From: Intoshia linei
Taxonomy: Eukaryota > Animalia > Orthonectida
Length of the DNA stretch: 64,000 bases
Direction of reading: 5' to 3'
Assembly: GCA_001642005.1 (NCBI GenBank)
Contig: LWCA01000022.1
Location: forward strand, 14,599-78,598
Shown here: positions 1 to 64,000 of the stretch, piece after piece
How the letters are laid out: each line of letters opens with the position of its first letter
How positions within the stretch are numbered: position 1 is the first letter of the stretch
The notes under the pieces: model-generated
Seen by the model: the letters and a program-made list of their open reading frames with translations, nothing else
The model's database searches: none
What the model was told of the DNA's origin: nothing
Made by a program: the position numbers and the translations under genes

Positions 1-249
1 ACCATTCTAAGTTTGTAAAAGGATCAATATTACAGTGAGGCTAACTAGCCTTTAGATATTTGGATAACTTCCATAAGTAGGTCTGAGTACAGAATGTTAA
101 CAATAAAAAGAGAAACACTAATGCTTTAGTGTTTTACAAACATGATAAATAAAAATACATATTCTTGACAAAAAAATAATTTAGGTAACTACTTATCTAG
201 AATTATAAAATATAAATAACCAAACTATTTTATGTGTTTATTGTGGATT

Positions 250-893
250 TATTTCTATATTTCCACAGGGCTATAGTTTCTTTGTTTCTATCGACTCTTC
301 GCTGTAACTCAGTTTTTTCGTCGTAGCTAGTATTCATTTCGATAATGTTTTTATCGATAATTGAGCAGAGGTTGTCTCGTTTCTATCTGCATATAAATTC
401 TTTCTCTATACGATTTTATAGAAATTGTATACAATTTCTACAAATAAAAGGGATTTTAACAGAATCCTTTAGAAGAAGGTCCGTACAAGATAAATGAAAC
501 CAATCTTCGCAAAGTTCACATTGAACAATTCCCTATACTGAATTTTGTGGGTTTGCGGCAATAACAATACGACTCTTCAAAACTAACATTTTCTATTTTG
601 CAAATATAGTCGTTTAAATAACGCGGCTTATTGCGTTGCCTTTTGGGGATATGTCTGGAACTACTACCTAACTGAGTACAGTCTTCATCAGAGTTATTAC
701 GTGATATCTCTAACTGAGAATTTAATGCATAGTCTACGGTATCTTCCGAATTGCTATGCTTTTGTTCATCCCACAGTCTAAATTTATTTTCACATTTACT
801 GACAATGGGTTTATTTTTCACGTAATTACGAGTATGGTGGGAATTATTTGGTACCGTTTTATTATAAACCTCAACCATGTGCAGCTGCAGCAT
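250..893 (-). pseudogene. Frameshifted PHD-finger protein remnant, probably inside a GLUT intron
   Basis: ORF 516..893 ends YCYCRKPTKFSIG. After a 1-nt frameshift near 531 it continues IVQCELCEDWFHLSCTDLLLKDSVKIPFICRNC, giving a complete C4HC3 PHD pattern. Broken coding-like frames continue to about 250. Confidence 0.65.
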
Positions 894-1499
894 GCATGCA
901 ACTGCCTACCTATTGATAAGTACTACCGTTACGAACCACATCATAAACAGGTATGCAGTTGCACAGGGTGTCCTAGATGTCTCTAGTGCAGGTTTTACGA
1001 TAAACAGCATTAACAATACAATTATGACCAGACCAATATTATTAGCCAGAGACAAAAATATAGTAAACGCTAGTATCAAAAGGATTATTAGTTTCTTGAA
1101 TACTACCTAATACGACAGCGACTTTATTGATCGTATAAGGCCGAGTATCAAGTATTTGATAACTGTGATGTCTGAAATGATTGATAATCTCAATGTTGCG
1201 TTGGCTGAAATTAGCAGTATTAATGATAATAACCTATCTATCAGGGAATTGGAGGTCATGATGAAAGACATCATTAAGATAGCTGAACAAAATGATGGTA
1301 ACCTGGATAGTATCATAGAAGATTATGAAACCAACGCTAAGACCTGGATCGCAACACATGTGGCGATTTCATTTTTTTGGAGTGATAAATGCTTAAAATC
1401 AAAAAAGGCCCACATGTAAAAAATTTTCTAATAAAAAAAAGACATCAAAAGTGGACACCTTATTGTACATGTTTGTACATACTTTATTGTCCGACCCCG

Positions 1500-2070
1500 C
1501 TTTGAGGCAAACCTCGGTGTGGGGAATACTCGGTTTTTGGGCACTTTTTCAGAATTATGTTAATTTTATAGTATTTATATCGATGCATAGCAATATATAT
1601 GACATTAATCCCGCTTCTGGGGTAAAAATGTTATAAATATAAAATATATAAGTATAATTCCTATAATGATGACATTAAATTGAAATTATATTTATTTACA
1701 TTGTTAAATATTTTACATTTATTTTCATATGTATTTATCATAATTATTTAATTTTTCATTCATGCATATATTTAATATCTGATAAATTATTAATTACTAT
1801 TCTAGATTAGAAAGTAACCATAATTCTAAAAATTAAGTATATAATTACAAAAATATTCATAATTTTGATTTAAGATTTTTATTAAATTTTGTATATCAGG
1901 TATTTACCTGAAAATATTACCCTAAACAGTGTTGGACTCTAATAGAAACAAATATAATATCATAATGTATTGCAATAGTTTAAATATTCAATAAAAAATT
2001 ATATAACTTACTAAAACCCTTGTTTTTGGGGCACTTTTCAAAAAATGGTGTCCCAATCCGAGGTCCGACT
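1500..2070. mobile_element. pogo/Tigger-like MITE fragment
   Basis: Right end ...CCAATCCGAGGTCCGACTG|TA is a CAGTC-type TIR plus TA. The subterminal motif TTTTTGG(G)GCACTTTT occurs at about 1535 and about 2025. The left end is not resolved. Confidence 0.45.
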
Positions 2071-2165
2071 GTACTATATATTATTAAATTATAAATGATA
2101 TTTTCACATTATAAAGACATGCACAATTTATTAATATGATTCCTTAGTAAACATTATAATTTTAG

Positions 2166-5100
2166 GAAAACCAGAAATGTGGATATATTCTCTATTTTTT
2201 AATTCTGTTTCATCACTCATCTGTTTTATTCTTATGATGTTTATACCTGAATCTCCGAGATATCTAATGATAACACAACAAAATATCATTAAAGCCAAAA
2301 CCGGTAACAATGTATTACTTGATAAATGAAATATTACTGGTACAGTAGTTTCTCGTTTATAAATACAAGAATATCTCGAATAAAGTTTATTCTATCTTTT
2401 TGAAAACTTCATATTAAATATTTATACTGAATTAATATCATATTTCTTAAAATTGTTTAAAAAAAATTAATTATTTGATTTATTTATTATATCGACAGTG
2501 AAAACTAAAATTAGCATTTAACGTTTAATTATTTTTATTAACATAAATTAAATTTAAGTATAATTAAATTTCATTTATATAACATTAAAAATGTTATATA
2601 CAAAACTGAATACTAAAAATAATAAATTAAATATTCTACACTGAATGTTGATAAGAATTATAACAATAAAAATGTTGAGAATAAGATTAAAATTTAATTA
2701 ATATTAATTAATTTACATTTAAGACTACATAATATTATTATTTATTTCCTATTTCCATTGAAAACAGAAACATTAATTTTATGTTTTTAATTTTTTGTTT
2801 TGTGAACGAAATTGGAAAATTCATCAAATTTAGTATAAAATTAAAGTACTTACTGAGTTTCTAAAAAAATTAAGTTGAACACACTAGTGTACAAGTGTAT
2901 TTTATGAGAAACTGTCAATCAATTCAAAAATTATTATAAAATTTAAAAAACTGCTCTAAAATATACAATAAAAATAATAAAATATACAAATATTATTTAT
3001 AGCTTTGGAATTTTTCCGAAAAAGCTATGACGTGGAAGATGAATTATATGAAATGTCGAATGAAAGCGAAGTTTTGTTTAAACATAGTATCAGCATAACA
3101 ACAATCATAAAACATCGAGTATTATTAATACCATTAATAATATCAATTTGTCTACAATTTATGAAGCAAATGAGCGGAATCAACATGGTAATTAATTGAC
3201 AGTTTTTATTGCGACACGGCAATAATGGTAAATAATATACAACTAATAAATGATATACTTATTATTATTTTAGATATTTTTCTATTCCTACCAATTATAT
3301 AAAAATTCTTTCGCTGAAAAGTATATTCAATACATTATCTTGACAACTAATGTCATCACTACAATTGGTATTATACCAGCGGTAATATGTTTTAATATTA
3401 ACTATATGTATAATAATAATAAATTATAATATAATAACATAATGTATTACAATTATAATAATTATTTACTTATTCATTAATATATGCGTAAAGTTTGATT
3501 CAATAATGATATTTCAAAAAAAATGTTATCATTCGAAAACAAAATACAACGTCTGTATTCTTACAAGTATTGTTTTCTGTTTTTTATTCTTAATTGATAA
3601 CTTTTTAATTAATTAAATTCCCCTAAATTTTTTTTGATAAAAAAATAATTTATTTATATTTTTAACATTTTTATGTGTCAAAATGCTTTCTGCAAAGATC
3701 ATCGTTTTTATAATACAAAAAATATACTATTAAAGTTTTCAATTCTTGTAAATTCTTTCGTTGGGCACAAGTTATTTTCGTTTTAATAATTATCATTATT
3801 ATTATAATATACAAAAAATTTTCAATAGTTTTGTTATTCGGTGATTGCGACGGGCAAAACAAAACTTCAATGAAATAGTGCAGAAAACATGTTATGCGAG
3901 TTTTTATATATTCCTGGGATGTATGTTTCTAGGCCAAAAGTTACAAATATATTAATAAAAGAATAACTAATTATTTACCACATTGTACAGTATACGCCGG
4001 AAACGTGACCACTTTTCTAAACGATATAATAAAATTATAATAGTATAAATTAATTTCACTTCTATCAAATAACCCATAAAAATACCAATATGAAAGAAAC
4101 TACCGTATGCGTCACCTTTCAGCCAAGGCTATACGAAATTATTACAAAATAGGGTTCTCATTTTTAGATTCGCTTTCCAATCGATCACAAACGCATTTAC
4201 CATTTAAATTATTTATATATTACATATAAATAACATGTATATATGTGTAGATATTCCTGACTGATAAATATGGGCGTAGACCAATGATCTTGTATTCTGT
4301 TACTGGAATGATTATAGCCATGATTTGTATATATACATTAAATACACAAATTGTTATAAATACTGACAATATCGATGTAATTTTTATTCTTTGTTATTGC
4401 TTGAAAATTTAAAGTTTAATTTCATAAACAATGTTCTGTAAAAGACGCGTATAGTCATCGAATTGGGACTGAGTAGTTTTGATGACTATAAGTGGTTTTT
4501 TAAGTGTATTTAAATGAAATACTTGATGAAAATTATCGACACGTAAAATCTTTACTTTCAATTACAAAAAGTAAAGAGCTGCTCAAAATGTCTGTAATAG
4601 CCCTGGAAATTTAACGAAATATTTTGATAGAACAAAAATTAAAAATCTAAAAATCTAAATTATAATAATTTACTATGCACTGTGCTTACATACAGAAGAT
4701 TAAATTGTTTTAAGGTAAAATTTCAAAATCACCAAATCTTTAACAATATCAGGTGACCGGTTAGCTATTTTCTTCGTTATAAATGACCAGTTATTGTGAA
4801 CGATCCTAGAAATGATTCAAAAATGAAGGTTTATTGTTAGCAGTGTAAAGGAAATGGTATCGTTTGTTCTACGTCGGTGGTTCCCTATTCAAATAGTGTA
4901 CGGATCCCCATTTCAAAATCATAAATATTTTATATTTCATGTTTTCTTTAAGGTATAAAAATAAAAAATAATCCAAAAAAATAAAGATTTTTTGAAGGTA
5001 GAAAAATTTGTAACCTTTGGGGCGCTGAATTAAATTTGGTATTTTATTATTAAAATTTCTATTTTTTAATGACTTATACTTTGAATAACTATTACAATTG

Positions 5101-7764
5101 TAAATTTTTTTCAACATTATGTGCTCGCTGAGCACTACCCATGTTGAATATCTCATGTACCATTATACTGACAATTAGTTTATTTTAAAGTTGTAGACAA
5201 TGCGTGGATTTCTGGGATTGAAATTTTGTATTTATATCAACTGGAATAACCTCTATCAAAATAATTTTTTTTTTTTAATTTTCGGACCGTTAATTATTTC
5301 ACATTATTTGTTTAAATATAATATTTCGAGAAAAAAATATATGAATACTAAAATGTTTTTTTGACCGTGAAGGCTCACTTATTTAGATTAAATTTTTTGT
5401 GTGTATTAACAGGATACAACTGTATCATCTGTAATTTTTTGATGTTCTAGGGCTGTTTTCATTTAAAAAAACAACTAATCTGGGGTTTTGACATTGAAGA
5501 TATATTTTTTTAAATTCTTGAACTCGTTTGATTATCAAAAAAAGAATAATTGGGCTTTTTGATCTGTAAGATGTGAATTTGGGAGGTTGCAATTGATCTT
5601 ACCAACACCCGGAAAAAAACTGTAATAGAAATGTGTACTTTATAAAATTATAAGACTGGTAGTTATTGAAATAAACGATAACACACACACACACCACACA
5701 CAGATAAACAAAGCATATTATATAAGTAAGGATAATATAATAAAACCTAATAAATAATAATATTTATAGGATTACAAATAAATTTCAATGAATACATTCG
5801 TCCAAATTTTTTATTGAAAACGTTTTAGCAGAACCGCATCTATCTTATCCGAGACCTCTTTCTTGACATTTAATAATGCCTAAAAGTGACTTAAAATGTT
5901 TAAAACCCATTTTATCGTATTCTAAATTGATTATTTTACAAATATTGATTTTATTATCTAAATCTTGTCCTAGGTATAACATAAACAATATAAGGTACAA
6001 CAAAACATTTATTAAGATGCGCCCCGCCCGAGCGCAGCATAAAAGCACATCATAAGATATACTATAACTTTATTATATGTATCGCTTAATACATATTTTA
6101 GATTTTAAATCGAAATCATATACTATCAATATGTGGAATAGTATTTCTAGTAATATATTTAATTCTGTTTGAAATTGGATTAGGTATATACTCTATTTTT
6201 AATTAGTTAAACATGTACATTGTACAAGTTTTGATTCTTCGTGTTAAACTTTAACCCATCAAATATAAATAATATTACAAAATATTTATGAATGCATAAT
6301 TAATATAAAACATCTTTTTTAACTAAAATGTAAAATGAGTTATCATAGAGGTGTGATGTAGGGATGGGTTATTCATATCATTAACGGTAACTGTAAATAT
6401 AGCAACAATTACGCGACATACGACTACAGTTATTTCTTTAAGTTAGGTAAGTTCCTGTCAATAATCTCGATGCAACGGTTACATTTTAGTTTATGTGCAC
6501 ATTTAATTGATATTCGAGACCTAAATTTTGTTATAAATATATAAATAAGGTATAAGAAACATCTTCGAGCATTCATATTAGTGAAATGATATAAAATTAT
6601 ACGATGATTTCAAGACATTGCTTATAATTGGAGTAATTTCATAACATGACACATTTTTATTTTGAAACATCTATTGGTGACAAATGAGCTATTATGTTGC
6701 TACATTACTATGTTGAGGTTCCATGCGATATTTAGAGATTTAAATTGTAAAACGGATTTTTGTAAAATATGAAATTGTAAACATATTATTAGTCGTATTA
6801 TAATATTATTATAGGACATATTTACATTTACCGGATTTATATTTCAATATCAATTTATATTATAAATTATATTTTATTTTACATTCATTTAATTTAATTT
6901 TTATAAAAATGTTGATTCATTTTAGGATCTTTATCATGGGTAATTGTAAACGAATTATTTTTACAAGATGCCAGGTCAATAGCAGTCAGTATAGTTGCGT
7001 TTTTCAATTTAATCTTTACAATGATGATTGCGATTATTGTTCCATCGATTTTAGTAAGTATTTTAAAATATTCCATTGTGATTACATTTTTAAAACTGTA
7101 TAATGTTCAGTAAAAAATTTTGTAATACTTTATCACTTTCTAAAAGTAACTTTTTCAAAGTAAATTTTTTTTGGCTTGTATTTATAGCGTCAGTATTTTA
7201 ATCCGTAAAGTGTTAGTATTTTAAATAGTTTGTCAGTAAAAATATTAAATTGTCAGTATTTAAATTGGCAGGGCAGTAAAAAAATATTTTGTCAGGTCTT
7301 TAAATATAATTTCAGTATATTCTTGACTATACAGTATATACTGACAAATATGTGATTGAATACTGACAAAATAATTTTATTACTGACATTTTAATATTTA
7401 TACTGACAATTTTTGTTGAAAATACTGAAAATCTTTTATTAAAAATACTTCCCATTTTTTTTTTTTGAAGTCAAATTTTTTAAAAAATCGGTAAAAAGTA
7501 TTATTTTTAAGTAATTTTTATTTATTAGTAAAAATTTTTAGATATAATTTCGCTACTAATTTAGTCGATAAAACTGAAAATTAGAAATGTATATGTTTAA
7601 TTTAGAAACAAATCCATCAACAAATATTCCTTATTTTTATTGTTCTTAGTATATTATGTAATGCCATAGCAGTAAAGTATTTACCTGAAACGAGAAAGCA
7701 ATCATTTAAACAAATTTCAAAATATTTTAAAAAGACAAAAAAAACAAAAATTCATTGTGTATAA
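2166..7764 (+). CDS. Facilitative sugar transporter (GLUT/SLC2A family, MFS), 3' part; 5' exons lie upstream of the window
   Basis: Phase-consistent GT-AG exons 2166-2303, 3003-3187, 3274-3381, 4251-4376, 6102-6183, 6926-7053, 7606-7764. They give sugar-porter motifs PESPRYL, KQMSGIN, DKYGRR, FEIGLGSLSW..NELF....R and LPET. Confidence 0.93.
5200..5732 (-). mobile_element. Non-autonomous Helitron family copy (5' portion)
   Basis: Minus strand starts A|TCCTTACTTATATAATATGC followed by a (TG)n tract. The body matches copies at 27.6, 33.2, 37.4, 43.9 and 54.2 kb (e.g. TTAACAGGATACAACTGTA; TAAGATGTGA.TTTGGGAGGTTG). Confidence 0.75.
7107..7500. repeat. Foldback-type palindromic element with modular subrepeats
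   Basis: The left arm carries repeated (T)GTCAGTA motifs at 7189-7317. The right arm carries the reverse complement TACTGACA at 7339-7430. The symmetry centre is near 7325. Boundaries are approximate. Confidence 0.6.
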
Positions 7765-8883
7765 ATTTATTGTATTAATTTTCCATTGGATAAATAAATA
7801 TATTAGATTTTAATTTACTTAACTTCCATGACACGATCATTTTGGGATTAATTTATCACTACAATTTTTTATTTACAGATTTTTTGTTCTTGATTAAAGT
7901 TTCATAAAAATAAAGACGTCCTTAATAATGAGTTACATTTTCCATAAAATTTCTAATGCAGGAACCTAGTATTGATATTGCATTATAACAATATTATATC
8001 TAAGGATAATAGCACGGTAAGCCGAATTTAGCGTATATTAAACGAATACAGTTGTATTTAGTACAGCTGGTACCAGCCCTGATTATGATTTTAAAAAATA
8101 TCCCAGAATTTATGTTTTATAAAATTTTATAACTTTTTTTATTTTTAATACAAATGGTGATTTAAAGTCATAATCGTGAAAATGTATATTTCTGGAGCTG
8201 AGATTTACGCCAATGTTAATGATTTGATAACGTGTCCCAAAATACATGTCTGTTTACATTTTATGGTTGATTTTACTTTAAAAAAAAAACCAACTCGGTT
8301 TTTGACTTTGACTCCCGACAATAGCTTGCAGTTTTACGAAAAATAAATGTGGTTACAAAATAAAATCAACAAATTATTTTTTTAAGTGAATTAATAATAA
8401 AACAAAACAACTATATCGAAAGTGAAAATATCAGTGTAAAAAAAAATAATTAAAAAATACATAATTACAGAACTGAGTACAGTGATAAAACGTCAATTAA
8501 TTGTAGAGTTATAATTGTACCATAATTATATATACAGAAAGAATATTTATGAAAGATAAAGAAATATAAAATTTAAATTGGATCAATGTTTATTATTTTA
8601 GGTTTATTGTTAGGTTTATTATAATTTTAAAATTTATTGAAATAAATTAACAAAGTTGTTGTTGATATGACATTTAATGTTGCTATTATGTTAATTTTAT
8701 TTTTTAGTAAAATGCTTTTTTATCTTTATTTCTAACATAATATTCTAATTTTAATAATTAACTTTAATTAACTATACATTTTGTGTAGGAACAACTATAA
8801 AACGTATCAAATTATTTTAATATTTAAAAAATGAAATGTATATGCAAAATATAGTTTATAAGGTTGAAATGCTATATACAATT

Positions 8884-9071
8884 ATCGCTTCTCGAGCTTT
8901 TGGCTCGGATCAAAAAGTGTAGTATCTGTTCTTACAAGCGTAATTTCTTGTACGCTACCCACGTGGTAGCACAGAAGTTATCTCTATTTTTAGCATTTGG
9001 TGATTGTTTCTTGCTTGCAAGGTCTTCACCACGGGTTGTTATGTCCTTGCACTAATGACGTGTACAGCCCA
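8884..9071 (+). ncRNA. U2: U2 spliceosomal snRNA (variant sequence, intact structure)
   Basis: 5' ATCGCTTCTCG; GTGTAGTATCTGTTCTTA with branch-recognition GTAGTA at 8919-8924; stem IIa TACAAG/CTTGTA; stem IIb GCTACC/GGTAGC; IIc pairing TAATTTCT/AGAAGTTA; Sm site ATTTTTAG 8986-8993; stem III TGGTGA/TCACCA; stem IV GGGTTGT/ACAGCCC with TTGCAC loop; about 188 nt. Confidence 0.96.
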
Positions 9072-9939
9072 ATAATTAATTAAAATAGATTTTGTAAAGT
9101 AAAATATGAATGCTATATTTTTCAATTTAATGGTTTTCTAACTAACTGTTGTTTTTAATTTTACATAAGTATACACTCTTTTTAATACAATACATATTAT
9201 TATTAAAAAATTTATGTTTTCATATTAGAAGCGTAATTTTTCAATTAAAAATCAAATTGTTTTATATATGCAAAATGAGATAAAAAATTTTAATCATGCT
9301 TTTAGGTGCCGCAATTTTTTGAAATTTTATAAAGGTTCTGCGCCATAAAAAAAGTTGAGAAACACTGGATTAACCCTTTTAAATGACTGAATAAAAATTT
9401 AAAATTTGCTAAATTTTGACTAAAAATTGCTTTTTCTTATGAAATTTTCTTTTTTGATAACATTGACTTTTTCAATAAAATATTTAATGTATCCATTTGA
9501 AAATTTCTCAGTTAGTTAATTCAAATGATATACGTATTAATACGTATTAAACGATAAACGATAATTCAATAAATACGAATGGAATTCAATATTTTAATAT
9601 TTCTGGGTCGTTTTAATGTTAAAAATTAATATTATTTAAATTTATCTAAATTTATAAAAAATTTAAAAAAATTTCGAATATTAAAATGATTGTCATTATT
9701 TAAAAGTTTACAAAAATTGTCCGAAATATTTTCATATTTTTTTAAATCAAACGGAATAATAACAATCATTGAACCTGTAGTGAAAAATCATTTTCAACAT
9801 TAATTAATTTTATTAAATTAACTATTATAGTTGAAATATGTTTTTTTTTAATATTATATAATTTTTTTAAAAATGACGAAGTTTGTTTGTGAACTGTGTC
9901 AAAAATAAAGATTTTTTATTAATATTAGTGTCACAGGAT

Positions 9940-10919
9940 CTGTTATATCTTGAAATTATAATAAATGCACTAGTCTATCGGATATAATAGATATGCACGT
10001 TTTTTAAAACATTGGTTTTTTTATTCAATTTTTGGTTCATAAATTGGTACAGTTTTTAAAAAGGTATCCTTTTAATTCAAAATGTTGATTAAATCCCCGA
10101 AATAATTAATCAAAATTATTATCGCATAAAGTTTGCCGTTAATTAAGGACGAATTAAACTTGATTACGTATATTATGACGAAATAAACTACATTGTTCAG
10201 ATATTTCTTAAAATATTCATTAAATCACCAAATTGTTTAATAATGAATGTGCCAAAAATCCGACATTTAACGTTCAATATTTACAAGTCTGACTGTATTT
10301 ATAGCATTGTCTGCAACGCAGCAAAGAACTTTAGCCCCACAATTCTGTAGTTCCAGTATTATTCTATTCAAATGCTCATACAATTTGTCACCACTCTGTT
10401 CTTCCATTTCGACGCTACTCCAATAAAATACTTTTTTGTTGGTATATAACATGACAAATGTCTGACTGAGTTGACTGGGTTATTCCACAAATCAAGCATT
10501 ATGGATATTAGCTCAGATTTAAAGTATGGTTGCATATTTAATTTAATTTTTAAGAATAAAGTTTTAATTCTTTTAGATATTATAAATCTTGATTTGCAAT
10601 GCACACAATAAGCTCACTGAAAAATAGGGTCTTCTACAATGTTGAACGGCAAAACGTGATTGCAACAACACGTTGCAATTAAGTAATAGACTTGTCTGTC
10701 TATATAAGGCAAACTTGGAAATTTTTCATCTTTCTTAATTGCTAAAATACTCGTTATTTTTGGCGTGCCAGAAACATTGTCCAAGTCACCATGCATTTTT
10801 AAATGATTCCTCAATGACGCCATGTGTGAATGAGAATTTATGTATTAGATTCTTTTTGAGCATACTAAACATTGCATGTAATTAACTTCGTCTTTTTTAA
10901 AGTGTTTTAGTGAATTCAT
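9940..10919 (-). pseudogene. Degraded BED zinc-finger hAT transposase
   Basis: Joined broken frames give BED-like CLVC...LRNHLKMH, LPFNIVEDPIF, first catalytic D in ISIMLDLW and second in CCVADNA. There are several stops and frameshifts. The 3' limit is approximate. Confidence 0.75.
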
Positions 10920-11291
10920 GCTGTTGAACGATAATATAAAATGATAATAAGAGGTTTTATTCTAAATCAATTCAAATTGTGATTATACATCAAAATTTTA
11001 TAGTATTTAAAAAATTGATTAATTTTGCTGGTAATAAAACAGCTATGTTGGTATCATACTTGGTGATAAATATTGAATTGAAATAATTTATGTTAAAATA
11101 TATACTATAATTACGTAAAAATAAATAAGTTATATAAATAACAAAATTTGTAATATAAAATTTAGATTCATAACTTTATTTAGTATGTTAAAAGTACGTT
11201 ATTAGCACTGTGCCAATAACGTATTTTTTATAAAATAAACAACAAACGTACTTATGGTCGCACTATTTAAATAAAAATATCCCGACTAATT

Positions 11292-11359
11292 TTAACATCA
11301 GATACAGGGTTTCTAATCAGACGTCATATGTCCCTACCTGTGGTATCATCATTTGTTAA
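11292..11359 (-). ncRNA. Box C/D snoRNA, SNORD74/snR64-like (copy 2)
   Basis: Box C ATGATGA 11352-11346; guide AGGTAGGGACA complementary to LSU rRNA UGUCCCUACCU; D' ATGA; C'-like TGATTA; box D CTGA 11301-11298; terminal stem TTAACA/TGTTAA. Confidence 0.88.
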
Positions 11360-11366
11360 TTAAAAT

Positions 11367-11427
11367 AATCAGAAATTAGTTTTTATCATAATATTTCAAT
11401 GAGATTCCCAATAATTTCATCATAAAA
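11367..11427 (-). ncRNA. Box C/D snoRNA, SNORD79-like
   Basis: Box C ATGATGA 11423-11417; guide TGGGAATCTC (11410-11401) complementary to LSU rRNA GAGAUUCCCA; D' TTGA; C' ATGATAA; box D CTGA 11372-11369. Confidence 0.86.
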
Positions 11428-11456
11428 AAGTACGTAAAACTCATCGAAAGTATTAA

Positions 11457-11529
11457 TTTTGAAATCAGATACAGGGTTTCTAATCAGACGTCATATGTCC
11501 CTACCTGTGGTATCATCATTTAATCAAAA
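11457..11529 (-). ncRNA. Box C/D snoRNA, SNORD74/snR64-like (copy 1)
   Basis: 11464-11521 is identical over 58 bp to 11297-11354. Box C 11519-11513, box D 11468-11465. It has a different flanking stem, TTTTGA/TCAAAA. Confidence 0.88.
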
Positions 11530-11531
11530 CT

Positions 11532-11615
11532 AGTGTTAGTTTCAGTAATATTTCGATATCATTTGTGTAAACACATAATAAGTAGCAAATATTTCAAAAC
11601 ATCATCAATAACACT
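11532..11615 (-). ncRNA. Box C/D snoRNA, SNORD76-like
   Basis: Box C TTGATGA 11608-11602; guide AATATTTGCTACT complementary to LSU rRNA AGUAGCAAAUAUU; degenerate D' ATTA; internal hairpin TGTGT/ACACA; C'-like ATGATA; box D CTGA 11545-11542; flanking stem AGTGTTA/TAACACT. Confidence 0.82.
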
Positions 11616-12241
11616 TAAAATTAAAAGTTACAATACAAAATTGAAAATTGATAAAATGAACAAACGCACACAAGAGCGATAAATAGACAATGGAACCAAA
11701 ACGAAAATAACTTTTACATAATCAATAAACATGAAATATTACATATCCAATGAAACAAAATAAAAATACACCGTAGTCATCGTATCAAAAATTAAAATAA
11801 ACTTGACAAATTTTAATTTAAATGTATACAAATTTATAAATGAATATTTAATACGAAATTTTTCAAATAAATGGATTGAAATTTAATTTATATTAACCAA
11901 TATTGACGTATAAACAAAAATTCTAGGTAATTAATAAAAAGTTAAACAATACAGCTCAAATTGTATCCTAGTAACATTTATATCTATGGAAAAAATAAAA
12001 TCTCTAAAATTGTGTATCCATTGTTTTGAGTTAAAAATTTAAGATATATTCAATACTATATTTCTCTCAGACTTGAAATAATTAGTGACATACTTTGAAT
12101 TCTATATTACGTCAAACTAGTACAATTTAGCCAATCACTTGCAAGTAAGTTGTACTCTTTGTTTATACGTTAGCGGTTAATTTAAAATGTGCATTTAGTT
12201 TGTTTTCAAATTGGTAATGTTATATTTTAGATAGTTGATTA

Positions 12242-15200
12242 ATGCAATCTGAAAAACCAAACATTTATGAAAATAGAATACCTCAGATGACGCAGAAAGG
12301 TGAAAATGCAGAGGCAAATCATCCTATCCAAGCAATTCATTCAAATGACCCAAATTCAAATTATTACCATCAAAATATGCCTAGTCAAATGAATTATCAA
12401 TATCAGCAAAATTATCCAAATGAAAGTTATTATAATGGTCAAAGTGAAACTAGAAATGTTCCACAAAATCCAAATTTTCAAAATGAATACAATTCCAGAG
12501 TTTCATCGCCGCATAGTGAAAATAAGAGTACTATTAGCCGTGAAAATTATCAGAAGTATCAGAATGCAATGGTACCGAGATTTCAGGGACAAAAGCCGTT
12601 TGGTATGGAAGTTGACAATTATGTTAAACAGGATAATGCAAATTCAGGTCAATATATGAATTATGATGTTCGTACCGAGAATTTTAGAAGAAATGAAGAT
12701 GTCAATAAAAATATTGTTCAAACCAATAATGAACCACGGAATGAAAATCAGCAAATGAATTTTAATGTCAACCACGTGCAACAGAGGATGCCATCTGAAG
12801 GTCAGATGCAAATTCAAATGAATTCTATGAATTCTAATCAGAACCCTCAAGTACATTCTGAGCAAATGAAACGGTTTCCAAACGATCAAATACAACGAAT
12901 GAATTTGGATAATAAAATTCAATCTAGAAATATGTCAGATAATTCCATGCAACAAAAAGTTGGTGACCAGTCTCAAATGCAAATGAATATGCAAAAAATG
13001 GATGAAAATCAAATGCAGCAAAGATTAAACACCGATCACATGAAAAAAATTAATAATGATCAAATGCAACAAAGAATGGGTGCTAATCAATTTCAGAGAG
13101 TAGATTCCTATGAATCCAGTAATATGAGAATGCCTTCCGATGGCCAGTTACAGAGAATGAATCTTGAACCACAGATGCCAAGGTTGCCTAGTGCAATGCC
13201 ACTCGATGGACAAATGAAACGTTCTCTGGTTGGTGAAGCTTTATCGAATGTTGGCCAACGCACAAACCCCGAACAAGTGAACCAACCTCGAATTGGACAC
13301 GATCAAGTGCAAAGAAATATGAGTAACGAACAGGTTCCCACCAGAATGATGAATCCAGAACAGATGCAACGGATAGACCAAGAAAATCAGATGCGTATGA
13401 ATCCTTACAGACAAGGTCAAGGGCAACCGAGACTGATGACTGTCGATCAGATGCAACAAAGAATGATGCCTCCAGGTGTCCCTGTTCAAAGACTAAACGT
13501 TGAAAATCAAAATACTCCCAAAATTATGAATCCAAACGACCAATCAATTGGTCATTCCGGTCCACGAATGAATGATCAAATGCAACAGAGAATTAACGAT
13601 GGCCAAGTTCAATTACTGATGAACCCTGAGAACCAAATGCAAAATCGAATAGCTCCACCTGGACACCAAATACAATACTCGCAGCATGTTCCACCGGGAA
13701 ATCAGTACTATCCAAATCAACAAATTAAAGGTCAATATCAAATAACTGAAAACCCTGCAGATAAAATGTACGCTTATCAAAACGCAAATCAAAGAATGCC
13801 AGTAATTAATAACATGCAAAACCAAACATATCCCGCTCAAATTCGAGGTTATCCTCCTAATCAAGTTACACAACAAAATATGTATTACCCTCAAAATTAC
13901 GTGAAAATTATGCAAAACAATTATAGACCAAATGTTCACCAAAATATATACAACCAAGCACAAATGCAACCACAAATGAGAATGCCAATAAATCAATATT
14001 CACATGTTCGCAATCAGAACGTTTTCCCGGGAAATACAAATTCTCCGGTTTTTTATGATTATTCCAATCAGATGAATAAGCAATATCCTTCAAGTGTACA
14101 AAAAAATTTTTATAACCAGACTCAAATGAGATTTCAACAAAATTTCCAAAATCCAGTTTCTTCCTACAATGCGTATCCGGCCAGGCCTGAAGAAGTTAAT
14201 CGACCTAGCTTAATGAATTATGAAAAAAACAATGCTGATAATTCCGTTAATCTAACCCATGAAAATGTTTATAATATTCAGAGGCAACCTTTAACGCAAG
14301 GTGTGCGACCCGACAGCTCTCAAGTGAAAAAAATTTCAGCCCAATTACAGGCTTACAGAGCTTTGTCTAGAAATACCGTAATTCCAGAACATGTTAAACG
14401 TAATGCTATTACCCATGAAGAATCGATTGTAGAGGATGTGAAATATAATAATGAAACTGTAATTGAAAAAAAAGTAATCATGGATCCGAAAAAGTTGGGA
14501 ATCGATCCGTTGGAAATTTTAAAAGAACGTGATGTAAGAATAAACAATAGAATTTCATTGAGAATTAAAGAAATTAATGCCATCTTACCTGAAATTGAAA
14601 CTATAGATTTGAGGACAAAATTAATGATTGAATTGAGAAGTTTGCGTTTAATTACATTCCAAAAACACCTAAGAAGTGATATTGTTGGGAAACTGCGTCG
14701 GGATACCACAATGGAAACTGCTTTAAACCCAAAATCATATCGTCGAATAAAAAGACAAACTCTTAGAGAAGCTAGAATCACAGAAAAACTAGAACTTTTA
14801 CAGGAAATCGAAGTCAATAAAAAACGTAAACAATTACAGCATGAATTTATTAATAGTATTTTGACATATTACAAAGATTTCAAGGATACGCATAGACTTC
14901 GACATAATAAAATGGTCAAATTGAATAAAGCTTTAATGTTATATTTTGCAAATAATGAACGCGAACAAAAACGAGAACGGGAAAGAATGGAAAAAGAACG
15001 AATGAAACGATTAATGGAGGAAGATGAAGATGGGTACAGAAAATTGATTGATCAACAAAAAGACAAACGGTTGGCTTATTTATTACGACAAACTGATGAT
15101 TACATTGTAAATCTGACAAAATTGGTTGCTCAACATAAATTGAATACAATTAAAGAAAATAAACCAAAAAAAAGCGCAAATGGTATCCCTGATATTGACG

Positions 15201-18182
15201 AATCTAGTCAAAATGGAAATAACGATCCGCACATTAAAGTCATAGATCAAAATACCGGTACAATTTTGGAAGGTGAATCGGCTCCACGGTCGAGTCAATT
15301 GGAATCTTGGCTGGACGACCACAAGTCGTATCAAGTCGCACCGAGAGATGACGATTTAAGTGAAGAAGAGCGTAATTTAATGGGGATTATCGATTCTACC
15401 AACAATAAAAATGAAGTCGAAGATGATAATACTATTAAAAAAGCTTACCGAGAAGATGACGATTTTGTGTCTACGAATCAAAATTATTTCAAAATTGCTC
15501 ATTCAATTTTAGAAAAGGTAGACGTACAACCCAAAATTTTGGTTGGCGGTACTTTAAAACTTTACCAAGTCAGTGGTTTGGAATGGCTGGTCAGTCTTTA
15601 CAATAATAAATTAAACGGCATTTTGGCTGATGAAATGGGCCTCGGAAAAACTATTCAAACTATTGCTTTGATATCATATTTAATTGAAATCAAATCTAAT
15701 TACGGGCCTTATTTAATTATTGTACCTCTTTCTACATTGTCTAACTGGGACTTTGAATTACAAAAATGGGCTCCAAGTGTTCAAAGAATTATATACAAGG
15801 GTTCTCCTGCCGCTAGACGTGCTTTGCAGGCTACTTTGAGAAGTAGTCGATTTAATGTCTTGTTAACTACTTATGATTACGTTATGCGAGATAGAGCAGT
15901 TTTAGCAAAATATAAATGGAAATATATGATTATTGATGAGGGGCACAGAATGAAAAACCATCATTGCAAGTTGACGCAGGTTTTAAACACGTATTACACT
16001 GCTGTTAATAGGCTTTTACTCACTGGAACTCCTCTTCAAAACAATTTACCTGAACTTTGGGCTCTGTTGACCTTTTTATTGCCATCAATTTTCAAATCAT
16101 GTGCAACTTTTGAACAATGGTTCAACGCGCCATTTGCATCAACATTTGAAAAAGTCGAATTGAACCAAGAAGAAACTTTGTTGATTATTCGAAGATTACA
16201 TAAAGTTCTCAGACCATTTTTATTGAGACGATTAAAAAAGGAAGTCGAATCCCAGTTACCGGAAAAGGTCGAATATGTCGTCAAATGCGACATGTCAGGG
16301 ATTCAAAAGGTAATTTACCGTCATATGCAAAAACGGGGCATTATGTTGACTGATGACACTGATAAATCAAAGAAAGGTATTAACGGATCACGAGCTTTAA
16401 TGAATACTATTATGCAACTTCGAAAAATTTGTAATCATCCTTTTTTGTACCAACATATTGAAGAAGCGCTTACTAAATTTGCAAATATTCCGATGGGGGT
16501 AGAAAGTCCTCTAATATTTCGTTCTGCCGGCAAGTTTGAATTGATGGATCGAATTCTACCTAAATTGAAAGCTACAAATCACAAAGTTTTGCTATTTTGT
16601 CAAATGACGAATTTGATGACTATTCTAGAAGACTATTTTTTGTATAAAGGTTACTCATATCTCAGACTCGATGGATCTACAAAAGCGGATGACCGTGGCG
16701 AATTATTAACCCAATTCAATAGCCCAGATTCAGATTATTTTATTTTCCTTTTGTCTACTCGTGCTGGAGGTCTCGGGTTAAATTTACAAACTGCTGATAC
16801 TGTTATAATATTTGATTCCGATTGGAACCCACACCAAGATTTACAAGCTCAAGACAGAGCGCATAGAATTGGTCAGACGAATGAAGTTAGAGTTTTACGA
16901 TTGATGACAATAAACTCGGTCGAAGAAAAAATTTTGGCTGCCGCTCGGTTCAAGTTAAATTTGGACGAAAAGGTTATTCAGGCAGGTATGTTTGATCAAA
17001 AATCAACAAATGCTGAAAGAAAACAATTTTTAACACAAATTCTTACAGCGGATGAATTGGACGGAGAAGAAGAATGTGAAGTACCAGACGATGAAACTAT
17101 TAATCAGATGCTTTCTCGGACAGAAGAAGAATTTGAAATTTGTCAAAAAATTGATGATCACCGCATAATGTTGGAAAAACAGGAGGGGCAATATACAAGC
17201 AGGTTGGTTGAAATTAGTGAAATTCCGAGTTGGTTGCTCAAAAACGACGAAGAGGTTGAAAAAATGACTTTGGATGATCAAAAGGAACGTCTGTTTGCTC
17301 GAGGTGCTAGAATTCATAAACGTGTTGATTATACTGATAATATTACTGAAAAGCAATGGCTAAATGCTGTAGAAGAAGGAAATTTAGATGAAGTCAAACA
17401 CGATATAAAAGACAAGGTTAAAAAGCGTGGAAGGCGTTCTAATAATGTTTCGTATATGGAAAATTCACCTGAAGATAAAAGAAGGAGAATTCGAAAAAAT
17501 TATTTAAAAACCAAGGATTTATCTTCTCAACAAAAACTCATGAAAAATCTTATTCACGTTATTTTGAATTATGTTGACAGGTATTTTTATTTTTATCTCA
17601 TATAACTTAAATTTAGTGATGGTCGAGTTCTAAGTGAACCATTCATGGTTATCCCCTCTAAAAAAGATTTACCCGATTACTACGATATTGTTGAAAATCC
17701 AATAGACTTTAAAACTATAAAGGTAGCGTCAAAATTTTGTGATTTTAATAAAAAAATTTAGAAACGAATACACGAAGGATGTTACAAATCCATCAACGAC
17801 ATTGAAAGTGATATAATGCTACTTTGTCAAAACGCCCAAACCTTCAATATGGAAGGATCCTTGGTAATTTTTTATTTAATTATGTTTTAAAATTTATTTA
17901 GATTTACGAAGATTCAATAATTCTTCAAACTGTTTTTATGAACGCTAGAGAAAGGTTGGACGGGTCCAACTTGTGCTATGAGAGTACTGCTAGCAATAAA
18001 TCTGATGGTAACTACTCGGGTAATTTTCAATTGTCGCCACTTTTAAACTCAATTTAGATGCATCACGAAAACGCAGAAAAATAAATACAAAGTCCACAAA
18101 GGTTTAGTTTTTTTATAGTGAAACTAATTTCTTTTAGAAAAGAGGACGAAAACCACGAAAAATAGACCTCTCTGATGATTAA
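12242..18182 (+). CDS. SMARCA4: SWI/SNF chromatin-remodelling ATPase brahma / SMARCA2/4
   Basis: QLQ ([11 protein letters not shown]), HSA, BRK, SNF2 ATPase ([27 protein letters not shown]), SnAC and bromodomain ([20 protein letters not shown]). Exons 12242-17580, 17617-17722, 17762-17863, 17902-18019, 18058-18101, 18138-18182. Confidence 0.97.
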
Positions 18183-18244
18183 TCCAGTGTATATAAATTG
18201 TCTAATTTGTCAGATAAATTTTGATATGATGTTTATTTAAATTT

Positions 18245-18553
18245 TCATTCATCGTCTTCCTCTATACCAGGTATAGGTCTAATTTGACCTTCAGGTCCAA
18301 CATATTGAAAAGCTCCCATTTTACGCATCATATCGTACATTCTATCTGCGTCGTATGGTGGTCTAAATTGTAATTTATATTGTTGACATTTCGTTTATCA
18401 TTACGCTCTGACAATTGTATCTTTAACTTTAAAATTTCGATAGAGATACACTGCTCCAATAGTATATAGGGGTATGGTTAAGCCGAAGAATATTCCAAAT
18501 GTTCTTTGCGTTGTTTTTCTGAATAAATGTCGAAAGTATGGGGCTTTTTCCAT
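18245..18553 (-). CDS. COX6C: Cytochrome c oxidase subunit 6C-like
   Basis: Exons 18553-18405 and 18362-18245 encode MEKAPYFRHLFRKTTQRTFGIFFGLTIPLYTIGAVYLYRNFKVKDTIVRAPPYDADRMYDMMRKMGAFQYVGPEG... It has one TM segment and the COX6C-type YD...M...G.FQ motif. It is absent from the ORF track. Confidence 0.78.
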
Positions 18554-19050
18554 TCTAAATTTTATTTAATGTTACGGTGTCATTCATAAAATATGTTTGT
18601 ACCATTGAATTATAATTATGTAAAATGTGTACCTCTTGATCTGATTCAAATAAAGTTTTGTAATTTTAGGTCAGTTTCTTGGCTATACTTTGTAAATAAA
18701 CTTTTCATAATGATTGAAATTTCGTGTGCATTTTAAATTCTATAATGTTGGTACATTATGCATTGTAATTTGCCAATTTTTCTTATTTTTAATTTACTTT
18801 TTCTGCAGTTGTCCCTGGTGTCATATAATTGTCAATAGTCATAGTTTTGTGGTTAAAAAAATTTATAAGAACTAATATTACTAATTTTTTTTTAATAATA
18901 ACGTTCCTTGAACATTAAAACTTTGCGCGTGCTAATATTTGAAACTTATTACCATTTCTATATTTTCCAACAACTAGATATGAAGTATATAACATGAATA
19001 GTATTAACCCTTTGCTTATTTTTGTGAAATTATTTCTGGTCACACTAAAC

Positions 19051-19707
19051 CAGTGGTTCTCAAACTTAGGTTCGTGAGAATATGTGGGGATCCGCAAGTT
19101 TAAATAAAATTTTAAATTATAAAAAATAAATTGATTTTTTAAATAATTTATTGTTATTAATTTAAACAAGGAATTAGTATTCCAGGAAAAATTCATTGAA
19201 TTAATTAAATATGGCTCTGCCAAAATAACATTTCCTAAAAATACGATAACTGAATTTTGGATAACTATGGCACAATCATATCCAAACCTTTCTAAAATGA
19301 TTCTCAAAATACTCATGCCGTTTTAACAACCTATGAATGTGAAAAAGCATTTTCAACACTCGTACAAATAAAAACAAAATATAGAAACAGACTATATGTC
19401 ATTGATGATTTGAGATGTGCTTTATCCAAAACAAAACCAAGAATAATTGAATTGTCAAAAATCAAACAGAAACATCCTTCACATTAGTTTAATAAAATTT
19501 AATTTGAATTAATAATGTTTGTGGGAGCTACGGCTCAGAATATATCAATAAATTTCATTTTTTTTTTTGAATTAATAATGTTAATAAAACATTTCTTAAA
19601 AATTAAATAATTTTTTTTGGACATGTTTTATTTGGAGGTCCGCGAGCAAAATTAAAATTAAAAATAGACCAAAAAGTCAAAAAATTTAAAAAGTTTGAGA
19701 ACCCCTG
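19051..19707 (+). mobile_element. Internally deleted Charlie/Buster hAT element
   Basis: TIRs CAGTGGTTCTCAAACTT / AAGTTTGAGAACCCCTG. The interior is a frameshifted transposase C-terminus, FWITMAQSYPNLSKMILKILMPF..TYECEKAFSTLVQIKTKYRNRL...KQKHPSH*. Degenerate 8-bp TSD CACTAAAC/CATAAAAC. Confidence 0.9.
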
Positions 19708-19838
19708 CATAAAACAGTGAATCACAGTAAAAAAATTTCTAAATAATGAATCACTGAAATGTGCTTGGATTAACTAAAATTTACTGTGATTCACTATTTA
19801 GAAATTTTTTTACTGCGATTCACTGTTTAATGAGACCC
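19708..19838. repeat. Short palindromic MITE interrupted by the hAT element
   Basis: AAACAGTGAATCACAGTAAAAAAATTTCTAAATA is inverted as TATTTAGAAATTTTTTTACTGCGATTCACTGTTT. The missing left tip GGTCACACTAAAC lies at 19038-19050. Confidence 0.75.
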
Positions 19839-19964
19839 AAATTATTCGTATAATTCTGAAAATGAAACGAAAATTGTATCGTCAACACTACTTCTAACAT
19901 TTAATTTATATGTTACTAATAGTAACTTACTATATATATTTATTGGTTACTATATATGCATGTA

Positions 19965-20688
19965 ATGCAACGGAAAGAAAATTTTAATCCTGAAGGTACT
20001 CAGAAAATGGAAAAACACGATCAATCTAAAATGCTTGACGAGTAATTTATCATTTTATGTTAGTATTATGTTGAAAAATGGGTTTTCCAGTTTATTTACA
20101 TGAATCACGAGTAAATGTACAATTACTATCATGAAAAATTAATTTATCCATTTTGTCTCCTTCCCAGTCTACATTTTATCATACTAGGATTTTTATCATT
20201 AGATTCAATAACAAAATAATATTTAATACTCCATACAGTATTCGAGTGTTTTTCAAAGTGGGGTTCGTTGTAAATTTGACATGATCAATATTTATTTTTA
20301 GAAAATAGAAAATTAATATTTAAGTTTTTAAACAATTTTTATTAATTTATTGATTGATTTTATTATTTAGGATTTATATGAAAATGAAAAGTTTAAATAA
20401 ATTAAGCGACGACGAAATTAATAGAACAATTATGAAACGTAAATATGGGAACTATATGGACGTTGTTGAAATGTTTCGAATAACAAAAAAGCCTTTAGTC
20501 ATGTTCAAAGATTATCGTGATCGGAAAATTGATGTAATGGTAATTTTTTTGTATATAATTACTTTTTCTCGTGCCATACATGTAATACATTTATCAGATT
20601 TTAATAATTGCAATATTTATCTATCTTGATAATTGAAATTTTCATTAATTTTAAATTCTAGGAAAAAGCCAAAAAGAATGAAGGATAG
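19965..20688 (+). CDS. Small hypothetical protein (about 90 aa, 3 exons)
   Basis: Phase-consistent GT-AG exons 19965-20041, 20371-20539, 20662-20688: MQRKENFNPEGTQKMEKHDQSKMLDEIYMKMKSLNKLSDDEINRTIMKRKYGNYMDVVEMFRITKKPLVMFKDYRDRKIDVMEKAKKNEG*. No family recognised. Confidence 0.6.
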
Positions 20689-20789
20689 TTTATGTGAAGA
20701 GTGAAAATTGTTATTGTAAATATTGTTTTATAAAATATTTAAAAATGCAAAGAAATTTGATACTTTTTGATAAAAAATTAAATAATCAG

Positions 20790-21680
20790 TGATGATTTAT
20801 CACTAAACTGTTGATTTGAATATTATTCTACTCACCCACTCAAAATACATAGTAAATACTTCCAATAACTTTTATCTGAAATTTTGCGAAAATCCAAAGA
20901 AAATAGATATTAATCACACCAGTATTACCTGTTCTTAGAGTTACCCAAAATTCCAAGAAACACACTAAATTCATCCTCAAAGTTGATTTTGCATTTACTT
21001 TGTAAAAATATTTAGAAAATTACCTCAATACACCACTGTATCACCTTTTCTAAGATATTGCAAAAATTCATAGAAAATTAAACTTTTTATAAAAAAAAAC
21101 GATTTAAATTACACCATAGTGTGCATTTTGAAACTATTTTGATAAAATTCATAGTAAAATATTCCTAATAACCTTTTTCAACACATTTTATAAAAATTAC
21201 ATAATTTTTCATTTTTGTTGTAGCAAAATTAAATTTTGAAATTACATTTTGTTAGAATTCATTAATTTGCGTAAATTACTTCAATATAATCTTTTCTTTA
21301 ATTTTGAGAAAATTCAAAGAAACACTAATTTCACGAGGAATAGTTGATTTTTATTTACTTCGTAAATATTATTTTTCAAAATAACACTGATTTCACCCAA
21401 AAAGGTGATTTTGCATTTATTTTGTAAAAATATTTATAAAATTACCTCAATATCATTTGTTCTCAGATTTTTCCAAAATTGCAAAAAAATAAATTCTTTT
21501 TTTAAAAAAAACACTGATTTCACCCAAAAACTTGATTTTCCAAAATTGCAAAAAAACACTGATTTTACCCAAGTTGATTGCAAATTTTTTTTGTAAAAAT
21601 ATTTAGAAAATTAGCTCAATATCATTTCATAGATTTTGAAAAAATTCAAAGAAAATTGTTTCAAAAAAATTCACCAATTA
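20790..21680. repeat. Degenerate tandem repeat array (unit roughly 100-170 bp)
   Basis: Recurring GATTTTGCATTTA.TTTGTAAAAATATTTA.AAAATTACCTCAATA and AACACTGATTTCACCCAA blocks at about 20985, 21380-21450 and 21510-21620. Confidence 0.6.
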
Positions 21681-22777
21681 TCCGATATAATACTTCATAT
21701 TACAACACACATCAATTTACATTTTAAAAATAAATTAAATATATTTCTACAATAGTAAATTGTAATGTAATAATTTTTAATTAATCTACAATGTTCTACA
21801 TTTTAAATAATATATAAATAAGCGACAATGGTATAATTATATCAATAATATTGATGTATTACCAGATTAATCTAACTCTATTACTATCATTATAATGAGT
21901 ATACAATTAAAAGTTTAATATTATTGTTATTAGTAATACTTTTAATAACCGACTGTACAATAACAGTATTGTGTAATCTACACTAAAATAAACTAATGTA
22001 AAATTTTTAAATACAAAAAGTATTATTATTAAATTATCACCTGATTAATATTATGCAAAGAATTTAATCTTCAAGTTTTACAATGTAATGTATTATTTGT
22101 ATGTGACTAGATTAAACCAATACACTAAGTTTTAATGTGATAAAATTAAAATGGATTAAATTATAGTTACATAACGAATACACCTTTCAAAAATAAATTT
22201 ACTCATAAAAGTAACTATTCCTGAGATATTCAAAAAGAAAGCCCAACTGAAAATTCAGTCTTCTTAATAAACGGTTCTAACAAGTCCAATTTAGCCCATC
22301 AATTTGAATATAGAGTTTTTTGATAGAGGTAGAAAGTGGAATTTAAAATTTATTAAAGTATATTTTAAACACGTTATACACACTGTACTGGAAAAAAATG
22401 AAAATCAATATGTTGCAATAACAATATGTATCAATAACCCAATTTATAACATGTGTTCATCCAAGAAAGGTAGTAATTTAGCCTGAAATCATCACTTTAG
22501 AATTAATTACGAATCCATATAGCGACTAAATCCTATATCTGCCTAGAACAAAAAATGTATAATAGTGCAAAACACTAATCAGCATAAATTCTATTAAGAA
22601 AAATTGATATTGTTTATAGCAATATTTTATAAATAAATCCGTAGATAGAGTGTATAACAATATCGTGCTCTACTTTACACCAATCAAGAAACGAAATTAA
22701 AGAGAAGTAAATTTAATCAAGTCAAAGTTCTATATCGATATTTTCATTTGGTCTAGAATTTGACTATAAATTATCAA

Positions 22778-25700
22778 ATGCAAGCTATAGGTAGAGGTAA
22801 ATTCCGAGAAAAGAAAAAAAGAAACAATAAAAGGGGTGCAAAAGAAAATAAAATTTCCAATCTTAATTTGAACAAAAATTCTAGCAATTCGAACAAAGAA
22901 ATACAAAGTCTAAATAAAACGAATGAAAATTTTTTGACAAGTTTGAAAAATGAAAAAACAAATATTCCATTAACAGTAGAGAAATCAATAAATAAGAAAG
23001 ATGACAGAGTTACATTACAAAAACATTCTAAATCGTTAGACTCGGTATCCACTGAAATTTCACTGACGCCTGAGTGCAAACATCAAAGTATTAAACACGA
23101 AAAAATGAGTTTAAACTCCCAAAACAGGGTAAACCAAATCAAATGTGACAATTCTGTATCTGGGGATGAGTGCAAATTTAACCTAGATAAGAATATGGAA
23201 CATTTGAGTTTAAATTCGTCAATTGTTTTTAATAAACAATTTGATGTTTCCAATTCAAATTCTAATCAAACTTATTGGAGTTCTCTTTGTAATTATACAC
23301 CTGACATGTCTGATGCGTTTCTACATTATAGCTACCCACCAAACTTTTCAAATTTTCCAATGATGTATTATAGCAATCTTCCCGGTTTGGAAAATTCACA
23401 AAAATTAAGTCGGACCAATATTTACATTAGAGGACTCAATGTTGATACAACAGATGACAATTTATATCAAATGTGTAGAAAGTAATTTATTATTAGGTAT
23501 TTTTATATTTTTTCTTTTCAAGGTTCGGAAATATCATTTCTACTAAAGCTATAATAGATCACCAGACTAAAAAGTGTAAAGGTTATTTTTCAATTTATTT
23601 AATTTAAATGAGTTTGAATTAATTAATTTATTAGGTTACGGATTTGTTGATTTTGAAAATCCTGAATCTGCTGATCGTTCAGTCAAATGTTTAAAAGTGC
23701 AAGGAGTACAAGTGCAAATGGCAAAGGTGATTTAATTTATTTATCAGTATTATACGGATAGTTAACAATACTCATTTTTAAGATAAATTTTTTAATAGTC
23801 TTAGTTATTGTGCACTATAATACTCATAATTAACAATAATTATAATTATTGAATAACTGTAATAAAACCGCTCAGTTACAAATATTACAATACAAAAATG
23901 ATTATATGTATCAACTCGGTGTGGCCCGTCGTAAAATGAATCTAATTGTTTGATATCAAAACTAGGTTGACTGTTATGTAGTTGATACAAACAGCGTCTA
24001 GCTCTGTGGAGGGCGGACTTTTCTAATTCTACCAAAAAAATAATTTCAATAATAAAATCTTATCTACTGTTAAAATGTTAAATTCACATTTTTTTTCTTT
24101 AAAGGAGTGGTTCCCAAACATGTTTCACTACGGACCGGTCATTTCACATTATCTTTTAATTTAAAGTGAAATATTCAAAATTAATTTTATTTGTTAACAT
24201 TTGTGTCAAGAATTTTAAAAATCAATTTTGATCTTATTTTTTTAATTTAATAGCGAGAATGATGCATAATCTTAAAATTAAAGTCAAAATAGTACAATCC
24301 TAAAAATTGTCATAAATAAATGTAACAAATTCAATAAAAAATAAAACTGTAAATACCGGTAATATCTTTTTTAATGTGATGGTATATATTCAGTATCTGC
24401 TTTCGATGAGTAAGAAATACCAATTTTAACCAGCAATCACCTATAGCATTAGGATCTTGTAGCAACTTGTAATTTACTATATTTTTTTTAATTGTCTTGA
24501 TTTTCTTATATTTGATATTAATCTTGACATCATCTTTTTTAGTGTTTTCTTGTATCTTTGGTTGATGTATTTTCTATTTATTCGTTTCTTTTTTATTAAT
24601 GTGTAAAACTGTGAAATGTACACATTCTATGCCATAGTAAGTAGGCAAGTCGTAGAATGTATACATTTCATGGATCAGTCATAGAATGTTTAATTTTGGG
24701 TTTTAGTAATTTTTTTTTAACCAACTTTAAGGGGGTTTTTTAGAATTTTTTTTTAACCAACTTTCAAGAGGGGTTTTTAATATTTTTTTTGAACCAAACT
24801 TTCAAGAATAATTTGTAGGAAATTTTTTTTGAACCAAACTTTCAATGAGGGTTTTTAGGAATTTTTTTTGAATTATCGTTCAATTGATATATATAAAAGT
24901 TTTAACGACAACCCATCTTGAAATTTTAGTTCAAATAAAATTTTCTAAAAAACCAACCTAAAAATTTGGTTCAAAAAAAATCTTAAAAAAATAAGTAAAT
25001 AAGTAAGATATATTTAAATCTCAGAAACTCACATCTTACCTGTGAAAAAGCCCAATTATCTTTTTTTTTTGAAAATCAAACGAGTCCTAGAATTTAAAAA
25101 AATATGCATTTTGATACAGATTTTAAAATCATGAACATTATTGTACAATTAAATTTCAAATATCCTGAATGGTACATTGAAAAACCCCAAAATAAAGCTT
25201 ATACAAAAAAGATATCATTTGCATATCATATTAATAATTATTAATATATTATTATATGTATTATAACACGTACGTTATTATTACAACAATGACAAATTAA
25301 CAATACATTCACTAAATTTGAAATTATACCATTGTATTAATTTTATTAATAGCAACAAGAACAGGACCCAACAAATTTATACATAGCAAACTTGCCAGAA
25401 TCGGTCGATGAAAATCAACTGGAAAGTGTCCTTTCTGAGATTGGAAAAGTCATTTCAACTAGAATATTGAGAAACGTTGATGGTACTAGTCGATGTGTGG
25501 GGTTTTCAAGATTAGAATCTCATCAAATATGCGAGAACGCTATTGATAAACTTAACAAACAACCTTTTCCTGGACACAAAAAATTACTAACAATTAAATT
25601 TGCTGATAATTGTAACCGTAAAAAAACCCCATTCATGTATCCAAATTATGACATTACAAGTGTAATTTTCCAAACTCATAGATATGTAATAAAGTTATAT

Positions 25701-26234
25701 AAAACTTTTTTGGCGCCTTTTAATGACACTTTGCGCGAATCAAGTTGGCTTATAGTCGTACATTATTTTTTATTTTTTTAAATAATCTAGGTTCCCAACT
25801 ACAAACCATGCATTTTGGATGCCAACGGGTTAGTTATTAATATTTATAATAAATACTATTAAATTATAATTATAATGCATTACAATTAACGTTAAGCCAG
25901 GGTCAGGTATCCGGCTTTAATTTTATATAAATTACACATTAGCAGTTTTGATGATTATTATTCACATATTTATGTTAATTAATTCATTACATTTTATTTA
26001 CTATTTTTATCTCGTTTATTAATATTTTAGAAATTTTATTATGCCACAATATCCATACAATTGTATGCCATATACTTTTGTGCCATATAATCAAAACTTT
26101 TATACAAATCCAAATGAATATACGTATCCGATGAACGTTTAATTAATTTTTATTATATAATACATTTTTAGATTTATTATCCTTCAATGGAAGAATCTGC
26201 ATTAAATATACAAAATGACGACTTGTTGCAATAG
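22778..26234 (+). CDS. RBMS1: RBMS/MSSP/alan shepard family double-RRM RNA-binding protein
   Basis: Exons 22778-23481, 23523-23581, 23635-23726, 25353-25661, 25791-25828, 26031-26136, 26172-26234. Motifs [56 protein letters not shown] and KFAD are diagnostic. The start codon is uncertain. Confidence 0.93.
23962..25200 (-). mobile_element. Helitron copy with nested repeats in an RBMS intron
   Basis: The minus-strand 3' end CTGTTTGTATCAACTACATAACAG (hairpin) TCAAC CTAG|T is at 23962. A copy of the AACTGTGAAATGTACACATT element with about 32-bp subrepeats sits at about 24608-24990. Confidence 0.65.
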
Positions 26235-26661
26235 ATTTGAAATTAAATTAATTTTTTTAAATTCTAACTTTTACTTTCAAGCATAAAATATCAACTTGTT
26301 TATCCAACATTAAAATCCATTTCCCACAGCGCATTGACCGATCAATACTGATACAAATGTTTACAAAAAAAATTTAATTTGGTTTTGTTGAAACCTTACT
26401 AGCCAGTAGATCTTACTGAGTAAGGGCATTAATAAATTATTTAGTCTAATTCATGGTTTCTCAACAGGATAATTTTATTTTGGAAAAAAGTGTATAAGAT
26501 GGTGTAAGGTATTGCAACTATGGTAACAAAAAAAATATTGATAATCGCTGGACTATATATAGGGTTTGATAAAAATTTGTTAATCCATTATAAGAAATTT
26601 ATTTATATATTTTAATTTTACTATAATTACAATTAAATTAAAAAAATCCAATCCGAATTAA

Positions 26662-28467
26662 TCAATTTTGCTCATTGACAAAATGTATATTTGTAAAACA
26701 ACTAAATTCTAAATCCACGCGTACATTATTGAGTTTATCAAGTTGATTATGAACACTTTCATTTTCTGTCAATTCAAATTGTTTGTTTGGAAGAGGATAA
26801 ATGAAATGCGTATCAACATTATATGAATGATTGGAAACAATATCAGTTAGATAAATATTCCTAACACGATTAGCATAGTTGGTAAGGACTTGGTTATAAA
26901 TGCTATTTCCACCAATAACAAAAGTAATAGAAATTGAATTATTTTCAATAATATTAAACGCTTGATCAATATCACCACACATGTGATAAAATAAACCATT
27001 CAATTCGATTTTTGTAGGTTCTTTGGTGGTTTTCGATAAAATAATATTAAATCTATCATGTAATGGTTTAAATTTTTCGGGTATAGATTCCCAAGTTATA
27101 CGACCCATTATTACAGCATTTTGGTAATTTGGAAGGTTTTCATGGCAAGAATCAACTTTTTTTGTTTTTTTTTGAAAAAATTTCATGTCTTGTGAAATAC
27201 TCCATGGTAAACTTCCTAATTTTTAGTTTATAATGATTTTAAAATTACATTTAACAATATAAAAATAATTGAACCTTTGAAACCAATTCCATCGTTTGCT
27301 TTACAGCGAGCCAAAATTAGAGATAATGTTGGTTTCTAATTTATTATAATTGTAGAGATTTTTAATTAATTGGTTTTACTTTTATCGCTAATATTTAGGT
27401 AATTTAGGGTCTTTTTCACTTAAACTTAGAATTGTGGTTTGGGCAGATGAACCCAGCAGTCATTTTTGTTAGAAATAATTGCCGATTGGAAAAGTTTCTC
27501 TAGAAAAAGTGTTGGCAACAACCAAAGGTGTACAATTATATTGTTAAGTTACACACACAGTTAACATAGAAATTATTGTTATTTGTATATTTGAAAAATA
27601 TTGGTTGGTAATATATTAAAAATTATTTTTCACCGGGAATGCGTATATTTCTGGGGTTGAAATTTTGTATTTATATCAACTGGAATAAGCTCTATCAGAA
27701 TAATATTTATTTTTTTTTAATTTTCGGACCGTTAATTATTTGACATTTTTTGTTTTAATAAAAATACTCGGAAAAAAATATATGAAATATTAAAATGCTT
27801 TTTTGACCGTGAAGTCGACACTTATTTTGATTGAAATTTTTGTGTGTGTTAACAGGATACAACTGTACCACCTGTAATTTTTTAAATTCTAGGGTTGTTT
27901 TCATAAAAAAAAGGGTAATTTGGTGTTTTGGCTCTGAAGATATAATTTTTTTAAATTTAAATTTATAAAAATATTTATGATTTTAAATACATATCATATA
28001 TTTTTTTAAATTCTCCAACTTGTTTGATTTTCCAAAAAAAGGACAATTGGGGTTTTTGACCGGTAAGATGTGAGTTTGGGAGGTTGAAATTTATCTTATT
28101 ATATGTCCCGAAAAAAACTGTAATTGAAATGTGGACTTTATAAAATTCTAAAACTAATAGTTATTTCAATAAAGTAGAACACACACACACAAACAAATAT
28201 TATTTAGCTTATTAGTAATAAGCTACGCAATTAATGTTTATTATTGAATTTATATAATAAGTTATTACATAAGTAAGATTTTTCAAAAAGTTTATAACCG
28301 ACTACAATTGTATGTATTTTTGCATTTTGCAACTAATTCTGTCAAATTTGCATCGAAAAAAAGAAAGTAATCACAAAAACACTAGAAGCAATTCAGATGT
28401 ATAGAAAAACAGCATGAGATGTTAAAAGATGACAATTAAAATAAATAAATTGGATAAATATTACCAT
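26662..28467 (-). CDS. DHFR: Dihydrofolate reductase
   Basis: Exons 27335-27275 (KPTLSLILARCKANDGIGFKG) and 27215-26662 (SLPWSISQDMKFF, NAVIMGRITWESIP, PLHDRFNIILS, FVIGG, DTHF). The initiator is probably an ATG-only coding exon at 28467-28465 (ATG|GTAAT), which is less certain. Confidence 0.93.
27595..28222 (-). mobile_element. Non-autonomous Helitron family copy
   Basis: Colinear with 5200-5732 and inverted relative to 37393-37990. Confidence 0.75.
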
Positions 28468-29513
28468 TCCAAATCAAAATTCAAATTGAAGATTTTTTTG
28501 TGTACAATAATTTCAAACCAGATGCTACAAAAATCAAGTTTAGTAACTATACTACAACTACAGGGTGTTTATTTTAAAACTTATTTTTTAATTATTTGTT
28601 AACAATTTCATATTAAACTTTTTCATTAATATAAAAAGTTAATTATTTAATTTATTAATTTAGATAATTTAATTTTTTAAGCACAGGTTTGAAATAAAGT
28701 TCAAAATACTTGATACACAATTACAGTGTATATTACAGTGGTAGGAAAACTACGGCCCGCGAAATCATGCTTCATACTTATGTTTACATTCAAATTTTAA
28801 AATTGATTGTTTACATTGTAAATTTTACAACATGTCACATTCTATTTAGATAATTATCTGTCTATTTTTGTGCATTAGATAAAATTTTCCTATCTTTATC
28901 TCTTTTAACAAATTAAATTTTAACAAACTCTGTAAATAAAATAATTGTATATTTTTAATTAGATTAAACTAAATACAATGATATAAAAATGAAATTTTTT
29001 GGTAGGTTTTATCAATAGTTAAACAAAAAATTTTTTTTTATTATTTATCAATAATAGGCTAATTTTTGTTCAAATTTGATCAAATTTTCTTTTATTTTTT
29101 GCATAGATATAATTACAAACACATAAAATTTTGAAACTTAATAATAAACACAATTAATAACTAAAATGCACTCCAAGAATAATAATTGTTAATTATTCAA
29201 ATGGAATTTTGACATTTTAATATTTAAAAAATGCATTTGTCATTGTCAATTCATTGTTTATTATAATTATCAATAAAAATGCGTTTTAAAATTAAAATTA
29301 AAAATTCGCTTTGGACATAGTTAGCTGCTCTGTGTAAGAAGTAGATAACATTCAAGCTAGTACAATCTAAAATGTTCGTTCATTTTATTTTCTGTTAAAC
29401 CTAACAACAATAAACAATGTATAAGTTTTATGTGATAGTAAAACAAATGTATGTAGGCAATTTTATAAATAAACAATAATTTATTAAAATTATATTTTTA
29501 AACATTCTGAAAG

Positions 29514-32500
29514 ATGACAATCGGTATAAACACAAGTGATAATTCAGATAATGAAACAGTTGCTGATCATAGCAGTATATTGAATTTACATGAATGTTTG
29601 GAAGAGTATTTTAAATTTATACATAAATAAAAAACTATTTTATCTAAATTTTATTGTATTTATATTTTGAACCCATAAGGATATTTGTATTGGAAAATAA
29701 ATTAGGTTAGATAATTAATTTTAACTAACTTGGCACACAAAGTAATTGAAAAAAAAATTTTCAAAAATATTATGACAATTTTTAATAGTTTTAGCAACAG
29801 ATTGTGTGTATTATATACAATTTTTGGAACCCGCATGTTTTGAATTTTTGAGGATATTTCCAGCTTCAGAGATATTTAAGGTTACCATTCTGAAATATCC
29901 TTATTATATCCTGAAATATAATATATACACTAAACATTTTTAATAAAAGTAATAATAGTAATAATAATAATTCTAATTAAAGTTTTACGATCATAAATAA
30001 TCTAAATTAGTCAAGTTGATGAAAAACTACATGCTATGAACATTGGAAAAATTGAAATGATTGATAAAAGAAATTATATGAATGATTTATACGATCAATA
30101 TGAATTGTCCAAAAATAAATCTGAAATATTAAGGTTATTAAACCCATTCAATATAATATAAATAAAAACTGGACCTTGAAACTTTAACAACTTTACCAGC
30201 TATTATTGCACTAAATCAGTGGTTCTCAATTCAAATAGTGTACGAACCCTCATTTCAAAATATTTATTTATTTGGCCCTAAAGGAAACATAAATATAAAA
30301 CATTTATAAAAAAATTAAAAGTTTTTTCTTATAATATTATAGTAAAATCGTGTTTTTCAAAAAAATATTGGAAAAAGGGAATTTTTTATATTGGGTTTTG
30401 GATTCATAAATTATTATTAAGCTATTAGGTAAAATCTAATATTATGAGCAATAGTAATGAGGTAATTTTTTATTATATATTTTTCCTTAAATCGAAAATT
30501 TTACATTAATTTTGACATGGTAGCTTCAATGGCGTAATGAAAAAAATTTTTAATTTCAAAAATATTTATGGCGAACTACCAGTGCCAAATCTACCGTATG
30601 CGAGATCCTTCTACCGAGGGATCTCGACGAATTTTTTTTTAAAATCGAGGCTTTAATTTACTAAATTGAGCATTAAAAAATTCTTGAATATCGACTAATT
30701 TGAATGTTAAATTTAAAATATCAACTCAAGAGTCTTAGAAAGGTGGATAGGGTTATATGACATTATAATTCGTTTACAAAATATTTTAAGGGGCTATTTT
30801 TCATTTTTGGAGTGGCGACGAGGTGACTAGGTTTGGTTCCGGGAACAATCGAATTAAGTTAAATCGTTACATATAATAAATTTAACGCATGTCAAAATTA
30901 TTCACGTTATTCACATTGTCAGTAAATTTTCACTTCATTTTGATTAAATGATGTTTACGTTCACTAATAATGATAAATGATCAATACTTAATAATATTCT
31001 AATTTACATGTTTAATTTATTAGTAATAAATTATTATTATTATTGTTAAAAAAAAGGTTATCTTCATTTTATTTAAATTTTTTTTTGTAAATCACTTTGG
31101 GAACCACTGGTTTAGTTTATGTACTATTTTATATAAGTTATTTAGAACAGCTATAAACAAATCTAAAGAAACAATATCAAATCTATCAGTGGAATTAAAA
31201 AATAAAATATTGAAATTTCAAAATAATTTAAATAAAAAGTTATTTATTAACTAATATTGTAAATAAAATAACATATATGTTAAACATTATTTTAATGATT
31301 AAATGACACTTGAAATGAAACTATGACTTTTATTTTTGAATAATATTATCTGTTAAAAAATTTCGCACCAAATTTAATATGACGACTAAATTTATTTATA
31401 ATTGTAATTTTCATAGTATATTACCTGAATTTTTTTTGTAAAAATTGGCGCAATAAATTTAATTTTTAAATATTATAATCAAATTGATTATATCAATTAG
31501 TGTAACCCAAACAAACTTGTTGAGTAAAGAAATTGGAAGATGTGAACAAGAATTAAATAATGAAAAAAATGTAATGGAAAATTTAAATAAATCTTTGGAC
31601 GCAATAAAGTAAATTATTTTACAATTTACAAATTGAATTATATTTAGCTATACGAGGAATAAATTATTAATAAAAATAAACTCTGTAAAAGTGCAAGAAG
31701 ATGAATTAATAGAAAACGAAAAAATATATCAATCGCAAAATGATGAAAAATATATAAATAGACTAAATGTTTATAAAGAAATAAAATCCAACAATAATCG
31801 ACAGATTCATAAAACTTTAAAGTAATATCTCCATATTTTGTTACTAAAAGGTTTATTTAATTTTTAGAAAAGCTAAAATCAGTGAATACTGGTTGATGGA
31901 AAAATTACAATCTGAAAAAAATGAAATAATAAATTCTCAAAATAAATTACAAAAGTATTGGGAAAAGAATACTTGCAGGTTATATAGTTAATCAAGGATA
32001 TCTGACGAATTTTAATAATAAAAGATTTAAAATTAAAAACTAAATGTTTACCCCTTATCGAATTAACCAATAATTGTAAATAAATAAATTAATAGAATAA
32101 ACAAAGAACAAAACGATAAATATGAGAGTGACCTTAAAAAATTTGAAAAACAAATGGCAAATATTGAATCTTTGAAAAATGCAATCAAACATTCTAAAGT
32201 AAAACCATGCTGAATTTATTTTAATAAAAAATAGGAAATTATGAACATATCGAGAGCTAGAAACGTTGAAACTGAAAAAAATAAATTACAAAGAAACGAA
32301 GAAACCAAAGAAAAATTAGCAAATAGTGGATATGATGCAGAAGTGGGTATACTTTTAGAAAATCATTTAAATCGATTCGAACAAGAAAAAAAGTAATCAA
32401 AATGAATTTATTATTTTGCAAATTTCAAGTTGAGAAAATTTTTAGAATATTTGAAAAATTAAAATTACAGAACCGTCATGAAATTGTCAAAAATTTACTA

Positions 32501-35500
32501 CAAGAACAAAAAGACATGAAAAAAAGAAATGAAAAATATAAATACTTATTTCAAAATGATGATAAAAATTCGATTACTAAAATAAAGAAAAATTTTATAA
32601 ATAAAATCAAAAGTTTTCAGTACAATGAACAAGAAGAAAATGAGATTCTTCAATTAAAATCTCTGCAAGAAGAGAAAACTCAGGGTGAGAATATTTTAAT
32701 AAGTAATACCTAATTTAACTGACTGTTCTTAATAGACAACACATCGTATGATGATCAAGTAAAAAAAAATATGATAGGATTAGAACCAGAAACTCGTGCC
32801 TTGTATGAGAATAAAAACGTTTTTACATATACCCAAAATCAAAGTTTATACAAAAAAATGCTGCAGGTAAAATTTTATATATTAAACCAAAATTTATTTT
32901 TTAGCTACGTCATGTCAATAATATGGAAAATTTAAAAAAAAGTAAAATCATTGTCCAGAAAGCTAGTGGAAGAGTTTTAGTTGGCCCAGCTTATTATAGT
33001 ACTCCAAATGAAATTGTTTTTAAAGTAATGTGTTTTTATATTTGTTTTTGCGCTTTACAGCATGGGTTCTTAACCTTTTTCTATTTGACACCCTTTAATT
33101 CAATAAAATTCGATTAAGCATTCCAAAAATTTAATAAACTTAATTTCGAAAAAATATTTTAACTTATATAATATGCTACGCGATTTTTGTTTTTGTGTGT
33201 GTGTGTGTGTTCCACTTTATTGAAATAACTACCAATTTTAGAATTTTTTATAAACCACATTTCAATTAGAGTTTTTTCCGGGACGTATAATAAGATAAAT
33301 TTTAACCTCTTAATTTCACATCTTACGGGTCAAAAACCCCAGTTGTTCCTCTTTTTGAAAATCAAACGAGTTGGAGAATTTAAACAAATATATATGCTGA
33401 TGCGGATTTTAAAATCTTAAAATTATCATAAATTTAAATTTAAAAAAATTATATCTTTAGGGCTAAAACCCCAAATTACCTTTTTTTTAATGAAAACAAC
33501 CCTAGAATTTCAAAAAATTTACAGGTTGTACAGTTGTATCCTGTTAACACACACAAAAAAATTTCAATCCGAATAAGTGACGACTTCATGGTCAAAAAAG
33601 CATTTTAGTATTCATTTTTTTTCAAAATATTTTATTAACAAAACAAAAAATGTGAAATAATTAACGTCCGAAATTTAAAAAAAATAATTATTTTGATATT
33701 TCGTTCTCTGTTAGTCGTGATGTTTTACTTTTTGGTCAAATCATGATGTAAAAGTTCCAAATAAAAATCTTTTATAATATCAACTTTTTTTAAAGAAATT
33801 AGAATAAAATGTTGGAGGTCCCAATTTACTGTACTGAAAAACTATGTATGAATATAATTATATTTATAGGATTTTGAAATTAACAAAGGATATTCAATAA
33901 ATGTCTTATTAACCAATATTTCACATACAATAAATTACGTAAAATATGAAAACATGACGGAAAATCTAAAAGATTTTATATCCATAGAGTATTTTTAATA
34001 GAATTAATTTCTAAATTATATATATAATAAAAATATTCTAATAGATTTACTCCACCAGGAAAAATGTCTGCAGGTTTATCTTGTAATATGGTTGTTAATT
34101 TTAATCCTAAAGTAAATTATTAAATTTTAATATAATATGTATTATATTTAATTATACTGTAATTTATCGGTTGTTTTATATTTTTTAGGAGAATATTTTT
34201 AATTTTCGGTGCTTCGAGCTTGATAAGTTCGGCTCTCCCCTAATCAGTATATATATGCTCATAAATAGCAAAATTTACTTTGTATGCCTAATAAAATATA
34301 GTATTATTAGTATTTCATTATCCACATTTTGATAAACTGGATTCTTCCATTTTAAAACCATACTTGAATATTAATTTTGGAACAATTGGGTTGATTTAAT
34401 ATTTTAGATTGAAATGGATATCGAAGGTGCAATAAATATGATTACTCAAACTGGTCCAATTGATATTATTGTTAAATGCCTTACTCAAAAATGCATGGTA
34501 TAATTGTACAACATGATGTTTTCATATAAAAAATACTTAGCTGCGTTTACATAAAGAGACTGTAAACTTTGAACAATTGGTTATAGACAACAAGGAATCA
34601 AAAATATTTAAAATATGCAATGATGGAGCACTTCCAACATATGTAAATATTTATAAAGATATCGGAGAAAAAACTGCATCAATTTTTGATCTATCTAATG
34701 TTCTGACGGTAACATTTATGGTGGTTTAAATTCATTAATTTAGCCGGTTTTCGAAAAAAGTGGTACAGTTGTTAGTGAAGAAAAAGGCGGTAATTAATTT
34801 TTTTTAATTTAACTAATCTTAAATACTGCGAACATTCAGTTAAACGACATAATCATTTATTTTTTCACCCAATTTTTAGATTTTGAAGATAATTCTCCAA
34901 TCAAAATTTGGGTAAAAAAAGGTTCCCTTTAAAATCTTTTAAAAATCGGAGAAAAAATTTTTCCTGAAGAAACCCACAAAAATTTCTTAAAAAAATCAAT
35001 AATATAATAAATTATTAAAATCGATGATTATGTCGCTTTATGATGTATTGCTCAAATGAATGTCTCTCTAGAGCAGTAATTCTCAAACTTTTTTACCGCA
35101 GCGAACACTTAGCAATTAATGAAACATTTTGGCGCGCACCATGTATAATATATTAAAAATTTATACTACTATATGTATAACTAGGTTGACAGTTTTGTAC
35201 TAGATACAGAAATAATTTTTTTTTAAATTCTAGGGTTTTTATCATTTTTGAAAAAAAGGGTAATCTGGGTTTTTGATTGTGAAAATTATCTTTTTTTAGG
35301 TTGCCATTTATGATAATGGTTATGATTTTAAAAACTTTTTCAGAATGTGTGTTGTATAAAATTCTAAGACTTTCTTTAAACTGGAACAAACAAACAGACA
35401 TACATTTTAAACTATTGTACTTTAAGTAAGAATAATAAATATTCTAGTCAGGAATGGAAACTAATCTCTTAAAACAGTGGTTCCCAATTTTTTTAGTGTT

Positions 35501-38500
35501 GTGACCCTTAATAAAATTGTAATAAAAATGTACAGTATTCTCTCTATAACTCGCCATTCTTGGGATTTAGAAAAAGTTGGCGACAGAGAATTTAAAACTA
35601 TATAAACATAAGATAAAACCTTTAAATTAAAGGTTAAATTATAATAAAATGTAAATTGTAATACAAATTGTAAAATTTAATACAAAATAAATTAACTTAT
35701 TTTGAAAAATGGTTTTAAAACATTTAGTTTATATTTTAAATTAATGGAGAGCTGTGGAGATAATACTATATGTTGATTATTATAAAAAAATTAAAATATT
35801 CAACTTCTCTCGACCCACCGGTTTGGCACTGTCTTAAAGTGAGCGACAATTACTAATATATGTATAATATATATTTAATTATTAATTAATTAATTAAATA
35901 TTTAAATTAATATAATCTATTTAAAATAATTATTTAATGTTTGAAATTTTAGGTTGATGAGTTTTGGCAATTTTATCAATTTTAGTTGGAATTTGAGACA
36001 ACGAAATTCTTATTTCTTCTTCGACATATTTGCTTCTTTTTTATTTTTGATATTAACAAGGGTTGAAAATCCAACTTTACACATGTATATGAAATCGAAA
36101 ATGACAATAATATGCCTAACGCTTTGCTACATACATCAGAGTAGTCGTCTTTCATTGAAATAAAAGTTTTCAAGAGACAACTCTTTAAAATTAATTCTTA
36201 GACCACGATCAGTTAATATGATCGCTAATTCCACTTCTTTTTATACATTCAATAGTTTTTCACTTTGTGTATCTACGAATTTATTACGAATCCAATCATA
36301 TTGTTCGATATTCAAGGATGGGAAATAAGTATCAGGAAACATTTCTAAATCATTTTTCTCACCATTTTACACAAATTAATGAAAAAAATATTAAAAATAC
36401 GAAAATTTTAATGGCACATATTTTTTTTCTATAAAAATATTTATAAAATTAAAATTTATTATTTATCAGTGCACGCTGGCGCACCTATTGAGAATCACTG
36501 CTCTAGAGAATGGATGTTTTCACGGTTATGCTTATGTAAACTTTATGTTAAATACATTAAAAATTTAGAACCAAAGACTAATTATTATTCACAAAGTAAA
36601 AGTCAATCTAGCAAATGCAAAGAAAGTCAAAAATCAAATTTAAGCAAATCTTTTGATTCAAATTTATCAAATACAAAATTTTCAAATTCTAATTCCGTTT
36701 TTAATGAGTCTGAAAATGAAACTGAAAAGTCGGATTCTGGTACTAGGGATGAAACGAATGAATTGAATTTTGAAAACGAAAATTTCTTTTTGGATGATAA
36801 TTCAAAGGTATTATCTAATTACCTACATTAAAGTGTCTCTTAAAAAATCAAAACATAACATTTACATTACCATTCGGTATATTCATATTACTAATTGACT
36901 CTAGTTTACTCGCACTCTCTGGTATATAATCACTAGCCGCTTTTTGACCAATAACTTTAAATTTTTGATCGAAATATGTATCCTTTAAATTTATGTTTAG
37001 CTATTATACTTTGTCATACTTTCGTTCTATTTTAAAATTTCCACATATTTTATTATGATATCGTTATGTTAGTATCCTGTGTCATAGGAGCATCACTCGA
37101 AATGTATTTCAGAAAAGGCAATTATTTTATCATTGGCTTTATATCAGTGTTTCCCAATCTTTACTGCGTACATTTAGTATATTACACTATTAAATCTTAT
37201 TATATACATTATTATATATTATTATGTAGTACAGTCTTTTTTAACCGTTTTTGCTTCAAGCGCATTTTGAAATAAATAAAAACTTTGGCGCACCTTAAAT
37301 TTAGATACGAAGAAACACACCGATATTCGAAAATGTGTAAAGATTAAAAGCGATAAAAATATAAAATTATAATAATACAAACATACTATTATTCTTACTT
37401 ACATATATATATTATTGTATATAATATGCTACGCGATTTTTGTTTGTGTGTGTGTCTGTGTGTATTCAGCTTTATTTAAATAACTACCCGTATTAGAATT
37501 TTATAAAGTCCACATTTCAATTAAAGTTTTTTCCGAGTGATAATAAGATACATTTCAACCTCCCAAAGTCACATCTTACGGGTCAAAAACACCAATTGTC
37601 TTTTTTTAAATTAAACGAGTTAGAGAATTTAAAAAAATATATCTTCAGGGCCAAAACCACAAATTCCCTTCCTTTTTTTGAAAACAGCCCTAGAATATCA
37701 AAAAAATTACAGGTTGTACAGTTGTATCCTGTTAACACACACAGAAAATTTCAATCCGAATAAGTGACGACTTCACAGTCAAAAAAGCATTTCAGTATTC
37801 ATATATTTTTTTTCCGAAATATTTTATTAAAACAAAAAATGTAAAATAATTAACGGTCCAAAAATTAAAAAAAAAAGATTATTCTGATAGAGCTTATTCC
37901 AGTTGATATAAATACAAAATTTTAACCTCAGAAATCTACGCATTCCAAGTAAAAAATAATTTTTAATAGTTATCAACCAATACTTTTCAAATATTTCGAT
38001 TAAAATAAAAAATAAAAATTTAAATATTGATCCTACAATTTAAAAAAAATGTGCATTGAACGTCTACACATTTCCAATAAATAAATATAGGTGAAAATCT
38101 ATATAATTCATTCCTTTGGAATTTTTATACTTTAGAAAAATTCTCAGTTCGTTAATCAGGATTTTTTTCCGTTAATGACGAATTCCGTTATATAGGGATT
38201 AGCCTATATATAGAAATATTATACATATAATACAAACATAACGTTTTCAATGATTAATATATGAATTATTCAACAATTTAAAAACTATAATTGGCCAGGC
38301 TGACTGAATGTATGTAGGAATATACAATATGTATAATACTTTATATAATTTTTAATTACTAGAGTTTATATGTTGACGCCTATTCTACCGTAGATGTAAC
38401 CATTTGGTGGAAACCAAATTTTGTTGGATTACATATATCAGATTTTATAGTAATCTCGGACGAGTACAAACAAAAAGTATATTTTAATTTATCAATTTAA

Positions 38501-41500
38501 TAATGGTATTTATATAATACTTTCCCAGTTAAGCTTTACGACTCGTGGTACATCGATTGATGTTCCAGTTTGGACAGATCGAGACGTTTTAAATTTTAGG
38601 ATATGTACATTGAATAGACTCTTTCAAGATACAATTACAATACATAACAGGTTAGAAATAATCATAATACCAATAAAACAAATTAGAGCAAAATCGGCTT
38701 TGAAATTATCATTTGCTTTTAACGATAAACTTAAAAAATATTTGGAGGTTTTACCGACGAAGGGATATGTTCAAACGGATAATTCATTTAAAGCTCAAGT
38801 TAAATTTACTCCAGAGTACAATTGAATTTTCTATCAATTTTGTAATAATTTAGTAAGTCTTTGTTGGAATTGAAAGAATTTGTTGACTCAGAAAAATCAT
38901 CATTTGAAGCTACTATTACTATCATTGTACCAAATCAGGTTACTTACTTTTTATTATAAATTTAATTTCAATTTTTCTAATAATGATAACAAAATAATCT
39001 CTCTTGGTTTTGGTCACTTTAAGTAACTCTTTTTTATGTGTATACCCTTCTAAACTAGGCTCAATCTCAATGCATATAATTCAATTATAATTTATACGAA
39101 ATATACATTTAGAAGCGACATGTAACTTTCAAATTGATTGCAATATTAACTACATGTGATATTATCATTAAACCAGATTTAATAGATTTTGGACATTGCA
39201 CAGTCGACGAATCAGTTATTGCACCATTCACACTTACAAATATGTCAATATTACCTCAAAAATATGGATTTGTCAATTTACCTTCAGTAATTTTATATAA
39301 ATTGTATATATATATTTTATTTACTGTTAATTATGTATAAACAAATAGTATTTGGAAGTACAACCGAATGATGGATTTGGAACATTATTACCTCAACAAG
39401 AAATGAAATTGGATATTATTTTAACGACAAAAGGTGCAACAAAGTACAATTATCTAGTTAAAATAAAAAATTTATTTAATCGGTAATTTGTTATGTGAAT
39501 TTATTTGACTATTAATATTTAGTTGCTTTTCGTTCAACATTACAGGTGTAGGAGTTTTGCCACCACTTCGATTTTCTTATAATTTTATCAAATTTGCTGC
39601 AACTGCAGTTGGTGATATCTGTACTGAAAAAGTTCATTTAATTAATCATCATGTCAGTCTAAATCAGTTTACCCACCCTCTCCCCCGAATTGCAAATGGT
39701 AATTAATTCAAATAAATGACAAGTATTTAATTTTACTAATGAATCTTATAGGTAAGCCATTACCGATTGGTCCCATTTCTTACGAATTTAAACTTGAAAA
39801 AGATATTCCAATTTCTATTTCTCCTATTGTTGGAGTCATATATCCAAAGTGTGTAAGTATTAGTTCATCTTTAAAGAGTTAATATTATTGAAAATTTTTT
39901 TCGATTGAATTATACTCGAGTGCACCTATCCCTGTAGTATACAAAGATAGAGATATCTTATAATAATAATATATTTAATTTACAAATAATTTTTCAACAA
40001 TGAGTCAAATAGTTGTACTTTCAGTTATTTTTACCAATTAATTCCCATTCCTAATGATCACTGACCATTAGCACTATTAAAAAATAAAATGACAAATTTT
40101 TTTACTTTCTCATAATCATGATATTAATATTTTAATACACAATGTATAAAGTAAACTATTATTAAATTAGGAAAAAACAATAAGATTTCGTTTTATACCA
40201 AAAATCTTGGAATCGGACATTGAAAAAGAAATGGTACTAATTAGCAAAGAATCTAATCTTAAAAAATCGGAATTGCATAAATCTAATGATAATTTACGAA
40301 GTGTAGCCTATTTACGACTTATTAAGAAATATGAAAAAAACGTAAAAATGTACAGTATTCCATGTTTTATCACTCTTGGAGATTGTGAAAAAGGAGACGT
40401 TGGAAAATGTTTGTAATGCCTCATTGCATATTTTAATTTTTAAATATAAAAAATAATTATTATTTTAATATTAATTTAGATTCGAACACACTCTTTATGT
40501 TCGACTAAATTGTCCAATAATTCGACCAGCAATAACAATTTTGTCAGGTGGTACAAATAATACTGTTGATTTTGAAGAAATTCCTATTGGAATAACTAAA
40601 TCAAAAATTTTAACTATACAAAATATTAATAAAGAAGTGATACATGTAATTTTTCATTATTTATAAATATATTGTCATTAGTTACATTCCTCCATATTAA
40701 ATCCAACGGGGCCATTTGAAATGTTAAATACACTTTCTGAAATGATGCCCAATGAAATCATGTCTATAAAATTCAATTTTCATCCCACCAAAGAAGGAAA
40801 GGTTTTATTAGATAAAAATATACATGCATAATAAACATTGATTAGTATCAAGAATATTTCAAAATGTTTTGCAAAAATTATAGCATCAATGTTGCCATAA
40901 AGGCTGAATGTGTTAAACCATTTCTTGAAATATCATTAACCGATCAATATCGAATGGGTCCTCTGTTAGAAAATGATTATGAAGAACAGTATTTTACAGT
41001 AATTTTTATTATCATTTTTTTAATACATAAGATTAATATTTAATAATATTCAGATATGCAATAAATCGCGTTTGAATACAAGCGTGAGTATAGAAATAGC
41101 CAGTCAAAAAATTACTCATTATAGTTATAGCCAAACACTACCTCCTTATATTCAAGATACTGTAAAGTGTAAAAAATATAATGTTGGAGTTCAAAATTAT
41201 AATGGAACTCCTGTATTTGATGTTATACCCTGTAAAATTGATTGTTTGAAGGCTGGTATGTATATAATTACATTATGGACAACCTTTTAGTACTACATTT
41301 TTTCTAGTTATTTTTGTAGTTTTGTTTTTATTTTTGTAGTCATTTTTATCGCTGCGCGGTTCTATTGTAAACATTTTTTCACCTTTTGCCATTGTTGTAT
41401 ACGGAAATAAATTTTTTTGAATAATTATGACGCAATGGGTTGTCGACCTATGTTACTGAATCGATATAATTTTAATAGGTGAAGAAAAAACGTTGTGTCT

Positions 41501-42513
41501 GTCTTTCTCAGCTGATCATATCAGTAACAGTTATGCCGACATTATGAAAATAACATTAGGCGGTCAGGTATAAAAATTATTAATAATTTTTACATGAACT
41601 GCATAGAAAGAATCAATAGATATAAACTTGTTTGGTAAAGTGAAATCGAATTTTATATATCTCGAAAATGAAGACGACGATGACTTCAATTTAGATGAAT
41701 TTAACATTGGAAAAATAAATATAAATATACCCTCAGAATCTGAATCAAAACATATTGTAGCCAAGGAAAATGAACCCATCGTATTGAAACTTTTTAGTCG
41801 AATAGAAAATAATTTGTTCAATCATGTTTCAAAAAATATAATTGTGGGTTGTGTCAAATCAAGTACCATTGCGAAAAAGGTATATCGTTTACTTATATAA
41901 AATTGAATGTCTGTGTGTGTTACCGTATATTTAAAAAATTAACGGTCGTAGAATTAAAAAAACAAAATGTCTAATACAGTTTTTCGTATGGGATGTTGAT
42001 TTATGTTGATTTTTCTGAATTTGAGTTCTTCAGGTCAAAACAATAAATTACCCTTTGTTTTGAAAAGTATTGATAATAATGAAGAGTAGCATTTTTAAGT
42101 TAGATTTTATTATTGTATTTTCTTTTATAGAATAAAAAATTCGCCCTCGGCAAAGCTAGGTGCTGTTTGTACGAAGTACTTAACAGTCAAGCTAAAAAAA
42201 ATAAATAATTGTTGTTATAAATAAATTTAATATCTACTTTAGACTGGAGACTGGTTCTGTGACAATATGAACAATCTTGCTAATTATGGATTAACAGTTG
42301 ATAACATTAAGGTTTTTTATAACTAAATATTATACCAATAAATTAAATTAGGGCTCATTAGAAAAAGGTCAAGAACAAAAAATAAAAATTAGTTGGAATC
42401 CACCTATAAACACCAAAGTTAATCAAGAAATTAATACAAGTTTTAACATATCCTGTAAATCAGATACAACAAATGTCTATAAAATTGAATTGGTTTGTCT
42501 AGTTGAAAATTAA
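29514..42513 (+). CDS. CFAP74: Cilia- and flagella-associated protein 74 (over 30 exons)
   Basis: N-terminal coiled-coil exons from ATG 29514, then STPNEIVFKDFEINKGY...NISHTINY...FTPPGKMSAGLSC...ITQTGPIDIIVKCLTQKC, DVPVWTD..LNRLFQDTITIHNR, IDFGHCTVDES..LTNMSILPQKYGFVNLP, VQPNDGFGTLLP and NQFTHPLPRI. The first 20 exons were traced in phase with GT-AG; later exons were identified by motif. Stop at 42511-42513. Confidence 0.92.
30218..31109. mobile_element. hAT (Charlie-like) non-autonomous element
   Basis: Ends CAGTGGTTCTCAA ... TTGGGAACCACTG. The left end is shared with about 4874-4920 (TTCAAATAGTGTACG...CATTTCAAAAT). Confidence 0.6.
33160..33700 (+). mobile_element. Non-autonomous Helitron family copy
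   Basis: ACTTATATAATATGCTACGCG..(TG)n start. The body is the reverse complement of 27.7-28.2 kb. Confidence 0.75.
35074..36500 (-). mobile_element. Charlie-type hAT element with perfect TSD and nested insertions
   Basis: TIRs CAGTAATTCTCAA / TTGAGAATCACTG. The perfect 8-bp TSD CTCTAGAG is at 35066-35073 and 36501-36508. A frameshifted transposase C-terminus lies on the minus strand at about 35950-36300 (LTDRGLRINF, SMKDDYSDVCSKALGILLSFSISY, GFSTLVNIK). Confidence 0.9.
37393..37990 (+). mobile_element. Non-autonomous Helitron family copy
   Basis: Same 5' motif (TCTTACTTA...TATAATATGCTACGCG..TG tract) and body as the other copies. Confidence 0.75.
41885..42194 (+). mobile_element. Short internally deleted Helitron copy
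   Basis: A|TCGTTTACTTATATAAAA..TGTGTGTGT 5' end. The 3' end GCTAGGTGCTGTTTGTACGAAGTACTTAACAGTCAAGCTAA is a decayed hairpin plus CTAG. Confidence 0.65.
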
Positions 42514-42559
42514 ATAATTAAAATTTAATTAAAAGTACATTTTAAAATGTTTTAAACTG

Positions 42560-45500
42560 TTAAAATTTTAAATAATTGCTTGTAGCTCTAGGATTTTTTA
42601 ACAATTTATCAATTTGATGAGATGGTAAAATGTATTGCGATAACTTGGTGCAATTTTCTTCTGGTTTTTCTCTATGTAAATTATCATTATTAGAAATAAA
42701 AAAAAATTAGAAAAATACCTCTTATAGTTGTCTATTGATTCTAGTAATGACACCAAATCTTTTCTATTCATATTAGAATGTTCAAACTATATAATTTATA
42801 ATGTTTAAAAAGTGGTATTTAATTATTACATTGTCTTCGATTTCTTCATAAACTTTAGATAGTTTATAATCAATTTCTTTCAATTTTCTTTTATTTAATT
42901 TATTTTCTATAAATGATTGAATATTTATGTCTCTATGTGATGATTCATTATCTAAATTAATTAATTTTAATTAATATATTGATTTTAATTTACATTCTTA
43001 GTACATTTTTGGATAAAATGTACTGATTACGAGTTTTCTTTATTTTAAAAATGAATTTATTTAAATATTTACTTTCAAAATTGCTATCTGTCGAACTTGG
43101 TGTTTTGGTATTTAACGAAATTGTCGATAAATTATCAATATAACTACTAGTTTCATCGGATGTTTTATTTAAATCAGATTGAAAAGAAAACTCTGATTCT
43201 TTTCTTTTATTGCTCAAAATCTCCAATCTTTTTGATATTTCACTTACTGTAGTTTCATTCTTATTGTCATATTCAAATACCCTTTCTGGTAAATTGGCGA
43301 TTTTCTAATAAAATGAATTAAAAATTATACATGACTAGGTTGACTGTTATGTACTACGTACAAACAGGACCTAGCTCTATCGACGGCACATTTTTTATTA
43401 TACTTAAAACATAAATTCACGTGGAAAATCCAACTTAAAAATCCTACTACATACCATTCACTGTATCAATCTTTTAAAGTAGTGGTTTCCAAATTTGCTT
43501 CAGGTGGAACATCATATCACATTACTTACTACTTTAAAGTGATTATTCCATCTTAATTTTTTGTTTGGAAACATTTGCGTAAAGAATTTTAAAAACAATT
43601 ATTATCATATTTTTTTAATTTATTGGACAAAATGTGTGTATAATATTAAAAATAAAGTCAAAACAGTCCAATCCTATAAATTGTAATATATAGCATAAAT
43701 TCCAGAAAAAATAAAATTATAAAAACCTATTGTCATTTTCAATATGCCTAATAATTAACCGAATCTTCACTTTATAAACATATTTCAGGCAAATTTTACC
43801 AATATTAAAAAGAATTGTAATAAATATAAAAATAATATTAATGTTTATTATTTCATTCCGTTTTCATTAAAAAAAGAAGGGTAATTTGGGGTTTTGGCCC
43901 TGAAGATATTTTTTTAAATTTAAATTTATGATAATGTTCATGATTATAAAATCCGTATCAGCGTATATATTTTTTAAATTCTTTAACTTGTTTGATTGTC
44001 AAAAAAAGGACAATTGGGGTTTTTGAACCGTAAGATGTGAGTTTGGGATGTTGAAATTTATTTTGCGAATACATTGGAAAAACTGTAATTGAAATGTGGA
44101 CTTTATAAAATTCTAAGACTGGTAGTTATTTCAATAAAATAGAACACACACACAAACAAATATTGCGTAGCATATTATATAAGTACAGATAATGTTGTAT
44201 TGTGCATAATGTATATTCAAATCATTAAATTTAAGCCCAAAATACATTTTTAAAATCATATAAAGAATTTTGATAATTAAAAATTAGTAAATGAGTTGTA
44301 AATTCTTACATAGCAAGCTTCATCAGATTTTTTTTCTTGATCGTCTTCCATATCCGATAACAAATATTGTATTCTTTGCTTTTCATATTCAGTCATTTTT
44401 ATTACATTATTTGTGTCTTTTAGAAGCTAAGATGCATTGAATTATAATAGTTATTATCATTCCTAGGTGAGTGCTTCCCAAATGCCGGTTCGCAGGTATT
44501 TACGATATTTAGAAAAAACCTTAAAAATGTAATATTAATCGTAAAACAGAATGTAATTGTAATATTTCAGCAACGTTTCTTATCACTTACCTTTTTGATG
44601 GGCCATAAAAAATTGATCAAAATGAAAAAATAAATCAACACATGTAATATTATTAAATACCACATTTGTTTGGTGTTCACTATCGATTTATCTTGTGTGT
44701 CAAGTTTCGCAAACCATATAAAAAGTGTTAAAAATAATAAGTAGGTGAACTATTTTGATTTAATTTTAAATTATAATTTGTACATAAGTTCAATTCACTC
44801 TTTCCACAATAATTTGTGATACTTTTTTAAATTACCTCTTTATTTCTAGTGATGAAATTTTTTTCGTAAACTTTTTTGTTTTCGTTTTTTACATTATTCT
44901 CATTGTCGATAGTTTTCTTTTTGATAGGATTATCTTTTGTGTACAATTGAATTTCGGTAGACTGTAAAAATTCACAATTATTTTCATAATTTTTATTTGT
45001 TGGAGTTTTAAAGTGATTTACGCATTCTTTAAATTTATTTGACATTATTGAAGCCAATTTCCCCGAAATATTTTCCAATGATTTTAATAATCTATTAAAT
45101 TAATATATATTTAATATATTAGAATATGTATAAATAAATTTTAAACAAAATCTCGTAAAATAAGTTTTAAATACGAATTATCACATATCAGTTTAATTGA
45201 AATTTCAAAAAGTGAGGAATATATAAACTAAAAACTGGGAATCGTAGCATAAAATAAAAATTATGCATTGTTCACGATTTTCACATCATTGTAATTACCT
45301 TAATATCTTTATTAAAATAAAATAAAAGTTACTAAATTGGTGTGTCGGTCTGTATGTAACCATTTATTCGAAAATATAATTTAAGTTTAAATATTTTAAA
45401 TTTTTACAACCGTAGAAAGTAAGATAAATTTCACTGTCACAATTTACAGCTTCATGTTTAAAAAACCAAGTTTTTCCTTATTTTATATATAAAAAAATTA

Positions 45501-45853
45501 TCAGTCACTGAATTTAAAAAATAAAAAGATTATAATACAGTTTTTCAATCATAATGCAAATAAAGTTGCACCTTTTCGCTCAAACCCAAAACCGCAAATT
45601 ACCCATTATTGAAAATAATAAAAATTTTTAATAACCAAGCTACAATTATAAAATTACAATTTGTACACGGTAGAACAGTAAGATAATACGATAATAATAA
45701 TAATGAATGAAATTTGGGAAACTTTTCATCCGATTGAAATCGTTCCATTTGAATTTTTTTCAGTAATGTATTTGATACATGTAATTTTTCATCCAAACTT
45801 TTAATTTCTGCCAATTTTTGTTCAATTTTTTTATCTGTACAGTTTTCTTTCAT
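42560..45853 (-). CDS. FSIP1: Fibrous sheath-interacting protein 1-like
   Basis: Spliced exons give KLAEIKSLDEKL, NFITRNKELLK (FSIP1 DFIKRNIELAK), MTEYEKQRIQYLLSD (MVDREKKRLVELLKD) and RKLKEIDYKL (RLREIDEKL) in the FSIP1 order. Stop at 42562-42560. The start is uncertain. Confidence 0.72.
43335..44189 (-). mobile_element. Non-autonomous Helitron with both termini
   Basis: Minus strand A|TCTGTACTTATATAATATGC ... CTGTTTGTACGTAGTACATAACAG (hairpin) TCAAC CTAG|T. It has 5'-TC and 3'-CTAG, is inserted between A and T, and has no TSD. Confidence 0.85.
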
Positions 45854-46093
45854 TGATACTGACTATATTAACAGAAATAATATTCATAAATAGTGTAATG
45901 GCAATGAAAACAAAACATTGTTGCCAATATATATGTAAAATGCATTTAAATTTTAAATGTACCATTAAACATGTATTTTTACAACAAATACAATCACAAA
46001 CAATTACTGTAACATGCCAAATGTAAAGATAATAATCATAATAAAAAATTTATTTTTAATACAAACATTACAATTTATTAATATTTTTTTAAT

Positions 46094-49000
46094 TTATTTT
46101 TTCAAAACACGTTTTATAGATTCGAATCGATCGGAACCCCAAAAAAAATCTGTATTGTTGACCAAGAAATGAGGTGCTCCAAATCCCTACATTATTTATT
46201 ATTTATATCTGTTTATATAATTTTTTAACTTATTTTATATAGTAAGGATTAAAAAAGTAAACATTACTCCTAATTTTAAAAGTTGATTAGTGTTTTCTTT
46301 GTAAATTTTAATATATTCTTCATTTTCAATAATTTCTTCAATTTTAATTCTTTCTAATAAATTCAATTTTCGTGCAATCTAAAGTTTTTATATTTCAAAT
46401 AATAATAAATAAATTAATATTTCAATATAAGTGACCTACAGAAAATAATATCTAAGACTCATACTCATAGATAGACTTAAAATGTGCGTATGACAGCGTG
46501 TAACATGGCTATTTGCACTATTTTACATATAAGTAAATACTAAAACCTACATATACAGTTAAAACCGTCACGGCGTTACGTGCAAAAAATATGACTATAA
46601 ATTTGGTTCAAAATACGCATAAAATGTTACGGCGTTAGGAATTAAATTATTATTAACGTTATACATTTATGGTATTAATAAATTGCAAATTATAACCACA
46701 AAACGGTGCTTTATATCTATGTTCTGATAAATTAACACAACTAATTATATATTTTAATAATTAACTCATGTTTTTAAATTCTAACCGCATTTTGTTTACG
46801 CACATTCGATAGAATTTTATTTTCTGAACCTTACCATGTACTGTTATTAATTTTTTAGTCAAGATGCATTCCTTTTGAGCATGTATTTTAAAATATACAT
46901 TGTAGTATATTTTATTTTTTTATACCATAATATCTTAGGAGCCTTTTAAATTTTCTATAATAATTTTGTAATATCCTGAAAATATACAAATTTAATCAAA
47001 CTAACAAACAACCTAAAAAGAAATATGGTAGCATATAATTTAAATTGATCGTTTTTTTAATTTTTGACAGATAATAGCTCTCATATTGATTAGCGCTTGC
47101 TTTTAATAATTATAATTATTAATACAATATGTATGCCGCTATCGATCCTCGAAGGAAAGGTTCTAATTTAAGAAAATTACAAGTACAAGTAATTGATAAG
47201 TAACGGTCCAACATGGTAAGTTTAAAAATTTAAAAGATAAGAAAGACCATAGTAAAAGTATTTGTTATTAAAACAGTTTTTTTAAAAAAAATTTAAAAAA
47301 AGATTAAATTCAAATAATTATTAATATAATAAATTTAGTTTAAATAATTGAACCGGTTAATGAATTTTTAAAGATATTTTACGGAGAGGTAACCTCATTT
47401 CTGCATGATAATCTATAATATATTGATATATATTCATTTTTTATATCACTGCTAAAAACGGGTGCCAAATTGTAACAACATCAATTAAAATATTATATAA
47501 ATACGTATTTCCATTAATTTTATTAAACCATACCTTTTTTAATATTAATATATCTGCTATATTGTTATTCTAAAAAAAGTAACTATATATTAAAATTTAA
47601 AAGTTACTAAATTTCAGTTCATAGCTTACTTAGTAAGCTATTCAGGGATGGGCATCTGCGGCCTTTTAGAAAAATTTTAATTGACAATTCAAAAAACGAT
47701 ATATTGCCTTGAGAAGTAGTTTATCTGATAATAAATGCATCTTGAATTTGAAATCTGACTTTTTTTCTCAATATTCTTGCCATATATAAGATTCATCAAT
47801 TTTTTTATTTTTAAAGAAATAGAAATTTTTCCCCCCATTTAGTTAAATATTTATGTCTGTTTGTCTGTCTAGCTGATATCGTTTATTTAAGAAAATAACA
47901 GTATTAAAGTTTTAAAAATTATATATTTCTATAACAGTTTTTCGAGAATGTTGTTATAACTAAAATTTTGACATTCAGAAATTAAGTCCTTAAAGGTCAA
48001 ACACCCAAATTGTTTTTTTTAATAAATTCAAACCCGTTCTAGAATTATAAAAAATACACATTCTGATAGACAGTTTTAAATTCATCACATAATGATAATT
48101 TTCAATTTCAAAATCTTTATCTTCACGGCCAAACCCCCAAATTACCCTTTTTTGTAATAATTAAGAAATTCATCAATCTAACTTATATGATAAAAATTCT
48201 ACTATTCACTGACTCGCTTGATTTTTAAAAAAAAGACAATTGGGAGTTTTGACCCTTAAGATGTGAGTTTGGGAAATTAAAATTTATCTTATTATAAATG
48301 GCGAAAAAAACTGTAATTGAAATGTGGACTTTACAAAATTCTAAGACTGGTAATTATTAAAATAAACGGTAACACACATACATTCTGTGATGATTTTTAA
48401 ATTCATGACGGATATTCATCATAAACAGACATAGATTTTTAACCATTTTACTTTATACAAGTAAGGATAATTCATAAATATACCAGTAAAATAATAAATA
48501 TCACAAAAATTTACTTGTACAAAAAACGATTTCCAAATTTCTCGAACTGTATCTTCAATCTTATCAGGGTATTTCAATTTTGTAAATATAAGTAAAATGT
48601 TTGCATGTTGAGTGCTTTTTTCGAAAACTTTTTCAATATTCTAAAATATGTATGCCGATAAATATGATTAATTAATTATAAATATTGTTAATATTCTATT
48701 AACCATACAATTTATTATATATTTATGTGGCAAAATGTATAATTTTTAGTTGCATGAAAATATTTTTAAAAAAAATTAAAATTACCTCTAAATCAGTGTT
48801 ATATTCAATATTGTATAACGATAATTGTCTTTCCAAGTCTAGAATCGTATAATCAAATTTATTTTGACAAAAAGTGGAAGGAATATTATCTATATTTTAA
48901 ATTATTAATACTAAAATTACTACAGCATAATAAAATCCTTATTTAAGAACAGATAATCGACATCACCTCCAGTGATTCCATAGTGGTTTACAAAAAAATT

Positions 49001-49795
49001 ATAAATATTTTTTAAATTCATCTTTAGTTTTTACTCATAATTTCCGTAAAATCTTGTTTTTTTGATTTTGTTGAAAAAATTCAGGTACTTAGTATATTTT
49101 TTAATTACTCAATGAATCGACAATGCACACATTATTTTCGCTGCAAATCGGCAGGTTTGTGGTTCGTACATCTTCTACGTCACCATACATTTAATTTCAT
49201 TAATTAATATTTGTAAAAAAAATTATCTACTTATACAATCAATTAATTGTAAGTTAATTATTATTATAATCATTAAAACAATTTCAGGAATGTCAACAAT
49301 GTTAATCATTTGAGGAATTGTTGATACATTTTAAGAATGATAATTTACAGAATGCATGTAAAATGCGATCATTGCAATAATTTCACATAATGCATTCCTC
49401 AAAGGGTTAATTAAACTTACATACATATAATGTATGCATATCCACAATACTGCTAAAAAATTTTAGGGACCTATTTTTCATTTTCGGGTGCCATACCATG
49501 TCTACATGTATGTTAAAATTTATAATTTTTTATATTTACTTGCAGAAAACATGACATGTCCCAAGTTGATGGGCGTGAAATCAATGACAAAATTATAATC
49601 TTTTTTAAATTTGCAAAGGCGCTAAAATTAATTTTTATAAATCATATCATAATAATGTAATACACATATTTTTTAATTTAAAATATATAATCACGGTCAA
49701 CCTATAAAAATAATTATTCATAAATGTACCTCAAAGGCGAGATAAGAATAAGGTGATATAATATCAAAGAAAAATGCAATTTGATTTTCAGTCAT
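46094..49795 (-). CDS. GSTK1: Glutathione S-transferase kappa (DsbA/HCCA-isomerase fold)
   Basis: Seven in-phase exons: MTENQIAFFFDIISPYSYLAFE / RLCKFKKDYNFVIDFTPINLGHVMFSA / NNIPSTFCQNKFDYTILDLERQ.. / ..VREIWKSFFVQ / NNNIADILILKK / IARKLN..YKENTNQLLKLG / GFGAPHFLVNNTDFFWGSDRFE. It has the catalytic SPYS and the FG.P..GSDR motifs. It is absent from the ORF track. Confidence 0.92.
47850..48468. mobile_element. Two Helitron-family fragments in opposite orientation
   Basis: ATGTCTGTTTGTCTGTCT start on the + strand, then family body and ...TATACAAGTAAGGAT 5' end on the - strand. Confidence 0.6.
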
Positions 49796-51065
49796 ATTTT
49801 GTTATGATATGTATGCTTTAATAAATATATACGAAAATGTGTGAATACTAAACCAACATTAACATAATGTTATTTTTGGATATATTATACTATTTTATTT
49901 ACATATTTTTTATTGTTAAACATAAGGGAAATTTTCTTTTTTTAAATTATAAAAAAACAATAATCTCATCATAAAATAAAAATATACAAAATATATGTAT
50001 ATAAATTAAACACGTGTAAATCAAGCCCAAAATATAGCATGGACAAAACGCAGTCTCATTTTTTAATGTAATGAGTAAAATTCTAGTTTCTTGATTAAAT
50101 CAGGTGTAAGAATCGAGTAGTTTACAAGAGAATACAACTTTTTGGTAGTCGATTTTGAAGCAAATAGATAATCAATGATTTTTAATCAATAATCAGTTAA
50201 ATAAATACACTAAAAGTGAGAATAGCTGTTTCATACTCAGATGTGAGTATAGAAAGTCAAATCTAATTAAGCAGAGTCAATAGAGATAAATTCATATCCG
50301 AATTTGATGCCATTCACTCAATCTTATTTAATCTGGATCAAATCTGTTGTTACAGGAAAATATTTTACGATAAAGCTAAAACAGTCAAATCTAATTATTT
50401 CCAGTCAAATTAATTTTTCCTGAATTCACTAAACAACATTTTATAGTGTTTACAGAGTAAACATAAATAAATTTTTCAAAAACTAAATAACCTAAACTTT
50501 ATATATTGTGATTCACAATGGATATCAATAATTATTAATTATCGATTATAATCGAAGATAAATGTTATTTATGTGATATGAGTTGGAATCCTGATCAAAA
50601 AATATGCATTGATGTGTCAATTCCTGAATAATTACGTTAGGAAAATTATTTAAGTTTCATAAATTATATTACAAACAATTATGAGTTGTCAAGTAACAAT
50701 GACACAATAGACTTTATAATAAAGTTTATTACAATCATAACTTGTTATACTCGAATAAGTATGAAATAAAGGGGAAATCATATAATATAGTGCAAATATT
50801 ATAAAAATCAACACTTTTTTTCATTTTAAGATTACAAAAAAAAATCAAAATCAAAAGTCAACAAATAAGTGAATCGTACTTTTAATTTTAAAGATGAGAT
50901 AAATTTGTGAATATTGATAGCATCATAAAAAATATAATTTTAAATAATTAATATTGTCGATAGCAAACATAAAATTTAAACAAAAATGGTTGCATTGTCT
51001 AGATTGAATAGTTTTGTTGTAGGTGAATTTTTATTTTTTTCTTTAGCTAGCAACCGATTTATATA

Positions 51066-51324
51066 CAGTATTCTTTCTACAACTCGCCAACTCTATAACT
51101 CGTCATTAATTTAAAATATAAACTAAAAGTTTTAATAACTTTAACCAAAATCATGTTTCAAAATAAGTTAAGTTACATATTGTATTTTGTATTGAATTTT
51201 ACAATTTTTATTGCAATTAAACCTTTAATTTAAAGCTGTTATTTGCTGTTTTTATAGTTTTAAATTCTCTATCTCGCCAATTTTTTCTAAATCCCAATAA
51301 TGGCGAGTTATAGAAAGAATACTG
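51066..51324. mobile_element. pogo/Tigger-type MITE
   Basis: 24-bp TIRs CAGTATTCTTTCTACAACTCGCCA / TGGCGAGTTATAGAAAGAATACTG (1 mismatch) flanked by TA on both sides. A second, inverted copy starts at 35532. Confidence 0.88.
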
Positions 51325-51606
51325 TAGTTTCAGACTGAAACTTTCAGTTCGTTTTAAATTTCTCAATATATATTATCTATCTTTGATTCTTGAAATATGG
51401 AATATTTTTGGTATTCAATTTAATGATGTAAATTTGTAAAAATAAATACAGAATATAAAAAACATGAAAATTTCTCTGTAATTAAGTAAAAATGTAAAAT
51501 TCGCGCCATGAAACGTTATCGTACATTTCATAATACATCATATATTCTTATCTAAAACAATTGCGCAAATTTTGATTTTTTGTTTAATTATTTATATTAA
51601 ATTTAA

Positions 51607-54600
51607 ATGTTTTACGATCTTGATATACTTCGAAAATCTGGAAAATTTGGTATTATATGGTAAATATATGATATATTAATTAAAAATATTTATTTCCGAA
51701 TCTTGATCCATGGTTCTAATTTATTTTATTATTATTTATGATTTTATAAAATGCATGTCATTTATATACTAGGTTAGCTTCTATTCATCCGAATATTGTG
51801 AAAAAATCTGAATACAAAAATGTTGACTTAAAAAATGTTTGGTAAATTCAATTTTTATTAAACTTTACGAGGCAGTATCAGTAGCGAATCTAGGTGGGGT
51901 GCAGGGCGGCCGCCCCTGATGTGACAATTGTGTCCCTAAAATATTTTTATAAAAATATTTAAATCCTATTTTGCACCTGAAAGAGTAAATAAATAAACCT
52001 TTTATTATATTTTTGTGTTTAATTTTTTGTCATAGAAAGTATATTAACTTGTACTGAAATTGAATTCTTTTGATTTTTAAATTCAAGGTGAAATTATAAA
52101 AAATATTTATTATTTCCTAAATATTATAAGTATTATAAAGTAATTACCGGTAATGAAAAAGTCGGTAAAATTGAAACTCTATTCAGAACCTAATTGACAG
52201 AATTATATAATATTTATATAATTAATTAATATAGCAATGAAATTATGGAATATGTAATTGTTCGCGTTCCAAAATCCGACAGGACTACTAGTAAACAACG
52301 ATTCTCTTTATATCTCTCATCTCAATTAATGATTGGAGCCACTAGAATATATAAAAAACAACAATTGTTTTTACTAGGTGATAATTTTAATTGATTGTCA
52401 AAAATATGATAGTTATTACTAGGGCAAGTTTTTTTTGAACCTATAAATTTTGAAATTTGGACCTATAAATCTTATTTTTTGTATCTACTATTAGTCCTAC
52501 AATTGTGCCCTGTAATAGAAAAATATTTTAAATTTTTATTCAAAGAAAAATATAAATGAAAATAATTATATTAACTTATTATAATCGATTCTCCTTAATT
52601 TTAAATACATAATATTAAAATTCACTTTGTTTTAAACATAATAATTTTGCTTATACTGTTTCCATAGAAAATAATTACATACAGTAAAATCTTGATTATA
52701 CATACATTATATACTATATACAATATTTATGTACAATAATACGTAATAGGGTGTTACGTTTTTTCAAAAATTTTAGAATTTGATGCATGATTAGCACTAA
52801 CTGTGTGTATTTTTAAAAAAGAAACTATATAAAATTATCAAAAAAAATTAACGATAGATATTCGCTAACATTAATTTATTAATAATATAATATATTATTA
52901 ATAGAGAAATTTATTTATGACCAAAAATTTAAAAAAATTATGACATTTTGACAAAAAAAAATATGACTTTTTATGACAAGTTCATTTATTATAGTACAAT
53001 ATAATATATTTATGAATATTCGTTTTTAAAAAAGTTCTTTCGTCGGATAATAGATTCTTCAAAACGAAAAGGATAAAAATAAATTATTAAAATAACGCAC
53101 TTGGAAGATAAATTGTTTATTTCAGTGACATTTAAACAACGGAAATCAATGACAATTCTAACAATTTTTAATTATAAAAAAGAAAAATTATTTTTATGAC
53201 ATAATTCAGCCTAGTAATCACAAACTTCAGTGATTCATATTGAAGTGAACAGTGTCCCAGGATGCTGGAGCTTTATTATTACAATTTGTAATCGTCCCTT
53301 TTAATTACTGAAAGACAGAAACATCACAAAAGTTAACAATATTCATTTACCTTTGAAAAATTGATAAAAATAAAACAAAATTCAAATTGATTTGAAAAAT
53401 AATAAAACATATATTATATATATTTATATTAATTCGTAATTGGTTTTTCGTTGAACCCACAGCGAGTAGTATCTTTGTCAAATAAAATTGTATATTAATT
53501 GGTTTTTCTGTAAATTACACCATTTTCACGCTAACCCTCCTAGTTCTTAAATGGGTGTGATACCCTAACCTTCTTTAGGTTAGGGCCTAACATATAGTTT
53601 TAATCAATTATAATTGATTTATACTGATGTTTGTTGCTTATAATAATATTTAGATGACATAGTGAAATTACTAAAAAATCTAGGATATCGAAGGTATCCT
53701 TTACTTATATAAAAATGAATGTGTGTGTAACCGTTCATTAAAAAAATTGACAGTTGTAGGATTTCAAAAAACCCAATTTCTAATACAGTTTTTGTCAGAG
53801 TGTGTTTTTATATAATTTTCAGTTTCTGAATTTGAGTCCTTCATGGTAAAAAACTTAATTTCCCCTTGTGTAAAACTAATCTACTTGAAATGTTAATAAA
53901 ACATACAATCTGGGACGCGTTTTAAAATCATAAACATTGTCGTTAATCTCAGCCTCACAAACGCATACCTTCATGGTCAAAACCCCAAATTATCCTTTGT
54001 TTTAAAAATAAAACATGTCCTAAAATTTTATAAAACAAAATAAAACAGGATAGTTTCTAAAATCATAAGCATTATCATAAATGGCAACCTCACAAAAGTT
54101 AATTTTCACTATCAAAACCCAGATAACCCTTTCTTTTTTTAAATTAAAATAGTTCTAGAATTTAAAAAAAAATTACAGATCGTACAGTTGTATCCTGTTA
54201 ACACACACCAAAAATTTCAATCTGAATAAGTGACGCCTTCACGGTCAAAAAATCATTTTAGTATTCATATTTTTTTATTTCGAAACTATTTTATTAACCC
54301 TTCACTACTCCCGCATGGACATAAATGACCCATATTAATGAATGAAATTTGACTTATACAATGATTAACAAATTGCAAATATATTAATTTACGAGGAATG
54401 ACACGTTTTCTTATTAGATTTATCTTAATTTAACTACCGTAGTGTAGTTCAATGAGTACAATGTACTGAGTACATCAATGTTTTCACTTTCTGGTATCTA
54501 TAAAATTTGAAATAATTAACGGTCCTACAATTATAAAAAAAGATTATTCTGATACAGCTTATTCCAGTTGATATAAATATATACAAAATTTCAATCCCAG

Positions 54601-57600
54601 AAATTACTCCAAATCAAAAATAATTTTTATTATATCAAAAATTGAGAAAGACTCAATACAGACAATTTTATTGATCTAAATTATATATAATTTTTTTACA
54701 TTGAATTATTATTATAGAGCGGGTCGGCAAACAGTGGTCAACAAAATAATTTTGTGCCCTTTGAGTAAATATGTAATCTATTTATTTTTAAACACAATTT
54801 TAAATATTTTCTACTATAATTGGCTCATTATAATCGTTTTAATTTTCATATCGCTCTGGAATTTATTTTGTTGAATATACTGGAACTGTTTTTCTTTAGT
54901 TAAAATTGAAATCTATCATGTGTAAATTTTCAAAACATAGCCAATAGAATTTTTGATGTAAAAAAAGTGACCCACGAGATGCAAAAGGTTGCGGACCCCT
55001 GTTATAGACGGATATTTAAAAATATATATAATTACTGTAGTTGAATTTTTGGTTTAAGAAAGCGATCCAGACCTACTGGTTTACATAAACACTAGTTTAT
55101 ATATATATATATATATTCATTATTTATATAATATTCATACATTTTGTGTATTGAATATTGTTTAAAAATTTTATTTTGATTTTTACAATATAAAACTATA
55201 ATTAATTTTATATTTGTTGACTAAATAATTAATTATAGGAAACCTAAAGAAACTAATTACCCGAGAACTCCAATAGTTCGAAAAAGAAAGGTTAGTGTTT
55301 ATTAATTTAACCATCATATTTTGCATTGTGAATATAATTCATACATTGACATAGTCGTGTATCGATGTATCATAGAGCAGATATCGTAAATATCGAATTT
55401 GCATAATATTTTGTATTTTGACTATTTTATGTTAATTTCATATTGACAATTTATAAACCAAATGACCGTAATTATGATATAAAATGGTTTATAATAATTT
55501 TCGGATGATTAATGACCATTACCTTTACACATTCTGTAGTCAGGAGATTGAGATGATTAAAATATTTACATTACATTATAATTTAGAGGTCAACCATTGC
55601 GTTAAATGTCTTAGAAAATAATGATGTAAGTTCCATGCTAAATGGTAATTTTGAACAATGATATATATGGTATAGCGCAACGGTTACCAGGCGATTTAAT
55701 GGGTTCCATAAATTTTTTTGTCTACCAACTTGTCTGGTACTATGACTCATAAATTAGATATTTTTAAGATTCCCAAAAATAATTGAAAATAAAAATTAAT
55801 TTGTCGTGATATACTTAGTTCCTTATGTATTTACACCTATTTGATAGTATCTGTGATTTTAAGGTTGCATATTAACTATGTGTATGTCCCTATATCATCA
55901 ATTCAATGATTAACGATTTTTCAGATATCCATTTTTGGTCAAGTAGAGTTTTAACAATTTAAATTTTTAATACAATTTTTTTAATTCAATTTTACTGTTG
56001 GCTAAACTTAAATTATTATAGAGTACGAATTTATTTTTTTCAGTTTAGGGGTACCAACTGTGAAGTATGTTGGGAACCGCTGGTATAGCGGTAATTTCTG
56101 TCTCTGATGAAAATATCGTTCACGGGTGTCCCCGGAGAAATTTATCAAACTTATTTATATTTTATTTTAAATACATATACATAAAATATATACTTTGTAA
56201 ATTAAAATTTTCCAAACCGATTAGTCAGAGTTTGGATCATTACGCAATGAAATTTGAGGCTATTCTTATTAACAAATTTTGTAAATTTAAAAATTTTGAA
56301 ATGTAAAATAAGTTAGTATTATCGATTCTTGACAACCCTTTAGATTGATTGCAAAATTGGAATAGCTGTGTTTAATTATTTTTTAATTTAAAAAATTGTG
56401 AAATTTACAAGTACATATTATTTAATAATATTTAGAAATATCTACAGAGAATTACACGCAAATATTAAAAACTGAAATTGTGGTATGATTTTCACATTTG
56501 TATTTCAGATGATATAAGTCTAAAATATATAAATAATAATAATATTTTTGATAAAAATGGTTCGCTGTTAGTAGCAGTACAATATGGTCTTGATTTGATA
56601 ACCATTATTAAACTAATAAATGTTAATTACAAATTTACAAAAATATAATTCAGATCAGCGAAATTGATCAGTCTTTGAATTCAATGCAAGCAAACATTTT
56701 CAAAAAATACCCATTGGATACATCTGAAACCCCATCAAAGTAAATTATAATAAAATTTATATAAGTTAGGATAATATATCAGTGGTTCTTAAACTTAAAA
56801 CTTCATAGACCCCATATTTTACCTAACATAATGTATAATTAAAAATTTATAAAGCATATTTCTAATATAGTTATAACTTAGTACACTAACATTTTGATAA
56901 TAGTATAAAGGAAACAAGTCCATTTTTGAGATTGAAATCTAAATTTTTGAATTCTCAGGAAATAAATAAAAACTATTCTTAGCTGTTAATGTACGTCAAC
57001 ATTTTTTAAATTCAAAAATTTTGGCTTACCAAAGCTTCCCAGGGTAATTTGAGTTTTTGACTTTGAAGGTACACATTTCTGAGAATGAAATTTATGCTAT
57101 AAAATTGACTGGAAAGACTATTATAATTTGAGCCTTTTAAAATTGTCATGTTTTGTACATACAATGTATGTACAACGTAGATTGTACGTACAATTGTAGT
57201 ATAAAATATTTCGCGGACCCTAGTTTAAGAACTACTGACATAAAATCTATAAAACATATACATTATAATAGTGCTACAATTGACATACCTAATACACCAC
57301 AATATCAAAATATGGACACATATTTTCAAGATAATATGGAAACAATTATGGAAAGAAATGAACAACTGCTGTCTAATGAGGATTCTCAATTTTATAATAA
57401 TGCTCGTACATTACATTTTGCACACATTGGCCAAGATGATAATGCAGAAGTTTCAATGTTACAAGAAAAATCATTATACAAAATACCGAAAAGACGCAAG
57501 AAAATTATTATAGATACAAAGTTACAGTTGACGGAAGGAGATTTTTATAAACAATTCAATACTATCTCTGATGGCATTATAGAGGTTAAGATTTTTTTCA

Positions 57601-59908
57601 GTAAAACTTCAATTTTCTATTTAGATACCTTTCATTCAGGAATATTATTCTTCAAAAAGTTTACTTTCCAATCCAATTATTGGTTATTTTTATACATTTT
57701 TTGATCTTAATTGATTAATTAATAACCTAAATTATATTTAATAAGATAATAATTTCAAATCTTAAAACTCCCCTTTGAAATTTTGGTTAAAAAAATTTTC
57801 AAAACACCTATGAAGATTTAGTTAAAAAAAAATCTGAAAATCCCCCTGAAAGTTTGGTTAATAAAAAATCTTAAAAATCCTTTAAAATTTTAGCTAAAAA
57901 AATTAATGTATGTAAAATAATTTTGACAAAATCTTTTACAAAAGCGACCATTTACAAAAAAAACTTAACAAATTGACTTATACTCCAGTGATTTTATTTC
58001 ATTGTAATCAAAGTATTGTAGAATTTGAACATCCTGGATTACAATTAATGTGGAAAAAGGCCCTCGAAGCTAAAACTTTCCGCCCTACAAATATGAATAA
58101 CTCAAATTCAACAGTAATTTATATTAAAAACATCAGGCGCGGATTATTGGGGTGCAGAAGGTGCAGTTGCACCCCTAAATTTTTAATTAATGTTGTAATG
58201 TTAATGTTGGTTAATGAATTTACAATACTTTATCCAAGAATACTGGACCTAATTGATTTAGAATTATTTAATGAACAAAATTAATTTCTCTTTTTTTTGT
58301 GCTGATCATTTTTTTTTTTAATGCGAAAAAATACAAATTTGGAAACTATTGTATTACAACCTTTAAATAAAATTAAAAGAGACGCTTTAAAATCAAACTA
58401 GTCGCCTTGATATTAAAAGAGACGCCTTAAATTTTTTTTATATATTTATAGTTGTTAAATATATTGCTCGCTTCGCTCGCACCCCATTAACTAGCCTCTT
58501 GGATCCGCCTCTGAACATAACAACTGTGAAATGTACACATTACACGGACCAGTCGTTTTCATATGTGAATGTGTAAAATTTTCATTTATATTATAATTTT
58601 GGGCTTTAAAAATTTTTTTGGAACCAAACTTAAAAACAACCTTAAAGTTTCGGTTCAAAAAAATTTTAAAAAGCTCTTGAAAGTTTGGTTAATAAAAAAT
58701 CTTAAAACCTATCTGAAAGTTTGGTTTAAAAAAATTCTAAGAAACACCCCTTAAAATTTGGTTCAAAAAAATTTCTAAAGAAACTCATAAAGTTTTGTTC
58801 AAAAAAAAATTTCTAAAACCCAAAATTAAACTAAAATTAAAATATAAATGTTACACATTCTAGGACTTATCCATGAAATGTACATATTCTACGAGTCATT
58901 ATTGAAATACATTATTCGATTTGCCCATAGAATGTGTACATTTCACAGTTTGACACGTTCTATACGACATATACATAAATAAAAATTTAGATACAAAATT
59001 CAGTGGATCAAGGCAGACTAAGACATAGCGAATTAAGTGAAATACCCATGTTGGGAAATAATTCGTAAAATTATAAATATTTCTTTCATTCAAAGTAGTT
59101 AACATAAATCATCGTGTTACCACTCCTTTAGACTCTAATACCTATCAAATAACTAACCAAAAAATAAAATAGAAAGAGAGGAATTGCTAAAGGATTATGT
59201 TGTCTTTATTCTTGAGATTTGCTAAAACTGAATTTTTTCTTTTGGGTTGGATTAAGTGGTATTTACTCTTTAGATTAGTAAATAGTAGCATTTTTATTCA
59301 AGATTTTATTTTTTCGTACTAATTAAAAGTAATATTTGTAATTGAATCAAAAAAGCCCACCCTCGGTAGAGTTTTGTGGTGTTTGTACAAAAATATTATC
59401 TATTTAAATCTTTGAGTATGCATTACATTTGTTGCGATTTTTAAATGTTGTTATATCATAAATTCTTAGAGATATTGAAGGGATACAATTGGAAATGCCT
59501 TTTGATCATACACCTGAAATGGGCGAAAGAATATCAACGCTAACGACTGATTTTGAGAGCCAAATAAATGAAGACATATCAATGTTTAGTCAACATTACG
59601 TTTTGAACAAAATTGATAGTTTAAAATTGTAAATAATATATTTCTTAAATTTATAATGTATTAGAAATATTAATTCTGTTTTAATGTACTCTAAATCGTT
59701 GAAATTTGACGAATTGTGCTCAATAAAGAGTTCCAGGATCGAAGCTGCCACTACCTTTGTTTCCCTCTTGTGTAATTTTAAATTTCAACTTATTTATTGT
59801 TTTAATTTAGATTTATGTAAAAGTAAATATATTAAAATTAAGCAAAATGAAGAATTTGGAACAGAAATTCACATTAAAAAGGGAAGTAAATATATGTACG
59901 GATTATAA
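51607..59908 (+). CDS. REC8: Meiotic cohesin kleisin REC8
   Basis: N-terminus MFYDLDILRKSGKFGIIWLA..VKKSEYKNVDLKNVCNEIMEYVIVRVP..RFSLYLSSQLMIGATRIY. RFSLYLS is REC8-type rather than RAD21 ALRTSGHLL. Central KRRKKIIIDTKLQL, and C-terminal winged helix SRIEAATTFVSLLYLCKSKYIKIKQNEEFG. Middle exons are only partly resolved. Confidence 0.9.
53697..54640 (+). mobile_element. Helitron family copy starting at intron position +4
   Basis: AAG|GTA-TCCTTTACTTATATAAAAATG..TGTGTGTG. The body matches 62916-63210 and 37700-37950. Confidence 0.72.
54720..55001. mobile_element. hAT MITE
   Basis: Ends CGGGTCGGCAAAC ... GGTTGCGGACCCCTG, with near-TSD TTATAGAG/TTATAGAC. Confidence 0.65.
56780..57237. mobile_element. 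hAT MITE with internal Helitron fragment
   Basis: TIRs CAGTGGTTCTTAAACT / AGTTTAAGAACTACTG. Confidence 0.65.
58134..58513. mobile_element. GC-rich-ended hAT-like MITE
   Basis: Ends CAGGCGCGGAT..GGGGTGCAG and ..GCACCCC..ATCCGCCTCTG. A related left end is at 51879 (CAGTAGCGAATCTAGGTGGGGTGCAGGG). Confidence 0.55.
58522..58950. mobile_element. MITE with 20-bp TIR and internal ~32-bp subrepeats
   Basis: AACTGTGAAATGTACACATT is perfectly inverted at 58931-58950. Internal (AAAGTTTGGTT.AAAAAAA..CT) repeats are shared with 24.7-25.0 kb and 57.76-57.9 kb. Confidence 0.7.
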
Positions 59909-59932
59909 ATTAAAGAAATACATTTAATATGT

Positions 59933-60612
59933 TCAATCTTCAGTTAAATCATCGTTGAAATACAAATGAATGCTTGGTATATATAAGTCATCATCAATAG
60001 ATAATTTATAAAATATTTCATCTTCATCTTTCACACCATTTGCTTCTAGAGTTTTATTCATGTCCAAATCAACCAAATTGTATTTCCACGTATAAGATTT
60101 AGCATGAGAATTATAAACAAGGTACCGCTGTAAAATATCATACATAGTTTCTTCGGAACAAACCTCAATAATGTGTTTCTGGCTGGTAAGTGTATTTACA
60201 ATAACAATTTGTCTAGTTTTTTTTGTAAGAATCCCAATGGCAAATGACAAATCTAACCACCAGGGACGTTTAAAATTGTTATCCCATGAACTGTCTGGGT
60301 ATGGAGGTTCGACGTGCATTACACGTCCATTTTGACAATAATGCAAATTTAATTCCGTTTTTGGGTCAATAAATGTTTTTAAAGATTTTGTTTCAGGATC
60401 AAACCAATGCGAAATATCTGTACCTGCAGCCATTATTAATAGTTTTGTCAAAATATTGTCACTGTTGATTTTACAAAATTCAGTCAAATTGTATACTTTA
60501 CCCAAAAAACTAAGCCACAAATCTTTAGCTTCATTATGCTAATAAAAATTTCAATAAATACAGTATTGCAACTAACCTGAGATACTTCATGTGGTGTGTA
60601 ATATTTGTTCAT
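59933..60612 (-). CDS. CYB5D1: Cytochrome b5 domain-containing protein 1 (axonemal)
   Basis: Exon 1 MNKYYTPHEVSQ (60612-60577), a short intron, then HNEAKDLWLSFLGKVYNLT, AGTDISHWFD, EVCSEETM..IL.RYL.YNSHAKSYTWKY and LYFNDDLTE. Confidence 0.95.
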
Positions 60613-60645
60613 TTTTTATACAACTTTACAAAAGTTAAATAAACC

Positions 60646-60659
60646 TTGTTTATAGCAAC
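60646..60659 (-). promoter_or_regulatory. Possible RFX X-box upstream of CYB5D1
   Basis: GTTGCTATAAACAA lies 34-47 bp upstream of the ATG of a ciliary gene. One half-site is good and the second is degenerate. Confidence 0.3.
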
Positions 60660-60871
60660 GTTCATTATATTTAAATAAAAATGTATTTTCTAAAATCTGA
60701 AACCTTGAAACAAGATTCATAATTAATCAAATTATAGTCTTCTTTTTGAATTTCAAATAATATCTATCTATAGTATATTTTATTACAAAATGTAAATTAA
60801 AGTTAAATTCTACATATTTTGTTGTTGTCAATATCAATTGTAATTCTTCAATTTAATATCAATCGAATATA

Positions 60872-61924
60872 ATGGAATACGAACTCGATTACAAAGGAAA
60901 CATTAAATTTTCAAAATTTCTTATGGCTGGAGCTATATCTGGTGTGATGGAACATTCTGTAATGTTTCCAGTTGATGTTATAAAGGTTTGATATTTCGTA
61001 CATTGATTAAGTATCGTACATTTGGTTAATTGTTACATATTTAGACTAGAATGCAAAGTATTACTCACGGAAAAAACTACAGACAAATTGGAGTGGTTAA
61101 AAGTTTATCAAATTTACTAAAATCTAATGGAATCGGAGGACTTATGAAGGGCTACCCGGCTCTTGTTTGTGGTGCTCTTCCGGCTCATGCTTGTTATTTT
61201 ACTGGTTATGAATATTCCAAGAATAAATTGAACTATCTTATCAAAAATGAAAACGTCATTACTGGTATTTTTTACTTTTAGTTCAATTTTAAAATGTTTA
61301 CATATACATAGTTATTGATTACAATATTAGGTATTTCGGCTTCTATTGCTACTCTATGTCATGATATTTTTATGACCCCAGCCGAAGGTATAATATTTAC
61401 ACTTTGAATTTTATTTGCTAATGTTCAATTTAGCCATTAAGCAACGTATGCAAATGCACGGAAACAAATTTATGAATTGTCTTCAATGCACTAAAACCTG
61501 TTTCAATAGAGAAGGTAGTCGAGCCTTTTATCGTTCCTTTTCTACCCAATTATTAACTAATTTACCATTCCAAATTAGTCATTTTATTATATACGAAAAC
61601 ATGCAAAATGTTACTAACCCTAATCGGAAATACAACCTTCTTAGTCATTTGGCATCTGGCGCTGCCGCTGGAGGTATAGCTGCCGCAATTACCACCCCTT
61701 TGGACGTTTGTAAAACCGTATTAAACACCCAAGACTGTCCTTTTTATCTCAAAAAAGCAACCTATATAAACTCACCCATAGAAGCTATTCGAGTAATTTA
61801 TAAATCAAATGGTTATAGTGGATTTTTCCATGGTCTAAAAGCGAGGGCTTTGCTTCAAGCACCCGGGACTGCAATATCTTGGGTGGTATATGAACTCTTT
61901 AAAAGTACTTTGTTAAACAATTGA
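60872..61924 (+). CDS. SLC25A37: Mitoferrin (mitochondrial iron carrier, SLC25A37/28)
   Basis: Four exons: AGAISGVMEHSVMFPVDVIKTRMQ, GALPAHACYF, CHDIFMTPAEAIKQRMQ, EGSRAFYRSFSTQL..NLPF, ITTPLDVCKTVLNTQ, PGTAISWVVYE. Confidence 0.95.
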
Positions 61925-61952
61925 CTAAAAACTATTTGGTATGTATAGGTAT

Positions 61953-62499
61953 TTATTGAATTAAACAAATTTTGCTAGCTATGTCATTCATTTCACGTTC
62001 TCTGTTCAATCTTTTTGCCATGGAAATTGATGCTCTCATTTTTTCGTTTACTAAATCTTCTTTAGTGGCAACCTCTATAGGCGCCACAGTGTTTATTACT
62101 TCATTCGTCAAATCATCCTTTGTACATGTCACATTTAAAAAATTTGCTACCGATTTTTTTAAACTTGCATTAATCTAAATGTTATTTTAGAATTAACATT
62201 TTCGTCATTAATAATTAATTGTAAACAAATATTTTACAGTTTTTCCTCTGTATATACCATTATAATGTATTTTCATTTGAAATGAACCCATCTTACTTGG
62301 GATTCTAGGGAATGTGAGAAAGAACCGCCAAATCAAATATTTAATTTCAATTAAGCAAATACATAGTGTATAAATATTTTAAATTAATCAATTACGTTGT
62401 CTCCTGAAAGTCCTGACACAATGTATTCACTCATTTCGTTTTCAAATGCAAAAAATTGATGCTTTTCAGATGTCACACTTTTCATGTGCATAAGATCAC
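61953..62499 (-). CDS. RAB28: Rab28 GTPase, last two exons (5' part not found in the window)
   Basis: DLMHMKSVTSEKHQFFAFENEMSEYIVSGLSGDN|INASLKKSVANFLNV... matches Rab28 [33 protein letters not shown]. It ends in the single-Cys CAAX CLIQ* (Rab28 CAVQ). Confidence 0.78.
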
Positions 62500-62579
62500 C
62501 TAAAATAATGTTATTATATAGTGATTCTGAATCTTAAAACTCCACCGGCCTCTATTTTAACACATGTATTTTATTTAAA

Positions 62580-63488
62580 ATTCAGGATAAAAACCCCAAA
62601 TTACCCTTTTTTTAAAAAACGAAAATAGTCCTAAAATTTAAAAAAAAATTACAGTCATCTCACAAAGTGACGGCTTCCATCCAAAAAGTACTTTTATTAA
62701 CGGATTTTTACATAGTAAATTAATTTTGACCTACTTATTTGTTCAACTATATTACATTACAAGGCTGACTGTTATTTACTACGTACAAACAGCACCTAGC
62801 TCTGCCGAGGGTATATATTCAGTATTTGCTTTATAAGAGTAAAAAATATTGTTTATCAATAATTAACAGTATCAGCACTTTAAAAACATGTTTCGGGTGA
62901 ATTTTACCAACATTGTCCTTTACTTATATAAAAATATGTGTTTCTGTGTGTAAACATTTATTAGAACGTTGCAGGATTTACTAAATCCCAATCTTTAATA
63001 ACGTTTTTCCCAGAGCGTGTTTTTGTCTATTTTTCAGTTTCAGAATTTGAGTCCTTCATGGTCAAAAACCCAATTTCCTCTTTTGTTTAAAAAAAATCAA
63101 CCCAAAAATGTAATAAAACATACATTCTGGAACGCATTTTAAAATCATTAACATTGTCGTTAATCTCAGCCTCAGAAACGCATATCTTAATGGTCAAAAC
63201 CCCACATTACCATTTGTTGTTACCATTCATTTCTGAAACTGAAATTTGCGATAAAACAACACTCGGAAGAAAATGTTATAGAAATATGGAATTTGTAAAA
63301 AACTCAACTCCATTTACTTTTTTTAAATAAACGGAACAAACAAACAGACATACATTTTTAACTATTTTACTTTATTAGTAAGGATTTATTTTTTTGGTAG
63401 AATATAAAAAAATTCCGCCCTTATCAGAGCTAGTATGCTGTTTGTATGAAGTATTGTACAACAGTACAATACATAAAAGCCAATCTAG
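62580..63488. mobile_element. Nested Helitron-family copies in a RAB28 intron
   Basis: Minus-strand 3' end at about 62760; plus-strand 5' end TCCTTTACTTATATAAAA at 62916; minus-strand 5' end ..TTAGTAAGGAT at about 63385; plus-strand 3' end ..CAATCTAG|T at 63488. Confidence 0.65.
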
Positions 63489-64000
63489 TTACTTTATATA
63501 CGTAAGAATTTATTACGTACAGGTTTCCATCGATTAACGCGATTTATAATGCCAGAATATCAACCGCGGAAATAGCTTTAATCGAGGAAAGTTTGATTTT
63601 TTAAGTTTAGTCTATGATTTTAAAAAATAACTGAATTTTTCAAATTTATAGTTGATATCAATTTTAGGGGCAAGACTCTATGAGTCATAACTAGTGCAAA
63701 TAAAAGTTAATTTTTTATGTTAATTAGCATGCAATTCCAAGCATGATCATACCAATATTATGTTTATTAATTAGCTAATTAAAATTTTATAAAGTTAATA
63801 AAGTCATTTTTTTGAAATTGAAAATAAACACTTCTATTTCATGCTAAAAGTTTCACTTTTACCGGAAAAATTTTGATCATCACGAAATAATGTAACATTC
63901 ATTTAGCATGCCAAAAACTACAAAATCTCCTCATTTATAAATGAATAACATAATGAATGTATCCTAATGAATTCAAGAGAACTGATAATTCACTTAGTTG

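Follow-up and report, generated by a model that had tools for sequence, protein, structure and literature searches.

Four box C/D snoRNA-like units with guides for three LSU rRNA sites form a tight, probably polycistronic cluster in Intoshia linei

In this study we analyzed a 64-kb window of Intoshia linei DNA and found that 324 bp of its minus strand (11292-11615) harbor four box C/D units, in which the UGAUGA and CUGA boxes are exact. Judged by their sequence, these units appear to be genuine, previously unannotated snoRNA genes of known families, with guides of the U24/U76, U74, and U79 types. The best explanation for the locus as a whole is probably that of a genuine four-unit C/D cluster which is expressed as one precursor and serves three targets in the LSU rRNA, and we hold this view with good confidence. 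The four guide RNA genes would be added to a genome whose non-coding RNAs have not been described, and a full-text literature search returned only two papers in which Intoshia and snoRNA are both mentioned, the one listed being concerned with an unrelated topic.

Architecture of the cluster

The coordinates of the units and their elements are listed in Table 1. In all four units box C is located near the 5′ end and box D near the 3′ end, as in box C/D snoRNAs in general. The distance from box C to box D spans 66 nt in unit 1 and 54 nt in each of units 2, 3, and 4, and the spacers between a D box and the next (A)UGAUGA comprise 22, 41, and 16 nt. The same three spacer lengths had been given in a first-pass annotation of this DNA, together with the absence of both AG and GT from the 16-nt spacer, and a recount gave the same result. 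The C boxes and terminal CUGA boxes that had been assigned to the four units were also found, but the D′ boxes do not have the sequence CUGA; those of units 2 to 4 read AUGA or UUGA, and unit 1 has a degenerate one.

In the window, the pattern UGAUGA-N44-60-CUGA is matched five times, compared to 1.33 ± 1.15 times in shuffled sequences, and four of the five matches are the units of the cluster, all on one strand and within 324 bp. When the complete assembly (41.6 Mb, 3520 contigs) was searched, the cluster stretch proved to be single-copy.

The sequences flanking units 1, 2, and 4 can form terminal stems of 7, 9, and 6 to 7 bp, respectively, whereas no such stem was found at the flanks of unit 3. 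As chance alone produces stems of at least 6 bp in 23% of flank pairs drawn at random from this AT-rich DNA, the terminal stems are weak evidence when taken alone. Their positions are nevertheless informative regarding the spacing of the units: the stems of units 1 and 2 make contact at position 11532, the former with its 3′ half and the latter with its 5′ half, and the 16-nt spacer contains the 5′ half of the stem of unit 4, so that almost no linker is left between the units. When the cluster was folded as a single RNA, its folding energy was not unusual (z = −0.61).

Units 2 and 4 are identical in 58 of 58 nucleotides (11521-11464 and 11354-11297), and this identity extends from 3 bases before box C to 1 base after box D. 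The flanks of the two units are unrelated, yet each flank pair still makes its own stem.

Table 1. Predicted elements of the snoRNA cluster, neighboring features in the window, and further C/D tandems of the assembly
Feature	Position	Strand	Remarks
Unit 1, U24/U76-type box C/D snoRNA	11532..11615	minus	Boxes, LSU complement, stem, SNORD24 match
Unit 1, C box UGAUGA	11607-11602	minus	
Unit 1, D′ guide	11593-11581	minus	
Unit 1, D′ box	around 11579-11576	minus	Degenerate
Unit 1, C′-like UGAUAU	around 11559-11554	minus	
Unit 1, D box CUGA	11545-11542	minus	
Unit 1, terminal stem	11615-11609 with 11538-11532	minus	7 bp
Unit 2, U74-type box C/D snoRNA	11454..11532	minus	SNORD74 match, boxes, stem
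Unit 2, C box UGAUGA	11518-11513	minus	
Unit 2, guide	11505-11495	minus	
Unit 2, D′ box AUGA	11494-11491	minus	
Unit 2, C′ box UGAUUA	11486-11481	minus	
Unit 2, orphan D guide	11480-11469	minus	12 nt
Unit 2, D box CUGA	11468-11465	minus	
Unit 2, terminal stem	11532-11524 with 11462-11454	minus	9 bp
Unit 3, U79-type box C/D snoRNA	11369..11423	minus	Rfam matches, boxes
Unit 3, C box UGAUGA	11422-11417	minus	
Unit 3, guide	11410-11401	minus	
Unit 3, D′ box UUGA	11399-11396	minus	
Unit 3, C′ box UGAUAA	11388-11383	minus	
Unit 3, D box CUGA	11372-11369	minus	
Unit 4, second U74-type copy	11292..11359	minus	Identity to unit 2, stem, Rfam match
Unit 4, C box UGAUGA	11351-11346	minus	
Unit 4, guide	11338-11328	minus	
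Unit 4, D box CUGA	11301-11298	minus	
Unit 4, terminal stem	11359-11354 with 11297-11292	minus	6-7 bp
Spacer between cluster and brahma	11616..12241	minus	Precursor start expected here
brahma/SMARCA ORF	12242-17605	plus	Intronless, 1787 aa; SNF2, HSA, BRK, and SnAC domains
C/D tandem, contig C394	C394:6553-6990 (L008)		Five C/D units; after the first unit, two snR60/U80-type and two U24-type units alternate
C/D tandem, contig C1991			Three or more units, together with repeat copies that are partly degenerate; 14-nt complement to LSU
Two-unit cassette, contigs C2527 and C2713	L032 1260-1570 (C2527); L035 1450-1570 (C2713)		Spacer of about 10 nt; second unit of snR61/U38 type
U14-like array, contig C1576	C1576:1-620 (L018)		Some C boxes mutated; 3′ splice site 118 nt past the end of the array

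The guides of the four units correspond to three known LSU methylation sites

Directly after its box C, unit 1 carries a guide that forms a perfect 13-nt complement to the LSU rRNA of Intoshia itself (contig C1, L001 2634-2646), and four further pairs are possible past a one-base bulge. The LSU complementarity proposed in the first-pass annotation therefore holds against the rRNA of the same genome. The site corresponds to human Am2350, which is guided by U76, and to Arabidopsis Am1451, which is guided by U24 (PMC3511168, Hoeppner and Poole); in yeast it lies at about A1447-A1449, and the guide is again U24 (PMC3511168). Methylation of this site is known from human, yeast, and Arabidopsis (PMC3511168). 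Unit 1 resembles SNORD24 and SNORD76 in having a D′ guide complementary to the AGUAGCAAAUAUU segment of the LSU rRNA and differs from them in lacking a recognizable D′ box. As the D′ box is degenerate (AUUA or UAUU), the modified nucleotide may be either the A or the neighboring G.

In an Rfam search with 106 nt covering unit 1 (E values up to 10), SNORD24 was the only related match, with an alignment that crosses the guide and a score of 19.7 bits compared to a gathering score of 41. No SNORD76 match was listed in this search, and the SNORD76 model is perhaps absent from the library. Unit 1 had previously been taken for U76. This assignment is supported with respect to the type of target site, but not with respect to U76 in particular, since U24 serves the site in yeast and plants and SNORD24 is the only related Rfam match; by its sequence, unit 1 appears to be as much U24-like as U76-like. 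The second function of U24, directed at the equivalent of human Cm2338 (old numbering), resides on a separate snoRNA on contig C394 and not on unit 1.

The guide shared by units 2 and 4 matches the consensus of SNORD74 and of Drosophila snoMe28S-Cm2645 in 11 of 11 positions and in the same register relative to D′. Like SNORD74, snoMe28S-Cm2645, and snR64 (clan CL00069), the two units combine this 11-nt D′ guide with one unpaired U and a NUGA D′ box. As in the SNORD74 family, they are predicted to target the conserved LSU rRNA segment UGUCCCUACC at its first C (Cm3820 equivalent). They differ from SNORD74 in their much shorter C-to-D distance, in having AUGA as D′ box, and in being present as two identical copies in one cluster. 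The D′ and C′ boxes are only 4 nt apart, a geometry resembling the archaeal K-loop. The Rfam matches were SNORD74 (RF00284) for unit 2 (23.9 bits, E = 0.013, gathering score 41) and snoMe28S-Cm2645 (RF00530) for unit 4 (23.1 bits, gathering score 48).

In unit 3, the guide GGAAUCUC, the A following it, and the D′ box UUGA are identical to the consensus of Drosophila snoMe28S-Am2634. This family (RF00537) was matched with 26.3 bits (gathering score 50) and SNORD79 (RF00152) with 22.7 bits (gathering score 47). The target of the U79-type guide (Am3809 equivalent) is located 11 nt upstream of the U74 site. Compared to SNORD79, unit 3 is compact and has no terminal stem. The identity with the consensus guides bears out the earlier proposal that units 2 and 4 carry the SNORD74 guide and unit 3 the SNORD79 guide. 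The Rfam comparison suggested at that time did yield matches of the SNORD74, SNORD79, and SNORD24 types, but none reached its gathering score, as the scores of all units lay between 19.7 and 26.3 bits. At gathering level, the only Rfam match in the whole window was a U2 snRNA at 8884-9077.

An rRNA antisense element of at least 10 nt is thus present in unit 1, as judged against its own LSU rRNA, and in units 2 to 4, as judged by the Rfam consensus guide and the D′ register. Units 2 to 4 target a part of the 28S rRNA, in the 3′ third of the LSU, that the assembly does not contain: pattern searches for the U74/U79 target segment, for a neighboring conserved segment, and for the sarcin-ricin loop gave no match. 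The rDNA is fragmentary, with the LSU on contig C1 (L001) ending near model position 2254 and the SSU on contig C3331 (L005) near 1116. For the D-box guides of units 1 to 3, no convincing target was found in the available LSU, SSU, U1, and U2 sequences. An 11-nt match of the unit 1 D guide on contig C2099, located outside a weak SSU-like match, was taken as chance.

Four exact C/D pairs within 324 bp, where about one is expected per 64 kb, guides that occupy the guide slots precisely and agree with three known methylation sites, and two copies whose 100% identity is confined to the snoRNA body make it highly improbable that the units represent chance box-like motifs or decayed pseudogenes giving rise to no functional RNA. 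Such an origin would be compatible with Rfam scores below gathering, with the unclear D′ box of unit 1, and with the missing terminal stem of unit 3, and decayed copies do occur in other arrays of this genome.

Tight tandems of C/D units occur at further loci

In the genome-wide search, the tandem pattern C..D..C gave 36 matches, compared to 2 matches of the reversed control; some of the 36 represent acidic coding repeats. Several other clusters (Table 1) contain rRNA-complementary guides in the correct slots. In the five-unit tandem on contig C394, the U24-type units possess a 12-nt complement to LSU positions 2621-2632, and the first-listed unit also has a 12-nt LSU complement. The two-unit cassette is present once on contig C2713 and twice on contig C2527, where the second copy lacks one D box. 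The U14-like array on contig C1576 is located directly upstream of the last exon of an HSC70 gene, whose product ends with EEVD. In this genome, tight tandems are hence the rule for miniature C/D RNAs, and at least the tandem on contig C1576 lies inside a single intron. The cluster described here, like those at other loci, consists of several snoRNA genes on one strand that are too close to each other to have promoters or exons of their own.

Head-to-tail order on one strand, short spacers, and the lack of individual promoters or exons are likewise features of the polycistrons of plants, yeast, and trypanosomes and of intronic clusters of Drosophila and rice. The cluster differs from those polycistrons in its occurrence in a bilaterian animal, in its abutting terminal stems with spacers of 16 to 41 nt, and in having no Rnt1-type hairpins. 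A compact polycistronic arrangement is uncommon in animals and not without precedent, given the intronic clusters of Drosophila described in work cited by PMC5932544. Together with the other clusters, the locus suggests that a reduced animal genome packs C/D RNAs of near archaeal size into very tight tandems. To separate units packed in this way, a process is required for which there is little documentation in animals.

Relationship of the cluster to GAS5

In the first-pass annotation the cluster had been interpreted as an ancient linkage of the GAS5 type. According to this idea, the locus would be a GAS5 orthologue in which a U76-U74-U79 linkage of the bilaterian ancestor, originally with one snoRNA per intron, had collapsed into an abutting polycistron. 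If true, the linkage would predate the protostome/deuterostome split, splicing-independent endonucleolytic release would be needed, and the finding would bear on the dating of non-coding host genes. We consider this orthology unlikely. All three guide types do match human snoRNAs that the annotation had placed in GAS5, and no coding potential is present around the cluster, as expected for a non-coding host; U74-, U76-, and U79-type guides at a locus without coding potential indeed constitute the likeness between the two. However, SNORD74, SNORD79, and snoMe28S-Cm2645 all belong to Rfam clan CL00069, and in Arabidopsis a single snoRNA, snoR44, guides both the U74 and the U79 sites (PMC3511168). 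The adjacency of U74 and U79 is therefore explained by old tandem paralogy, and only one independent linkage is left, that of unit 1 with the U74/U79 pair. As unit 1 is equally U24-like, this remaining linkage also speaks less clearly for GAS5.

In human, U80 is a member of the GAS5 set and U24 resides in an intron of RPL7A. The presence of snR60/U80-type units beside U24-type units on another contig (C394) therefore indicates that the clusters of this genome mix the sets of human host genes, which argues further against orthology. GAS5 itself hosts about 10 snoRNAs (PMC4408788, PMC2653536). Its history has been followed within the gnathostomes only (PMC4408788), and it is described as a hotspot where snoRNAs expand and turn over, with variable content and order (PMC2653536). 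It has a TOP promoter and about 10 snoRNA families, and its snoRNAs are placed singly in introns; this organization contrasts with a cluster of three guide types on one precursor, in which exons between the units are excluded by spacers of 16 and 22 nt. A literature search for the host genes of Drosophila Me28S-A2634 and Me28S-C2645 found none, and Uhg4 was irrelevant in this respect.

Predicted precursor and its processing

The start codon of brahma, which is divergently oriented, lies 627 bp from the cluster, and no ORF of more than 40 amino acids was found between 10900 and 12241. As no coding host surrounds the cluster, the start of the precursor must be located in the brahma-proximal spacer, unless transcription proceeds antisense through brahma; we accordingly infer that the promoter is positioned within 11616..12241. 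A shared precursor is a sound inference from the 16- and 22-nt spacers, which leave no room for an exon. The earlier statement that the units do not reside in separate canonical introns is thereby upheld for at least two pairs, units 1 and 2 and units 3 and 4.

Based on these features, we propose the following sequence of events. The four units would be cotranscribed on the minus strand, from the region that they share with the divergent brahma gene, into one non-coding precursor, which may represent a single intron of a non-coding host or a transcript that is not spliced. A C/D snoRNP would form on each unit while the precursor is still nascent, the snoRNPs would be separated by an endonuclease cutting in the AU-rich linkers, and exonucleases would then trim the ends up to the bound core proteins. 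Endonucleolytic separation is needed because the stems abut and the spacers measure only 16 to 41 nt, and the cuts have to fall into the short linkers because there are no separate promoters or introns for each unit. The polycistrons of plants, yeast, and trypanosomes are likewise cut in their linkers and subsequently trimmed by exonucleases. The mature snoRNPs would guide 2′-O-methylation at three anciently modified LSU positions, namely, the equivalents of A2350 (yeast about A1447-A1449) by unit 1, of C3820/C2337 (U74/snR64) by units 2 and 4, and of A3809 (U79) by unit 3. Regarding the nuclease involved, no Rnt1-type stem-loop was found in the spacers, which are too short for it, and no match to an XendoU-type nuclease gene was obtained in the genome, the latter being a weak negative result.

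The location of the U14-like array in a single HSC70 intron of the same genome makes an intronic polycistron as conceivable as splicing-independent release. It is quite possible that a short non-coding host gene is oriented divergently to brahma, with its polyadenylation site near the AAUAAA at about 11180, that a single spliced intron of this gene contains the cluster, and that the units are released by splicing, debranching, and internal cleavage. GT and AG dinucleotides in an AT-rich context do flank the cluster, the AAUAAA follows about 115 nt downstream, and intronic clusters of snoRNA genes are documented for Drosophila (reference 17 in PMC5932544). The fit is less satisfactory at the ends of such an intron and host, as the nearest downstream AGs are situated 10 and 34 nt past the last D box, leaving scant room for a branch point, and no clear TOP or TCT start was seen.

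An independent unspliced polycistron like those of plants, yeast, or trypanosomes, under the control of a separate promoter or of a bidirectional brahma promoter, is a possibility that we entertain with some reservation. The intergenic position of the cluster, with the start codon of brahma close by on the other strand, the absence of exons or ORFs around it, and the very short AU-rich linkers typical of polycistronic arrays are in agreement with this type of transcript. It is at odds with the failure to detect a promoter element: nothing like the element found at the U1 genes (see below) was seen upstream of the cluster, although that element is too AT-rich for a reliable scan, and the upstream motif shared with other clusters was not significant. 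The missing Rnt1-type stem-loops also argue against it. If the precursor were indeed unspliced, I. linei would be a useful animal case for splicing-independent snoRNA release.

Sequence elements in the vicinity of the cluster and of other small RNA genes

Downstream of the cluster, a hairpin with a 13-bp stem and a 3-nt loop (11195-11223, minus strand) is located about 75 to 100 nt past the last D box, and the AAUAAA mentioned above lies about 20 nt beyond it. A 127-nt stretch including this hairpin had, as a whole, a folding z score of −1.87. The hairpin might mark the 3′ end of the precursor. Further downstream, a short ORF on the minus strand (10614-10919) contains a BED-zinc-finger-like CxxC...HxxxxH motif and an in-frame stop and gave no Pfam match; from its sequence it looks like a decayed fragment of a hAT-type transposase rather than a host gene. 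The fifth window match to the C...D pattern (59940-59996, minus strand) has no convincing complement in the available rRNA and is either a chance match or an orphan snoRNA.

The 11-mer TTAGTCGGGAT is present just downstream of the cluster (11279-11289, minus strand) and also about 115 nt downstream of the C394 cluster (C394:6553-6563, minus strand). The genome contains only six occurrences of it, and the remaining four do not lie close to snoRNAs. As many pairs were compared, a single shared 11-mer is not clearly beyond chance, and it was not retained as a shared downstream element. At the C394 cluster, a T7-CAG sequence resembling a good 3′ splice site was additionally noticed about 50 nt downstream.

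The upstream motif TTATCGNTCA seemed to be common to several clusters, but its EM log likelihood was 53.9, compared to a mean of 51.5 ± 1.6 for shuffled sequences, and a C-box-linked genome pattern gave 10 matches compared to 4 in the control. The motif was therefore dropped as not significant.

The U1 genes (L040-L043) have a common element, ATAAATTATG, at about −70 (60 to 75 nt upstream) and a TTTAA-like sequence at about −25. We regard ATAAATTATG as a candidate for the proximal sequence element of snRNA genes. The U2 genes show a looser A/AT-rich element at a similar distance.
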